Source of the DNA: Gammaproteobacteria bacterium
Lineage (GTDB): Bacteria; Pseudomonadota; Gammaproteobacteria; UBA4575
Length of the DNA: 64,000 nt
Assembly: GCA_965243395.1 (NCBI GenBank)
Contig: CBDEUS010000002.1
Location: 736,001 to 800,000 of the forward strand
Direction: 5' to 3'
Part shown: positions 1 to 64,000 of the stretch, one piece after another
How positions within the stretch are numbered: the first letter of the stretch is position 1
Layout of the letters: each line of letters begins with the position of its first letter
Notes under the pieces: model-generated
Told to the model about the DNA's origin: nothing
Seen by the model: the letters and a program-made list of their open reading frames with translations, nothing else
The model's database searches: none
Made by a program: the position numbers and the translations under genes

Positions 1-411
1 GACATCAAGGCGTACTTTTGTGGTCCCCCACCAATGATTGATCTGGGTGTAAAAACTTTACAAGATGCAGGACTTGATGATTCAGATATTTACTATGATA
101 AATTTGAAGACATTCGTTCACCAGCACCGGTGATTGATAACACTAAGTGCGTATTGTGTGATGAATGTTTAATGGTCAAACCAGTACCGAATTGTTTAGT
201 TGAAGCCACCAACTTTCAAACCAATGGGGGTGGCGAAGTCTCTAGTTTTGAGCGTGTGACGCCGGCTAAAACTTCGGGGTTATACTATAATTCTCTTTTT
301 ATAGATGAAAATGAATGTATTCGTTGTTATGCATGTGTAGAAGCATGTCCACATGATGCTATTGCAGCCGATTACGATAAAATACCAAAAACCCTCAGGA
401 GAATTTCTTAG
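1..411 (+). CDS. 5'-truncated FAD/NAD(P)-binding oxygenase-reductase-type protein with C-terminal 4Fe-4S dicluster domain
   Basis: Frame is open from base 1: DIKAYFCGPPPMID...IYYDKF (FNR-family C-terminus), followed by CVLCDEC and CIRCYACVEACP ferredoxin motifs. Confidence 0.75.
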   Translation, partial: DIKAYFCGPPPMIDLGVKTLQDAGLDDSDIYYDKFEDIRSPAPVIDNTKCVLCDECLMVKPVPNCLVEATNFQTNGGGEVSSFERVTPAKTSGLYYNSLFIDENECIRCYACVEACPHDAIAADYDKIPKTLRRIS

Positions 412-470
412 ATAGAATTTACGCGGTAATCTAAGTGAATTGCATAATCGGTTTGTTATGATATTTCGTT

Positions 471-505
471 AAGCTGCTATTAGTAACCTGATAGCAGCTT
501 TTTTT
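471..505 (+). terminator. Intrinsic terminator
   Basis: AAGCTGCTAT...ATAGCAGCTT stem followed by a T-run. Confidence 0.8.
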
Positions 506-591
506 ATGTGCGTAATGAATGGGAATTATATTAATACAATTACGGTCTAATATTTGTAGATACCTATATTTGATAGTTGGAGTTATAAACT

Positions 592-1653
592 ATGCATTTA
601 ATGAATACATGGAAAATACTATTTTTATCGGCATTGGCTTTTATACTTATTTTTTTCATTGGAACTCAAATGAGTAGTGCGTCACCTCAAAAAGTTCATA
701 AACCTGTTGTTGAAGAGATAGGTGAACTTACGGATGAAGAATTGTTAAAGATGCAAAAGGAGCTACAAAAGCCGATTAAAGAGTCAGGTCGATTTACAGA
801 AGGCGTATTGTGGAAAATCGAAAAAGATAAAGAATTTATCGGATATATCTTTGGCACCATTCACATGAACGATAAGCGCGTCAATCAAGTTCGAAAGAAC
901 ATCATTGATATATTTGATGAAATGACCAGTTTTGCGATGGAATCGTTTCCAAGTGACCATTACTGGAATCCATACCATGGCGGGCAAATGATTAAAGGCG
1001 ATATGACTTTGCCAAGAGGCCAAACATTAGAAGGTCTTATTGGCGAAGAGCTCTATGCAAGAGTAGAAGAAATTCTTTTAGATCTTGGTTTAGACAAGCA
1101 AACTATCTTGCATCTAAAACCATGGGCAGCGATGCGAAGTTTTGCCGTTAAAGCAGATAACACCGAAGATTTAATTCTTGATTATGAGTTATTAGATCGT
1201 GCAGCTGCACAAAGAAAAGATCTATATCAAGTTGAAAGCATAGAAGAATTTTTAGTGACTTTTTATGCTATGCCACAAGATGTTCAAATTAAATTACTAG
1301 AATTTACTTTAAACAGTTATGCAGAAATGCGTAGCACCATCAACATGATGCTTGAGGCGTACTTAGAAGAAGATCTTTTAAAAATGTATCAGATAAGCAC
1401 TAGTTTTATTCCTGATAAACCTGAATTTGAAAAATATCGTGAGACGTATTTAAAACATGTAGTCAAAGATAGAAATGTAGTAATGGAGCATTATATGCGT
1501 AAGCCAATGCGCGAAAAAAATACCTTTATAGCGATTGGCGCGTTACATCTATATGGTGACCAAGGAGTATTGGCATTGATGGAGAAAGACGGGTATCAGG
1601 TAACTCGAGTACCCATAACGAATAAGGCTCCTGCTGAAAAAACTGAAGGATAA
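592..1653 (+). CDS. TraB/GumN (TIKI-like) family protein
   Basis: N-terminal signal/TM; LWKI...YIFGTIH, RNVVM and IAIGALHLYG motifs. Confidence 0.85.
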   Translation: MHLMNTWKILFLSALAFILIFFIGTQMSSASPQKVHKPVVEEIGELTDEELLKMQKELQKPIKESGRFTEGVLWKIEKDKEFIGYIFGTIHMNDKRVNQVRKNIIDIFDEMTSFAMESFPSDHYWNPYHGGQMIKGDMTLPRGQTLEGLIGEELYARVEEILLDLGLDKQTILHLKPWAAMRSFAVKADNTEDLILDYELLDRAAAQRKDLYQVESIEEFLVTFYAMPQDVQIKLLEFTLNSYAEMRSTINMMLEAYLEEDLLKMYQISTSFIPDKPEFEKYRETYLKHVVKDRNVVMEHYMRKPMREKNTFIAIGALHLYGDQGVLALMEKDGYQVTRVPITNKAPAEKTEG

Positions 1654-1678
1654 TTAAATTAGGCTAAAATTCCGTGAA

Positions 1679-2305
1679 ATGATTACTCGCAAATATACAG
1701 TACTCTTTTTATTAATATTTATATTTTTGAGTACTGCTATATTTGCTGAAGAAGATATTCGTTATGTCACTGATGAATTTGAAATCACTCTCCATCGTAA
1801 GATGAATTTGAATAGTGATGTGATCGCAGAGCTGAAGAGTGGCACCCCCGTTAAAGTTTTAAGGACTAACCGAGATGAAGGTTATGTAATGGTGGCCACT
1901 GGGAATGAAAAAGTTGGCTGGATGTTGGAAAGTTATTTGCTTGATGAGCCGGTAGGCCGTCAGAAGTATGAAGCTTTGAAAAAAGAGTATGACAAACTTA
2001 AAACAGAGTTTGATACTCAATTGCAAAAACGCACTTTACAGCTATCAACAGAGCTGAATCAAGTCAAAAAAATTTCTAAAAGACCATTAGAGTTAGAAAA
2101 AGAAAATCAGCAATTGAAAGATTTACTTCAAATAGAGCGTGATAGGATTGATATAATTAAACAAGAAAATCGAGCGTTTAAATCAATTCATAAAGACAGG
2201 CAATGGTTGGTAACAGGTGCAGTTATTGCCATTGGGAGTTTAGTACTGGGTTTAATTATCACTAAAATACCTTGGCGAAGACGCAAAAGCTGGGGTGAAT
2301 TATAG
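1679..2305 (+). CDS. SH3-domain membrane-anchored protein (TIGR04211/YgiM-like)
   Basis: Signal peptide, RYVTDEFEITLH SH3-type start, coiled coil, C-terminal TM then PWRRRKSW. Confidence 0.85.
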   Translation: MITRKYTVLFLLIFIFLSTAIFAEEDIRYVTDEFEITLHRKMNLNSDVIAELKSGTPVKVLRTNRDEGYVMVATGNEKVGWMLESYLLDEPVGRQKYEALKKEYDKLKTEFDTQLQKRTLQLSTELNQVKKISKRPLELEKENQQLKDLLQIERDRIDIIKQENRAFKSIHKDRQWLVTGAVIAIGSLVLGLIITKIPWRRRKSWGEL

Positions 2306-2320
2306 TTTTTGATACTTACT

Positions 2321-2959
2321 CTAAGTATCCAGCATCTTAACGGGCAGTGTTTTAGCCTCATTGATCATTGATTCTAGTGAATTTCTATCAGGTATTTCTT
2401 TTACCCGATTTTGCTCTGCATTAGAGTCAACTAATATTTTATGTAACGCGTTAGCCTCTAGTTGACCTAAATCTTGAGCTGAATCAATGCCGGCATATAC
2501 CATCAGTTCAGCAAACTGACCTTCAATACCATCCACGCGCATAAGATCTGACATACTGGCCCACTTGCGAATAACGAAATCTTCTATGCCAATATGATTT
2601 GCAATCTCTATACGACCATCCATATTGCTACATTTATCTAGTAGTTCTTGTGTTGTACTAATGCCACTATCACGCAGCTTTGCGCCGTAACTCTTACCGA
2701 TACCTTCTACCTCTTCTACCTCATAACTGGTTTGTCGGGCTTTCGCTATAGTATCTTTCGCTATGTCTTCAGTAGGTGGTTTACTTATTTCTTTAATTTG
2801 ATTTGAATGATTCTGCTCATCAAGCTTATTGCTACTGTCTGCCTCCAACTCATCGAGTCTTTTTTGGCTAGAGCATTTAGCAAGCCAATAACCAATAACT
2901 GCTCCTAATAACGTTGCCAGTAGCAAGCATAGCCACATTTGTGTAATTAAGTAGTTCAT
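2321..2959 (-). CDS. Membrane-anchored DUF4332 (helix-hairpin-helix) protein
   Basis: N-terminal TM; VEEVEGIG...GISTTQELL and DLMRVDGI...FAELM motifs. Confidence 0.8.
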   Translation of the reverse strand: MNYLITQMWLCLLLATLLGAVIGYWLAKCSSQKRLDELEADSSNKLDEQNHSNQIKEISKPPTEDIAKDTIAKARQTSYEVEEVEGIGKSYGAKLRDSGISTTQELLDKCSNMDGRIEIANHIGIEDFVIRKWASMSDLMRVDGIEGQFAELMVYAGIDSAQDLGQLEANALHKILVDSNAEQNRVKEIPDRNSLESMINEAKTLPVKMLDT

Positions 2960-2984
2960 AGTTATAACCCTTATACGTTAAATT

Positions 2985-3356
2985 CTATTCTTCTATTTTT
3001 TCCATGCCTTGATCATTATCTATCGGCAATGGTTCTAGTTCAGGGGGTTGAATTTTTTCTTCGTTGAGTTTCGGATTAGCAATAATTAATTGATTTTTCA
3101 CAGCACGTACTCCATCAACTTGTTGTACAGTTTCTTTAGCACTTTTTTTTGCCTCTATAGTGTCAACTTCACCTATTAAGGTAATGTCACGGCCGTCTGT
3201 TACAATAGTTATATCATCCAGGTTTTGTTCCAAAAGTGCTGCATGCGCTCGTGTATCAATATCGTTTTGAATGACAGGAACGTGCTGATAAATACAAAAA
3301 TAACCGAGAATGCCTAATAACAATAACCCAAACAAAAGAATAAAAGGTTTTTTCAT
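2985..3356 (-). CDS. Membrane-anchored BON-domain protein
   Basis: TM followed by DGRDITLIGEV...VDGVRAVKNQL BON signature. Confidence 0.85.
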   Translation of the reverse strand: MKKPFILLFGLLLLGILGYFCIYQHVPVIQNDIDTRAHAALLEQNLDDITIVTDGRDITLIGEVDTIEAKKSAKETVQQVDGVRAVKNQLIIANPKLNEEKIQPPELEPLPIDNDQGMEKIEE

Positions 3357-3533
3357 TCGAATTCTCGATTACCCAGTTAATAATATTGAATTGCAATGAT
3401 ACTTAGATATTTTCACTGAAAACATCTTTGTAGTTGAATTATTCAGGTAAAAACAGGCTAACGTATCTGTTGCTTGTTTTCAATAAATAAATATTGCCCG
3501 TATTAAATATATAATTTTATTTCTAGTATGCAC

Positions 3534-3758
3534 TTAAGAAACATAATTATATTGGTATGAACGAAGAGTAGCTTCTCCAAAATATACTTTTGTAAATATA
3601 ATTTGGGGAAGCCACTCTTTTTTCATTTTTACCTTTTCTAAACGTCGTTTAGACTTGTTGCTTTTACGATGCACACCACCCTTTCTAAGCAGTGGATGAT
3701 TATGTAAAAGATTTCTTTGCCGCGTAAATTTAACTGCCAGTTTAGTCTTGTCAGGCAT
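3534..3758 (-). CDS. Small basic protein, candidate ArfA-like alternative ribosome-rescue factor (74 aa)
   Basis: AAGGAG SD upstream of ATG at 3758 (track start 3782 is unlikely); core RNLLHNHPLLRKGGVHRKSNKSKRR; more hydrophobic tail encoded across an mRNA hairpin. Confidence 0.6.
   Translation of the reverse strand: MPDKTKLAVKFTRQRNLLHNHPLLRKGGVHRKSNKSKRRLEKVKMKKEWLPQIIFTKVYFGEATLRSYQYNYVS
3564..3619 (-). other. 26-bp mRNA hairpin inside the CDS (candidate RNase III site)
   Basis: AAGAGUGGCUUCCCCAAAUUAUAUUU-ACAA-AAGUAUAUUUUGGAGAAGCUACUCUU; 24 of 26 positions pair, including 2 G-U. Confidence 0.75.
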
Positions 3759-3793
3759 TACTATTCTCCTTATTTGTTTCAATTAACTAATGT

Positions 3794-4024
3794 TCAAGCG
3801 GCTTCTTTTAACAGTGTGCCATCCTGAATCGCTTGGCGAATATAATCCATAAAATACAGCGAATTTTTTTCAGCAACTAGCACCTCGTCACGCATTGTGT
3901 TTAGAGGTACTGGAAAGCTGTACATCATTTCACTATAAGGAACAGTCACAGCATAATACGCTATCCCATTTTGATAACGTATGAACTTAGCTTTGTTGTT
4001 AATGCTTATATCATTTGTATTCAT
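3794..4024 (-). CDS. Small hypothetical protein with FPVP motif, C-terminal EAA
   Basis: Purine-rich SD region; aligns by eye with 4049-4276. Confidence 0.8.
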   Translation of the reverse strand: MNTNDISINNKAKFIRYQNGIAYYAVTVPYSEMMYSFPVPLNTMRDEVLVAEKNSLYFMDYIRQAIQDGTLLKEAA

Positions 4025-4048
4025 ATTCCACCTGCCTATAAAACAAAG

Positions 4049-4276
4049 TTAAGCGGCTTCAGTTTTATCCATTTTCTCATCCAGTTTTTGGGCATGAGCT
4101 TTGATATATGGATAAAATCGATTTACACGGTCTTCATTTAGAAATACCGACTGACCTGAACCTTTAATAGGTACAGGAAACTTAAAACCACTCTCTGTGC
4201 GGTACCATAGTTTTCCTGATAGGAAAAACATGAAGCGCACGCTTTCATTGTTTTCCAATATTTGATCAAGCTTCAT
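4049..4276 (-). CDS. Small hypothetical protein with FPVP motif, C-terminal EAA
   Basis: AAGGAG SD; GKLWYRTESGFKFPVPI; paralog of 3794-4024. Confidence 0.85.
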   Translation of the reverse strand: MKLDQILENNESVRFMFFLSGKLWYRTESGFKFPVPIKGSGQSVFLNEDRVNRFYPYIKAHAQKLDEKMDKTEAA

Positions 4277-4344
4277 TTCGTATCTCCTTTTAAAAAAGTT
4301 AAAAAATCCTCTAGTTGGGTCAGTAAAATTCCTGTAAACAAGTC

Positions 4345-4378
4345 AAAAAAAACCCCGGTGCTCACGCTGCCGGGGTTT
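4345..4378 (-). terminator. Attenuator terminator between leader ORF and operon
   Basis: AAACCCCGG-CAGCGUGAGCA-CCGGGGUUUUUUUU on the minus strand, about 70 nt upstream of the 4276 start. Confidence 0.85.
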
Positions 4379-4387
4379 CTAGTGTTT

Positions 4388-4428
4388 CCGGAAGGTGAGC
4401 TGCACCTTCCGATATATCTGGAAGGTAC
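4388..4428 (-). promoter_or_regulatory. Mutually exclusive RNA hairpins (attenuator switch)
   Basis: Segment 1 GUACCUUCC (4428-4420), segment 2 CGGAAGGUGC (4411-4402), segment 3 CACCUUCCGG (4397-4388); both 1:2 and 2:3 are 9-bp helices. Confidence 0.75.
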
Positions 4429-4575
4429 TTAAGCCATGAAAATCTTTTGAATTTTCATTTGTTTAGTGCCCATTTCAACGCGATGTAGTGCGTGTGAAGA
4501 GCACACAAACGGCACAGTAAAACGACATGTATACATGGCGTTATTTAAGACAAGTTGTTGCATAAATTTTTTCAT
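4429..4575 (-). CDS. Putative leader peptide, 48 aa (MKKFMQQLVLNNAMYTCRFTVPFVCSSHALHRVEMGTKQMKIQKIFMA)
   Basis: Translated by hand and absent from the track; its TAA abuts switch segment 1; ATG lies 9 nt after a -10 box. Confidence 0.6.
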   Translation of the reverse strand: MKKFMQQLVLNNAMYTCRFTVPFVCSSHALHRVEMGTKQMKIQKIFMA

Positions 4576-4584
4576 CGGCGGCGA

Positions 4585-4612
4585 ACTATACTCTTTTAAA
4601 TATGTAATGCAA
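4585..4612 (-). promoter_or_regulatory. Sigma70-type promoter of the leader
   Basis: TTGCAT-16 nt-TATAGT followed by GC-rich TCGCCGCCG and ATG. Confidence 0.55.
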
Positions 4613-4667
4613 TATAAAATGGTTTAAATTTATGTTTTAAATTCTACCGTTTATCCATAAATTTGTA

Positions 4668-4982
4668 TTAGCGGTACTTCTTTTCACAGGCTCTACGTAT
4701 TCGTATTACTGCATCCACACTTTCAACCCCCACCATGTGATCAAGTAAGCATTCGTTGTATCTGCGCTCATCACTCATAATTGTTTTTGATGGACCACTA
4801 CCATAATTCTCTTCACAAGCCTCGGCTATAAACCTACTCGCAGCATCAAGCTTGGCGTTATCGAGGTGTTCCAATATGCAGTCCTCATACGTATAGCGAT
4901 TTTTCGATTTGGCACTAAGCGTATTTAGGCTGAATACCACTATGAAAAACATGGTTAATACTATAAAGGATCGCGCACGCAT
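4668..4982 (-). CDS. Secreted four-cysteine repeat protein (VF_A0006-like)
   Basis: Signal peptide; two repeats YEDCILEHL...IAEACEENY and YNECLLDHM...IRRACEKKY. Confidence 0.7.
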   Translation of the reverse strand: MRARSFIVLTMFFIVVFSLNTLSAKSKNRYTYEDCILEHLDNAKLDAASRFIAEACEENYGSGPSKTIMSDERRYNECLLDHMVGVESVDAVIRIRRACEKKYR

Positions 4983-5049
4983 TTATATTTGAGCTGTGAT
5001 TAGGGAAGGAGTTCCACAGAAAGTATGGCACAAGGCTATAAATAATTGC

Positions 5050-5523
5050 TTAGAGATCTCTGATTTTTAGGCGTATATATTCTTGCAGGATGTGGTAACT
5101 GTCACGTGCTTCTTCCTGAGTGATGTGGTTGGCTACAAGCTGCCAATGGACGTTGTTTGCTTCGGGTAGATTTTTTTCAAGAGTAGTCAGAATATTTTTA
5201 TTTCGATCAATACGAATTGCGTCTCGACGCAGCTCACTTTGATAGCGGTGTTTGATAATGCTTTGAGAAAAACGACTGTTGCTTAATAAGAAAATTAATG
5301 CATACGAATTATTTAGAGAATTGTTAAATTCAAACTCATAAGTTTTATGATAAGGAGCATGACTTGTATATGCATTGATTTTGTCTAGCTTAGATGTAGA
5401 AATATTGTTTTGTATTTGAACAAGTTGTGTATGCTTCTGGAAATGTTGAATATAACTACAGCTGGAACATATGATTGCACAAACAATCACGCAAAAAAAA
5501 TTGTAATAATTTAATTTCTTCAT
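5050..5523 (-). CDS. Hypothetical exported/lipoprotein
   Basis: Cys-rich hydrophobic N-terminus (ICSSC); no recognised domain. Confidence 0.55.
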   Translation of the reverse strand: MKKLNYYNFFCVIVCAIICSSCSYIQHFQKHTQLVQIQNNISTSKLDKINAYTSHAPYHKTYEFEFNNSLNNSYALIFLLSNSRFSQSIIKHRYQSELRRDAIRIDRNKNILTTLEKNLPEANNVHWQLVANHITQEEARDSYHILQEYIRLKIRDL

Positions 5524-5537
5524 TTAAGCCAACCAAT

Positions 5538-5634
5538 GTGTAGATCCTAATAAAACCCATCCTGGATAGGGTTAAATGTAATCTACACTTGCTTAATAAA
5601 ACATATTTTAGTGTAGGTTAAAGTATCTACACTT
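5538..5634. repeat. Four GTGTAG(A/G)T / ATCTACAC half-sites, possible operator array
   Basis: GTGTAGAT 5538, ATCTACACTT 5581, GTGTAGGT 5611, ATCTACACTT 5625; includes palindrome AGTGTAG-N10-CTACACT. Confidence 0.55.
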
Positions 5635-5788
5635 CTGTTTAATGAAGATTAAGAGGAATGTATTTCCCGATATATGGTGGCCAGGCGTACGGCTATATTT
5701 GAAGAAATTTATATATCAGTACTCATTATGTTTGGCTAAACTACATAAGCCTAGTAATTCATTGATTTGAAGAAAATGTTTTAGATGA

Positions 5789-5902
5789 TTATAAAAAAAA
5801 CACTATAGAGGCTACCAATAAGCAAGCAATGACACATATGCCTTGGATAATATATGGCATGAAATGATAGATTCGATCTGCATTCGGATTTAAGCTGATC
5901 AT
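5789..5902 (-). CDS. Possible 37-aa single-TM small protein (MISLNPNADRIYHFMPYIIQGICVIACLLVASIVFFL)
   Basis: Hand-translated ORF in a 500-nt gap; clean hydrophobic helix; weak SD. Confidence 0.4.
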   Translation of the reverse strand: MISLNPNADRIYHFMPYIIQGICVIACLLVASIVFFL

Positions 5903-6023
5903 GATAAAGTTTCCAGTGGTTAATGAAGCAAAACTATGTAAATAGTATTGCATTAATATGAGTAATTATCGAGCCACATAAATTAACGGCGTAAGATTTT
6001 AGACCAACGTTTATATTAATTAC

Positions 6024-6989
6024 ATGATAAAGCATGCAGCACTGATTCTGGTATGGGGGATAAATATCTTAATGCTGCGATATTTTTTTGACATATCTGA
6101 AAAGCTTAGCTTATTTATTTTTATTGCGGGCTTGATGGTATGGGCAAGATACAGGTCTCGTGCCTTTACTAAAACTGTTCCTCTTTTAATGCTTGTTGTT
6201 ATGTTAATTTATTTATCAACTATTCAAGCAAGTAATGATCGCGTTTGGTTGGATGAGGTTTCTAAATTGCCAAGCATTCAAGTCGAAAATAACCAGGTGA
6301 CAATTGAAAACTTTCGTGATTTCACATGGCAAGGTATTGATGACAGTAACTTAAACTGGGTGAATAGAACATATGACTTAAATAAACTACAACGGCTTTA
6401 TTTATATGTAGTGCCATTCCACGATTCTCAATACATGGCACATACTATGCTCGGGTTTGACTTCAATGATCAAGGTACTTTGATAGTTTCAGTTGAAACA
6501 CGTAAAGAGAAAGGAGAAGACTATAGCTTGATAGCAGGCGCATTACGTCAGCTTGAACTAATATATGTTTTTGGAAGTGAGCAAGATTTATTAACGTTAA
6601 GAGCCATACATAGAGGGGCAAAAATACATCTTTATCCTATTAAAGCGGATACTGAGTTTATGGTTGCTTTATTTAAAGATCTGGCACAGTCTGCTAATGA
6701 TTTGCAGTTAAAACCAAGGTTCTATCGCACCTTACGTGATAATTGTACGACTACATTAGTAAAGCATATTGATCGACATTATGAAAAGAAAATTGGTTTG
6801 CGAATAGAAACTATTTTCCCCGCAAAAGCAGGTGAATTGCTATATGAGCTTGATCGAATGGATACACAGTTGCTTTACACTCAAGCGCATGAGGTTTCCA
6901 GGATTGACCACTTGGTTAAACAATATGCAAATGAAAAAAACTTTACTTTTTTATTGCATGAAAATGCTGGCTTAATCTCTGGTGACTAG
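6024..6989 (+). CDS. DUF4105 (Lnb N-terminal-like) membrane protein
   Basis: TMs then AHTMLGF, SVETRKEKGE and FYRTLRDNCTT motifs. Confidence 0.85.
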   Translation: MIKHAALILVWGINILMLRYFFDISEKLSLFIFIAGLMVWARYRSRAFTKTVPLLMLVVMLIYLSTIQASNDRVWLDEVSKLPSIQVENNQVTIENFRDFTWQGIDDSNLNWVNRTYDLNKLQRLYLYVVPFHDSQYMAHTMLGFDFNDQGTLIVSVETRKEKGEDYSLIAGALRQLELIYVFGSEQDLLTLRAIHRGAKIHLYPIKADTEFMVALFKDLAQSANDLQLKPRFYRTLRDNCTTTLVKHIDRHYEKKIGLRIETIFPAKAGELLYELDRMDTQLLYTQAHEVSRIDHLVKQYANEKNFTFLLHENAGLISGD

Positions 6990-7078
6990 ATGATTATGTA
7001 TAGGAGTATAACTTCTTGATGATATAATCTTAAAAGCTAACACTTATATAATGATAAAAATTACAATCATAAACCATC

Positions 7079-8239
7079 ATGAAAAAAATAGTTATTGCTC
7101 CTGATTCTTTTAAAGGAAATCTTACTTCATTAGAGGTTGCGACCTGCTTAGAGAAAGGCATCAAGCGAGTCCTACCAAAAGCGAAATGCATTAAAGTGCC
7201 AATGGCAGATGGTGGTGAGGGAACGGTGCAATCATTGGTTGATGCAGCTAATGGTAAGTTGATTAAAAAACGTGTTAAAGGACCTGCAGGAAAATTGGTG
7301 ACTGCTCATTATGGTTGGCTTGCTAAGCAAAAAACAGCTGTAATAGAGATGGCAGAAGCATCAGGACTGCCATTAGTGACCGGACGCGAAAAAAATCCTC
7401 TCAAAACTACAACCTATGGCACGGGTCAATTGATACTAGATGCCATTAATAAAGGTGCGAACAAGATTATTATTGGCATAGGTGGTTCAGCTACTAATGA
7501 TGGTGGGAGCGGCATGGCGCAAGCATTAGGAGTTAAATTTTTAAATGCGAGTGGACGAGAAATCAAAGAACTTGGATGTGGAGGTATGCTCGCAAAAATT
7601 GCCAAGATAGATACACAAGCTATCGATCCGCGAGTGGCTAAAACAAAAATCGTAGTTGCTTGTGATGTGGAAAATCCTCTGTGTGGTAAGAAAGGCGCAT
7701 CTCATGTTTTTGGTCCTCAAAAAGGCGCGACACCCAAAATGGTTGAGCAGTTAGATCAGAATTTGAATCATTTTGGTAAATTAATGAAGCGGGATTTGAA
7801 AAAAGACGTAGCACGTAAACCTGGTTCGGGAGCTGCAGGAGGATTAGGGGCAGGACTGTTAGCCTTTGCCAATGCAAAGCTTGAAAGCGGAATTGACATT
7901 GTTTTAGATGCAACAAATCTTGCAAAATATATTAAAGGCGCAGATCTGGTGTTAACGGGAGAAGGGCGTGTAGATTTTCAGACTGCATTTGGGAAAACAC
8001 CTTCAGGTGTGGCTAAAGCCGCGAAAAAATGTAAAGTTCCCGTTATTGCTATTGGGGGAGCATTGTCAGATGACGCGCGACAAGTTTTTGCACATGGTAT
8101 CGATGGAATTGAAAGTGCCGCTGCAAAAGATATGAGTTTAGAAGAAGCAATCAAAAATTCTAAACAGGATCTTGCCAATGCTGCTGAACGTGTAGTTCGA
8201 ATGATTCTTATTGGTAAAAAGATGGCAGTAAAAAAATAA
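7079..8239 (+). CDS. garK: Glycerate kinase (GarK/GlxK family)
   Basis: KIVIAPDSFKG, PMADGGEGT, GGSATNDGG, TGEGRVDFQT motifs. Confidence 0.93.
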   Translation: MKKIVIAPDSFKGNLTSLEVATCLEKGIKRVLPKAKCIKVPMADGGEGTVQSLVDAANGKLIKKRVKGPAGKLVTAHYGWLAKQKTAVIEMAEASGLPLVTGREKNPLKTTTYGTGQLILDAINKGANKIIIGIGGSATNDGGSGMAQALGVKFLNASGREIKELGCGGMLAKIAKIDTQAIDPRVAKTKIVVACDVENPLCGKKGASHVFGPQKGATPKMVEQLDQNLNHFGKLMKRDLKKDVARKPGSGAAGGLGAGLLAFANAKLESGIDIVLDATNLAKYIKGADLVLTGEGRVDFQTAFGKTPSGVAKAAKKCKVPVIAIGGALSDDARQVFAHGIDGIESAAAKDMSLEEAIKNSKQDLANAAERVVRMILIGKKMAVKK

Positions 8240-8254
8240 GGATACAATCGTAAT

Positions 8255-8632
8255 TTATTGCTCAACTTGACTTAATTTAAGTTCTTCAAAAGCATCCTTG
8301 GGCAAACCACGAGTTTTAATAAACTGTTCTTTAAATTCATTTTTTGCTTGTGCTAAATGTCGAACGCACTTTGCAGGCTGATTTTTACTATGTATTTCTT
8401 CACAACCTACTAAGGGGGTGTATTGTTTTAAGAATGCATTTTCAAAATCAGCAACTAATTTTTGTTTAAGTGCTTGATCTTGAAGATCTTGTGTTTCACT
8501 AGCTGCTTTTTCAGTTACAGAAGACTTTGTGGCTTCTCCTGAATGTTGGCTTTGCGTATTCAGATATAAACCAAACGTGATTGCTATGATGACAATGGTC
8601 AAGGGTAGTATTTTTTTAGCTGTTTGGTTCAT
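8255..8632 (-). CDS. Hypothetical membrane-anchored protein
   Basis: N-terminal TM, two Cys (YTPLVGC...AKC). Confidence 0.65.
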   Translation of the reverse strand: MNQTAKKILPLTIVIIAITFGLYLNTQSQHSGEATKSSVTEKAASETQDLQDQALKQKLVADFENAFLKQYTPLVGCEEIHSKNQPAKCVRHLAQAKNEFKEQFIKTRGLPKDAFEELKLSQVEQ

Positions 8633-8751
8633 GATTTAGATCATGCAACATAAAAACAGGCCGAGATTATAGCACCCGATAAATGGATTAACTAAGCGCA
8701 GGGACTGTAGGCCAGTAAACTTAAAATAGAATTAGGGCTGGATTAACTCAG

Positions 8752-8922
8752 CTAGTCATCAATGCTTTTATCAGTCATTGTTAGCCATGCTTTAAATCTG
8801 GCACGTTCGATAAACTCTATATCGAGGTTACTGTTACCTCTACGATCTGGATTTTTTCTGCGATCTTCACCTTTAAATTGTCGACGATCGCTACCGGATC
8901 TTCGTTCTTGAAAATGAGCCAT
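8752..8922 (-). CDS. 56-aa protein with four [D/E]RR repeats (candidate c-di-GMP binder)
   Basis: GAGGAG SD; MAHFQERRSGSDRRQFKGEDRRKNPDRRGNSNLDIEFIERARFKAWLTMTDKSIDD; below the ORF-track length cutoff. Confidence 0.75.
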   Translation of the reverse strand: MAHFQERRSGSDRRQFKGEDRRKNPDRRGNSNLDIEFIERARFKAWLTMTDKSIDD

Positions 8923-9101
8923 GCTCTCTCCTCTAATTGAGCGTGCTTAGGGTTCATCAAATATCGAAAAAGGTAAAGACAAGGGAAAATAAACGGTTGA
9001 AAAAAGCAGACGAACGGGTAATGTTTTTTTATCAAATAACACTGCAAACTAATAATTAAATATTTGTTGATGCAGATTGACTTCGCTGAGAATTTTTCAG
9101 A

Positions 9102-9302
9102 ATGAATAGAACCATAATATATATTGGCATCCTAATCGTTTTAATTGGTGTGCTTTGGCCAGTCATTTCGAAACTGCCATTGGGGAAGTTACCGGGAGAT
9201 ATTGTGGTTAAAAGAGAGGGATTTCATTTTTATTTCCCAATCACCACTATGATTTTGATTAGTCTGCTGATCTCTTTGATTCTCTGGCTATTTAGGAAAT
9301 AA
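9102..9302 (+). CDS. DUF2905 small membrane protein
   Basis: LGKLPGDI...FYFPITTMILISL signature. Confidence 0.9.
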   Translation: MNRTIIYIGILIVLIGVLWPVISKLPLGKLPGDIVVKREGFHFYFPITTMILISLLISLILWLFRK

Positions 9303-9351
9303 GTAGGTAACTCAAATTTAAAATAGAGTTAACTTAGGCGAAGCTATTAAT

Positions 9352-10836
9352 TTATTGGCCGCGGCTGCTAGGTAAAACAGGTGTAGGTAATTGACTTTTT
9401 CCCATTAAATAAGTGTCTACCGCATGGGCGGCAGAACGGCCTTCGGCAATAGCCCAAACAATCAAACTTTGTCCGCGTTGCATGTCACCTGCAGTGAAAA
9501 CACCATCAACACTGGTCATCCAGTTCTGATCACATTTCACATTACCTCGATCATCTAATTCAACTCCCAACTGTTCTATCATGCCTGGTTTTTCTGGGCC
9601 TAAAAATCCCATGGCTAATAAAACTAAATCACAAGGCAAGGTTTCATTACTATCCGGCACTTCTTCTAATACTAAACGTCCACCGTTTACGTTAGCACGG
9701 CCATCTGCATTAACCATTTTTACTCTAACAAGTTCCAAACCTTTTACATTTCCATTGTCATCACCAACAAAACGTTTAGTAGAGATAGAATATAGCCGCT
9801 CTACACCTTCTTCATGTGCCGAAGCAGTACGGAATATGCGAGGCCATTCGGGCCATGGATTATTTTCTGCACGAGCTTCGGGAGGCTTGGGCATGATTTC
9901 AAGTTGATGAACAGAAAGAGCACCTTGACGATTGGCCGTACCCAAACAATCAGCACCCGTATCACCACCACCAATAATAATGACATGTTTGCCTTCTGCG
10001 CTGATAAAGTTCTCTGGTTTAGTGTCACCTTCACATAGTTTATTTTGCATGGGTAGATATTCCATCGCTTGATGAATACCATTTAATTCTCGACCTTCAA
10101 CTGGTAAATCCCGAGCTGCACAAGCCCCACCTGTAAGGATAAGCGCATCAAAATCACTTCTTAATTCATCGACAGAAAGATTTACACCAACATCCATATT
10201 GGTTTTAAATGTTACGCCTTCCGCAATCATTTGTTCCATGCGGCGATCGATTACGCGTTTTTCCATCTTAAATTCTGGGATGCCATAACGTAACAAACCA
10301 CCAATACGATCCGCGCGTTCAAAAACAGTAACATCATGACCCGCGCGTGCAAGCTGTTGTGCAGCCGCTAAACCTGCGGGGCCCGAACCTACAATGGCAA
10401 TTTTTTTACCCGTTGTCTTTTCTGCAATTTGAGGTGTTACCCAGCCATTTTCAAATGCTTTATCAATGATGGTGAGTTCAACGCCTTTAATGGTTACGGG
10501 GTCGTCATTAATACCTAGTACACAAGAACCTTCGCATGGAGCAGGACACAAGGTTCCCGTAAATTCCGGAAAATTATTGGTTGCATGTAAACGTTTGATT
10601 GCATCTTGCCACTGATCGCGATACACAAGATCGTTCCAATCAGGAATTAAATTACCAAGAGGGCAACCCTGATGACAAAACGGAATACCACAATCCATAC
10701 AGCGTGCGGCCTGTTCTTTTAGGGGATCCACTTGCCATGGAGCCATGACCTGGTTCCAGTCTTTAATACGTTCTTCAACCGGGCGATAGGGTTGCTTGAC
10801 CCGGCCGTATTCCATAAATCCTGTAATTTTAGCCAT
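9352..10836 (-). CDS. gltD: Glutamate synthase small subunit
   Basis: [31 protein letters not shown]; ATG at 10836 overlaps the gltB end. Confidence 0.97.
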
Positions 10837-13800
10837 GCGCCGCTTCCATAACTGCTTCATCTACTGAAGTGCCTTCTGCTTCAGCTTTTTTAATTGCTGC
10901 GAGTACACGTTTGTAATCTTTAGGCATGATTTTGACAAATCTTGATTGGTAATCTGTCCAATGATCCAATATATTTTTCGCGACGGTGCTTTTTGTATAC
11001 TCAGCGTGTTTAGTAAGCAATGATTTAACTTCTGCTATATCTTCAGCATCCATATCGTCTAGATCGACCATATCTTGGTTGCAAAGTATTTGGAATTTTT
11101 CTTTTTCAGCAAGTACATATGCAATACCGCCAGACATCCCCGCTGCGAAATTTCTTCCTGTAGGCCCAATCACAACTACGCGACCCCCTGTCATGTATTC
11201 GCAACCGTGATCGCCTACACCTTCAACTACCGTACTGACACCACTATTACGCACACAGAAGCGTTCACCTGCGATACCACGGATATATGCTTCGCCTGAA
11301 GTTGCACCATATAACAACACATTGCCGACAATAATATTTTTTTCTGCCACAAAGGTAGAACTACGCGGTGGATAAACAATTATTTTACCGCCGGATAATC
11401 CCTTGCCTAAATAATCATTTGCATCGCCCTCTAAAGTTAACGTTACACCTCTGGGAACAAATGCGCCGAAACTCATTCCGGCAGAACCATTAAAATGCAC
11501 ATTAATTGTGTCTTCTGGCAAACCTTCAGCACCATAACGTTTAGTAATATGATGCCCAAGAATGGTGCCTACTGTGCGATTAATATTTTGTATCGGTAGT
11601 ATGATATCTACAGGTTTTTGGTTTTCTAACGCGTCTTTACATAAAGGCACTAAAGTTGTGACATCCAATGATTTGTCCAAACTGTGATCTTGCTCAGTAG
11701 TGCAATGCCAATCAGTATTCATTGGATTTTCAGGTTTATACAAAATATTAGAAAAATCCAAGCCACGTGCTTTCCAGTGATCGATAGCTTGTGTCACATC
11801 TAATCGTTCGACTTGGCCAATCATTTCGTCTACCGTTCTAAATCCCAATTGCGCCATGTATTCGCGCACTTCTTCGGCTACAAATTTAAAGAAGTTCTCA
11901 ACAAATTCAGGTTGTCCGTTGAATTTTTTAGTCAGTTCAGGATTTTGTGTCGCAACTCCTACAGGGCATGTATTTAAGTGACATACACGCATCATGATAC
12001 AGCCCATTACTACTAATGGTGCGGTAGAGAAACCGAATTCTTCTGCGCCTAGTAATGCGGCTACTACGACATCACGACCGGTTTTTAATTGTCCGTCCGT
12101 TTGCACCACGATGCGATCACGCAAACCGTTTGCCATCAATACTTGCTGAGTTTCTGCCAGACCTAACTCCCAAGGTAAGCCCGCATGTTTTAATGAACTC
12201 ATCGGGGAAGCGCCTGTGCCGCCGTCATAGCCTGAAATTAAAACTACATCTGAGTGTGCTTTAGCAACACCTGCGGCAACGGTACCTACACCCACTTCAG
12301 CAACCAGTTTTACGTGGATGCGTGCAGCTGGATTTGAATTTTTTAAGTCATGAATCAGTTGTGCCAAATCTTCAATGGAGTAAATGTCGTGATGTGGCGG
12401 AGGTGAAATTAAACCTACTCCTGGTGTAGAACCACGTACTTTTGCAATCCATGGATATACTTTTGTACCGGGTAACTGCCCACCTTCGCCGGGTTTTGCG
12501 CCTTGGGCCATTTTGATTTGAATATCATCTGCATTTACTAAATATTCACTGGTAACGCCAAATCGACCTGAAGCAACTTGTTTAATTGCGCTTCTGCGCA
12601 GGTCGCCATTTACATCTGGTGTATAACGATCAGGGTCTTCTCCGCCTTCGCCAGTATTGGATTTACCACCAATGCGGTTCATGGCAATGGCTAAAGTTTC
12701 ATGCGCTTGTTTACTAATAGAACCGTATGACATGGCCCCAGTTGAAAAACGCTTCATGATGTTTTCAATTGGTTCGACTTCTTCTAAAGGAATAGCCTGT
12801 GAAGCATTTTTGAATTTGAATAATCCGCGTAAGGTCGCCAGATTTTCGTTTTGGTTATCAACTTTGTCTGTATATTCTTTAAAAATATTAAACTGACCCG
12901 AACGTGTTGAATGCTGTAATTTGAAAACAGTTTCAGGATTAAATAAGTGATACTCGCCATCACGACGCCACTGATATTCGCCTCCCCAGTCTAGATCCGG
13001 TCGCTTCGCAGGACGATCCGGAAACGCATTGTGATGTCGAATACTCATTTCACGCGCTACTTCTTCTAATCCAATGCCACCTATACGAGATGCAGTCCAT
13101 GTGAAATATTGATCGACAAATTCTTTATTCAAACCAATTGCTTCAAAAATTTGTGCCCCGCGGTAAGACTGCACTGTTGAAATGCCCATCTTGGACATCG
13201 TCTTAATCAAACCTTTATTAACCGCTTTAATAAAGTTTTTCACTGCCAATTCATGTTGCATCTTAGGCAAGTGCCCTTTACCGATCATGTCACCTAATGA
13301 CTCAAATGCGAGATAAGGATTTACGGCATTCACGCCATAACCAATTAATACCGCAAAATGATGTACTTCACGTGGTTCTCCAGATTCAAGAACCAACCCT
13401 GCCTTCGTACGTGAACCTGTGCGTATCATGTGATGATGTACACCGGCAACGGCAAGTAGTGCTGGCATTGCAGCTAATTCAGATGTAATCCCGCGATCAG
13501 TAAGAATGATGTTGGTGTATCCCTCTTCAAGAGCCGTATCTACATCAGTGCATATTTTTTTCAATGCTTGATCTAGACCTGCGCTACCCTCTGCAACCGC
13601 ATACAAAATCGGGATGGTTTTCGTTTTTAAACCAGGTAAATTTACATCTCGGATACGCGCCAACTCATCATTTGTGAGCACGGGTGAAGGTATTTTAATT
13701 TGTCTGCAACTTTCTGGTGTTGGGTTGAGTAAATCTTTTTCTGGCCCAACGGTCGTCGCTACTTGGGTGACAAGTTCTTCGCGAATGCCGTCTAACGGTG

Positions 13801-15391
13801 GATTAGTGACTTGTGCGAAAAGTTGTTTAAAGTAGTCATACAATAAACGTGAACGATTAGATAGCACGGCAAGGGCAGCATCGGTGCCCATTGATCCAGT
13901 AGGTTCGAGACCATTTGCAGCCATTGGTGCCATGAGTACACGTAAATCCTCATGTGTGTAACCAAAAGCTTGCTGGCGTTGTAGCAATGTATCTTTGTCT
14001 GAACCGTGAATTTGTTTCGCGTTTGGTAAGTTTTCTAAATGAACTAAATTATTTTTTAACCATTCTGTGTAAGGATGTTCTTCAACAAATTCTTTTTTGA
14101 TTTCTTCATCGTCAATAATGCGTCCTTGTTTAGTATCGACCATGAAAATACGGCCAGGATGCAATCGTTCTTTGACTAAAATATTTTCAGGCGGAATTTC
14201 CAATACACCCACTTCCGATGCCATCACTACCATGTCATCTTTGGTTACATAATAACGAGAAGGGCGTAAACCGTTACGATCTAATACTGCGCCGATGACT
14301 TCTCCATCAGTAAAAGCAATAGAAGCAGGGCCATCCCATGGCTCCATTAAGCAGGCATGGTATTCGTAAAACGCTTTGCGAGCAGCGTCCATGGTTTCAT
14401 GTCCACTCCAGGCTTCTGGAATCATCATCAATACCGCATGTGCGAGTGGACGACCACTCATGTGTAAAAATTCCATCGCGTTATCGAATGTAGCCGAATC
14501 ACTGCCACCTTCTATTACGATAGGGAAAAGTTTTTCTAGATCATCGCCAAATAATTCAGAACTGCATAATGATTCACGTGCATGCATCCAATTAGTGTTG
14601 CCGCGCACAGTGTTAATTTCACCATTATGAGCAACGTAACGAAATGGTTGTGCCAGTTCCCACGCTGGGAACGTATTGGTAGAGAAACGTTGATGAACTA
14701 ATGCGAGTGCAGATTCGAAATCAGGATCTGATATATCCGGAAACATCGGTTCAAATTGGGAGCCGGTAAGCATACCTTTGTACAAACACGTGCGATAAGA
14801 AAGTGAAGGAACATAAAAATGTTCACGCTCGGACAAATTGAAATTTCCTGCGATCGTATGTTCAATTCGTTTACGGATTACATATAGTTTGCGCTCAAAA
14901 GCGAATTCATCTTTGCAATCTGTACCGCGACCTATAAAAATTTGTTTAAAACTTGGTTCACCTGCTTTCGCCATAGAACCTAATGAAGATGAATCAATCG
15001 GAACATCGCGCCAACCTAAAACATCTTGACCCTCTTCTTTTACTATTTTGTTGAACTCATCAATACAATGTCGTTGTTGAGTAGCGTCATTTGGTAAAAA
15101 CACCATACCCGCGCCGTATTGGCCGTATTCAGGTAAATTAATGCCAATTTCTTTGCATACACGAATAAAAAATTTATGGGGTAATTGAGTAAGTAAGCCA
15201 ACACCATCACCGGTATTTTCTTCGCAACCACAAGCACCGCGGTGAATGAGATTCTTAAGAACAGTGACAGCATTTTGGACAATTTTGTGAGATTTGCGCC
15301 CTTTTATATCCACAACGAAACCAACACCGCATGCATCGTGCTCATATGCAGGGTCATATAGTCCATGTTGGGGTGGCTTGGTAATGCTCAT
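10829..15391 (-). CDS. gltB: Glutamate synthase large subunit
   Basis: EHDACGVGF amidotransferase start, [26 protein letters not shown]. Confidence 0.98.
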
Positions 15392-15614
15392 CTCGACTCA
15401 AAAATAGCTAGGTTTTATTCTTATATATTAGTTCTTTTGCGAGTAAATCTATGTACTGCAAAAGAGTGATTTTCAAACGCATTTTCGCGTAATTTCTGAG
15501 CTACAAGCTATATATTTCAAGCAATTAGCTCAGCATGTATTTTACAACCGGCCGCGAATTATAGAAGAGTGCTTAGAATTCTTCTAATAACCATGATAAA
15601 TATATTGTTTAAAT

Positions 15615-15643
15615 GCCCGTATCATTTCCATAATGATACGGGC
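15615..15643 (-). terminator. 12-bp hairpin, probable terminator of the ttcA-containing operon
   Basis: GCCCGTATCATT-TCCAT-AATGATACGGGC; U-tail is weak. Confidence 0.5.
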
Positions 15644-15716
15644 GAAGTCAGACATAAAATGCCTAATTTATCGCAACCAAAACGGCGTAACTGGTTTACG
15701 TTAGATTGGTGTAATT

Positions 15717-15905
15717 TTATATATTGGTAAGTACTAATACAGAAACAATCAAAGCAACGGTAGCAGCTTGAAGGGCAATGCGTATCCACATGAAACGTTC
15801 ACCATAAGAATTATCCAGTGCGCCACCTAACCCCATTGATAATAAGCCGAGCCCTAAAGTAGCAACGGTTGCGAGCAATGCTAGGATTATTATTATATTT
15901 AGCAT
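15717..15905 (-). CDS. Twin-transmembrane small protein (HIG1-like)
   Basis: GGAGG SD before ATG at 15905; two TMs and FMWIRIALQ motif. Confidence 0.8.
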   Translation of the reverse strand: MLNIIIILALLATVATLGLGLLSMGLGGALDNSYGERFMWIRIALQAATVALIVSVLVLTNI

Positions 15906-15970
15906 TGAATTTCCTCCGACATGTTGTGAAAAATGATTATGCCACGTGCATTTATCAGGGAACAAATACA

Positions 15971-16435
15971 CTAGTAAACATAGGGTATAAAGCGATAAGT
16001 GTGCTCCTGGTAAGAATGATAATTCGGAAACTTTATATGCAGTAAATTCTCTTCCATATTAGCTTTACTAATTACTGCAACAATCACTAAACCCACGCCC
16101 AAATAATTAATCCAATGCTGATTATAGAGTGCGATGCCAACCATCATGATGACTAGAGAAGTGTACATCGGATGACGCACATATTTATAAGGTCCGGTTG
16201 TAATTAAGTGAGCATTTGATTTTACTTCGGGATAAATGCTGAAGTTTCCAATTTTGTTATAACAAAGAGTGATTATTCCTGAAATAGCCCCAAATAAGCA
16301 CAAAAGTAACCAGTATTTGTTTCCAAGATTTTGCCATGCAACTGGATAGCAACTGAGTACTACACCGCATAATTGAGAAAGTACTAATAAGTGACTGCTA
16401 AATGTGTGTTGACGAAAATTTTTAATCAATATCAA
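15971..16435 (-). CDS. Isoprenylcysteine carboxyl methyltransferase family membrane protein
   Basis: LITTGPYKYVRHPMY, EE and RFIP motifs. Confidence 0.88.
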   Translation of the reverse strand: MILIKNFRQHTFSSHLLVLSQLCGVVLSCYPVAWQNLGNKYWLLLCLFGAISGIITLCYNKIGNFSIYPEVKSNAHLITTGPYKYVRHPMYTSLVIMMVGIALYNQHWINYLGVGLVIVAVISKANMEENLLHIKFPNYHSYQEHTYRFIPYVY

Positions 16436-16448
16436 CCAGTAAAAGATG

Positions 16449-17258
16449 TTAGAAAATATTTTCTTGAAGCTGTTGTGAAGCTATTGCATTCATATTATTA
16501 AAGTTAAATAAACGCGTATCTAATAAATGACTGCTTGTGATGTTTTGCATTGAGCGAAAAATATTCGCGACACGGTCTGGTGATTCTTTATCCCACTCGG
16601 CTAACATATTTTTAATACGCTGACGTTCTAGATTTGGTTGTGAGCCACATAAATTGCATGGAATAATTGGAAATTCTTTTCGTTCGGCGTATCTTGCTAT
16701 ATCACTTTCACGACAGTAAACAAGTGGCCTGATAACAATATTTCGTTTATCGTCACTAATTAATTTAGGTGGCATGGTCTTAAGTCGTGAACCATGAAAC
16801 ATATTTATAAACATCGTTTCAACTAAATCATCCATGTGATGACCTAGTGCTATTTTTGTTGCACCTACTTCTTGTGCCGTGTTGTATAAAATTCCTCTTC
16901 TTAAGCGCGAGCATAAAGAACACGTTGTTTTTCCTGGGGCAGTTTTTTCTTTCACAATACTGAAGGTATCTTTTTCGACAATGCGATATTCTATGTTTAA
17001 CGAATCAAGATAATTAGGCAGTATGTGTTCTGGGAAGCCGGGTTGTTTTTGATCAAGGTTCACTACAATCAGTTCGAACTTGATGGGCGCAACCGTTTGT
17101 AACCCCATTAGCATGTCCAATAAAGTATAGGAGTCTTTTCCTCCTGATAGGCACACCATGATTCGGTCACCATCATCTATCATGTGGTAATCAGTAATAG
17201 CTTTGCCTGTCAGTCGTCGTAGCTGTTTTTGTAATTTAATAAATCTTTGTGAAGGCAT
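16449..17258 (-). CDS. ttcA: tRNA 2-thiocytidine(32) synthetase
   Basis: SGGKDS PP-loop, [19 protein letters not shown]. Confidence 0.96.
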
Positions 17259-17311
17259 TTCTGTGTAAATTCAAAAGCAGGTTGAGTGATTAAATTAATG
17301 AGTAGTTTATA

Positions 17312-17971
17312 TTATTCATCACTAACATGGATTTCATTGTTATCGTCATCTTCAAATTCCCAACTGTAACGCTTAATTTTCGGTGTAGGATCATAATTAC
17401 GAAATACGAATGCACAAATAATACCTAAACCTGCAGCCCATAGATGTGTTTCGTAAGACACACCTGGTTGGTGAGGGAAAATGCCCCAAATCATAGTGCC
17501 ATATAAGAAAAATACAATAAGTGAAAGGACGATGGCGAGACGATCGCGCCTTAAGATCCCGATAACAAAAATATATGCCATGATTCCATAGGTAAGGCCA
17601 CTTGCGCCAAAATGAAAAAAGGGACGCGCAGTAAACCACACACCGACTTCGGTCAATAGCCAAATTATCGTAAGCACCATCCAACAAGATCTCGGATAGC
17701 CATAAATAAGAGCTGTACCAAGAATTAATATAGCAGGAGTATTTGAAATTAAATGTTCAAATGAACTATGTATTAATGGAGCCGTGAATATGCCAATTAA
17801 ACCAGAAGTATGTTGTGGACGGACACCTAAATAAAAAAAATCAAAATTAAACATAAATGCGAATATTTTTATTAACCACAAAACTGCGGTAAAACAAAAA
17901 ACAATTAAAAAAGCTCTTTTTAATCTTGCAGCATCATGTGGAGAGGGTTGCGTAGAAGGTATGCTGAGCAT
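17312..17971 (-). CDS. Rhomboid family intramembrane serine protease
   Basis: HSSFEHL, GASG and SYETH motifs in a multi-TM protein. Confidence 0.9.
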   Translation of the reverse strand: MLSIPSTQPSPHDAARLKRAFLIVFCFTAVLWLIKIFAFMFNFDFFYLGVRPQHTSGLIGIFTAPLIHSSFEHLISNTPAILILGTALIYGYPRSCWMVLTIIWLLTEVGVWFTARPFFHFGASGLTYGIMAYIFVIGILRRDRLAIVLSLIVFFLYGTMIWGIFPHQPGVSYETHLWAAGLGIICAFVFRNYDPTPKIKRYSWEFEDDDNNEIHVSDE

Positions 17972-17981
17972 TGATATCGGG

Positions 17982-18902
17982 TTAGGGTAATTCTAAATTT
18001 GAGGATTTAACATCAATGGTATTTAAACTATTATTTTCAAACTGTAATTGAAACGACCAGAAAACTTTACCGCCTTCATCGAAAGTGACATTCCAAATAT
18101 CAGATGCATGTAGTCGATTAATATCATTCAACTCATTTTTTCTTAAATCAATCATTTCCCCGCGGATATTATCTTGAGTAGAAATATAAAAAGCCTGTAG
18201 TTCCCGTAAGTGGCGTATGACATCCGTTTTACTATGACCAATCGTGAGGTTTTTAAAATTACCTTGATTGATGATTTGAGATTTAATTTGCTTAATAAGA
18301 TCCTCAGCTTTGCTGCTGGCATACTCATAGAATAATTTAATTGCATTGTTTTTGATTTCATCAAGTTCAGAATCATTGTGATAATGGTGTAAACCAAGCG
18401 CACCTTTGGTTTCGTTAGTTTTAGCGCCACTCTTATAGAGAGGAAAATCTGCTGCACTATTTGAGTTTGGGCCATAAGGCCAATAGGCGATAGCTTTATA
18501 GCTTTTGGCATTTTTACGAATGAGTTCAACAAACTCAGCAGCTTTCATTCCTTGGGGTGGGGTAACCAGCTGATGCGAAACACCTTGGCTATTACGATTT
18601 AAAAATGCATCTCGATCTGCTTGATAGGTCGAGCTCCCGGAATTTTCAGGATCGTACTGAAATGCAAAGCCTTGTAATGAGTATTGGTTTTTTATGGAAT
18701 TGGCAGTATAAACCCCACATTCATGAATAAATGTACCGCAATGTTTGAATTTATCCGTCCAAGTTAAATTTCTGCACACAAGCGAGGTACAAAGTTCCTT
18801 CTTATTAATTTTGTCGGATTTTTTGCTTTGTATTGCGCATGCGCCAACGAGGCTTAAAGCCAATATAGATAATGAGATAAATGCTATTTTGCTCGACGAC
18901 AT
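17982..18902 (-). CDS. Hypothetical lipoprotein with possible permuted papain-like domain
   Basis: Lipobox LVGAC; VCR...KHC and YWPYGPNSNS motifs. Confidence 0.55.
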   Translation of the reverse strand: MSSSKIAFISLSILALSLVGACAIQSKKSDKINKKELCTSLVCRNLTWTDKFKHCGTFIHECGVYTANSIKNQYSLQGFAFQYDPENSGSSTYQADRDAFLNRNSQGVSHQLVTPPQGMKAAEFVELIRKNAKSYKAIAYWPYGPNSNSAADFPLYKSGAKTNETKGALGLHHYHNDSELDEIKNNAIKLFYEYASSKAEDLIKQIKSQIINQGNFKNLTIGHSKTDVIRHLRELQAFYISTQDNIRGEMIDLRKNELNDINRLHASDIWNVTFDEGGKVFWSFQLQFENNSLNTIDVKSSNLELP

Positions 18903-18968
18903 GCTAGGAAATCCCTATAGTACGCATCTTTTGAAAATACATATACACAATAGTTCAGGAATAGCACA

Positions 18969-20579
18969 TTGATTTCAACCGCAAACATAACCATGCAGTT
19001 TGGCGCCAAGCCATTATTTGAAAATATATCTGCTAAATTTGGTGAGGGTAATCGTTATGGTTTGATTGGAGCAAATGGTTGCGGCAAGTCTACATTCTTG
19101 AAAATTTTGGATGGCAGTCAGGTGCCTAGTTCTGGAAATGTTTCTATTACACCTAATGAGCGTTTGGGTAAGTTAAATCAAGATCAGTTTGCTTTTGAAG
19201 ATTGTAGCGTAATCGACACGGTAATCATGGGGCATTCCCAATTATGGGAAATAAAACAGGAGCGTGAACGTATATACGCGTTACCTGAAATGTCTGAAGA
19301 AGAAGGTATGAAGGTCGCAGAACTTGAAGTTCAGTTTGCTGAACTAGATGGATATAGCGCGGAAAGTCGAGCAGGTGAACTTCTCTTGAGTGTAGGCATA
19401 GCAGAAGAATTGCATAATGGACCAATGAGCGAGGTAGCACCTGGCTGGAAGTTACGTGTATTGCTGGTGCAAGCTTTATTTTCTGATCCGGATATTTTAC
19501 TGCTTGACGAGCCAACAAATAATTTAGATATCAATACTATCCGTTGGCTGGAAAATGTTTTGAATGAACGCAAGAGCACGATGATTATCGTGTCTCATGA
19601 TAGGCATTTTTTAAATGCTGTCTGCACACACATGGCGGATATGGATTATGGTGAATTGCGTATTTATCCGGGTAACTATGATGATTTCATGCTTGCTTCT
19701 ACCCAGGCAAGAGAACGTTTACAGTCAGAAAATGCCAAAAAGAAAGCACAAATTGCGGATTTGCAACAGTTTGTGAGTCGTTTTTCTGCTAATGCATCAA
19801 AGGCACGGCAGGCGACATCGCGTATGAAACAAATCCAAAAAATTCAATTAGAGGATATTAAACCCTCTAGTCGGCGTAGTCCTTTTATTCGTTTCAATCA
19901 AGAAAAGAAAATTCATCGCCAGGCGCTAAGCATTGAAGGATTAGGACATGGTTTTGATGGAGAAATACTTTTTAGTAACGGTGAAATGATTATTGAAGCC
20001 GGTACACGTTTAGCTGTTATCGGTGAAAATGGAGTAGGTAAAAGTACTTTTCTACGTTGCTTAATGAATGAGTTAAAACCTGATCATGGGGAAATTAAAT
20101 GGTCTGAAAATGCAAGCTTGGGTTACTGTCCACAAGACACAAGTACAGAATTTAATAGCGATCTAAGTTTAGTAGATTGGATGACACAATGGCGTAAGCC
20201 TGCTCACGATGATGAGGTAGTACGTGCGACCTTAGGTCGTTTGCTGTTTTCTTCTGAGGATTTCAAAAAGCAAGTAAAAGTATGCTCTGGTGGAGAAAAA
20301 AATCGTTTGTTGTTTGGTAAATTAATATTGTCAGAGACAAATGTTTTGTTAATGGACGAACCGACTAATCATCTGGATATGGAGAGTATAGAGTCATTAA
20401 ATTTAGCACTTGAATATTTTGAAGGCACGCTAATTTTTGTCAGCCATGATCGAGAATTTGTTTCATCATTAGCAAATTGCATAGTTGAAATCAGAGATCA
20501 TCAGATGCACTTATTTCGAGGAAATTATGAAGAATACCTGGCTACCCAAATAGAGCAAGAGCGAGTAGTTAATAGTTAA
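18969..20579 (+). CDS. ybiT: ABC-F family ATPase
   Basis: [39 protein letters not shown]; two ABC domains and no TM. Confidence 0.93.
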
Positions 20580-22451
20580 TTATTGATTGGAATGAAATTC
20601 TTTATGAAGTTTGCGTGCTTGTTTGGGCCACTTATCACGCTTTACTCGACCTTTATACGTTTTTAATTTGCTATCGATTAATTCAATATCTTCGGCTGTG
20701 AATTCTGCAATTTGCTCAAAGTGATAAACTCCAAGACGATGTAGTTTGCGTTCAAGTTTAGGTCCGACACCATTTATAAGCTGTAAATCATCTAGTTCAC
20801 CTGTAGGGCGTTTCATACCCAAAGGTTTAATGCGTCTTCTACTCGGCTTATGAGTAGATTTTTTGCGCGTGTAAGTCCCGCCACGCATTAATATTTTTGC
20901 TTGTTTTATCCATTCTTCCCGGTCGATACGCCCTTTAAAATTGAGCATATCATCAACCGCGGAAACATCTTTGCGTGTGAATCCAGCAATTTGCTCGAAG
21001 TAAAATATGCCAAATTTATGCAATGTTTTTTCAAGAACCACTCCGATTCCTGAAATAAGTTTTAAATCATCAGGTTTGCGAGAGGGTTTTTTTAATCCGT
21101 AAGGTTTAATTTTTTGTTTAGTTGGAGTGTCATGTTTAGTTTTTTTGCTCAATGAAGTCGTATTTTTTACCGCGGCAGTACGAGTGCTGCCATTAGCTTG
21201 CGATTTGATTTTGCCATTACCATTTATGTGAATGATGTTGTCATGATTTATACCATTAACGTGATTGCTACCATTACCATTAGCCCTGCCATTACCGTTT
21301 CCATTAAAGGTAGCAGCTCCATTCGCGGGCTTAAGTATGGCTTTTTGAGCATCTTTAATGAAATTTTCTAACTCATGTATATGTGCATCGCGTGCAGATA
21401 TTGTGCTTTTTAAAGCAGGTATTTTTTGCTCTAAAGTGTTTACTTTTTGTTTAAGTTGAAAGACTAGATGTTCACTTTTTTCCAAGTTCTTTCGAAGTGG
21501 TGGTATTTCATTGGTAAGTTTATTGATTTCGGTATTTAAGCTTAGGATGCTAGCATCTCGTTTTTTGATACTATTTTCTAAATTAGGAATTCTATTGCTC
21601 TGGTTTTCTAACGCTTTTTGTAATTCCAAGATTTCGCTTTCTCTAGACTCAAAGCTTTTTTGCAGCCCGCTAAGCTCAGAAATATCTAACTGAAGCGCAG
21701 CTATAATTTCATCACGTTGCTGTAGTTCTTTGCTAATTGAATCATTTTCTTTTTCTGCATCTAATTCAGCTTGAAGATTAGATAAAGTTTCATTTTTTTC
21801 ATTTAATTCATTTTTTAAGTGAGTAAGTTCAATAATATGATTTTCGAACTCTTTTTCACGTTTGTATAATCTATCGCGTAATAACTCTAGTTCTTTATTA
21901 ATAGATTCATTACGTTTTCTGGTTCCGTCAAATTTGTTTTGTAGAGTAACAATTTCGTCTTGTTTGTTTTTTAGCTCTAAATTATTTTTGTTATAATGTT
22001 TGGTTGCTTTACCTAAAAGAGCCTTTAAGCTATCTGCATCACTAGAATTTTCACGGAGTGAACCTAATTTATGTTTATGTAGTTTAAGTTCATCTGTAGT
22101 GACATGAAGGCGGGCAGTTGTTTGCCCCAGTAGATTTTTCAGTTGTTCAATTTCAGTGTTTGTTACCAGAGCTAATGCCTCAGAAGTATTCAATTGCTCC
22201 GATAATTTATTTTTTTCTTTGTTTAGGGAGTCGATCTGTGCTGCTCTGTTATTCAGTACTTTATCCATTTCCGCCAAATTCATAGTTGCGGACTTGTATT
22301 TAGTATCTAAATTCCTATATTGGTGATGCCAATCATTTTCTAGCTTTGCAAATTTACTTTTTAAACGGCCCCAAATGATCCAACCTATTAGTAAACCCAA
22401 TAAGAATGTAGCTGTTAGTGAAAATATAAGATTGGGAATCAAATAAGACAT
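20580..22451 (-). CDS. Membrane-anchored long coiled-coil protein with two C-terminal HhH (COG3743-type) domains
   Basis: N-terminal TM, long heptad region, GN-rich linker, DDLKLISGIG...FEQIA and DDLQLINGVG...FEQIA. Confidence 0.8.
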   Translation of the reverse strand: MSYLIPNLIFSLTATFLLGLLIGWIIWGRLKSKFAKLENDWHHQYRNLDTKYKSATMNLAEMDKVLNNRAAQIDSLNKEKNKLSEQLNTSEALALVTNTEIEQLKNLLGQTTARLHVTTDELKLHKHKLGSLRENSSDADSLKALLGKATKHYNKNNLELKNKQDEIVTLQNKFDGTRKRNESINKELELLRDRLYKREKEFENHIIELTHLKNELNEKNETLSNLQAELDAEKENDSISKELQQRDEIIAALQLDISELSGLQKSFESRESEILELQKALENQSNRIPNLENSIKKRDASILSLNTEINKLTNEIPPLRKNLEKSEHLVFQLKQKVNTLEQKIPALKSTISARDAHIHELENFIKDAQKAILKPANGAATFNGNGNGRANGNGSNHVNGINHDNIIHINGNGKIKSQANGSTRTAAVKNTTSLSKKTKHDTPTKQKIKPYGLKKPSRKPDDLKLISGIGVVLEKTLHKFGIFYFEQIAGFTRKDVSAVDDMLNFKGRIDREEWIKQAKILMRGGTYTRKKSTHKPSRRRIKPLGMKRPTGELDDLQLINGVGPKLERKLHRLGVYHFEQIAEFTAEDIELIDSKLKTYKGRVKRDKWPKQARKLHKEFHSNQ

Positions 22452-22978
22452 TTTTAAGTAAGCACTCCAGCTAATTTTTTATTAGATAAGGCAATTTGTT
22501 GTTCTATTTTGGTTTGCTACTTTTTATCCAACCAGGCATGCACTTTTATGACTGTTTTCAACGTCAAACCAAGTAATATTAATAATATTACATTAACTAC
22601 TGTTAATGAACTATTTTTTGACGCAACTATAAGTGCTCAATAAAGAAAAATTATATTAAGGAGAGTTTTATAAATTTAAGCATATCGTTATGAGTAAATT
22701 AATTTGCTTAAAACTTAAAGTAAAAGATTAAAAAAAATCTGTAAGTTAAATTATTTATCGAATCTTAAGGACGAAATGATTATTTTATGGTTTTAATTAC
22801 ATGCGTTTGTTCAAAATTTAAACATTGGTACAGCCTTGATAATATATAAATATAGCTATCACATAAGCTAGAATTTAGGTTAATGATGATTTAGTCAATT
22901 TTGAATGTAATGAAATTCTAGTATCTCATGTCTTAACTAAGCACAACTCTTATTTAATCAGTCTTTATAAGCTACATA

Positions 22979-24340
22979 ATGGAATATGCTCTAATCACTA
23001 TTGCAGGTGTGATAGCCATGCTGTCGATCGTATTGGCGCCAACTGCTAAAACTGTAAATGCCTTTTTTTCTGGGGCCTCACCACTAGGTCAAGCACCAGG
23101 TTTATTTACCCTAACGTTCTCACAAGTTACGACCTGGATATTTGCGCGTTCATTAATGAATGCCGCTATTTTGGGATATTTTTATGGGCTCTGGGGCACA
23201 CTGGCTTATGCGGGATATTACTTATCTTTCTTAACCGGTGGAAAGATTATCGATCAGCTGCGTTTCGAACAAGGCTTTAATAGTGTTCAAGAGTTTCTAT
23301 TTGCACGTTTTGGCAGCATTGGGATGACTTGCTACAACATCGTTATCGTTATCCGCTTAATTAGTGAAGTCTTCGCAAACTTGTTAGTAATAGGCTTATT
23401 GTTTGGAATGGCAGGATCAAATGCATATGTGTTATCCATAATTATTTTTTCGGCAGCAACCTTATTGTATTCAATGCTAGGTGGCTTGCATGCTTCATTG
23501 AAAACGGATGTCATGCAAATGAGCATATTTGTGTTTGTATTGATACTGCTAGTCGCAGCTGTATTGGGTGGCGGGCAGTTTGCCTTATCAGATTTATTCT
23601 TCAAAGATTTTCAGTTCGATCAGCCCGGACCCATATTGATGTTAGTAGCACTACTTCAAATTTGGAGCTACCCCTTACATGATCCCGTAATGATGGATCG
23701 TGGTTTTTTAGCGGATCGTGATACTACCCGCAGAAGTTTCTATCATGCTGCATGGATTAGTATAGTGTGTATTATCACGTTCGGTTGTATCGGTGTATGG
23801 GCAGGTGCACATGCAGGCGAAGGCGATACGATGAATACAGTATTGCTGCGCTTGTTGGGCGAGTGGCCAATGTTATTGTTCAGCACGACCTTGGTGATTT
23901 CTGCTATGTCCACATTAGACAGCACTTTATCGAGTTCCTCTAAATTGATTGTTGTAGATATGAAGTTAGTAAGCGCAAAAGTGAATAATGGTCGTTTAAT
24001 TATGTTAGCGTTTATGTTGCTTGGATTATTATGCGTGTTTTTCGGGAGCCAAGACTTGTTCAGTGCGGTTGCTGTAAGTGGAACAGCTTCATTATTTTTA
24101 GCTCCAGTGGTATTTTTTTCTATTTTTGCAAATCAACAAAATATTCCTAAATGGAGTTATTTGCTTGCGTTCATAATTGCTATGGCAGGAGCAAGCCTTT
24201 ATTTTCTAGAGTCTTCGGGCCATACTCAGTTGTTGGGAGAAATGCATAAATATACTAAGTTATTATTTATCTCTTTAACTATTCTTGTTGTTGGTTGTGG
24301 ATCGTTTTTTATTGGTAAAATATCGCACCAAAATAGTTAA
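22979..24340 (+). CDS. Sodium:solute symporter family protein
   Basis: Multi-TM; YSMLGGLHASLKTDVMQ and SAMSTLDSTL motifs. Confidence 0.88.
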   Translation: MEYALITIAGVIAMLSIVLAPTAKTVNAFFSGASPLGQAPGLFTLTFSQVTTWIFARSLMNAAILGYFYGLWGTLAYAGYYLSFLTGGKIIDQLRFEQGFNSVQEFLFARFGSIGMTCYNIVIVIRLISEVFANLLVIGLLFGMAGSNAYVLSIIIFSAATLLYSMLGGLHASLKTDVMQMSIFVFVLILLVAAVLGGGQFALSDLFFKDFQFDQPGPILMLVALLQIWSYPLHDPVMMDRGFLADRDTTRRSFYHAAWISIVCIITFGCIGVWAGAHAGEGDTMNTVLLRLLGEWPMLLFSTTLVISAMSTLDSTLSSSSKLIVVDMKLVSAKVNNGRLIMLAFMLLGLLCVFFGSQDLFSAVAVSGTASLFLAPVVFFSIFANQQNIPKWSYLLAFIIAMAGASLYFLESSGHTQLLGEMHKYTKLLFISLTILVVGCGSFFIGKISHQNS

Positions 24341-24362
24341 ACATTGATGAGGTTGTATTGTA

Positions 24363-24848
24363 GTGAAACAAATTGCACTTGTTTTACTAATATTCATTTT
24401 ATTCAGTTTAGTCGCTTGTGATGATTTTAACTTTTCGAGTGTATATGAAAGAAAAGTTACTAAAGTATTAGACGGTGATTCATTCAATATTCTCCAACAA
24501 GGTAAAGAAATTCGTATTCGACTTGCTGAAATCGATGCGCCCGAGCATGGTCAGGCAATGGGGAAAAAATCTAAACAAGCATTAGAAAAACTTGTTGCGG
24601 GTAAACTTGTTGTTATTGAAGAATTTGATCGTGATCAATATGGTCGTATTGTAGGACATGTTTATCTTAAAGATGTTTGGATAAATGCCAAGCTTGTTCA
24701 GCAGGGGCATGCATATGTATATACGCGATATGCTGTTTCTAAAAAGTTGTATGAATTTCAAGCAGAAGCACAAAAATACAAACGTGGAGTTTGGTTATTA
24801 CCAGAACAACAAAGAATTGAACCATGGGAATGGCGTAAACAGAATTGA
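24363..24848 (+). CDS. Thermonuclease (SNase) family lipoprotein
   Basis: Lipobox LVAC; VLDGDS, IRLAEIDAPE, DQYGR motifs. Confidence 0.92.
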   Translation: MKQIALVLLIFILFSLVACDDFNFSSVYERKVTKVLDGDSFNILQQGKEIRIRLAEIDAPEHGQAMGKKSKQALEKLVAGKLVVIEEFDRDQYGRIVGHVYLKDVWINAKLVQQGHAYVYTRYAVSKKLYEFQAEAQKYKRGVWLLPEQQRIEPWEWRKQN

Positions 24849-24921
24849 TTCCTCAAGATTTAAAGTAATCATTAACTTGTAAATTTTTAAACACAATCTA
24901 CTAGAAGTAATCTCATTTTCT

Positions 24922-24961
24922 GTGTCACAAAAACATCATAGTTTGTTAAAAAAAAATTCAT
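24922..24961 (+). promoter_or_regulatory. Putative Pho box upstream of phoX
   Basis: GTGTCAC-AAAA-ACATCAT plus further degenerate units at 11-bp spacing. Confidence 0.55.
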
Positions 24962-25041
24962 TTTGCGGTAAATTTTTCTAAACAAGCAGAGCATACAGTC
25001 TCAATCCTACTCAGTAATAAAACCTGTAGGGAGAGAACTGC

Positions 25042-26958
25042 ATGTCTCAAGAATACGAACAAGATCTTAGCGACAATGCCATTTGTAACCAATCTGGCAA
25101 TGTCCCGTTTCACAAAGTTTTAGAAGCTCGCCTTTCAAGGCGAGATATATTAAAAGGTGGTTTAGCTGGTGCGGCTACAACTTTCTTCGCAGCAGCTTCA
25201 CCTGTAACTTATGCAAGTAAGGTTGGATTTAACCCTGTTCCAGTAGCTGAAGGTTCAGGGCCATGGCCAAGTATCTCATCGGACTACCAGTGGGATGTTC
25301 TAATCCCCTGGGGAGAGCCACTAGAGCCCGATGGACCTGCTTTTAATTACCCACCCAATGCTGCGGATCAAGCTAAACAGGTTGGCATTGGTCATGATGG
25401 TATGTGGTACTTCCCGATTAAAAGCAGAGATAGTAATCGATGTGGTTGGGATGTTTGGGATTGGAATGATTACCAAAGTTGGCATAAAAATATGGAAAAC
25501 CCAGTTTACAGACGTGGTAACTGGCATGGTGTACTTTGTATTAATCATGAGTTTGGTCGCAATACACATGTGTTGGCCAAAGAAGCACCTGAGAATTTAG
25601 AAGATGTTCGTGTCTCACAACATGCGCATGGGGTATCCGTTGTTGAACTTATGAAGTTCGGTGGACGTGCTGATGGCAAGTGGCGACAGGTGAAAAGTGA
25701 CATTGCGCGACGTATCCACGTCAACACACCCGTAGAGTTTAGTGGTCCAGTTGAAGGTTCAGATCTGCTAAAAACTCCTAACGGAAATATACCATTAGGT
25801 ACAGTTAATAATTGTGCGAACGGTTACACCCCATGGGGCACATATTTAACCTGTGAAGAAAATTTCAATGGTTATTTTGGAGCGACGGGTGAGTGGACGG
25901 CAACTCCAGAGCAAGAGCGTTATGGCTTTAGCGAAAGCGGATTTGGTTACGGTTGGCAAAATTTTGATAAGCGATTTGATTTATCTGACCCTGATTATCA
26001 GAATGAAGAGAATCGTTTTGGTTGGATAGTTGAAATCGATCCAATGGATGGCACCTCAAAACCTGTTAAACGTACTGCACTTGGTAGAGTCAAACATGAA
26101 GGAATCGCACTCACTGTTGGGGCCGGGGGTCGTGTGGTTGGTTACATGGGCGATGACCAACGTTTTGATTACATCTATAAATTTGTATCCGAAGGTAACT
26201 GGCGAGAGATGCTTCACGCAGGCAAAAGCCCTTTAGATTACGGCAAACTTTATGTAGCAAGGTTTAATGAAGATGGCACTGGCGATTGGTTAGAGCTTAC
26301 TATCGATAACTCCGAAATTGCACAACGTTTCAGTAGTCAAGAAGAAGTATTAACGTATGCTCGGATTGCTGCGGATATTTTAGGTGCGACTCCAATGGAT
26401 CGACCAGAATGGACTACGGTTGCACCAGATGGTCTTGTTTACTGTACCTTAACCAATAATAGTCGTCGTGAAGTAGCGGATGCGGCAAATCCTTTAGCCC
26501 CTAACGCGGATGGCCACATTATCCGCTGGAAGGATACTGAAAGATTTACTGGTCTGCATTTTGATTGGGACATCTATCTAATTTCACAATCTACACATGG
26601 CACTGAAGATACCTTCAGTGATCCGGACGGACTATGGGCTGATCCAGATGGCCGCTTGTTTATTCAAACGGATGGTGGTCAAACAGATGGTGGAGAAGAG
26701 ATTGTGCTAAACAATCAAATGTTAGTATCTGATTTACGCTCGGGAGACTTACGCCGATTATTTACTGGTGTTACCAGTGATGAGATTACCGGAATTGCTG
26801 TAACCCCTAACCGTAAAACTATGTTTATCAATTCTCAACATCCTGGTAATGGTGATCCTACGTTAACAAATTTCCCTGCGCCGTTTGATGGTGTGACAAT
26901 ACCTCGCGACTCTACTATTGTGATCACGCGCAAAAACTTTGGAATTATAGGTACATAA
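25042..26958 (+). CDS. phoX: PhoX family alkaline phosphatase, Tat-exported
   Basis: SRRDILKG Tat motif; GHDGM, INHE, NCANG.TPWGTYLTCEEN, MDRPE, QHPG. Confidence 0.95.
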   Translation: MSQEYEQDLSDNAICNQSGNVPFHKVLEARLSRRDILKGGLAGAATTFFAAASPVTYASKVGFNPVPVAEGSGPWPSISSDYQWDVLIPWGEPLEPDGPAFNYPPNAADQAKQVGIGHDGMWYFPIKSRDSNRCGWDVWDWNDYQSWHKNMENPVYRRGNWHGVLCINHEFGRNTHVLAKEAPENLEDVRVSQHAHGVSVVELMKFGGRADGKWRQVKSDIARRIHVNTPVEFSGPVEGSDLLKTPNGNIPLGTVNNCANGYTPWGTYLTCEENFNGYFGATGEWTATPEQERYGFSESGFGYGWQNFDKRFDLSDPDYQNEENRFGWIVEIDPMDGTSKPVKRTALGRVKHEGIALTVGAGGRVVGYMGDDQRFDYIYKFVSEGNWREMLHAGKSPLDYGKLYVARFNEDGTGDWLELTIDNSEIAQRFSSQEEVLTYARIAADILGATPMDRPEWTTVAPDGLVYCTLTNNSRREVADAANPLAPNADGHIIRWKDTERFTGLHFDWDIYLISQSTHGTEDTFSDPDGLWADPDGRLFIQTDGGQTDGGEEIVLNNQMLVSDLRSGDLRRLFTGVTSDEITGIAVTPNRKTMFINSQHPGNGDPTLTNFPAPFDGVTIPRDSTIVITRKNFGIIGT

Positions 26959-27009
26959 ACTTCACCCCAAGCTGCCGTTTATACTAAAAATAACCTGGTA
27001 GCACCCACT

Positions 27010-27038
27010 AAAAAGCCTCGGCATGCCGAGGCTTTTTT
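27010..27038. terminator. Bidirectional intrinsic terminator
   Basis: Perfect palindrome AAAAAGCCTCGGCATGCCGAGGCTTTTT between convergent genes. Confidence 0.88.
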
Positions 27039-27057
27039 ATTTCTCTAATTCTACAAT

Positions 27058-27306
27058 TTAAAAAATTATCAGGAGTAGAAAAAACAAAAAAACAGCACCA
27101 TAAATTCCCATAAATATCCAATATTCTTTTTCTTCTGAATTGCGGTGTTTTTTTATAGCCCAGTCATCCAGCTCCAATACGCTAGCAAGTAAACCTTTGT
27201 CGTAATTTTTTACCCAAACTGCTTGGGTTAACCAGCCTTCAATTAAAAGAAAACCCGTAAACAAAAGTCCAATAAGAAAAAAAAGAGTTTGAAAGAGTAT
27301 TAACAT
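27058..27306 (-). CDS. Hypothetical two-TM membrane protein
   Basis: Hydrophobic ends flanking a charged loop. Confidence 0.55.
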   Translation of the reverse strand: MLILFQTLFFLIGLLFTGFLLIEGWLTQAVWVKNYDKGLLASVLELDDWAIKKHRNSEEKEYWIFMGIYGAVFLFFLLLIIF

Positions 27307-27422
27307 GATCTACACATCAATCCATAGTCAATAAAAGCCCTAAATCTAGTTTAGTAATTGCATTGGAAACAGGCTTAACATCTATGCTTAAATAGTCTTG
27401 TTTAAACGATAAAATGCTTTTT

Positions 27423-27776
27423 TTAATGATCTGACCATACCGCATATTCATTGTCATTTGGATCGGCAAAATGGAAACGCCGCCCACCAGGAAAAGAGAA
27501 AATTTCTTCAATGATAGTCCCACCTGCTTGAATAATTTTTTCTTGGGTCTGTTCTAGAGCGTTACTGTAAAAAACAATCAAAGCACTGCCATTTTGTACA
27601 GAACAATTCAATTCAGAAGTGAAAAAACCACCATCCAATCCTTCATTTTCAAATGCACTATAGTCAGGGCCATAATCAGTAAATGACCAGCTAAATACTT
27701 TACTGAAAAATTTTTTTGTTGCTTGAATGTTTTTTGCGGGCAATTCTACGTAATTAATTTTTTCATGAACATTCAT
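27423..27776 (-). CDS. VOC/glyoxalase family protein
   Basis: INYVELPA, FTDYGPDY, FSFPGGRRFHFADP. Confidence 0.92.
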   Translation of the reverse strand: MNVHEKINYVELPAKNIQATKKFFSKVFSWSFTDYGPDYSAFENEGLDGGFFTSELNCSVQNGSALIVFYSNALEQTQEKIIQAGGTIIEEIFSFPGGRRFHFADPNDNEYAVWSDH

Positions 27777-27909
27777 AAGGTCTCTCTATTAGAGTTGTGT
27801 TATCGGTATGCGATATTTATTAATTGTTAAATTGACTTGTAATAGAATAATAACAAATACCTGTCATATAAAAATCAACCATACACCTAGATTAAAATGA
27901 GGACCAACC

Positions 27910-28662
27910 ATGACGAATTCATACGATATAAAAGACAAAACGGCACTAGTTACAGGCGCCAATCGCGGTATTGGTAAAGCAATAGTAGAAGCACTTTTAG
28001 ATAAAGGCGGCGCTAAAAAAGTTTATGCTGCAGTGAGAAATTTAGAGTCTGCTAAACCTTTGCAGGAACAATATGGAGATAAAATAGAGGCGATACATAT
28101 AGATTTAGAAAGTCCTGACACGATTGAGCAGGCTGCGGCTAAAGCTACCGATGTAGAGATTGTAGTCAATAATGCCGGGGTGCTAAAAACTTCAACACCT
28201 TTGGATGCTGGAGCCTTGGATACCATGGGTTATGAAATGGACATGAATGTGAATGGCTTAATTCGTATGGCTCAAGCTTTTGCGCCCATCTTAAAAGCAA
28301 ATGGCGGAGGTGCTTTAGTGCAACTAAACTCGGTCGCATCAATTAAGTGTTTTGCTCCTTTTGCAACTTACTGTGCTTCAAAAGCAGCAGCCTATTCCAT
28401 CACACAAGCGTTGCGTGATTTACTACAAGAACAAGGCACAGCAGTGGTTAGTGTACATCCTGGCCCGATTGCAACCGATATGGCAACAGATGCAGGAATT
28501 GGAGAAATTGCCGAACCACCTAGTCTGGTAGCCGATAGTATTCTCGCTGCTTTAGAAAATGGCGAATTTCATGCGTTTCCAGACACTATGGCAAAACAAA
28601 TCGAAGGCGCCTATCAAGGTTTTGCAGAAAATGTTGTGAATGCAAATCTGCTAGAAGGCTGA
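27910..28662 (+). CDS. SDR family oxidoreductase
   Basis: [17 protein letters not shown]. Confidence 0.93.
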
Positions 28663-29214
28663 GTCGGTTGTTTTTGTATTTAGCTGCGTGCCAGTGAAAT
28701 ATTTCACTATGAATAATGCAATCGGAAATAATAATCCCCACTCGATGAAATAAAACGTAAATGTTTTCCATAGGGGTTCTGCAAACTGTAGAGCCCCCAG
28801 TTTGTGTCCAAGGAGATAACTCAAACTACCTCCTATAGCACCCGCGACGGAGGCGATCTTTAAGTTTTTACGCAACCAGTACAAGCTATAAGGCACCATG
28901 AGCGCGAAAACAAACCACAATGCTATTAACCAAGCCGGTATCGGTAAATATTGATTTGTATATCCAGGGAAGGATAAGAGATTTAATTGCGCGAACACGC
29001 TATCAACAGCAATACCGATGAAACCAATGATGAGCATTATTTTTAAGTCACGTATCGGTAGCTTGCTAAATATAAAATGAGCGGTGATGTACGCAAAACC
29101 AACATAAACACCCAGTAGTGGCATCGCATGTGTTGCACCATATGCACAAGCCGCCCATGTAGCTTGCAAACCGATAAAATTAAAAATTAAAAATGCTAGA
29201 TTTTTGCTCATCAT
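28651..29214 (-). CDS. DUF2878 membrane protein
   Basis: [11 protein letters not shown] and GGSLSY motifs; typical last gene of cfa/DUF1365 clusters. Confidence 0.8.
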
Positions 29215-30476
29215 TGAAATCGATTTGCAGGTTTCTTTAGTATTAGTTGCTGTACGTCAATAACTCGCTCCTCGAAGCCCGCTTGGCAATATTTAAGATA
29301 ATATTCCCATAAGCGTATAAAGGCTTGGCCATAACCTAGCTCCAAGACTTTTTCTTTATTATTAATAAATCGTTGATACCAGATTTCTAATGTTTTTCCG
29401 TAACTAGCGGCATAGCTTTCGGAGTGAAATAAAGTTAAATCACTATTTTTTGCAATTGAGGTGAGCATAGACGACATACTCGGTAAGCTACCCCCGGGAA
29501 ATACATATTTACGTATGAAATCTAAAGAGTTTTGATATCGATCATGAAGATAGTCCGAGATAGTGATCGCTTGAACTAAAAAAGCACCATCCGGTTTTAA
29601 TAGCTTGCTACAAATATCAAAATAATCATCTAAATACTGATTGCCAACCGATTCAATCATCTCAATAGAAACTAATTTGTCATATTGTCCTCGTAGCGTC
29701 CGATAGTCTTGTTTCAATATTGTAATTTGTGCGCTTAAATTAGCCTCATTAATTTTTTCTACTGCATAATCATATTGCTGGTCTGAAATTGTTGTAGTAG
29801 TAACTTTGCAACCATAGTTTTGCGCAGCATAAATAGCAAAACCACCCCAACCACAGCCAATTTCAAGTAGATGGTCTTGAGGTTTTAACTTTAATTTTTC
29901 GCAAATTATTTTAAGCTTGTACTCGGCAGCATCCTCGAGTGTATTGTTCACTGATGTGAAACAGGCTGATGAATACATCATTTTTTCGTCAAGGAAAAGC
30001 TTGTAGAAATCGTTGCCGATATCATAATGCGCAAGGATGTTACGTTTAGATCCTTGAGTACTATTTTTATTGATTGCATGTCCAATTGCATAAAATGGCT
30101 TAGCGACTGATGCAAAACCTGATTTAAATGAAAATAATACATCGCGATTCAAGGTAAATACTCGCATTACATTGAGTAAATTATCAGTTGACCACCACCC
30201 TTTTACAAAAGTATTACCAGCAGCTGGTTCACCACCAAATAATATTGCCCTAAATACCTGAGAGTTTTGAACACGAATGACAGCATGCAATTCACTTTGC
30301 ATATCTTTGTCACCAAAATCATAAACCATTTCGTCTACATGAATTTGTAAAAAACCATGTTCAATAAGATCAAGTTTTTTAAATAAAATATTTTTTGCGA
30401 ATTGACTCATCCAACACATTTCATGCTGAATGACATTGTTATTAGTTTTATATTTTGGAATTATCGACATAAGCAA
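29211..30476 (-). CDS. cfa: Cyclopropane-fatty-acyl-phospholipid synthase family methyltransferase (UfaM/CfaS-like)
   Basis: NILAHYDIGN, MMYSSA, LEIGCGWG, SIEMIE, FPGG, WEYYL. Confidence 0.92.
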   Translation of the reverse strand: MLMSIIPKYKTNNNVIQHEMCWMSQFAKNILFKKLDLIEHGFLQIHVDEMVYDFGDKDMQSELHAVIRVQNSQVFRAILFGGEPAAGNTFVKGWWSTDNLLNVMRVFTLNRDVLFSFKSGFASVAKPFYAIGHAINKNSTQGSKRNILAHYDIGNDFYKLFLDEKMMYSSACFTSVNNTLEDAAEYKLKIICEKLKLKPQDHLLEIGCGWGGFAIYAAQNYGCKVTTTTISDQQYDYAVEKINEANLSAQITILKQDYRTLRGQYDKLVSIEMIESVGNQYLDDYFDICSKLLKPDGAFLVQAITISDYLHDRYQNSLDFIRKYVFPGGSLPSMSSMLTSIAKNSDLTLFHSESYAASYGKTLEIWYQRFINNKEKVLELGYGQAFIRLWEYYLKYCQAGFEERVIDVQQLILKKPANRFQ

Positions 30477-30479
30477 ATC

Positions 30480-31220
30480 CTACTGATGTTTGGGGTGTGG
30501 TATATACTGAATTCCTTTCAACCAAAGTTTTAGAGCTTCATAATGGATCATTGATGTAACTTTTAATGTCATTAAAGGGAATTTAAACAAAACACTCCTT
30601 AAGTTTTTAGCGTTTAACTGGATTTGATCTAAATATATAGAAGCATCAAATACTTTCTCATCTTTTTCCCAATTTTCGATATGAATATTCATATGCTCAT
30701 CGGGTTTTTGTATTTTCCATCGATATTGCAAATCCATATTTAGAAATGGAGAGACGTGGAATTCTTTTTGGTGAGAAAAAGAAATAGTCTCATTATTCTG
30801 TTGATTAGAAATCACATAACAATGTTGTTCTTTCCATGGTGTATTCATTACCTCTGCAACTACGTGAGTAAGTTCTTCACCTGATTTGTCGTAACAGAAA
30901 TAAACACTAAGTGGATTAAATACATATCCGAAATAACGAAAGTGGGTTAATAATCGAATCGGACCGCCTACACGATCACCTGTTTTCTCATATATAAGTG
31001 TACGTATGGAGTCAGCTAAATTTGCTTCTTTGCCATGATGGTCTTTGCGATAAAAAGAGGCTAGATTAGGCTTATTGACTGACCACAATAAAAACCTGTC
31101 AAAAAGGGTGGGCAGTTCATCTAAGTCCACATACATCATAAATAATGAATAGGTGAACCCATGAGCGCGAGGGGAATAGCGCTGATGACTAACTAGCCCT
31201 TTGTAAATACAGCTCTTCAT
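30480..31220 (-). CDS. DUF1365 protein (UfaO-like)
   Basis: H.R..P..H.F.Y, GYVFNPLSVYFC, EVMNTPW, KEFHVSPF. Confidence 0.9.
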   Translation of the reverse strand: MKSCIYKGLVSHQRYSPRAHGFTYSLFMMYVDLDELPTLFDRFLLWSVNKPNLASFYRKDHHGKEANLADSIRTLIYEKTGDRVGGPIRLLTHFRYFGYVFNPLSVYFCYDKSGEELTHVVAEVMNTPWKEQHCYVISNQQNNETISFSHQKEFHVSPFLNMDLQYRWKIQKPDEHMNIHIENWEKDEKVFDASIYLDQIQLNAKNLRSVLFKFPLMTLKVTSMIHYEALKLWLKGIQYIPHPKHQ

Positions 31221-32466
31221 CGTTTAAATATTGATTAAATTGTTCCACTGACTGTATAGCGCTCCATACCCCGTCTTCATGAAAGCCATTTCGCCAGTAG
31301 GCTCCACAGAACCATGTGTTTTGTTGACCATTTATTTCTGTATGTTGTCTTTGGGCATGAATAGCTGGATGGTCAAATATTGGATGCATGTATTGTATTG
31401 TTTTTAATATTTTTGACTCATTTATTTCTTGGTTAGGATTTAAAGTTACAAAGTAGTCTTCATCACAACTCAAATTTTGTAGACGATTCATATAATAGGT
31501 TACGTTTACATATTCATTTTTATTTTTGGGTACAGAATAATTCCATGATGACCACGCGCTTTTACGTTTTGGCATCGTATTTTTATCTGTGTGAAGTACA
31601 GCAATATTTTCTTGGTATTTGATATTTTCTAAAACACTTTTTTCTTTAGTGCTTGCCTGATCTAATAATTTTAGTGCTTGATCGCTATGACAAGCCAAAA
31701 AAGCATGATCAAAATATTCAGGTGGTCGGCCTTTAGCAAATATTTCTACTCTTCCTGCAACACGTTTTATGTTTTTAACAGGCGTGTTTATATGTATCTT
31801 GTTCGCAAAGGGTTTTATAAGTTCATCTACATACTGTTTCGAACCACCTATAATTGTTTTCCATTGTGGGCGTTGTTTCAAATTTAATAAGCCATGGTTC
31901 TTAAAAAATTCTAAAAAACTTTTTGCTGGATATTCGTTTATTTTTTCAATATTAGTAGACCATATCGCAGCACCCATTGGTAAAATATAATATTTGTTAA
32001 ATGCAGAACTAAATTTGTGAATTGTTAAAAATTCGCCAAGTGTCAATTTTTCTTGGTCTTTGTCTAGATACTCCAGTGCAAGATCCTTAAAGCGTACAAT
32101 ATCGTAAAAAATTTGATAAGGTTTTATCTTTTTCCAATTATCGCGGTTAAATATTAAACTTTGTAAACCACTTCCAGACCATTCAAATCCAGTTTCTTCA
32201 CATTTAACTGAGAAGCTCATTTCAGAGTTTTGAGTTTTTACATCTAACTTCTCAATTAGTTTTTCAAAATTAGGATAAGTCCAATCATTAAATACAATGA
32301 AGCCTGTATCAACAGCAACTGGTTGATGTTCAGCATACAAGTCAATTGTATTTACATGTCCACCTATATAATTACCTGATTCATATACAGTGATGTCATG
32401 TTTTTTGTGTAGTAAGTGTGCAGCGGTTAAGCCAGAAACACCTGTACCGATGATTGCAATCTTCAT
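31189..32466 (-). CDS. FAD-dependent oxidoreductase (UfaD-like)
   Basis: IAIIGTGVSGL, GGHVNT, VDTGFIVFN, GFHEDG. Confidence 0.9.
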   Translation of the reverse strand: MKIAIIGTGVSGLTAAHLLHKKHDITVYESGNYIGGHVNTIDLYAEHQPVAVDTGFIVFNDWTYPNFEKLIEKLDVKTQNSEMSFSVKCEETGFEWSGSGLQSLIFNRDNWKKIKPYQIFYDIVRFKDLALEYLDKDQEKLTLGEFLTIHKFSSAFNKYYILPMGAAIWSTNIEKINEYPAKSFLEFFKNHGLLNLKQRPQWKTIIGGSKQYVDELIKPFANKIHINTPVKNIKRVAGRVEIFAKGRPPEYFDHAFLACHSDQALKLLDQASTKEKSVLENIKYQENIAVLHTDKNTMPKRKSAWSSWNYSVPKNKNEYVNVTYYMNRLQNLSCDEDYFVTLNPNQEINESKILKTIQYMHPIFDHPAIHAQRQHTEINGQQNTWFCGAYWRNGFHEDGVWSAIQSVEQFNQYLNDEELYLQRAS

Positions 32467-32471
32467 ATGAA

Positions 32472-33263
32472 TTAATTTCTATTTTTTACAATAGTTTTAG
32501 TAAGTAACCAGCTAAGAATTGGATTAGGTAAAGAGCCAATAAATTTCAGTGTTAAGCTAAAACGTTTTGGGAAATGAATCTCTTGTTTGTTGGAGGCTAT
32601 TCCAGACAAAATATATTCTGCAGAGCGCGCTGCTGATATCAGTGCGGGCATATCAAAGTCATTTTTATCGGTAAGCTCAGTTTCAACGAACCCCGGGCAA
32701 ATCACTGATGCTTGAATATTATGTGGCTGTAAGCTAATGCGTAATGCTGCAAACATATTTCGTATTGCTGCTTTGGTGGCGCCATATGCTTCTGATCTTG
32801 GTAATCCGAGATACGCGGCGGTACTACTCATTCCGACTAGTTGAGCAGAATCTGATTTTTTTAATAGTGGTAATGTAGCTTCTATCCCATAAACCATGCT
32901 CATGAAGTTTGTATTCATTTGTCTGGCAAATAACTCACTATCGAAATTATCAATATCCACATATTCACAATTTCCTGCATTAAGTATTGCTATATCTAAT
33001 CCATTAGCCTTTTTATTTATTGTTTCAATAATCTCTTGATTAGTTTCTTTTGAAGCCAGATCACCTGCAACAATTTCAATGTTGTTATTTTTATTACACT
33101 GTTCAATAGTTTTTTGTAGCTTTTCTGGCGAACGAGAAGTGATAAATAAATGACAATTAATATTGGATAAGGCGATGACAACTGCGCGCCCAATACCAGA
33201 GGATGCACCTGTTACCCAGATTACTTTATTTTCAAAATGTTTAAGCACAGTATTAGATAGCAT
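32472..33263 (-). CDS. SDR family oxidoreductase
   Basis: TGASSGIG, YGATK, PGFVETELTDKNDFDMP. Confidence 0.9.
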   Translation of the reverse strand: MLSNTVLKHFENKVIWVTGASSGIGRAVVIALSNINCHLFITSRSPEKLQKTIEQCNKNNNIEIVAGDLASKETNQEIIETINKKANGLDIAILNAGNCEYVDIDNFDSELFARQMNTNFMSMVYGIEATLPLLKKSDSAQLVGMSSTAAYLGLPRSEAYGATKAAIRNMFAALRISLQPHNIQASVICPGFVETELTDKNDFDMPALISAARSAEYILSGIASNKQEIHFPKRFSLTLKFIGSLPNPILSWLLTKTIVKNRN

Positions 33264-33678
33264 GACGTACCTTTTTTATTACTGAACCTAATACGGGTAT
33301 GTGCTCATAAACTAATGCGCCAAGATCATAATAATCACGATGACTGCATACTTTATTGTCTTTAAATTCAATGAATGAGGCACCATCTAGCTCAATTAGT
33401 TTATTACTAGCAATTTTTTTATGCTGAAAACGCATCAACCACTCAATTGAATGTTCATGACAGTTAGGTGTATGGCTTTTTAAAGTAAAATTACAAGATG
33501 TAAGGCTTGTGTATAGATCTTCAAAATATTTTGTTAAATTATCTAAACCTGAGATTGACTTGACTGGATCTATAAAAATTATATCTTCAGTATAAATCTC
33601 AGATAAAACATGCTGAGCATTCGAGTGTTTTATCGAGTTGATATCAGAAACGAATTTATTTATTTGAGAGGCGCTCAT
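33253..33678 (-). CDS. NTF2/SnoaL-like protein
   Basis: FIDP...HRDYYDLG..VYEHIPVLG. Confidence 0.88.
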   Translation of the reverse strand: MSASQINKFVSDINSIKHSNAQHVLSEIYTEDIIFIDPVKSISGLDNLTKYFEDLYTSLTSCNFTLKSHTPNCHEHSIEWLMRFQHKKIASNKLIELDGASFIEFKDNKVCSHRDYYDLGALVYEHIPVLGSVIKKVRHAI

Positions 33679-34238
33679 GAATTTCCTTCCTCTTTGAGGA
33701 TGAATACAATCACTTCACCAACATTTATGCCAAATTTTTTGATAGCTGCTTGACTGATCACTGCTTTTTCGTCTACCTGGTATAGCCAGTCTTGTAAATG
33801 CACTTGAATTTGTTTTCCATCAGACTCAAACAACAAATCATAATTCCAATTGAAAGCGAAACCTGCTTGAGTGCCTGTAGCTGTGCCTACGACATCACTA
33901 GCAGTGCCTGTATTAATATCGTTTTTTAGTTTGTTTAAATACCAAGTTCGTTCTTGTGTACTGCCATCTGCATAAGTAAATAACTCATAGAGCACGCCTT
34001 TATCACCGTTCCATGTGCCATTCATATCTACTACAAAACGTTTAGTGACCTTTCCTTGATAATTTTTAATTAGGCCCCAACCTTTAAGGTCTCCAGTAAA
34101 AAATGTTTTTAAATCAAATTCTGGAGCAGTGTTTTTATAGTCAACAGGTGTCGTTCCACAACCAAGAAGTAATACTATTAATAACGTATATATGAAAAGC
34201 CTAGTCAGCTCTGGCTTGGCAGTTTTAGATCTATTCAC
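33675..34238 (-). CDS. DUF3833 lipoprotein
   Basis: Lipobox LLGC; FDLKTFF.G, GTASDVVG, DWLY, KKFG. Confidence 0.88.
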   Translation of the reverse strand: MNRSKTAKPELTRLFIYTLLIVLLLGCGTTPVDYKNTAPEFDLKTFFTGDLKGWGLIKNYQGKVTKRFVVDMNGTWNGDKGVLYELFTYADGSTQERTWYLNKLKNDINTGTASDVVGTATGTQAGFAFNWNYDLLFESDGKQIQVHLQDWLYQVDEKAVISQAAIKKFGINVGEVIVFILKEEGNS

Positions 34239-34803
34239 CTAATAGCTCCTTGCGATTTTTTTTAAAGCGTGAATTTTTATCTAACCAGATTGCTAAAAAA
34301 GCAGAGCCAAATTTTGGGTCATCAATAGTTCCTAAACTTTGGGTTTTGTTATAAAAAGTACTTTTTCCATCTGGTGTCGTCACGAAGATAAGCTGGTCGC
34401 CTTTATTCACATCAGGCCAGATGTTTGCAAGCATCACTAACCATGCATCCAAGGGGTATTGTTCCGCAAACCCTAATCTTATCCATTCTTTTTTTGTACT
34501 AGACAACAATTTTTGAGCACGGATTTTTCGTGCGTAGGTAATACTAAGAGCACTTGAATTGTTATTTAACAATTCATTTGCTTCTTTTTTGGAAGATGAA
34601 TAGTCATGTATCCAAAATGTAGAGTCATATATATGAAAACCGAAGCGACTTAATCTGGTTTGGCCCACTAGTTCAAAATTTTGCCACTTTTGTAATACAT
34701 TATTAGGTAAAGGGCTAAGAATATTCTCGTTCGTTGCCCAACTGGAGGGTATGAAAAACATCCACACTATAAGTATTGAATATTGAATTAATTTTCGGCG
34801 CAT
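34231..34803 (-). CDS. Chalcone-isomerase-like periplasmic protein
   Basis: Signal peptide from ATG 34803; FGFHIYD, IWPDVNKGD, FLAIWL. Confidence 0.85.
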   Translation of the reverse strand: MRRKLIQYSILIVWMFFIPSSWATNENILSPLPNNVLQKWQNFELVGQTRLSRFGFHIYDSTFWIHDYSSSKKEANELLNNNSSALSITYARKIRAQKLLSSTKKEWIRLGFAEQYPLDAWLVMLANIWPDVNKGDQLIFVTTPDGKSTFYNKTQSLGTIDDPKFGSAFLAIWLDKNSRFKKNRKELLGE

Positions 34804-34935
34804 AACTATATAAGTCGTATAAACATGTGAAGAGTATGCAACTACCCACATAAATTAGACCTTAAGAAAATATTAAATATTTGTAATCTATGAGTGATTG
34901 GCAAATGTTATCTAGCCAGTATCATGGGCTTCATT

Positions 34936-35613
34936 ATGAGAATCCTTTGTATAGAAGACGACCAAGAGCTACTTGACTATGTAAGTAAGGGCCTGAAAGA
35001 AGTTGGCCATATTGTAGATACCGCTACCGATGGCAACGACGGTGTTTTGCTAAGTAGCACCGAACATTATGACGTAATCCTGGTTGACCGAATGCTTCCA
35101 AACGTAGATGGCCTTACCATTATTAAAATGTTACGTGGCGCAGGAAATCAAACTCCGATTTTAATTTTTAGTGCCTTAGGTGAAGTAGATGATCGTGTTA
35201 AAGGATTAAGGGCGGGCGGTGATGACTATCTGGTAAAGCCTTTTGCATTTTCAGAGTTACTCGCAAGAATTGAGGCGCTAAACCGACGAAACAAAAAATC
35301 AGAAGATACTGAAACCAGCCTAAAAGCACATGATATTGAGCTGGATCTACTCACTCGAAAAGTAAAACGCGGTAGTGAAGAGATTACTTTGCAGGCAACA
35401 GAGTTTCGTTTACTTGAATACTTACTTAGGCATAAAGGACAGGTCGTTACTCGTACCATGCTACTCGAATATGTTTGGGACTATCATTTTGATCCTCAGA
35501 CAAACGTAATTGATGTGCACATTAGTCGTTTACGCCAAAAAATTGGCAAAGAGACTGGAAATCAAATAATCAAAACCATGCGCGGTGCAGGCTACATTAT
35601 TGACGATGATTAA
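34936..35613 (+). CDS. OmpR-family response regulator
   Basis: MRILCIEDD, DRMLP, DDYLVKPF, winged-helix NVIDVHISRLR. Confidence 0.95.
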   Translation: MRILCIEDDQELLDYVSKGLKEVGHIVDTATDGNDGVLLSSTEHYDVILVDRMLPNVDGLTIIKMLRGAGNQTPILIFSALGEVDDRVKGLRAGGDDYLVKPFAFSELLARIEALNRRNKKSEDTETSLKAHDIELDLLTRKVKRGSEEITLQATEFRLLEYLLRHKGQVVTRTMLLEYVWDYHFDPQTNVIDVHISRLRQKIGKETGNQIIKTMRGAGYIIDDD

Positions 35614-36643
35614 TGAAAATAAATCACGTGATTATAGAAAAAGCTCAAGCTTCAAGGTTGCTACACTATTTGCGATCTTATTAGCTATTGCGATCTCGGC
35701 GTTAAGTATTTCTATTTATCTATTTGTTCAACAGTCTGATCATCAATCAGTTGGCAATCTTGTGGTTATTCTCAGTGCTATTAGTATTCTCTCTTTGCTA
35801 ACAATGGGAGTAATTGGCTATTTAATTAGTGTGTTTGTTGTAACAAGAATTAACCGTATTGCCGATACTGCACAAGAAATCATATCGACTGGAGATTTAA
35901 CTAAACGCATTGAAATAGATTCACGCTGGGATGATTTGAGCTTCCTGGGTGATGTTTTAAATGAAATGCTACAAAAAATTGAAATTTTAATGGAAGGTGT
36001 TCAGCATATTACGGACACTGTGGCACATGATTTACGTACTCCCCTTGCCAGATTGCGAAATAAATTAGAGCATGCCTCCTTACAGGCAGACTTAATACAA
36101 AGTGATGAAGCAAAAACAGAACTTGTTAAAGATGTTGATAATTTACTAAAAACATTTAACTCATTGTTAAGTTTATCCAGCCTGGAATCTGGTCGCCAAG
36201 GTCTTAAATTTGAATCATTTGATCTAGATAGAGTTGTTCAAGATGCAGTTGATCTTTATCTACCTCTAGCAGAAGAAAAAAATCAAAAAATGATCGTCAA
36301 TACAAAAGCTATGCAATATGTAGGTAATCGGGATTTGATCTTCCAGGTCATTACAAACTTAATAGATAATGCGATTAAGTTTACTCAAACAGAAGGTACG
36401 ATAGGGATCAGTCTAGAAAGCAATATGGATGTGAAAAAAATTGTGATCGAGGACAATGGGCCTGGTATTCCTAAAGATTCCGTAAATAAAGTATTTGATC
36501 GCTTTTTTCGTGATCAAATGCAGCAACATATTGAAGGTTCTGGATTAGGACTTAGCTTGGTAAATGCAGTTTTACATCTTCATAAAGCATCAATTCACCT
36601 AGAAGAAAACCATCCAGGTTTAAAAGTAGTAATTGTTTTATAA
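35606..36643 (+). CDS. Sensor histidine kinase with HAMP and almost no periplasmic domain
   Basis: Two TMs joined by about 10 residues; AHDLRTPL, NLIDNAIKF, DNGPG, GSGLGL. Confidence 0.92.
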   Translation: MINENKSRDYRKSSSFKVATLFAILLAIAISALSISIYLFVQQSDHQSVGNLVVILSAISILSLLTMGVIGYLISVFVVTRINRIADTAQEIISTGDLTKRIEIDSRWDDLSFLGDVLNEMLQKIEILMEGVQHITDTVAHDLRTPLARLRNKLEHASLQADLIQSDEAKTELVKDVDNLLKTFNSLLSLSSLESGRQGLKFESFDLDRVVQDAVDLYLPLAEEKNQKMIVNTKAMQYVGNRDLIFQVITNLIDNAIKFTQTEGTIGISLESNMDVKKIVIEDNGPGIPKDSVNKVFDRFFRDQMQQHIEGSGLGLSLVNAVLHLHKASIHLEENHPGLKVVIVL

Positions 36644-36718
36644 AGTGTGTGCTAGAAAGTTGAAACAAAAATAGCGCAACACCTTGCTTTGTTGGCGAGT
36701 ATTTGTAACTAAAAATTA

Positions 36719-38029
36719 TTAGCTGTTTTCTTTCCCCGCGATCGGGATAATTTTTTTGGCTTCTTGAAATAATTCTTCAAGCTCACGGATGCGTGTTTCT
36801 TGAGAATTTAGCTCATTACGTAAAGGCGATACTTGTTGTTTAGCTTGGGCAAGTACATTTTCAAGAGAGGTAATTTTGCTATCACGAAGTCTTATGGAAG
36901 TCTCTAATGCCTCTATACGCTTGTGACGCATTGAAACTTCATCACTTAATATAGAAATTTTTTCATCACGCGACTGAATATTTTTTTCAAGTTCAGGTAT
37001 TTGTTGATTTGCAGTTTCAACTTTAGATTGCAGAGTGCTCATAATTGTACGTGCTTCAGTTGTCTCAATTTCAAGTAAGCGAATTCGTTCACGTTCAGTT
37101 TCTAAAGTCTTATTTAAAGTAGCATTATCTTCAGTTTGTTTAGTAAGATTTTCCTTAAGTATGTTTACTTTATTTATCTGAGATTTCTGAGACTCAAGCT
37201 TTCTGACAAACCCTTCAATAGTTTGCTTGTCATTATCAATCTGTTTTTTCAACTCGGCTTCTTTGTGAGCACGTTGTTCAATTTCGCCTTGAAGTTGATA
37301 GTTCTTATTGTCCATATCATCTAATTCTTCTTGTAAGGCATTTATTTGATTACCACGAGCAGCAAAGTCTTTTTGCATATTGCTGAAAGATGAAATTTGG
37401 CTATCAAGCTCCTCGATGCGAGTAGTTAAATGGATTCGCTGATCTTCAAGTTCTTTACTCAAAATTTGGTTATCAGAATCTGATTGTTTAAGCTGCTCCC
37501 TTAATTCTTGAATATCGAGCACCTTCGAGCGCAGAGATTCAAGCTTTTCATTCAACCTCCTGACTTCGGTATTACTGGTCTTTAATTTATTAGATAAGAC
37601 TCGATTGTCTTCATCAGCTTGGTCTAATTGATTTTTCAGTGGTTGTAAATCAACAATAATCTCTTTTAATGAACGTATTTCTTCATTAAGAGTAAGAACT
37701 TCTTGATCTCGTTCTTGAAGATTTATACTAAGCAAATTGTTTTTTTCAGTTGCCTTGCCGAGCAATACTTTTAATTCATTCAGTTCATTTGGAATTATTT
37801 TAAATTCTTCTATTACTTTGGCTTGCTCATTTGAGTATTCAACGGCAATTTTTAATTTTTCTGCAAGTTCATCTCGAATTTGAGTGGCCGCCTCATAGGC
37901 AGAGCGTAAAGACTCCAGCTCATTGCCTCTACTTTCATTGGCACTAAGAATTGGTATTTCTAGATCCATTTCTAAATCAAAAGTGTCTTTGGCCTGTTTA
38001 TCTTTTGATGGGGTCTCGAAAGTAGCCAT
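36719..38029 (-). CDS. Soluble long coiled-coil protein, partial paralog of 20580-22451
   Basis: Heptad-rich throughout; shares LLGKAT and 28-aa repeats with 20580-22451. Confidence 0.75.
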   Translation of the reverse strand: MATFETPSKDKQAKDTFDLEMDLEIPILSANESRGNELESLRSAYEAATQIRDELAEKLKIAVEYSNEQAKVIEEFKIIPNELNELKVLLGKATEKNNLLSINLQERDQEVLTLNEEIRSLKEIIVDLQPLKNQLDQADEDNRVLSNKLKTSNTEVRRLNEKLESLRSKVLDIQELREQLKQSDSDNQILSKELEDQRIHLTTRIEELDSQISSFSNMQKDFAARGNQINALQEELDDMDNKNYQLQGEIEQRAHKEAELKKQIDNDKQTIEGFVRKLESQKSQINKVNILKENLTKQTEDNATLNKTLETERERIRLLEIETTEARTIMSTLQSKVETANQQIPELEKNIQSRDEKISILSDEVSMRHKRIEALETSIRLRDSKITSLENVLAQAKQQVSPLRNELNSQETRIRELEELFQEAKKIIPIAGKENS

Positions 38030-38399
38030 GAAATTGTTCTTCCCTTAAACATTCACAAAAAAGAAACGAAAAACGTACAGTCTTCCAGTTAAGTATATGA
38101 ATTGTAATACATCTAGTATCAATTTTTAATCAATCACAATGAATGTTATTGAGAAAATGAGTGGTCAAAATCCAAGCAAAATTCCGCTAGTCAATTTATG
38201 GTATTCCCTCCTCAGGAAAACATTAGATTTCAATAAAGTAATTAAATGAGTATTTTGAATACCCATTTTAAATGCATATAAATCAAGCACTTACTATTTT
38301 ATTCAATTTAATCGACTGGAAAAATTAAACACTGTCAACGTTATGGCCATTCTCCACGTTGTAAATGGTATCGATAATCAAAATTGATGGAGGAGGAAA

Positions 38400-38684
38400 A
38401 TGAAATTGAAAAAGCAACTTTTATTGTTTGTTGCAGGAATGCTTATATTTGCAGTTTCTGCTACACATGCACAAGCATCTGTATATGGAAATGTCGGATA
38501 TAAAGATTACCCATGGAGAATCTTAATTGGATATAACAATCACTATCATGGGAATCATCATCATAAGTATTATCACAAACATAAAAAATATCATCATAAA
38601 AAACACTACCACCATAAAAATCATGGTTACAGCCATCACTATAGACATGACCATAGCCATTACCGTCGTAGTTGCCGGTACTAA
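38400..38684 (+). CDS. Secreted His/Lys/Tyr-rich small protein
   Basis: GGAGGAGG SD, signal peptide ending AQA, 18 His in 40 residues. Confidence 0.8.
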   Translation: MKLKKQLLLFVAGMLIFAVSATHAQASVYGNVGYKDYPWRILIGYNNHYHGNHHHKYYHKHKKYHHKKHYHHKNHGYSHHYRHDHSHYRRSCRY

Positions 38685-38726
38685 TCAGGTATCAACAACA
38701 ACATTCACGTAAATAAAGTGATTTTG

Positions 38727-38753
38727 AAAGCCTCGCAATGCGAGGCTTTTTTT
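38727..38753 (+). terminator. Intrinsic terminator
   Basis: AAAGCCTCGC-AAT-GCGAGGCTTTTTTT. Confidence 0.85.
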
Positions 38754-38800
38754 ATGAAGGTCACATAATAAATTAAATTAAAACTCTGTAAGATCAGCAC

Positions 38801-40177
38801 ATGCTGGATACCTTAAAGAATCGCTGGTCGGATGAAAGTGGTTATCGTGAAGTTTTAACTATTGCAATTCCGCTTATCCTTAGTACGGGCGCTTGGAGTG
38901 TTCTATTATTTTTTGATCGAATGTTTCTGTCATGGTATTCAGAAGATTCAATTGCTGCTGCAATGCCAGCCGGTATGACAAGTTTTGCCATGTTAAGTTT
39001 ATTTATTGGTACAGCCGCATATGTAAATACGTTTGTTGCGCAGTACTTTGGTGCTGATGAAGAAAACAGAATTGGTGCAATTGTTTGGCAAGGAATTTAT
39101 TTTAGTTTGCTATCTTTTATTGTGATTATTCCGGCCTATTTTTTAGCAGAAAAATTTTTCGCTTTAGTTGGGCATACTGCAGAAGTACAAGCTCAAGAGA
39201 CTATCTATTTTAAAATACTAATGTATTCCGCCATGTTCATGGTTCTTAATAATGCCTTGTCTAGTTTTTTTTCTGGTTTAGGAAAAACGATGATTGTAAT
39301 GTGGGTCAGTTTCCTTATAGCAATTATAAATATTGTCTTAGATTACATTTTCATTTTTGGAAAGCTTGGTTTTTCTGTCATGGGTATTCGAGGTGCGGCG
39401 ATAGCAAGCAACATTGCTGTTATTGCAGGAACAGCAGTGTATTTATTACTGATTTTTCAAAATAAATATCGCATGCGTTTTGAGCTTGTTTCTTCTTGGA
39501 GACTGAATATTCCGTTGTTTAATAGATTAGTATATTTCGGTTTTCCAAATGGGTTGAGGTTATTTATTGATATGACTGCATTCACAGCATTTCTAATGTT
39601 TGTTGGAACAATAGGTACGCGTGAACAAGTTGCTACGAATATTGCATTTAATATTGAAGCGCTAGCGTTCTTACCTATGGTCGGCATGATGATTGGAACA
39701 GCGGTTCTGGTCGGTCAAAGGTTGGGGGAAAATAAACCTAAACTCGCTGAAAAAGCCGTATGGTCTGCAATCCATATCACATTCGCATTTTTTAGTATTC
39801 TTGCAGTGCTGTATATCACGATTCCAGGAATGTTTATCTATCCTTTTACATTGAATGGAGGGCTTGAAAATATTGAAAACAGTATTGATCTAATCGTAGT
39901 GCTATTGCGGTTTGTTGCGGTTTTCTGCCTATTTGATGCAATTTTCTTAGTATTTATCGGTGCATTGGAAGGGGCAGGAGATACTCGTTTTATTATGAAA
40001 ATGAGCTTTATAATTTCAATATTACTGTTTGTAGTGCCATGCTACATCTATATAAAGTTTTTTGAAGCAAAGGTATTGGTACTTTGGTGGATAATTACAA
40101 TTAATGTGATTATTTATTGCAGCGTATTTTTCTGGAGATTCAAAACAGGCCCATGGAGAAATATGAGAGTAATTTAA
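38801..40177 (+). CDS. MATE family efflux transporter
   Basis: About 12 TMs; VAQYFGA, GIRGAAIAS, LVGQRLG, GAGDT. Confidence 0.92.
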   Translation: MLDTLKNRWSDESGYREVLTIAIPLILSTGAWSVLLFFDRMFLSWYSEDSIAAAMPAGMTSFAMLSLFIGTAAYVNTFVAQYFGADEENRIGAIVWQGIYFSLLSFIVIIPAYFLAEKFFALVGHTAEVQAQETIYFKILMYSAMFMVLNNALSSFFSGLGKTMIVMWVSFLIAIINIVLDYIFIFGKLGFSVMGIRGAAIASNIAVIAGTAVYLLLIFQNKYRMRFELVSSWRLNIPLFNRLVYFGFPNGLRLFIDMTAFTAFLMFVGTIGTREQVATNIAFNIEALAFLPMVGMMIGTAVLVGQRLGENKPKLAEKAVWSAIHITFAFFSILAVLYITIPGMFIYPFTLNGGLENIENSIDLIVVLLRFVAVFCLFDAIFLVFIGALEGAGDTRFIMKMSFIISILLFVVPCYIYIKFFEAKVLVLWWIITINVIIYCSVFFWRFKTGPWRNMRVI

Positions 40178-40243
40178 TAATTTTTTAAAATAAATAATAA
40201 ATGAACAATAAATACGTTTATTGATATCAGTAGGAGTCATATA

Positions 40244-41431
40244 ATGAAAAAAGTAGAAGTCTATTCAAAAGAGTGGTGTCCCTATTGCGCCAAAGCAAAA
40301 TCTTTACTTAAATCAAAAGAAATTAATTACCAGGAAATTGATGTCACCAATGATGCTGAACGTGAAGAAGAAATGATTCAACGTTCGCAACGTCGAACTG
40401 TTCCACAAATTTTCATAGATGATGAATCAGTTGGTGGCTACGATGATCTTGCGCAGTTAAATGCAACAGGGTTACTCGATCAAAAACTTGGTCTCGCATC
40501 ACAACAAGCATTGCACGAAATTTATGATGTTGCTGTATTAGGTGCAGGGCCAGCAGGCATGACTGCTGCAATTTATTCAGCGCGTAAAAATTTAAAAACT
40601 ATAATCATTGCTTATGATAGTGGTGGTCAGGTTGGAACTACCTATGAAATCGGAAATTATCCAGGCTTTCAAATGATCACTGGGCCAGATTTAGTCGATA
40701 TGTTTGCGGCACATGTAAAAGAATATGAGATTGAAACCATGTTGGGCGAAAAAATTAGCAAGATCGATATAGAAAATAAATGTAAACAAATTTATACAGA
40801 GTCTGGACAAAAAATTTGTGCAAAAGTAGTTATTGTGGCAACAGGCGCATTTAAAAGAAAACTCAATATACCGGGTGAAAAGGAACTTTCAGGTAAAGGA
40901 GTCGTGTATTGCTCAACATGTGATGGGCCGTTATTTAAAGATTTAAATATAGCAGTGATTGGTGGAGGCAACTCGGCCTTAGAGGCTGCGATAGAAATGA
41001 ATGGTATTGCTAAGAGTGTGCAATTGGTTTCAACTTCAGATTGGTCTGGAGATGAAATTTTGCAAGATAAAGTTCGAAGTGCAAAAAATATAACAGCACA
41101 TAAATATCATCAGCCTCTAAAAATACAAGGTGAAGAAAGTGTTACCGGTCTAGTGATAAAAAATAAACAAACAGGAGAAGAAAATACGCTAGACCTGGAT
41201 GGAGTATTCATTGAAATTGGTTTATATCCAAATTCTGATTTCATTCTAGATTTAGTCGAAACGACAGAACGTGGTCAAATAAAAGTCGATCAAAATGGCG
41301 ATACGGGGGTAAGGGGTATTTTTGCAGCCGGAGATGTTACAGATAATAGAGAAAATCAAATAATCGTAGCGGCTGGTGAGGGCGCGAAAGCGGCCTTAAG
41401 CGCCTTTAACTACTTGGTTACACAGGTTTAA
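40244..41431 (+). CDS. Glutaredoxin-thioredoxin reductase fusion
   Basis: N-terminal Grx3-like CPYC...TVPQIFI...GGYDDL; C-terminal GAGPAG, YCSTCDG, GGGNSA. Confidence 0.9.
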   Translation: MKKVEVYSKEWCPYCAKAKSLLKSKEINYQEIDVTNDAEREEEMIQRSQRRTVPQIFIDDESVGGYDDLAQLNATGLLDQKLGLASQQALHEIYDVAVLGAGPAGMTAAIYSARKNLKTIIIAYDSGGQVGTTYEIGNYPGFQMITGPDLVDMFAAHVKEYEIETMLGEKISKIDIENKCKQIYTESGQKICAKVVIVATGAFKRKLNIPGEKELSGKGVVYCSTCDGPLFKDLNIAVIGGGNSALEAAIEMNGIAKSVQLVSTSDWSGDEILQDKVRSAKNITAHKYHQPLKIQGEESVTGLVIKNKQTGEENTLDLDGVFIEIGLYPNSDFILDLVETTERGQIKVDQNGDTGVRGIFAAGDVTDNRENQIIVAAGEGAKAALSAFNYLVTQV

Positions 41432-41529
41432 TGGAATAAATATGTTTTTAAAATTGACATGAAATAGATCATTCTTTAACTTGGTCTAATCTGATAAGAA
41501 TAACAAAAGAGTCAGAATATGCGCATATT

Positions 41530-42570
41530 TTGCAGCATATTAAAGTCATGATTAGACGCATACCAGGTCCTGCCTTGCTGTGGTATTCCATAATTATTTT
41601 TGGAGCAGCAAGCTCAATCGTACACATAATTGCTGATCTAGGTAGTCAACATACCATTGATGGGCGTAATGTTATTTCCTTTTGTAATTTACTGTTTGCA
41701 GGCAATGCTTGTGCAGTCATTGTGTTGTTTATTGTGCATCGAAAGCAATGGACACGTGAAACATTAAGCAAGATTAAAAAATTTGAGTGGTTGTTCTTAT
41801 TTATTTTAGCTTTACTCGCAAATTGTCTTGCGCCGTGGTTATTTTTTGTAGCGATTGAAACTACTATGGTCACTAATGTTGTGTTAGTGAGCCAAATTGA
41901 ACCTCCATTACTACTTTTTTTAGCATGGCTTGTATTTAAAGATAGTATCAGCAAATGGTCATTTATTGGTTCAATTTTATGCTTGATAGGTGTGGCTTTA
42001 ATTGCTTTTTTACAACCACAATCAGAAGAATTATTAGTGGGTAAAGGTGAATTATCTGCAGCTTTAGCAGCAGTGACTTACGCGGTATCCACTGTGCTTG
42101 CAAAGTTGTACCTCAAGGATATACCTATTGGAATTTTCAGTGTATTTCGAAGCGCAGTAGGCACCGTCGCCTTTTTTATCATCGCTGCCTATTTATATGG
42201 TTTAGAGCACTTTATAGATATTGGTTCTCCATTTCTTTGGAAATGGATGTTGCTATATGGCGGTCTAATCATTGTAACCGGACAGCTTGCCTGGGACTCA
42301 GGGGTTCGCAAATCAACATCCACAGATGTTTCGCTTGCGACTTCTTTTGCTCCAGTGGCAGGTGTTTTGGCTGCATTTTTAATACTGGGTGAGCAACCTA
42401 CACAAGCTCATTACATTGGTGGTGGAGTGTTGTTGTTAGGTATTGCAATTTGCTTATTTGCAACCTTGCACAAATTACGTGAAGAAAAGCTACATGAAAC
42501 AACTATGGAAGAAAACGAGGCTGTACCCGGTTTAGAGGCAGAATGTAGAACAGGGTTTAAGGGTGTTTGA
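41530..42570 (+). CDS. DMT/EamA family transporter
   Basis: About 10 TMs in two repeats; ILGEQP motif. Confidence 0.85.
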   Translation: MQHIKVMIRRIPGPALLWYSIIIFGAASSIVHIIADLGSQHTIDGRNVISFCNLLFAGNACAVIVLFIVHRKQWTRETLSKIKKFEWLFLFILALLANCLAPWLFFVAIETTMVTNVVLVSQIEPPLLLFLAWLVFKDSISKWSFIGSILCLIGVALIAFLQPQSEELLVGKGELSAALAAVTYAVSTVLAKLYLKDIPIGIFSVFRSAVGTVAFFIIAAYLYGLEHFIDIGSPFLWKWMLLYGGLIIVTGQLAWDSGVRKSTSTDVSLATSFAPVAGVLAAFLILGEQPTQAHYIGGGVLLLGIAICLFATLHKLREEKLHETTMEENEAVPGLEAECRTGFKGV

Positions 42571-42616
42571 TTGGTAGGGACAGAGAAATGAGTAAAAATT
42601 TATTTAGGAGGATGCT

Positions 42617-43090
42617 ATGTTTTCACATTTATTGAAAATTACTTTAACAGGGGAACGTAGTTGGGAGTGGTTACCCATTTTAGTGGCAAGATTTTCACTG
42701 GGTTTATTTTTTGCTGTATCAGGTTACAACAAACTGTTCGTGCCAGAAAAACATGCAGATTTAATTTCACTTATGGCCGATATCGGAATGCCGTTTCCGG
42801 AATTTACCGCACTGTTTTTAGCAATCGTAGAATTCTATGGTGGTTTAATGCTCATGGTGGGCTTTTTGTCCTCAATTGTTTGTGTTGCGCTCAGTATTGC
42901 CATGGTAGTAGCGATAGCAACAGTTGAAATTGAACATGTCATACCAAAAGGCATTGGCCCGCTCGACTGGATGAGCTGGTTTCTCTATCTTCCGCAGGTT
43001 ATGTACATCATTCTATTTGTTTGGCTCATAACAACTGGCCCGGGAAAACTAAGCGTGGATCATTGGCTAGCCAATAAATTGAGATTATAA
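42617..43090 (+). CDS. DoxX family membrane protein
   Basis: R..LGLFF..SGYNKL, EFYGG, GPGKLSVD. Confidence 0.9.
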   Translation: MFSHLLKITLTGERSWEWLPILVARFSLGLFFAVSGYNKLFVPEKHADLISLMADIGMPFPEFTALFLAIVEFYGGLMLMVGFLSSIVCVALSIAMVVAIATVEIEHVIPKGIGPLDWMSWFLYLPQVMYIILFVWLITTGPGKLSVDHWLANKLRL

Positions 43091-43200
43091 ATTTGAAGCA
43101 GGTATGGTGAACAATAACTTAGATTAAAATTTTATATTTATATATATATGATAAGTTGATTTATTATAATTTGTGGTTAGTTTTATAAATTCTCCATAGT

Positions 43201-45117
43201 GTGCATTTGTATAAGTTAACCTATTCATTCAGTGTTTTGTTTTGTGCAGTTTGTAGTTATTCTGCTGCTACCGAAGCAGCGAATAGCTCAAGCGCTACTT
43301 CTGAATTTGTAGAAATCCAATCTTATCGGCTATCTCCTAGCCTTAAACATACGCCTGCAAATGTCACTGTAATTAACCGTAATGATATTGAAACACTTGC
43401 AGCACAAAATGTAGTTGAACTATTAACCAGCTATGGTTTTCATGTTGAACAAGCGGCTGGTTCTGGCAGCCTAAGTTCTATTTATTTACGTGGAGCCGAC
43501 CCAAATTTTACTTTGGTACTGATTAATGGGGTAAAGGTCAATGATCCCACAAATAGTCGGGGCGGCTCATTTGATTTTTCCAGCCTTAGTCTAGACACCA
43601 TTGAACAGATTGAAATTGTTCGCGGGCCTTTGTCTTCTACGTATGGTTCCGATGCCTTATCTGGCGTTATAAATATCATAACTAAACAAGCACAAAAAGA
43701 ATTAGAAGCCAGTGTGAATTTGGTGAAAGGAGAAAACGGCATGCAAGCGCTTTCATCAACTTATGAAATTCAGTCAGATCAATTTCAGTTTAGTATTACT
43801 GGCGCATATAACGACTCAGGGGAACAAGTAGAAGGCACCGAGCTTGAAAGTAGTAGTGCAGATTTAAAAGGAACGTGGATAATTAGTAATGCTACACAGT
43901 TAAATTTTCACACACGCTATTATGATAGTGATAGCAAAGCTTTTCCTGATGATAGCGGTGGTTCAACTTTTGCAGTACTACCGGATGTGGATGAACGTGA
44001 TGTTTTTGAAACCCTAGCAAATTTGGAGTTGTTACATACTCTAAATAAAAAAGTAACCTTGTCATTAAAAAGCTCGGTTTTTCATCATGAAGAAGACACA
44101 GATTCGCCAGGGGTAGCGCCTGGTATTCGAGATCCTCTAGGAATACCTATAAACAGTAGCGATAGTGAATTCACGCGCTATGCACTTACTGCAAGCAGCA
44201 TTATTACACCTAATAAAAACATAAGCAGTGCGGTAGGTATGGATATTGAAATTGAAGAGGGAAATACAAAAGGCTTTTTAGATTTTGGATTTGGGCAAGT
44301 GCCCACTAATTTTGATTTAGACAGAACAACTTACTCTGCATTTTCAGAGATTGAAGCGTTTATAGGGCCATTCACAATGCTGACCGGGTTGCGTTTTGAT
44401 TCTCCGGAGGACTTTAGTGGTCGCCTAAGTCCAAATTTTGGTGCAAACTATCATTTGCCGAATTTAACATCTAACTTGCGGTTTAATTGGGGTAAGGGAT
44501 TTAAACTGCCGAGCTTTTTTGCCTTAGGTAATCCTATAGTTGGGAATGAAAATATTAAACCAGAAACGAGTGAAATATTTGAAGTAGGATTCGATACAAG
44601 CTTATTTAAAAACAAAGGGCAGGTAAATATAACCTTCTTTACTCAAGAATTTAACAATATAGTCGATTTTGATGCAGGTCCGCCTCCTAGTTTAGTAAAT
44701 AGAAGTAAAGTGCATACCAAAGGTATGGAGTTTGGCTTGGGCTTAATACCAATTAAAAATGTTACAAGCCAGCTATTTGTAAACTACGTAGATACCAATA
44801 TTAAAGGTGATGATGGAAATTTATTAAACCGTCCTGAATGGCGTGGGAGTGTATCTGTAAACTGGCAAGCTAAACATAATTTGCAATTTAGTTTTAATAC
44901 TATCTATGTTGATGAAGTAGAAGACAGTTCTATTCCTACAGGAATAGTAACTTTGGATGATTACATACGTGCAAATGTTTCTGCAGCGTGGCAGGCTATA
45001 CCTAATTTAAATTTAATTTTTGCAGTTGATAATCTGCTTGATGAAGAATATGAAGAAACCATAGGCAATGAAGAAGCAGGAATAAGCGCAAGATTCCAGC
45101 TTCGTGGGAAATTTTAA
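43201..45117 (+). CDS. TonB-dependent receptor (BtuB-like architecture)
   Basis: Plug motifs LVLINGV and IEIVRGPLSSTYGSDALSGVINIIT; C-terminal Phe. Confidence 0.92.
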   Translation: MHLYKLTYSFSVLFCAVCSYSAATEAANSSSATSEFVEIQSYRLSPSLKHTPANVTVINRNDIETLAAQNVVELLTSYGFHVEQAAGSGSLSSIYLRGADPNFTLVLINGVKVNDPTNSRGGSFDFSSLSLDTIEQIEIVRGPLSSTYGSDALSGVINIITKQAQKELEASVNLVKGENGMQALSSTYEIQSDQFQFSITGAYNDSGEQVEGTELESSSADLKGTWIISNATQLNFHTRYYDSDSKAFPDDSGGSTFAVLPDVDERDVFETLANLELLHTLNKKVTLSLKSSVFHHEEDTDSPGVAPGIRDPLGIPINSSDSEFTRYALTASSIITPNKNISSAVGMDIEIEEGNTKGFLDFGFGQVPTNFDLDRTTYSAFSEIEAFIGPFTMLTGLRFDSPEDFSGRLSPNFGANYHLPNLTSNLRFNWGKGFKLPSFFALGNPIVGNENIKPETSEIFEVGFDTSLFKNKGQVNITFFTQEFNNIVDFDAGPPPSLVNRSKVHTKGMEFGLGLIPIKNVTSQLFVNYVDTNIKGDDGNLLNRPEWRGSVSVNWQAKHNLQFSFNTIYVDEVEDSSIPTGIVTLDDYIRANVSAAWQAIPNLNLIFAVDNLLDEEYEETIGNEEAGISARFQLRGKF

Positions 45118-45134
45118 TATACTTTAAATGATGC

Positions 45135-45740
45135 TTAGATTTCAGCCTCAATACCTGGCATTGGAATAAAATTCGGTAATTGTTTAATTCTATTTATCCA
45201 AGTTTGTATATTGGGATACGGGTCTAAAGAAATTTTGCCTTCACCCGCCAGCGCAATGTATGGGAAGCAAGCAATGTCGGCAATTGTTACATGGTTTAGC
45301 GCCAGCCACTCATGATTTTTTAGGTGATTTTCAATAATAGTGAGAATAATTTTGCTTTTCTCATGCGCCTTATCAATATCAATATCAAGCTTAAGTTTGA
45401 AATGAGCGCGTGCATCCATAGGGCCGCGTGCTATTTCATTACAAGCAGTAGATAACCATTGCATTACTTGTGCCATTTCATTGGGTTTGCTAGGTAACCA
45501 ATCATCACTGCCATATTTTCTAGCCAAATAGACTAAAATAGCTTGCGAGTCTCGTAATACAAGATCGCCATCTTCGAGAGTGGGGATTTCACCTAGTGGA
45601 TTTTTCTTAAGATAGTCAGGCGCTTTTTGTTCACGTTTTTTAATGTCGATTGGGATAATTTCGTAGTTAATTTCTAACATAGACAAAAGTAAACGCACTT
45701 TGTAGCAATTACCCGAAAATTCCACGTTGTATAGCTTCAT
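45135..45740 (-). CDS. Glutathione S-transferase
   Basis: SGNCYKVR, NPLGEIP, DSQAIL, TIADIA. Confidence 0.93.
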   Translation of the reverse strand: MKLYNVEFSGNCYKVRLLLSMLEINYEIIPIDIKKREQKAPDYLKKNPLGEIPTLEDGDLVLRDSQAILVYLARKYGSDDWLPSKPNEMAQVMQWLSTACNEIARGPMDARAHFKLKLDIDIDKAHEKSKIILTIIENHLKNHEWLALNHVTIADIACFPYIALAGEGKISLDPYPNIQTWINRIKQLPNFIPMPGIEAEI

Positions 45741-45946
45741 ACTAGTATGTCTTCAAATATTCTCTCAGCAATCTGAGCTTGCATTGTAACGCTAACGATA
45801 CCAATCGAGATATCAATTATTGGAAGCAATTTTTACATAGATATTCTTGATTATATTTATAGTAATTTACTATTTGTATTCACGGCACCATAAGTAGCAT
45901 TATGGATACTGGATTCTTTGATAATAATTACAAATAGAGGTATCCC

Positions 45947-46801
45947 ATGGCCAGCCAACTACTTTACTCACCTGAAGAAGTCAAAAATTTAATGTCGCAA
46001 GGTAATACCGTTGTTATCGATATACGTGACGAAGAAGATTACAAAGAAAATCATATTCCTGGGTCTGTTAGTGTTCCTGATGTTTTTTATTATCTCGCGA
46101 TGACAACCGATGAGGGATTAAAAGAGCTGCATGAAAAATTTCAAGCCTTGTTTTCTGCAGCAGGCGTAACGATGGATACAAAGGTTATTATTTATGAAGA
46201 TGCATTTGACAGCCGATATGGAGGTTCTTGTCGTGGTTATTGGTTGCTAACCTATCTCGGCCATCCTGATACAGGAATATTAGATGGTGGCTTCTCGGCG
46301 TGGGAAGAAGCAGGTTATGCAGTCGATAATGAAATTCCAAATCCTGAACCTACCGACTTTAAGGTGAATCCCCGCCAGGATATTCTTGCGACTAAAGATG
46401 TCATGTTGGCAGCTTTGAAAGACACAAATATAAAAATTCTTGATAATCGTGACAAAGTAGAATGGTTAGGAAAAAGTTCTTCACCTTACGGAGTTGATTT
46501 TGCACCGCGTAAAGGACGTCTACCCGGTGTGCGTTGGATAGAATGGTATAACTTTATGGAGCGTGATGGTCAGATTCCTTATTTCAAGTCTCCTGAAAAA
46601 ATACGTGCAATGTGCGCTGAATATGGATTGTATCCAGACGATGACATCATTTTGTACTGTTTCAAAGGTGCACGCGTATCCAACACCTTTGTTGCACTGC
46701 AACTCGCCGGATTTAAACATCTACGCAACTATTTTGGTTCGTGGAATGAATGGTCGCGAGATGAGAATATGCCTATTAATGCAGAAGTGTATTCAGACTA
46801 A
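45947..46801 (+). CDS. Two-domain sulfurtransferase (rhodanese)
   Basis: HIPG, LDGG, active loop YCFKGAR, YFGSWNEWS. Confidence 0.92.
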   Translation: MASQLLYSPEEVKNLMSQGNTVVIDIRDEEDYKENHIPGSVSVPDVFYYLAMTTDEGLKELHEKFQALFSAAGVTMDTKVIIYEDAFDSRYGGSCRGYWLLTYLGHPDTGILDGGFSAWEEAGYAVDNEIPNPEPTDFKVNPRQDILATKDVMLAALKDTNIKILDNRDKVEWLGKSSSPYGVDFAPRKGRLPGVRWIEWYNFMERDGQIPYFKSPEKIRAMCAEYGLYPDDDIILYCFKGARVSNTFVALQLAGFKHLRNYFGSWNEWSRDENMPINAEVYSD

Positions 46802-46862
46802 ATGTTTTTAATTAGCGTTTAAAAATGTAATCAAATTCTGACCAAATTATGGTTATAGAATA

Positions 46863-48239
46863 ATGAAAAAATACGACGCCATCATTATCGGTGCAGGTCA
46901 GGCGGGTCCCTCGCTCGCTGCAAAATGTGTTTCTGAAAATCTCAAAACTGCCATCATTGAACGCCATCTATTTGGTGGCACTTGTGTCAACACAGGCTGT
47001 ATCCCTACCAAAACATTAGTTGCGAGTGCACGCGCTGCACACATGGCACGTCGTGGTGAGGAATTTGGTGTGGATATCTCGGGTGATATTAAAATGGATA
47101 TGAAAAAAGTCAAAGCCCGAAAAGATGCAGTTGTACAACAATCCAACCAGGGGGTAACGGGTTGGATGAAAAATATGGAAGGCTTAGATGTTTATGAAGG
47201 CCATGGTCAGTTTGAAAGTGAAAATGTTGTCAGTGTAAATAGCGAACAGCTACAAGCCGATAAAATTTTTATCAATGTAGGCGCACGTGCGCGTGTACCA
47301 GATATGCCAGGTTTAGATGAAATTGAATATTTTACTAACTCCAACATTATGGAAGTTGATTTTTTGCCGGAGCATCTCGTTATTATCGGTGGAAGTTATA
47401 TTGGTTTAGAGTTTGCGCAAATGTATCGACGCTTTGGCAGTGAAGTTACGGTAATCGAAATGTCAGATCGACTTATTCCAAGAGAAGATCAAGATGTATC
47501 TGAAACTGTACATGAAATTTTAGAAAATGAAGGTGTAAACATTCGACTCAGTGCAGAGTGTATTAGTTTTGCAAAAAAAGATTCACAAATTGTCGTAACC
47601 GACAGCTGTAATAATGAAAGACAAGATACTCTTGGGTCACATGTGTTGTTGGCAGTGGGGCGGCAGTCCAACACACATGATTTAGGTTTAGATAAAGCAG
47701 GTGTAAAAACCAATGACTTTGGCATTATCAAAGTAGATGATGAGCTTAAAACCAACGTACCAGGTATTTGGGCAATTGGAGAGTGCAATGGTAAAGGCGC
47801 ATTTACACATACCTCTTATAATGATTATGAAATCGTTGCCGATAATCTTTTTGGTACAAAAACGCGTCGTGTGAGTGATCGCATTATGTGTTATGGGCTA
47901 TTCATCGACCCACCTTTAGGTCGTGTAGGCCTGACAGAACAACAAGTGCGTGACTCTGGTAAAAAAGCTTTGATAGGGAAGATGATGATGTCACGCATTG
48001 GACGAGCCAAAGAGCGCGGTGAGACCCAAGGCTTTATGAAAGTGCTCATCGATGCAGAAACCGATGAAATATTAGGCGCAAATATTTTAGGAATCGGTGG
48101 TGATGAAATTATTCATTTATTCATCGACACCATGTATGCCAAAAAGCCATACCATGTCATCAAAAATGCTGTGCACGTACACCCCACGGTTGCTGAATTG
48201 ATTCCAACTATGTTGCAAGATTTACAATCCTTAAGTTAA
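46863..48239 (+). CDS. Flavoprotein disulfide reductase (mercuric reductase-like/RclA-like)
   Basis: GGTCVNTGCIP, GGSYIG, C-terminal HPTVAE; no MerA C-terminal CC. Confidence 0.88.
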   Translation: MKKYDAIIIGAGQAGPSLAAKCVSENLKTAIIERHLFGGTCVNTGCIPTKTLVASARAAHMARRGEEFGVDISGDIKMDMKKVKARKDAVVQQSNQGVTGWMKNMEGLDVYEGHGQFESENVVSVNSEQLQADKIFINVGARARVPDMPGLDEIEYFTNSNIMEVDFLPEHLVIIGGSYIGLEFAQMYRRFGSEVTVIEMSDRLIPREDQDVSETVHEILENEGVNIRLSAECISFAKKDSQIVVTDSCNNERQDTLGSHVLLAVGRQSNTHDLGLDKAGVKTNDFGIIKVDDELKTNVPGIWAIGECNGKGAFTHTSYNDYEIVADNLFGTKTRRVSDRIMCYGLFIDPPLGRVGLTEQQVRDSGKKALIGKMMMSRIGRAKERGETQGFMKVLIDAETDEILGANILGIGGDEIIHLFIDTMYAKKPYHVIKNAVHVHPTVAELIPTMLQDLQSLS

Positions 48240-48284
48240 TAATTTTCAACTCTATTATCCCTTTATCTGTAATTTAAAATTAAT

Positions 48285-48848
48285 GTGCAAACTTTATTAG
48301 ATAAATTTGAACAATTATTAAATTCTATTGAACAGATAAAGGATGAATTGTGTCCTCCTGCTACAGATGAAGAAATTAATGCTGTAGAAATTGAGTTGGG
48401 TATAAAATTTCCAGAAGATCTGCAGACATTGTATAAATGGCACAATGGACAGGTTGGCATACACTTTGTTTTTAACGAATTTAGAATGTATGCATTGAAA
48501 GATGTTGTTCAATTTTACAAAAATGGCCTTGAACATGATGAGCCTGATTATTATGAAACTGAAGATGAATCAGGTGTGTTTAAAGATTGTATAGCTAATA
48601 CAAAGTGGATACCCATAGGGGATAATGGCGGCAATACAATCCTGTTTTTAGACTTGGACCCTGGTGTTCAAGGAGTAAAGGGTCAACTGCTAGAGTCATG
48701 TGATGGTGAACCAGAATGTAATTATAGTGGAGTAAAAATATTCATTGAAGATGTTGTAAGAAAAATCGAGGCAGGAGAAATAATTTGGAATGAAAATGCT
48801 GGAAGTTTTTGGCCTGCCGATCATGAACCCTATCCTTGGGAACAATAG
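48285..48848 (+). CDS. SMI1/KNR4 (SUKH) family protein
   Basis: PPATDEEI..VE.ELG.KFPEDL..LY.WHNG, WIPIG, LDLDPG..G..GQ. Confidence 0.85.
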   Translation: MQTLLDKFEQLLNSIEQIKDELCPPATDEEINAVEIELGIKFPEDLQTLYKWHNGQVGIHFVFNEFRMYALKDVVQFYKNGLEHDEPDYYETEDESGVFKDCIANTKWIPIGDNGGNTILFLDLDPGVQGVKGQLLESCDGEPECNYSGVKIFIEDVVRKIEAGEIIWNENAGSFWPADHEPYPWEQ

Positions 48849-48880
48849 AGCATTCAATATATATATAAATATCCGTACTT

Positions 48881-49591
48881 TTAGCTCTTTCCATATACTG
48901 GCACTGCTGCTCCCGTTACTCCTTTAGCTTGTTCAGAGCATAGGTGCAATATTTCATTAGCTAAATCGGTGGTGGGTACCCAGTTACTGAAGTTTGCATC
49001 GGGCATGTCGGCTCGATTCGTTGGGGTGTCAATTGTTCCCGGAAGAATGCAGTTCACATTGATGTTATTCATTTTATGTTCTGCCGCTAAACTTTGAGTA
49101 AGAGTGATGACAGCAGCTTTGCTCACACAGTAAGGTGCCATTTTCGCTTTACCTTCGACGGCGGCACGTGCAGCGACATTTACAATTTTGCCCTTTTGTT
49201 TTTCTAACATGTGCGGGATGACAGCACGGCACATGAGAAACACACTTTTTGCATTTAGATTTAGCATGAACTCCCAATCCGCTACAGAGGTTTCGTGCAC
49301 CATAGGGCCCATTTTGAATCCTCCGGCCACATTAGCAAGGCAGTCGATCTGATTAAAACGATCTACAATTTTTGCGACTGAATCAGTCACGGAATTCACA
49401 TCTGTTAAATCGGTTTCAAACATCCCAACATTCTTGGCATGTTTCCAACGAGGATGGGTCATCTTGGAAAAATCAATATCTACCAGCGCAATGTTTGCCT
49501 CTGCACGAAAGAAAAGTTCAGCAGTGGTAGAACCGAGTGCACCTGCAGCACCTGTGATGATTACGGTTTGATTATTGAAATTGAAGTTCAT
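48881..49591 (-). CDS. SDR family oxidoreductase
   Basis: TGAAGALG, YCVSK, PGTIDTPTNR.DMP. Confidence 0.92.
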   Translation of the reverse strand: MNFNFNNQTVIITGAAGALGSTTAELFFRAEANIALVDIDFSKMTHPRWKHAKNVGMFETDLTDVNSVTDSVAKIVDRFNQIDCLANVAGGFKMGPMVHETSVADWEFMLNLNAKSVFLMCRAVIPHMLEKQKGKIVNVAARAAVEGKAKMAPYCVSKAAVITLTQSLAAEHKMNNINVNCILPGTIDTPTNRADMPDANFSNWVPTTDLANEILHLCSEQAKGVTGAAVPVYGKS

Positions 49592-49645
49592 ATTAGCCCC
49601 AGGAAATATATTACCTGATATTCCAGGACATATAACTTTAAAGCA

Positions 49646-50134
49646 CTATTCGTTTAGCAAATTGATAATTTTTTGTTCAAGTTCACTATAGTCAGCATCA
49701 CCTTCTATATATTCACCACCTGGATGAATATGTTGAATCAATCCGCTTTTATCAATTAAAAACGAAACACTGGTCCAGTCCCTTTTTTTGAATAACCACC
49801 ACTTATTCAACGTGTCCCAGTTTGTATCGATACCAATGGGAAATTTAAAACCAAAACTGTCAGCACAGGTTTTGACATTTTCAGTAGCTAGAGGTGTATC
49901 TTTTTTATGATGATACATGCCTATGACTTGTAAACCCTGTGCAGAATATTTCTCATGCCAGGCATTGAGGGCAATAGAGGAATTTTTGCAATAAGGGCAA
50001 TCAGGTCCTGTCCACCAACGGATAAGCACGACTTTACCGCTTAAATATTCAAGCGAAATTGAGCTTGCATTAAGCCATTCTGATGCTTTTAAGGCAGGCG
50101 GACGAGTAGCAATTAATGATTCACCGGTAGTCAC
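49646..50134 (-). CDS. TlpA/redoxin-type thioredoxin-fold protein (start uncertain)
   Basis: GKVVLIRWWTGPDCPYC, FLIDKSG. Confidence 0.8.
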   Translation of the reverse strand: MTTGESLIATRPPALKASEWLNASSISLEYLSGKVVLIRWWTGPDCPYCKNSSIALNAWHEKYSAQGLQVIGMYHHKKDTPLATENVKTCADSFGFKFPIGIDTNWDTLNKWWLFKKRDWTSVSFLIDKSGLIQHIHPGGEYIEGDADYSELEQKIINLLNE

Positions 50135-50202
50135 AAGCAGAGCACATACTATTGTTATATAAAGACAAACATTTTTGCCTTTGGATGGATTAGATCCAAG
50201 TT

Positions 50203-51540
50203 TTATTTATTGATATCTAAAGTATCCGGAAAATAGCCACTCCAGGCAAACCAATAGGCAATGTGACCGGGTAGGCGGGAGAGTTTTTGGTCGTCAGGTC
50301 CTATAAGTTCGTTCTCGGTAAGTTTCCAGATTTGCTTGTCTGCTGCTAATTCTCCATTTTCTGAAAGCTTGAATTGGATACCTTCAGAACGGTAGGCACG
50401 AACCGTTTCACTTTTTGCATCGCCAATTAACACGATTGGAATGATGCCTACTTGATCATTGATTACATTTTTTTCTTTGAATAATGAAAGTGGCCAGGCT
50501 TTATTTGTACCACTGATGCGTAGTCCAAACACTTTTTCCTTCTTTTCTAGTGTTTCATCTTGCACGCTGGCCGGGAACATGAGCTCTTCACTGAAGAAAT
50601 AAGCACCATAGGACGCACCCGGTGTGTAGTCACGGTGAAAACCCGTATCTTCTGCTAATACTTTAGTGTCCGGATGTTGTTTTAGCCATTCACCCCAGGT
50701 GGTTGTCACGAGTGGCAGTACTTCAAGTTCAATTCCGCTATTAGTTAGTTCTCCAACGACAGGTTGGCCATTGAATTGATTCCACAAAGAATGGGTTTTT
50801 TGGTCATACATTAATTTATTGGAGCGATATAGAAACCCTGACGAACCGAAAATAAGGGGGTCATTATTTGAGTCAATTTTAGTTTTATACAAAATTCCTG
50901 AACCACAGAGTGTGCAGTAGGCTAATGAAACGGCTACTCCACCAATTTCATCATTCAGCATTTCGTGCCAGTCCATAAACCGGTAAGGATAAGCACGTGT
51001 GTCACCATTTATAGAGATGCCAAATACCAGCTCCTTGTCCGTGATGTAATCAGCTTCACTTGCCGGTGTTAATTTGGGGTTTGTTAACGCAGGAATACCG
51101 TCTTTACGTACTCCGCCCCATAAAATTTCTTCGAGACGTATTTGGCGCTCAATATCGGGATAGAAAAAAATATCGAAGTTTTTGTCTATTCGTTTAAAAA
51201 CTTTTTCTAGGTATATCTCATTATTTGCGAATGATTCGGTTTGGTTTTCTTGCCACCATACTATCCAGTCAAACCAGTTTTTGCCGAAATTTTCCCCGGT
51301 AAGTTCTTCTAAAACATATAATGTTTGTGAAGAATCTTCAGGGAAATAACGCAAGCTGCGGATAAGGGGTGGAACGATATCCGTTTTACCTCTTTCTAAC
51401 ATCCATTCTCTTGCGGCCATTCGCATGTGAGTGGCACCGAATAAGTCCAGTGCGTATTCATGTACTTCTTTTTCTTTCGCAGATATGCAATGACTGCAAC
51501 TAACGAAGAGGAGTATTAAGAAGAAAGTTAGTCGCAGCAT
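50203..51540 (-). CDS. DUF3179 domain exported protein
   Basis: GG..KDGIPAL, HEMLND, YCTLCGSG, SGFLYRSNKLMYD, YWFAW. Confidence 0.88.
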   Translation of the reverse strand: MLRLTFFLILLFVSCSHCISAKEKEVHEYALDLFGATHMRMAAREWMLERGKTDIVPPLIRSLRYFPEDSSQTLYVLEELTGENFGKNWFDWIVWWQENQTESFANNEIYLEKVFKRIDKNFDIFFYPDIERQIRLEEILWGGVRKDGIPALTNPKLTPASEADYITDKELVFGISINGDTRAYPYRFMDWHEMLNDEIGGVAVSLAYCTLCGSGILYKTKIDSNNDPLIFGSSGFLYRSNKLMYDQKTHSLWNQFNGQPVVGELTNSGIELEVLPLVTTTWGEWLKQHPDTKVLAEDTGFHRDYTPGASYGAYFFSEELMFPASVQDETLEKKEKVFGLRISGTNKAWPLSLFKEKNVINDQVGIIPIVLIGDAKSETVRAYRSEGIQFKLSENGELAADKQIWKLTENELIGPDDQKLSRLPGHIAYWFAWSGYFPDTLDINK

Positions 51541-51571
51541 TGTATATCAGTTTATTTATTCGCTTGAGAAC

Positions 51572-52324
51572 TCAGGGTTTAGTTCCGTTTAAGCTCCAGT
51601 CATACTTTAGATATTTAATTTTGTAATTTTCGGCACGCAAATCGTTAGCAACACTGTCATCGGTTACATATTGCGCAAGATATTTTTGTACTGAACCTGA
51701 GTGTTTCACAAAATCTTCTTCAAACCAGTCAAATATTTTTGAAATATGTGCGGTTTTTGTATCGGAGTCAAAATTATTTCTCATAGCGTCGTTGATGAAT
51801 GCGTAGGTTGCATCCGCAAGTTGTTGATCTAGTGCTTGTGCTTCAAATACTGTCGGTTTCAATTTTGGACAGGAGCTGGATGCACAGTTAATCGCGAAAT
51901 GAATACGAGGTTCACCAATCGGAATAATTACTTTGTGCTCAAGGTCATTTAAATTTATCTGCATACCGGCAAGTTCATACGTATCGCCTTTGAAAAAGCT
52001 TTGTCTGCTGAAAAACGTGCTGGGTGAACCACCATCTAGTATGCCTTTAATAACCAAGGCGTTGTAAGCGTTAATCCAGTAAGTTAGTTCTTGATCTTTG
52101 TTGTCAAACTTTGGTTTATCTTTTAGTGAGTCTATAAAAACTTGAAAGTTCGGATTAGCTTTAATCGCTTTATAATTGACATTTCCGTTGTGCACATTTC
52201 CAATTAATGCATCATTAAATGGCTTATAAAAGTCAGTATTTGCCCATCCAAGGTTGGCATATATTAACAGTGCGAAAGTGAACGCCATGATCACTATCAC
52301 CCCGAAGTTATTATGTTTTTGCAT
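51572..52324 (-). CDS. DUF547 domain exported protein
   Basis: WINAYNA, RIHFAINCASSSCP, SKIFDWF..DF, YDWSLN. Confidence 0.92.
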   Translation of the reverse strand: MQKHNNFGVIVIMAFTFALLIYANLGWANTDFYKPFNDALIGNVHNGNVNYKAIKANPNFQVFIDSLKDKPKFDNKDQELTYWINAYNALVIKGILDGGSPSTFFSRQSFFKGDTYELAGMQINLNDLEHKVIIPIGEPRIHFAINCASSSCPKLKPTVFEAQALDQQLADATYAFINDAMRNNFDSDTKTAHISKIFDWFEEDFVKHSGSVQKYLAQYVTDDSVANDLRAENYKIKYLKYDWSLNGTKP

Positions 52325-52355
52325 TCGATTGAACTTTATAATTATTTATCAGAAT

Positions 52356-52529
52356 TTATAAGATTTCTACGGCGTCTAATAATGAGTTGTAGTAGTCATC
52401 ACATTTATCACATTCGCCGTTATAGTCGATCCATTCAGGATATTCTTTACGAATCACTTCGCGAAGATATAACTCCGCTACTAAATTTAGGTGTTTGTTT
52501 AAAGTTGCTTGCTTTTCAATAGGGCTCAT
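52356..52529 (-). CDS. Small hypothetical protein with CxxC
   Basis: GGAG SD before MSPIE; IRKEYPEW...GECDKCDDYY. Confidence 0.6.
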   Translation of the reverse strand: MSPIEKQATLNKHLNLVAELYLREVIRKEYPEWIDYNGECDKCDDYYNSLLDAVEIL

Positions 52530-52735
52530 GTTCTTACTCCACAATTAGTCTTTTTGGATTTATTATCTGTATGGTTTGCCTTAAACCCAGCAATATTAGT
52601 ACCGTCACGATGCAAAGCATTAGTACTACTATTGCTAAAGTTCTAGTTACAATTTTCATATTGATTCAGACTTAAAAAGAACGTCCTTGTTCGAGCTGTA
52701 ATCCCTTATTTGTTTATAGATTGCCATTTGGCAAG

Positions 52736-52996
52736 TTATATAACTTCATTAAACGAGTCATATGAAACATCTCCGTCTGAGCCATATGAGTGCTTAAGTT
52801 CGCTGGTGTTTACTTTTTCAGAATTTTCAATTTTTACATTGAATGCATCAGTGGGTCCTTGCACTTTGATCTCAGTTATTTCTACTTCTGTAGGTTGGAT
52901 GTTGCTTACATCTACTGAGTCAATACTTAAGCCAGATGCCCAGCTTGTTCCTGTAGCTGCGAGAAGAACAGCAAATAAAGTTGCTTTTGTTTTCAT
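52736..52996 (-). CDS. Small secreted acidic protein
   Basis: AAGGA SD; signal peptide ending SWA. Confidence 0.7.
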   Translation of the reverse strand: MKTKATLFAVLLAATGTSWASGLSIDSVDVSNIQPTEVEITEIKVQGPTDAFNVKIENSEKVNTSELKHSYGSDGDVSYDSFNEVI

Positions 52997-53210
52997 GTCT
53001 ATTTCCTTTTGTTAAAAGTTATATTAGTAATCAGTTACGTACTAATAGACATGGGGAAAGGGAATTTTATTGCAGCAGAAAACGTTGATTTCTATGCAAA
53101 AAACTCATCAAACCAATCGATTTTTTGCATGTAAGATTTTGGGAAATCTGGCGGTCTAATGGAGTGGCACGAAGATTTTTGCGTGTCCTCACCGCTCAAG
53201 CCTTCTGCTT

Positions 53211-53357
53211 CCAGTATTCATATTCCGAAAGTGCTGAATTTATAAATACTGGCAACTGCTCCTGTTTTATCACAAGTATTTATTTAATGTATTGCAAAGC
53301 TTTTACACGCCGAAAACTGCGTCCTGCGTTTTCGGCATGCCTGCCGTCCAGGCAGGC
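53211..53357. repeat. Cluster of palindromes (possible REP/MITE-like element or ncRNA)
   Basis: CCAGTATT/AATACTGG, GCCGAAAAC/GTTTTCGGC and GCCTGCC/GGCAGGC stems. Confidence 0.45.
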
Positions 53358-53386
53358 AAAAAAAAGGGAGCAGAGGTTGCTCCCTT
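53358..53386 (-). terminator. nrdAB terminator
   Basis: GGGAGCA-ACCUC-UGCUCCC followed by U8 on the minus strand. Confidence 0.85.
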
Positions 53387-53451
53387 AATATAACCACCAT
53401 AAGTGGTGGCCCCATAACGCCGGTTTCTAAAGCATGTTTACCCCAGAGAAT

Positions 53452-54756
53452 TTACCAGGTGAGTGCACCGCCTGTTTGATATTCAGTAACGCGTGTTTCG
53501 AAGAAATTCTTTTCTTTCTTAAGATCTAAAATTTCAGACATCCAGGGAAATGGATTATTCACGCTGTCATATTGTTGCGGTAAGCCAATTTGTGAGAAGC
53601 GCCGGTTGGCAATGAATTTGAGATACTCTTCGAACATTGGTGCATTTAAACCAAGAATGCCGCGAGGCATAGTGTCGTATGCGTATTGTGTTTCAAGTTC
53701 AACACCGCTCTTAATGAGCTCAATCATTTCTTGTTGAAATGCTTCGGTCCATAAATGTGGGTTTTCAAGTTTGATTTGGTTGATGACATCAATACCAAAG
53801 TTCATGTGCATGGATTCATCACGCAATATGTACTGGAACTGTTCGGCAACACCTGTCATTTTATTGCGGCGACCCATAGAGAGTATCTGCACAAAGCCAA
53901 CATAAAAGAAGATACCTTCAAACACTACATAAAATGCAATGAGGTCACGCAGTAAGCGTTGGTCATCTTCAACTGTGCCTGTGTGGAATTCTGGATCACC
54001 TAGGCTGTTGGTGTAAGGTAGTGCCCATTCTGCTTTGCGTGCTACTGCTGGAAGCTCGCGATACATATTAAAGACTTCACCTTCATCTAAACCTAAAGAC
54101 TCAATGCAATACTGATAAGCATGGGTGTGTACGGCTTCTTCAAATGCTTGACGTAATAAATACTGTCTGCATTCTGGATTAGTGATATGACGATAAACGG
54201 CCAATACCAAATTATTTGCTACCAATGAATCTGCGGTTGAGAAGAATCCAAGGTTGCGCTTGATGATGGTGCGTTCGTCTTCGGTTAAACCTTCTGGGTT
54301 TTTCCAAAGCGCGATATCTGCTGTCATGTTGATTTCTTGTGGCATCCAGTGGTTGGCACAACCGTCTAGATATTTTTGCCAGGCCCATTCATATTTAAAA
54401 GGCACGAGTTGGTTTAAGTCTGCACGGCAGTTGATGATTTTTTTATCATCCACTTGAATGCGACTGGCACCCATCTCAATGCTTTCTAAACCTGTTGCGC
54501 CATCATGACGCTCTTCTTTGGCATGCTGCTTTAACTTTTCTTCAGCTTCAATTTCTGTTTTTAACTTGTTAAGCGCTTTTGTAGCTTCAATGATCGATGT
54601 ATCACTCGGTCTTGCGACTACCTCATCAAAAGAAGGTTTAATGTCAACATGTGTTGGTGGTGCGTTTTCAGATGTTTCTGGTTCTGTAAAAACAGCAGGT
54701 GCCGCAGCACTTGTCATGACACGTGCATCTGCAATTGGATCTTCCCAGCTTTGCAT
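53452..54756 (-). CDS. nrdB: Ribonucleotide reductase class Ia beta subunit
   Basis: [16 protein letters not shown] (radical Tyr), [16 protein letters not shown]. Confidence 0.95.
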
Positions 54757-54784
54757 AATCCCTTTCTCCTCTCTTTAGTGCCTG

Positions 54785-57676
54785 TTATTGGCAGGCTTCA
54801 CAATCTGGATCCAAAATCGAGCAAGCTTTTGGTGCTTCCTGGTCACTATCTGCGCCATTGCTTACAGCATTAAGTTTGCTTTCCCGACCTTGAACAGTAC
54901 TTTTCTCTACATGTGTAGCGCCCATGGAACGTAAGTAGTACGTCGTTTTTAAACCACGTACCCAGGCAAGCTTGTATAAATTATCGAGCTTTTGTCCTGA
55001 GGGTTCTGACATGTATAAATTGAGCGACTGAGCTTGATCGATCCATTTTTGTCGGCGTGAAGCGGCTTCAACTAACCAACGTGGATCTACTTCAAACGCA
55101 GTGGCGTATAAACTTTTTAATTCTTCCGGAATGCGGTCAATGGATTGCACACTGCCATCATAGTATTTGAGGTCATTGGCCATGACTTCATCCCAGAGAT
55201 TGCGTTTCTTTAAGTCCGCAATTAAATGCGGATTGCTAACAGTAAATTCACCGGATAAATTCGATTTAACAAATAAGTTTTGATAGGTGGGTTCTATGCT
55301 TTGTGTAACGCCACAAATATTAGAAATAGTTGCGGTAGGCGCAATTGCCATAGTGTTGGAGTTGCGCATGCCAACTTGTTGTACGCGTTGGCGTAGGCTA
55401 TCCCAGTCCATCGTGCTACTGCGATCTTGTTTTAAATAATCACCGCGCCCTTTTTCTAAAAGTTCGATTGAATCAATAGGTAAAATTCCTTGATCCCACA
55501 ACGAACCTTTATAGCTTGCATAAGTACCACGTTCTTCGGCTAAATCTGTAGAGGCTTGAATGGCAAAATAACTTACTGCCTCCATCGAACGATCTGCAAA
55601 CTCTACGGCTTCTTGACTACTGTAAGTAATGTTCTGCTTATACAAAGCATCTTGGAAGCCCATCATGCCTAAACCAACAGGGCGATGACGTAAGTTAGAA
55701 CGTTTTGCTTTGTCCACACTGTAATAGTTGTACTCAATCACGTTGTCTAACATACGCATAGCAGTAGATATGGTTTGCTTGAGCTTTTGAAGGTTCAAAC
55801 CGTTTTCATCAATGTGCGCGGCTAGATTTACAGAACCTAAGTTGCACACTGCAATTTCATCTTTAGTAGTGTTGAGAGTGATTTCTGTACATAAGTTTGA
55901 GGAATGCACAACACCCGCATGTTGTTGTGGCGAACGTAAATTACAGGGGTCTTTAAATGTGACCCAAGGATGACCGGTTTCGTACAACATGCCGAGCATC
56001 TTGCGCCATATGTCTACTGCCTGAACTTTTTTAAAGTTCTTGATTTCGCCGTTGTCTGCCATTTGCTCATAGACAACATAACGTGCTTCAAACTCTTTAC
56101 CACTCAGTTCATGTAAATCGGGTGTTTCGTGTGGTGAGAATAAGGTCCATCCTTTTTCTTCAATTACGCGCTTCATGAATAAATCAGGCACCCAGTTTGC
56201 GGTGTTCATATCATGTGTGCGACGACGATCATCGCCGGTGTTTTTGCGTAGTTCTAAAAACTCTTCAATATCTAAGTGCCAAGTTTCTAAATAAGCACAC
56301 ATTGCGCCCTTGCGTTTGCCGCCTTGGTTAACTGCTACAGCGGTATCATTCGCAACCTTAAGAAACGGAACTACACCTTGAGATTTACCATTAGTACCTT
56401 TTATATGTGCACCCATAGAGCGCACAGATGACCAGTCATTACCTAAACCTCCGGCAAACTTGGATAACATTGCGTCATCCTGAATAGCCTCAAAGATACC
56501 GAATAAATCATCCGGTACTGTAGTCAGGTAACAAGAAGATAATTGTGGCCGTAATGTGCCAGAGTTAAACAAGGTTGGTGTGGAACTCATGAAGTCAAAC
56601 GAGGACAACAATCGATAAAACTCGATAGCGCGTGCTTCGCGTTCTACTTCATTTATGGCTAAGCCCATGGCGACGCGCATGAAAAATGCTTGAGGTAATT
56701 CAAACGGAATGCCATCACTTTGAATAAAGTAACGGTCATACAATGTTTGCATACCGAGGTATGTAAACTGATGATCACGTTTTGGCTCGAGTGCTTTACC
56801 TAATTTTTTTAAGTCATATTCACTGGCGAGTTTTGAATCGAGTAACTCTAATTTAATGGCTTTATGAATATACTGCTCAAAATAGTCTGCATATTGATAA
56901 GCCATTTCCTTGAACGTTGCTTCGGACGGTACACCGTATACAAAACTAAGTGCTTGACGGCGTAGTGTGTCTAATAATAAACGCGCTGTTACATAGGTGT
57001 AGTTGGGCTCTTGTTCGATCAAGGTGCGCGCACTCATAGTTACGGCGGTGCCGACTTCATTTTCAGGAATACCATCGTATAAATTACGCAGTGTTTCATC
57101 GATGATGGGTTTTGCTTGTACGTCAGCGGTATCCACACATGCTTCTTCCACCATGCGCGCGAGTCTTTCTACGTCGAGAGGCTTTAAATCACCGGTTTCA
57201 TTTTTTACATTTAGTGTCGCTATGCTACTGCCTTGCTGAGAAGCTTCAGCGGCAAGTTCAAGTTGTTCGCGTTCTTTATGACGTTCTTCTCTATATAAAA
57301 CATATGCGCGTGCAATTTTGTGATGTTCGCTACGCATTAATTCCAGTTCTACCTGGTCTTGAATATCTTCTATATGAAAAGTACCGCCTTGTGGACGACT
57401 GCGTGATAGGGCATAAAAAACTTTATCGGTAATTTCATTTACCATTTCATGAATACGCGTGGAGGCGGCAGCATGGCCACCTTCTACGGCTAGAAAGGCC
57501 TTGGTTACGGCTACCTTGATTTTGTCACGATCAAAGCTTGTGACTTTGCCATTACGGCGAATTACACGGTATTGGCCAGGTGCTGTGGCCGCTATTTCAA
57601 GCTTTGTAGGAGCATTATTTTCGTGTGTAGGGTTAGGGGCTTTTTCGTTGGCAATAGTAGTAAGTTCTGGCTGCAT
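54785..57676 (-). CDS. nrdA: Ribonucleotide reductase class Ia alpha subunit with tandem ATP-cone regions
   Basis: VIRRNGK cone, SSCY, SNLCTEI, TTYY, C-terminal CEAC. Confidence 0.97.
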   Translation of the reverse strand: MQPELTTIANEKAPNPTHENNAPTKLEIAATAPGQYRVIRRNGKVTSFDRDKIKVAVTKAFLAVEGGHAAASTRIHEMVNEITDKVFYALSRSRPQGGTFHIEDIQDQVELELMRSEHHKIARAYVLYREERHKEREQLELAAEASQQGSSIATLNVKNETGDLKPLDVERLARMVEEACVDTADVQAKPIIDETLRNLYDGIPENEVGTAVTMSARTLIEQEPNYTYVTARLLLDTLRRQALSFVYGVPSEATFKEMAYQYADYFEQYIHKAIKLELLDSKLASEYDLKKLGKALEPKRDHQFTYLGMQTLYDRYFIQSDGIPFELPQAFFMRVAMGLAINEVEREARAIEFYRLLSSFDFMSSTPTLFNSGTLRPQLSSCYLTTVPDDLFGIFEAIQDDAMLSKFAGGLGNDWSSVRSMGAHIKGTNGKSQGVVPFLKVANDTAVAVNQGGKRKGAMCAYLETWHLDIEEFLELRKNTGDDRRRTHDMNTANWVPDLFMKRVIEEKGWTLFSPHETPDLHELSGKEFEARYVVYEQMADNGEIKNFKKVQAVDIWRKMLGMLYETGHPWVTFKDPCNLRSPQQHAGVVHSSNLCTEITLNTTKDEIAVCNLGSVNLAAHIDENGLNLQKLKQTISTAMRMLDNVIEYNYYSVDKAKRSNLRHRPVGLGMMGFQDALYKQNITYSSQEAVEFADRSMEAVSYFAIQASTDLAEERGTYASYKGSLWDQGILPIDSIELLEKGRGDYLKQDRSSTMDWDSLRQRVQQVGMRNSNTMAIAPTATISNICGVTQSIEPTYQNLFVKSNLSGEFTVSNPHLIADLKKRNLWDEVMANDLKYYDGSVQSIDRIPEELKSLYATAFEVDPRWLVEAASRRQKWIDQAQSLNLYMSEPSGQKLDNLYKLAWVRGLKTTYYLRSMGATHVEKSTVQGRESKLNAVSNGADSDQEAPKACSILDPDCEACQ

Positions 57677-57791
57677 CTGCTCTCTCAGCTTAGTATTGTA
57701 AGTTGTTGTTTTTTATATCCATTTTCACAGGTCCATCGAGGTGTTTTTATTAGCTTCAGGCACTACTGAAGTGGACTGCTGTGAACCGGAA

Positions 57792-57838
57792 TAACTATAA
57801 ATTGGGGTGCGAAATCCGTCAAGCACAATATCTTGTGT
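57792..57838. promoter_or_regulatory. Tandem NrdR boxes
   Basis: TAACTATAAATTGGGG (57792) and GCACAATATCTTGTGT (57823), 31 bp apart, upstream of nrdA. Confidence 0.8.
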
Positions 57839-57856
57839 GTATATTGCGGGAAATCC

Positions 57857-57865
57857 TGTGGATAA
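57857..57865 (-). promoter_or_regulatory. DnaA box
   Basis: TTATCCACA perfect match upstream of nrdA, as in E. coli nrdAB. Confidence 0.65.
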
Positions 57866-58189
57866 ACGGTTTAATGTTACAAGCAGGTTAAAAATATCCC
57901 AAACGTTTGTGGGGTTTGGAAAATGCAAGCTTTTTTTAAGGGTTCTGGCTTAAAATCTTTCAATCGATTGAATAGAAAAGTTTTATAAATTTTTTTATAA
58001 GATTTAGCCAATTTCAAAAAAATCAGCCTCAAAACGACCGCTTATTTTTTTCACATAGACAAATTTGGTTACATGAAATTTCTTATTTGAGAATTTTTTT
58101 GATTCATATCGCATCACACAAGTTAGCGAATGTAATTACTTGCAATTTACATCTAATTTTAGTGAGCAGATATTAAGTAAAGTAAAAAT

Positions 58190-59998
58190 ATGCAATTCCG
58201 CGCCCGTACTGAAGCACCACATAAGCAGCGAACCGACTTTAAAAACTTGCTGCAGATGTTTCCGTATGTGTGGGCCTACCGTTGGCGGGTGCTTATCGCA
58301 TTGACCTGTCTGATAATCGCAAAAGTGGCAACGGTTGCTGTACCGCTAATATTAAAACGCATTGTAGATTCACTGGATATTGAAGCTAGCTTATTGATTT
58401 TGCCGCTAGGTTTGTTGTTAGCCTATGGTGCATTACGTTTAACTACGGCGTTATTTAATGAACTGCGAGATGTGCTGTTTGCGCGTGTGCGCTATCGAGC
58501 TATACAAAAACTTTCTACACGCGTATTAGAACATTTGCACAATTTGCCTTTGCGTTTTCACTTGGAACGTCAAACAGGCTCAATCACGCGAGATCTGGAA
58601 CGCGGCACACAAAGTCTATCTTCTATTATTAATTATATGGTGTTTATTATTTTACCTACTTTTGTCGAATTGGGTTTAGTTGCTGTAATTTTATTAGGTG
58701 CCTATGCACTTAAATTTTCACTCGTTACTCTCGTTACAGTTGTTGCTTATATTACGTTCACATTATTAGTAACTAACTGGCGGATGAAATATCGTCATGA
58801 AATGAATCGTTTGGATTCACAAGCTAATTCGATAGCTGTAGACAGCTTATTAAATTATGAAACCGTAAAATACTTTAATAATGAGCATTATGAATTGTCG
58901 CGTTATGGTGAAACGCTATCGAAATGGGAAAATGCGGCAGTAAAAAGTATTACTACAATGTCCATGTTGAACTTTGGACAAGCAATTATTATTGCCATTG
59001 GCGTTACTATTATCATGATCTTTGCAGCGCAAGGCGTAACTACAGAAACGATGACATTAGGGGACCTTGTGTTAGTTAATGCCTTAATGCTGCAATTATT
59101 TGTACCGTTAAATACTTTGGGAATTGTATATCGACAAATTACTTACTCACTTGCAGACATGGATATGTTAGTTAAGTTGTTAGAAAAAGATACTGAAATT
59201 AAAGATTCAGATAACGCTGCCTCATTAAAAATTAGTGCTGCAAACATCGAGTTTGATGATGTTTCGTTTGCATATAATCAAGACCGTGAAATTTTACGCA
59301 ATGTATCTTTAAACATTCCATCTGGTCATAAGGTTGCAGTAGTAGGGCCATCTGGTGCAGGAAAATCAACTATTGCAAGATTGTTATTTCGATTTTATGA
59401 CGTTACTTCGGGAGCAGTACGTATCGACGGACAAGATGTGCGAGAATGCACACAGCAAAGTTTGCATGAAAATATTGCTGTGGTACCACAAGATACAGTG
59501 CTATTTAACGAAAGTATTTTCTTCAATATACAATATGCCAAACCTGGTGCTAATAAAGAAGAAATCGAACATGCTGCCAAGTTGGCAAATATTCATGACT
59601 TTATTGCCCAGTTACCACAACAGTATGAAACGGTTGTAGGCGAGCGGGGCTTAAAGCTATCGGGTGGAGAAAAACAACGTATCGCCATTGCCCGTGCGGT
59701 GCTCAAAGGGCCACGAATTTTAATTTTTGATGAAGCTACTTCTAGTCTCGACTCGCAATCTGAAAGCATGATTCTAAATGCTATGAAAGAAGTCACTAAA
59801 GGCGTTACGACACTGGTCATTGCACACAGGCTTTCCACGATTGTAGATGCAGATACTATTTACGTATTTGATCATGGCCGAATAGTTGAGTCAGGCAATC
59901 ATCATGACCTGCTTCAGCAGCAAGGTATCTATGCCAATATGTGGGCCTTGCAGCAAGAGGAGCGTGCTGCTGAAAAAGCAGCGGAGCATGTTGTCTAG
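58190..59998 (+). CDS. ATM1/HMT1-type ABC exporter (fused permease-ATPase)
   Basis: FHLERQTG, DSLLNYETVKYF, GPSGAGKST, LSGGEKQR. Confidence 0.93.
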   Translation: MQFRARTEAPHKQRTDFKNLLQMFPYVWAYRWRVLIALTCLIIAKVATVAVPLILKRIVDSLDIEASLLILPLGLLLAYGALRLTTALFNELRDVLFARVRYRAIQKLSTRVLEHLHNLPLRFHLERQTGSITRDLERGTQSLSSIINYMVFIILPTFVELGLVAVILLGAYALKFSLVTLVTVVAYITFTLLVTNWRMKYRHEMNRLDSQANSIAVDSLLNYETVKYFNNEHYELSRYGETLSKWENAAVKSITTMSMLNFGQAIIIAIGVTIIMIFAAQGVTTETMTLGDLVLVNALMLQLFVPLNTLGIVYRQITYSLADMDMLVKLLEKDTEIKDSDNAASLKISAANIEFDDVSFAYNQDREILRNVSLNIPSGHKVAVVGPSGAGKSTIARLLFRFYDVTSGAVRIDGQDVRECTQQSLHENIAVVPQDTVLFNESIFFNIQYAKPGANKEEIEHAAKLANIHDFIAQLPQQYETVVGERGLKLSGGEKQRIAIARAVLKGPRILIFDEATSSLDSQSESMILNAMKEVTKGVTTLVIAHRLSTIVDADTIYVFDHGRIVESGNHHDLLQQQGIYANMWALQQEERAAEKAAEHVV

Positions 59999-60030
59999 TC
60001 GAAGTAAAATTGAAAACGTACAATAGTTAT

Positions 60031-60396
60031 ATGACAAATTCTAAAACTCCGATCAATGAGCAGGTTTTGCAAGCGGATTTAGCCGATCATGGTGGTTGTG
60101 CGAACTCAGAGCCGTTTGCCTTGCGTGTAATGGGTGACAGCATGGAACCTGAATTCAAGGACGGTTGTATTATCATAATCGATTCTGCAGCCGCAGTAGA
60201 AAGTGGTAGTTATGTATTAGCAATGGTGAATGACGAATATATTTTTCGACAGTTTATTGAAGAAAATGGTCGTTGTTGTTTGCGCGCACTCAAAGAGGGC
60301 TATGAAGATATATCACTTTCGAGCAGGGAAGCAGTTAGAGGAGTCATCGTGCAAAGAGCAGGAACACGTCGTAAGGATCACAAACATTACACGTAA
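60031..60396 (+). CDS. Stand-alone S24 peptidase-like domain protein
   Basis: FALRVMGDSMEP motif; no HTH; general-base Lys position reads Arg (DEYIFRQ). Confidence 0.8.
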   Translation: MTNSKTPINEQVLQADLADHGGCANSEPFALRVMGDSMEPEFKDGCIIIIDSAAAVESGSYVLAMVNDEYIFRQFIEENGRCCLRALKEGYEDISLSSREAVRGVIVQRAGTRRKDHKHYT

Positions 60397-60585
60397 ACTT
60401 AAATTTGTTTTAGAGTTTTTTACGCTGTGACATACACCTTGTCATTTATTCCATTACATTTACCTTTTGTCATAAAGCCATCAACGATCTGTAATACTGT
60501 ATTCATTTTCTAAGTATAGTCTGGCCCCGTTGTTTAGATGCAGAAGCGTTTTAAACACTAAAGATGTTAGAAAATGCAACACGGC

Positions 60586-60602
60586 TGCACATAGAATGTG
60601 CA
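60586..60602. promoter_or_regulatory. NtrC-type enhancer site
   Basis: TGCAC-ATAGAAT-GTGCA (TGCAC-N7-GTGCA). Confidence 0.7.
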
Positions 60603-60664
60603 ATGTATACTAAGCACAATTACGGTTGATTGGTAAGTGTTTGAAAACTAAGCCGATGAGAACT

Positions 60665-60680
60665 TGGCATGGCATTTGCT
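60665..60680 (+). promoter_or_regulatory. Sigma54 (-24/-12) promoter
   Basis: TGGCATGGCATTTGCT versus consensus TGGCACG-N4-TTGCW, exact spacing. Confidence 0.75.
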
Positions 60681-60871
60681 AAATAGAAAATAAATTCTGG
60701 TTGTTTGCTAAAAGCATATAAAGATATCGGTATTCTTATATAGAAAAGATTCATATCGGTAGCTTGAACTTAAAGTGGTTGGCCCCATCTAAATTAATGC
60801 TCGGAACGCAAGAAAGTAACTAGGATTGTGCTAAAAATTAACCCATAACTTTAAACTAGAGGAACTTAACC

Positions 60872-60982
60872 ATGACACACGAAGCAGAAAATGAATTTGC
60901 TTTCAATATATTGGTACCAGACTTCTTGCTTTTTGCGATTGCAATGACAGGAGTGTTTGGTTTGCTAATAGCTATTTTTTAA
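60872..60982 (+). CDS. 36-aa single-TM small protein (MTHEAENEFAFNILVPDFLLFAIAMTGVFGLLIAIF)
   Basis: AGAGGA SD; hand-translated; lies between the sigma54 promoter and a terminator. Confidence 0.7.
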   Translation: MTHEAENEFAFNILVPDFLLFAIAMTGVFGLLIAIF

Positions 60983-61045
60983 CAATTATTCAAGCATGCA
61001 ATTTAATACGTAGATAACTCCTCCAAAAACCCCTACTACGTATGG

Positions 61046-61078
61046 AGCCTCACTATCCTATCCAGTGGGGCTTTTTTT
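61046..61078 (+). terminator. Intrinsic terminator
   Basis: AGCCTCACT-ATCCTATCC-AGTGGGGCT followed by a T-run. Confidence 0.8.
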
Positions 61079-61118
61079 ATGTCGTTTATAAATGCTGGAT
61101 ATTTTTGCTTAAGTTTAC

Positions 61119-62795
61119 TTAATTGTAGTCTTCATAGAGTGAGATTAGAAAATCAACTAATGGCTGGATGTCTTTTGGTTTGATGTGGATTTTCTCGATA
61201 TCCTGGTCCGGGTTTCTTATTAAACCTTGGCGTGTATTAATGGATACTGCTAAATAAAAGCTTACTACGGCATGTAAATCACTGATTTGACCATTATGCA
61301 TGTAGGGTCCCGAGTGTCCAAGATTCCGCACACTTGGAGTTTTAAACGTTGCAATACTTCTTTTAAGAGTATCGTCTCTTGAGGTACAAATCTCATTTCC
61401 TTCAGAAATACAAACTGCGTTATATATGCTTTCTTGTGGCAGAGGGAAATCAGAGTTAAATAATATATTCCATGCACCAAGGTCTGTTGCCATAGCATTA
61501 TTTTGTGTAGGAATACTACGAAAGAGCCCTTTTCGATTTGGATGTTTAGACGTTGCAGGCAAATAAAGATCAGCCTGCTTTTCGCGTTGATTAACATTTG
61601 GAATTTTTAATTCATTGAATGTGTTTTGCCCGTGTATCGCTTCATATTCAACTTGCGTGATTCCTGTATTGTGTAAGTCAAAATCAGTGAAATGTGGTGC
61701 AGGGTGACATGCAACACAATTACCTGCTGAGGCTTCATCTTTTTCTTGTTTAGAAAAGAATATGCGCATACCTGCAAGTTGTTTTTCACCAAACTCAAAC
61801 GGTTGCTCGTCATGAAACTGAAATTTACCGTCTTCGGTATTAGGGTTTTTGGTAACCAAGGTTAATTTATTTTTTTGGTCTAGCTCATTGATACGTGTTA
61901 TTAGTTTCGCGCTATATTGCTGATGAGTTTCATCTTGCTCAGGCCCAGTGGGTAGACTATTAAGTTTCAGAAATAAATCATATGGAGAAATGATTTCCTC
62001 GTCTTGTGCGAATACGAGATCCTCGGTATAGATTGCTATCAAATTTGAAGCTGTAGAAAATACTTTTTCACAGCTTTCATTTTGTGGGTCAATTAGCAAA
62101 TCTTTTGGGATAAGAAAATCATTACTTACTTGTTTCCCGTCAGAGGTTTTCCCCGAGAATACTTCTGTATAAGAATACCCGCCAAACTCTTCAGCAAGCT
62201 CGCTTTCACCATTGTCTTCTCGTATCACTTTACATATGTGTTCCATGGCAGCAGATTCTTCGCCCGGTAGCCAACCCATGTTGCGACCTGTCAATGTACC
62301 GCGTACTAAATGATCTAGTGATGAAAACTCACCATCAAAGTGCAACATAAAATTTCTTCGCGGAAGTGATGCATCTACCAGTGCGGGACTATTTCTGACC
62401 GTGGTAACCATTCCGTCATTTCGAGCAGGCAATGGACTGCGGGAAGCAAAGTCTGCATAAGAGCGCATACCCAGTTCACTTTGTTCCAGGTGCTCGTCTA
62501 CAAGATGACAAGAGCGGCAATTAAAGCTTTGCCCTGCATAAGGGCCATCGGCAAACGGAATTTGATAAGGAGGTAATCCAAAGAAACGAGCAGTTTTATT
62601 AAGCGCTGGATCACCTTTAGTTAAAGGTGAATTAACATCACCGCCTTCATTTTGACTAACAGCGAAAAATTGTGAAAAACGAGTTTCTAAAAACAATCTT
62701 TCACCAAGCATAATTTCTGGCGGATCTAGGTCCTCAGCCTGAATGGATGGAAACACTATGCACAGTATGAGGAGGCTGAGTAGACGATTCATCAT
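61119..62795 (-). CDS. Di-heme cytochrome c peroxidase/MauG superfamily protein
   Basis: Signal peptide; LGERLF, CRSCH, RNSP, CVACH, FKTPSVRN...PYMHNG. Confidence 0.88.
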   Translation of the reverse strand: MMNRLLSLLILCIVFPSIQAEDLDPPEIMLGERLFLETRFSQFFAVSQNEGGDVNSPLTKGDPALNKTARFFGLPPYQIPFADGPYAGQSFNCRSCHLVDEHLEQSELGMRSYADFASRSPLPARNDGMVTTVRNSPALVDASLPRRNFMLHFDGEFSSLDHLVRGTLTGRNMGWLPGEESAAMEHICKVIREDNGESELAEEFGGYSYTEVFSGKTSDGKQVSNDFLIPKDLLIDPQNESCEKVFSTASNLIAIYTEDLVFAQDEEIISPYDLFLKLNSLPTGPEQDETHQQYSAKLITRINELDQKNKLTLVTKNPNTEDGKFQFHDEQPFEFGEKQLAGMRIFFSKQEKDEASAGNCVACHPAPHFTDFDLHNTGITQVEYEAIHGQNTFNELKIPNVNQREKQADLYLPATSKHPNRKGLFRSIPTQNNAMATDLGAWNILFNSDFPLPQESIYNAVCISEGNEICTSRDDTLKRSIATFKTPSVRNLGHSGPYMHNGQISDLHAVVSFYLAVSINTRQGLIRNPDQDIEKIHIKPKDIQPLVDFLISLYEDYN

Positions 62796-62804
62796 CTTCT
62801 AAAT

Positions 62805-62823
62805 AGTAATGATTATCATTTAT
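62805..62823. promoter_or_regulatory. Fur box
   Basis: Minus strand ATAAATGATAATCATTACT, 14/19 to GATAATGATAATCATTATC, 10 nt before the start. Confidence 0.65.
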
Positions 62824-62855
62824 ATTTAAATAACACGTAAGGTATACAACGAACT

Positions 62856-62890
62856 AAAAACCCCCTATTCCTATTAAGGAATAGGGGGTT
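62856..62890 (-). terminator. Intrinsic terminator
   Basis: AACCCCCUAUUCC-UUAAUA-GGAAUAGGGGGUUUUU. Confidence 0.85.
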
Positions 62891-62921
62891 AGCGATGAAT
62901 CAATTTAAGGAGAATTTTACC

Positions 62922-64000
62922 CTAATGCACTGGAGTAACGGGTGGTTCAACGGTTGGATATTTTAACTTCACTTCGCCAGTTAAATTTTCAGCATCCGGA
63001 TTTTTAACTCCGCGTTCCACGTTGTAAGGATCAGTAAACACTCCGTATTCGCCAGGTTCAACAGTGTAAACAACTTCTTCTTTACCATGTCCTGCATTGG
63101 CTAAATATTTATTTGGATTATTCCAGCTTTTACCATCCAAGTTAGCGAAGAATTTGATATCAACTAACACACCATCACATAGTGGAGTGATTTCTTCATA
63201 GTTGGTGGGCCAGCCCGCAGCACCGGTGGTTTTAGGATAGTTACTCCAGTCTCCACCTTTTAACGGACAAGCGCCCCCGCCACCAAATGCTGCACGATTA
63301 GGATGATGTACACCGTAAACAGGTAGGCCCTTTGCGGCTGCCATTTGACCATTTTCTAGATGAAACCTTGGTTCATGAGTTACTTCAGTTTTTACTTTTT
63401 CATCTTGTAACGAATCAAAATATGCACCGTCGGGACGTACGTATTGAAAATCCTGATTGTCATCATTATCAAATACAGCGGTAATGAAAAGATATGGCTC
63501 ATTAAAAAAGGGTCTCTCGATTAAATAAAATTCAGCATTGGTTTTGCTTACATCTACGGCTTGCCAATCCACAGTAGATTCATCTTCGCCACCAACATTT
63601 ATCCAGGCACGTGCATCAGGAAATAAATCAACTCGCAAGACTTTTGTATATAACTCGTTAACATCTAAGCCTGCGCGTTTGCCTAATGGACCTACTTCTC
63701 CTGCACCATCCTGATTGAAAGCATAATCAATAGCTTTTTTTGCATACGGATAACGATTTGCAGACATCGTGCAATAAAAGTGAGGCAAATCAATAGGCAC
63801 ATGATCAGCATATTTACCTTTATATTTTGGATGATTAAGGGTTAAGTCGACGAAGTTTAAACTTCCATCTTCTGCAACTTGCTGGTGTGGATGTTTATAA
63901 CCATCCCAACTTTCTTCAGGAATGTAGCTGCTATATTGATTAGCAATCGTTGCAAGATTTTCTTCTGCAAAAAGATCCGCGTTTTGAGGTAAGCCTTTTG
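62922..64000 (-). CDS. Hypothetical protein, 5'-truncated by the window edge
   Basis: Frame stays open from 63800 to the edge (KGLPQNADLFAEENLATIANQY...ADHVPIDLPH); no family recognised. Confidence 0.75.
   Translation of the reverse strand, partial: KGLPQNADLFAEENLATIANQYSSYIPEESWDGYKHPHQQVAEDGSLNFVDLTLNHPKYKGKYADHVPIDLPHFYCTMSANRYPYAKKAIDYAFNQDGAGEVGPLGKRAGLDVNELYTKVLRVDLFPDARAWINVGGEDESTVDWQAVDVSKTNAEFYLIERPFFNEPYLFITAVFDNDDNQDFQYVRPDGAYFDSLQDEKVKTEVTHEPRFHLENGQMAAAKGLPVYGVHHPNRAAFGGGGACPLKGGDWSNYPKTTGAAGWPTNYEEITPLCDGVLVDIKFFANLDGKSWNNPNKYLANAGHGKEEVVYTVEPGEYGVFTDPYNVERGVKNPDAENLTGEVKLKYPTVEPPVTPVH

Follow-up and report, generated by a model that had tools for sequence, protein, structure and literature searches.

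The minus strand of the window (the whole stretch of 64,000 nucleotides analyzed here) encodes at positions 3534–3758 a small basic protein, and its mRNA carries a long hairpin where conservation of the coding sequence ends. Judged by profile searches, the protein belongs to a large and widespread family of Gammaproteobacteria that has no name, and the gene is located directly behind rtcB in many lineages. Because the gene has the design of arfA and brfA, we read its product as a back-up ribosome-rescue factor that is gated by tmRNA and forms a new family; this appears to be the best explanation as a whole, and we assign an even chance to it. Whether a bacterium can live without trans-translation depends on back-up ribosome rescue, and the literature on the known factors indicates that further ones may await discovery (10.1101/465609; PMC8012679).

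The elements of the locus are as follows.

3534–3758, minus strand: 74-codon ORF (P0001) for the small basic protein, with the ATG at 3758 and the stop codon TAA at 3534–3536.
3766–3770, minus strand: Shine–Dalgarno-like AGGAG, 7 nt 5' of the ATG, as read from the sequence.
3612–3716, minus strand: conserved core, codons 15–49 (RNLLHNHPLLRKGGVHRKSNKSKRRLEKVKMKKEW), from alignments A1, A2, and A4.
3537–3602, minus strand: nonconserved tail of the ORF, codons 53–74 (IIFTKVYFGEATLRSYQYNYVS), from pairwise identity and from variable lengths and stops.
3564–3619, minus strand: core of the mRNA hairpin, 24 pairs with a 4-nt loop at 3590–3593, corresponding to CDS nt 140–195 and codons 47–65 (RNAfold).
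3557–3626, minus strand: extended inverted repeat with 33-nt arms that are 82% complementary (repeat search and fold).

The ORF could also start further upstream, at a TTG (3782), but this start lacks a ribosome-binding site. Residues 1–52 of the 74-residue protein include 17 Lys or Arg, three His, and three Asp or Glu residues, compared with two Lys or Arg residues in the 22-residue tail. The initial annotation had described a small protein with a very basic N-terminal part and a more hydrophobic tail, a 24/26-bp hairpin over codons 47–65, and the absence of a U-tract or terminator behind it, and every element of this observation was confirmed.

RNAfold of 3534–3640 on the minus strand gave a core helix of 12 + 5 + 7 = 24 pairs across 26 positions. 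The minimum free energy was −36.1 kcal/mol, compared with −13.2 ± 2.9 kcal/mol in 200 dinucleotide shuffles (z = −7.8), none of which folded as stably as the native region. The repeat search located the two arms at 3557–3589 and 3594–3626 with the 4-nt loop between them, and the outer pairs of this extended repeat are formed by the A-run of the Lys codons and a U-rich 3' flank. The flank on the 3' side of the core stem (CGUUCAUACC) is mildly U-rich and contains no U run, and a consensus scan called no terminator at the hairpin on either strand; for these two reasons, a clear U-tract is considered to be absent. No Rfam family reached its gathering score within the 64-kb window. On the plus strand, a T-run trails the stem, but no plus-strand gene ends nearby. 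The Lys codons on the opposite strand account for this T-run, and the excess of G·U over A·C pairs described below puts the helix on the sense strand, which ruled out a plus-strand terminator. Another inverted repeat, which is AU-rich (3509–3552, 16-nt arms, 88% complementary), extends across the annotated stop codon.

A word-index search yielded 35 homologs of 53–94 amino acids, which their sources, where they give a name, call "hypothetical protein." When the profile of the 39-residue core was searched exhaustively, 605 clusters matched at E ≤ 1e-3, 92 of them at E ≤ 1e-10. The gap-free core motif is RN.LH.HPLL.KGG.H.K..K..R...K...KKEW, with R15, N16, H19, H21, P22, L23, L24, K26, G27, G28, H30, K32, K35, R38, K47, and W49 invariant or nearly so, and the tails beyond the motif vary in sequence and length. 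The mean pairwise identity along the protein was as follows.

Residues 15–49: 0.76.
Residues 50–56: 0.46.
Residues 57–66: 0.27.
Residues 67–74: 0.03.

The family was present in 19 of the 201 genomes of a family-level sample of the class and in 3 of the 201 genomes of a phylum-level sample. The 43 loci found on genome contigs derive nearly all from MAGs, labeled Gammaproteobacteria, Thiotrichales, Chromatiales, Candidatus Thiodiazotropha, Competibacteraceae, Kangiellaceae, and Methylococcales. The 74-residue protein had no match in Pfam, NCBIfam, PHROGs, or PADLOC. No Pfam family was common to 146 representatives of the family, among which 21 Pfam families were matched once each with E values of 0.005–0.1. 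The family profile matched no PDB chain at E ≤ 10 in a library that contains six ArfA sequences. The ESM Atlas returned unnamed clusters only, and the nearest named lead was DUF7230 with a score of 0.85, which is below evidence level. At the level of titles and beginnings of abstracts, no literature on the family was found; the supplementary lists of PMC6514570 may name it.

The hairpin was compared across 44 loci (the window and the 43 genome loci), each anchored on the codon of Trp49, which was set by protein homology alone. The main hairpin starts at −24 to +1 nt from this codon in 42 of the 44 loci, the exceptions being L018 and L043. It ends at +40 to +75 and has 14–38 pairs. When the anchored 66-nt segment was ranked for stability among all 186–378 such segments of its own locus on both strands, it was matched or beaten by at most three of them in 29 loci and was in about the top 5% in 38 loci; the rank test failed at six (L006, L018, L034, L035, L039, and L043). 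The stems of different clades are wholly different in sequence and form the same helix, as in those beginning with GAGUGGCUUCCCCAAAAUAUAUU, GGCGUGGUUUUCUCUGAG, and GAGUGGGAUUACCCGAGCCGG.

Covariation was analyzed with RNAalifold on a MAFFT alignment built without structure. The consensus contained 19 pairs, with compensatory changes in 17. Paired cells accounted for 88.8%, compared with 45–56% when the partners were slid by 1–3 columns, and cells changed on both sides numbered 178, compared with 29–73 in the slid controls. None of 500 shuffles attained any of the five covariation measures. Since G·U or U·G cells outnumber A·C or C·A cells in the helix (87 versus 19), selection acts on the helix in the sense RNA. 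These comparisons leave little doubt that the helix is maintained by selection in the sense RNA, where the conserved coding part ends. The initial annotation had named covarying hairpins with nonconserved tails as the feature to look for in homologs, and homologs without a hairpin as evidence to the contrary. The covarying pairs are indeed accompanied by tails of 0.03–0.27 identity, and the anchored hairpin is present in all but two loci.

The position of the first in-frame stop codon relative to the hairpin varies among the 44 loci.

Beyond the hairpin, by 4–172 nt: 28 loci.
In the hairpin loop: 8 loci.
In the 3' arm: 5 loci.
In the 5' arm: 3 loci.

Because the stop is found variously beyond the hairpin, in its loop, and in its arms, the 3' arm is kept whether it is coding or not; the helix is tied to the last conserved codons and not to the stop. 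The tails of homologs P0017, P0023, and P0029 contain YILENLF, YISENLF, and YFLENLF, respectively, and those of others contain VYFGESF. The YILENLF-type tails are probably frameshifted readings of the same 3' arm, as judged from the peptides rather than from their DNA. Distant members with the RNPVARSPLLRKGG.H core and acidic tails were found in 18 other family-level genomes. One of these loci (L154) ends with its contig, and the hairpin begins before the stop in 14 of the 17 evaluable loci. In L145, L148, L153, and L156, a GC stem with a U-run is located inside the ORF, as in the brfA design, and in L151, L152, and L158, the stop precedes or meets the hairpin. Where the stop is in the loop or the 5' arm, or comes first, a terminator alone leaves a normal stop, so that gating either is not universal or needs cleavage of the 5' arm. 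The layout that would make the message stop-less by design is that of most of the family, not of all. As in arfA and brfA, the hairpin or terminator is inside the ORF, 5' of the stop and at the end of the conserved part, and the C-terminal tail is unconserved (identity of 0.76 in the core compared with 0.27 and 0.03). The regulatory reading is strongly supported by this comparison of loci.

In 13 of the 44 loci, the small gene is preceded by a same-strand ORF of 399–464 residues, and the distance from the end of this ORF to the Trp codon is 171–201 nt in 12 loci and 461 nt in L029. The one that was tested is RtcB (PF01139, E = 1e-129), and the other 12 cluster with it by BLASTP. Full-length RtcB is encoded directly upstream in 4 of the 18 class-sample genomes, which belong to different families (L145, L148, L149, and L158), and a 52-residue RtcB piece is found upstream of the small gene in a fifth (L156). 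In the source genome, rtcB is ~600 kb away from the small gene. The two genes are not adjacent there or in the close clade, and no second copy of the small gene was found behind the rtcB of the source genome. The rtcB linkage is a new observation here and recalls the PrfH–RtcB rescue-and-repair pair. Just upstream of rtcB in the source genome is a 55-residue basic ORF (L140:2741–2908, minus strand) with a NDPCVCGSGRRF stretch, which we take to be a SEC-C-type motif. In the contig of L145 (G135 contig C39), ArfB (C39:1179–1586), RtcB, and the family gene (C39:5953–6054) are encoded within 5 kb on one strand.

We propose a mechanism based on the gene layout and the analogy with the known factors. 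The gene would encode a strongly basic protein of ~50 residues, and its mRNA would be built to lose the stop codon. RNase III would cleave the hairpin that starts at K47-E48-W49, or, in some relatives, the hairpin would serve as an intrinsic terminator, and tail codons 53–74 would mostly never be translated. While trans-translation is working, tmRNA–SmpB would tag the product for degradation, and the truncated protein would accumulate when tmRNA is saturated or damaged. By analogy with ArfA and BrfA, its basic segment may then enter the vacant mRNA channel of a stalled ribosome and assist a release factor in freeing the peptide. The position of rtcB directly upstream in many lineages suggests a coupling of this rescue to the repair of damaged RNA. 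The initial annotation had proposed a rescue factor with the same regulatory logic as ArfA, and the regulatory part of this proposal agrees with the layout seen across the family (a position-conserved covarying hairpin, variable tails, and a moving stop). That the hairpin yields a stop-less mRNA gated by tmRNA is, on balance, probable. Whether the product is a release factor-dependent rescue factor, as the design, the composition, and the rtcB context suggest, is nearly an even call, if anything slightly below it.

The source genome (100% complete) encodes tmRNA with the tag ANDDNYALAA, SmpB, RNase III, RF1, and RF2. RF1 and RF2 are its sole genes with an RF-1 domain, and ArfB is therefore absent, as is ArfA. 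ArfB and the family show no complementarity in the sampled genomes. ArfB is carried by 8 of the 19 family-positive genomes, which is the background rate, given that 84 of the 182 others carry it (these 84 include G039 and G141, which are flagged unpublished). ArfA was found in 2 of the 201 sampled genomes, neither of which has the family, and is too rare to test. The phyletic pattern gives the rescue reading no support. A predicted complex of residues 1–55 (A1) with the RF2 of the source genome (A6) had a score of 0.00, obtained without control runs and counted neither way.

According to PMC8012679, arfA has 72 codons and includes a stem-loop at which the transcript is terminated or cut by RNase III, the tail of full-length ArfA is hydrophobic and unstable, and both arfA and brfA are repressed by trans-translation. 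The present gene resembles arfA (PF03889; E. coli YhdL) in the length of the ORF (~72–74 codons), the strongly basic N-terminal ~50 residues, the hydrophobic and unconserved tail, the position of the in-ORF hairpin (nt 153–197 in E. coli arfA when folded and nt 140–195 here), and the gammaproteobacterial host with tmRNA, SmpB, RF2, and RNase III. In contrast, the proteins have no sequence or profile similarity. The Pfam ArfA model (cut-off of 25.5 bits) gave 89.5 bits with E. coli ArfA, taken from the K-12 record, as the positive control. It found nothing in the 74-residue protein at E ≤ 1, nothing in the whole of the 100%-complete source genome at E ≤ 10, and nothing among the 146 family members at E ≤ 0.1. 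A BLASTP search with ArfA as the query did not match the 74-residue protein. The ArfA alignment (A3) has eight rows, mostly of Enterobacteriaceae (Neff of 1.75), and the profile is shallow because the word-index search and the genome scan gave almost only Enterobacteriaceae. With this shallow profile, hhalign of the family alignments A2 and A4 gave a probability of 0.1–0.2% over 4–5 columns, pairing only HPLLR with DPLFR. KGKGSY, which is invariant in the eight-row ArfA alignment, is absent from A1, A2, and A4, where KGG.H.K stands instead, and the family motif RN.LH.HPLL.KGG.H.K..K..R replaces it. To our knowledge, frequent rtcB linkage has not been described for arfA. The weak likeness to ArfA mentioned in the initial annotation thus holds at the motif level (HPLLR/DPLFR) and not at the profile level, and of its two alternatives, divergent or independently evolved, the latter fits better. 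The common size, charge, and hairpin position, the HPLLR/DPLFR likeness, and the occurrence of the family in Gammaproteobacteria, as reported for ArfA (PMC8012679), would be expected if the protein belonged to the ArfA family and had diverged very strongly. However, the Pfam model and BLASTP were silent, the shallow-profile alignment covered 4–5 columns, and the invariant KGKGSY is missing, and we consider such membership very unlikely.

Three other known systems were compared with the family. As described in PMC8012679, brfA has 72 codons with a rho-independent terminator before the stop, and BrfA (Bacillus subtilis YqkK) shares this in-ORF terminator layout with the distant members L145, L148, L153, and L156. 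It differs in its Gram-positive lineage, and the hairpin described here has no clear U-tract. A BrfA–ribosome structure has been deposited; no PDB chain matches the family profile, and BrfA is set beside the family by gene layout only. ArfT of Francisella is presented as a 40-residue protein with a KKGGSTNKK stretch in 10.1101/465609 and as a member of a broad stress-protein family in PMC6514570. The family protein is likewise small and basic and has a K-G-G basic stretch (RKGGVHRKSNKSK), but ArfT is described in the former source as not regulated like ArfA, whereas the present family has the internal hairpin. In hhalign, the family and an ArfT-like ORF (L133:2195–2326) gave a probability of 0.25%, with only KGG aligned. 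The profile comparison with ArfA and ArfT, proposed in the initial annotation as a check, therefore detected no similarity (hhalign probabilities of 0.1–0.25%). The ArfT-like ORF (44 residues, plus strand) is from a Francisella endosymbiont and has a KKGGSTNKK-type motif; it weakly matches Pfam LEA_5 (E = 0.008), which fits the published view of a broad stress-protein family. The PrfH–RtcB pair is presented in PMC6514570 as ribosome rescue coupled to RNA repair, and the likeness to PrfH–RtcB2 is that a rescue-type gene adjoins the RNA ligase gene rtcB (PMC6514570, PMC9304027). PrfH is a release factor homolog with its own hydrolase domain, whereas the family protein is a basic peptide of ~50 residues with no RF domain, and rtcB and the small gene are unlinked in the source genome. 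By its sequence, the protein cannot be assigned to any of the named families of rescue factors.

The non-stop gating could also serve a protein of another kind. One candidate is an accessory of RtcB in RNA repair, as opposed to a recruiter of release factors; such a basic peptide might bind RNA or ribosomes and guide or protect them once they are damaged. The presence of rtcB directly upstream in 13 of the 44 loci and 4 of the 18 class-sample genomes agrees with this explanation, as do the lack of similarity to known rescue factors in the comparisons with PDB, ArfA, and the ArfT-like ORF and the free co-occurrence of the family with ArfB. However, the gene is not beside rtcB in the source genome or in its close clade, where up to 20 loci have another gene order, and the sole gene class with a built-in non-stop mRNA described in PMC8012679 is that of the release factor-dependent ArfA and BrfA. 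An RtcB accessory is thus considered unlikely. The hairpin could instead be an ordinary 3'-end element, such as a terminator, an RNase processing site, or a stabilizer, through which the ORF reads by accident; the protein would then have another role, for example, as a KGG/ArfT-like stress-induced ribosome-associated peptide, and would not be gated by tmRNA. Such an element would suit the 11 of 44 loci with the stop in the loop or the 5' arm, the 3 of 17 distant members with the stop before the hairpin, and the relatives with U-runs after the stem (L024, L030, and L031). The suggested role is in line with the K-G-G motif common to the protein and ArfT (KKGGSTNKK; 10.1101/465609) and with the report of ArfT in a broad stress-protein family (PMC6514570). 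Nevertheless, the hairpin ends 4–172 nt before the stop in 28 of the 44 loci, and termination or cleavage there necessarily gives a stop-less message. The helix keeps its position relative to the last conserved codons and not to the stop, and neither Pfam KGG nor any other family was matched by more than one of the 146 members at E ≤ 0.1. On this evidence, a mere 3'-end element is improbable. A chance ORF combined with a chance inverted repeat has only the small size of the gene in its favor, and it was refuted by the 605 homologous clusters and the covariation; the conservation across GC contents with different codons and the z value of −7.8 also speak against it, and its probability is negligible.

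If the gene does encode a tmRNA-gated back-up rescue factor, release factor-dependent rescue would extend to many uncultured marine and sediment Gammaproteobacteria, and the switch in which a stop-less mRNA senses tmRNA capacity would be one that evolves repeatedly. The rtcB linkage would tie the rescue of stalled ribosomes to RNA repair. It is a tentative but real possibility, somewhat short of an even chance, that this is a further, independently evolved rescue family made only from stop-less mRNA and wired to RtcB in many lineages, as a peptide counterpart of PrfH–RtcB. In that case, the non-stop switch would have at least three separate origins.

In the close clade (the window and up to 20 loci), the genes are arranged on one strand in the order of 157-residue protein, 104-residue protein, 75-residue protein, 76-residue protein, the hairpin gene, BON-domain protein, and DUF4332 protein. 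The 76- and 75-residue proteins directly upstream of the hairpin gene (3794–4024 and 4049–4276, respectively, both minus strand) are encoded by paralogous genes. They match phrog_20427 of unknown function (E = 1e-4 and 1e-13, respectively) and keep their position in 12 and 20 related loci, respectively. Downstream on the same strand are the BON-domain protein (2985–3356, minus strand) and the DUF4332 protein (2321–2959, minus strand; 212 residues), both of which are found there in 17 loci. The BON-domain protein has 123 residues here and 245–282 residues in most relatives.
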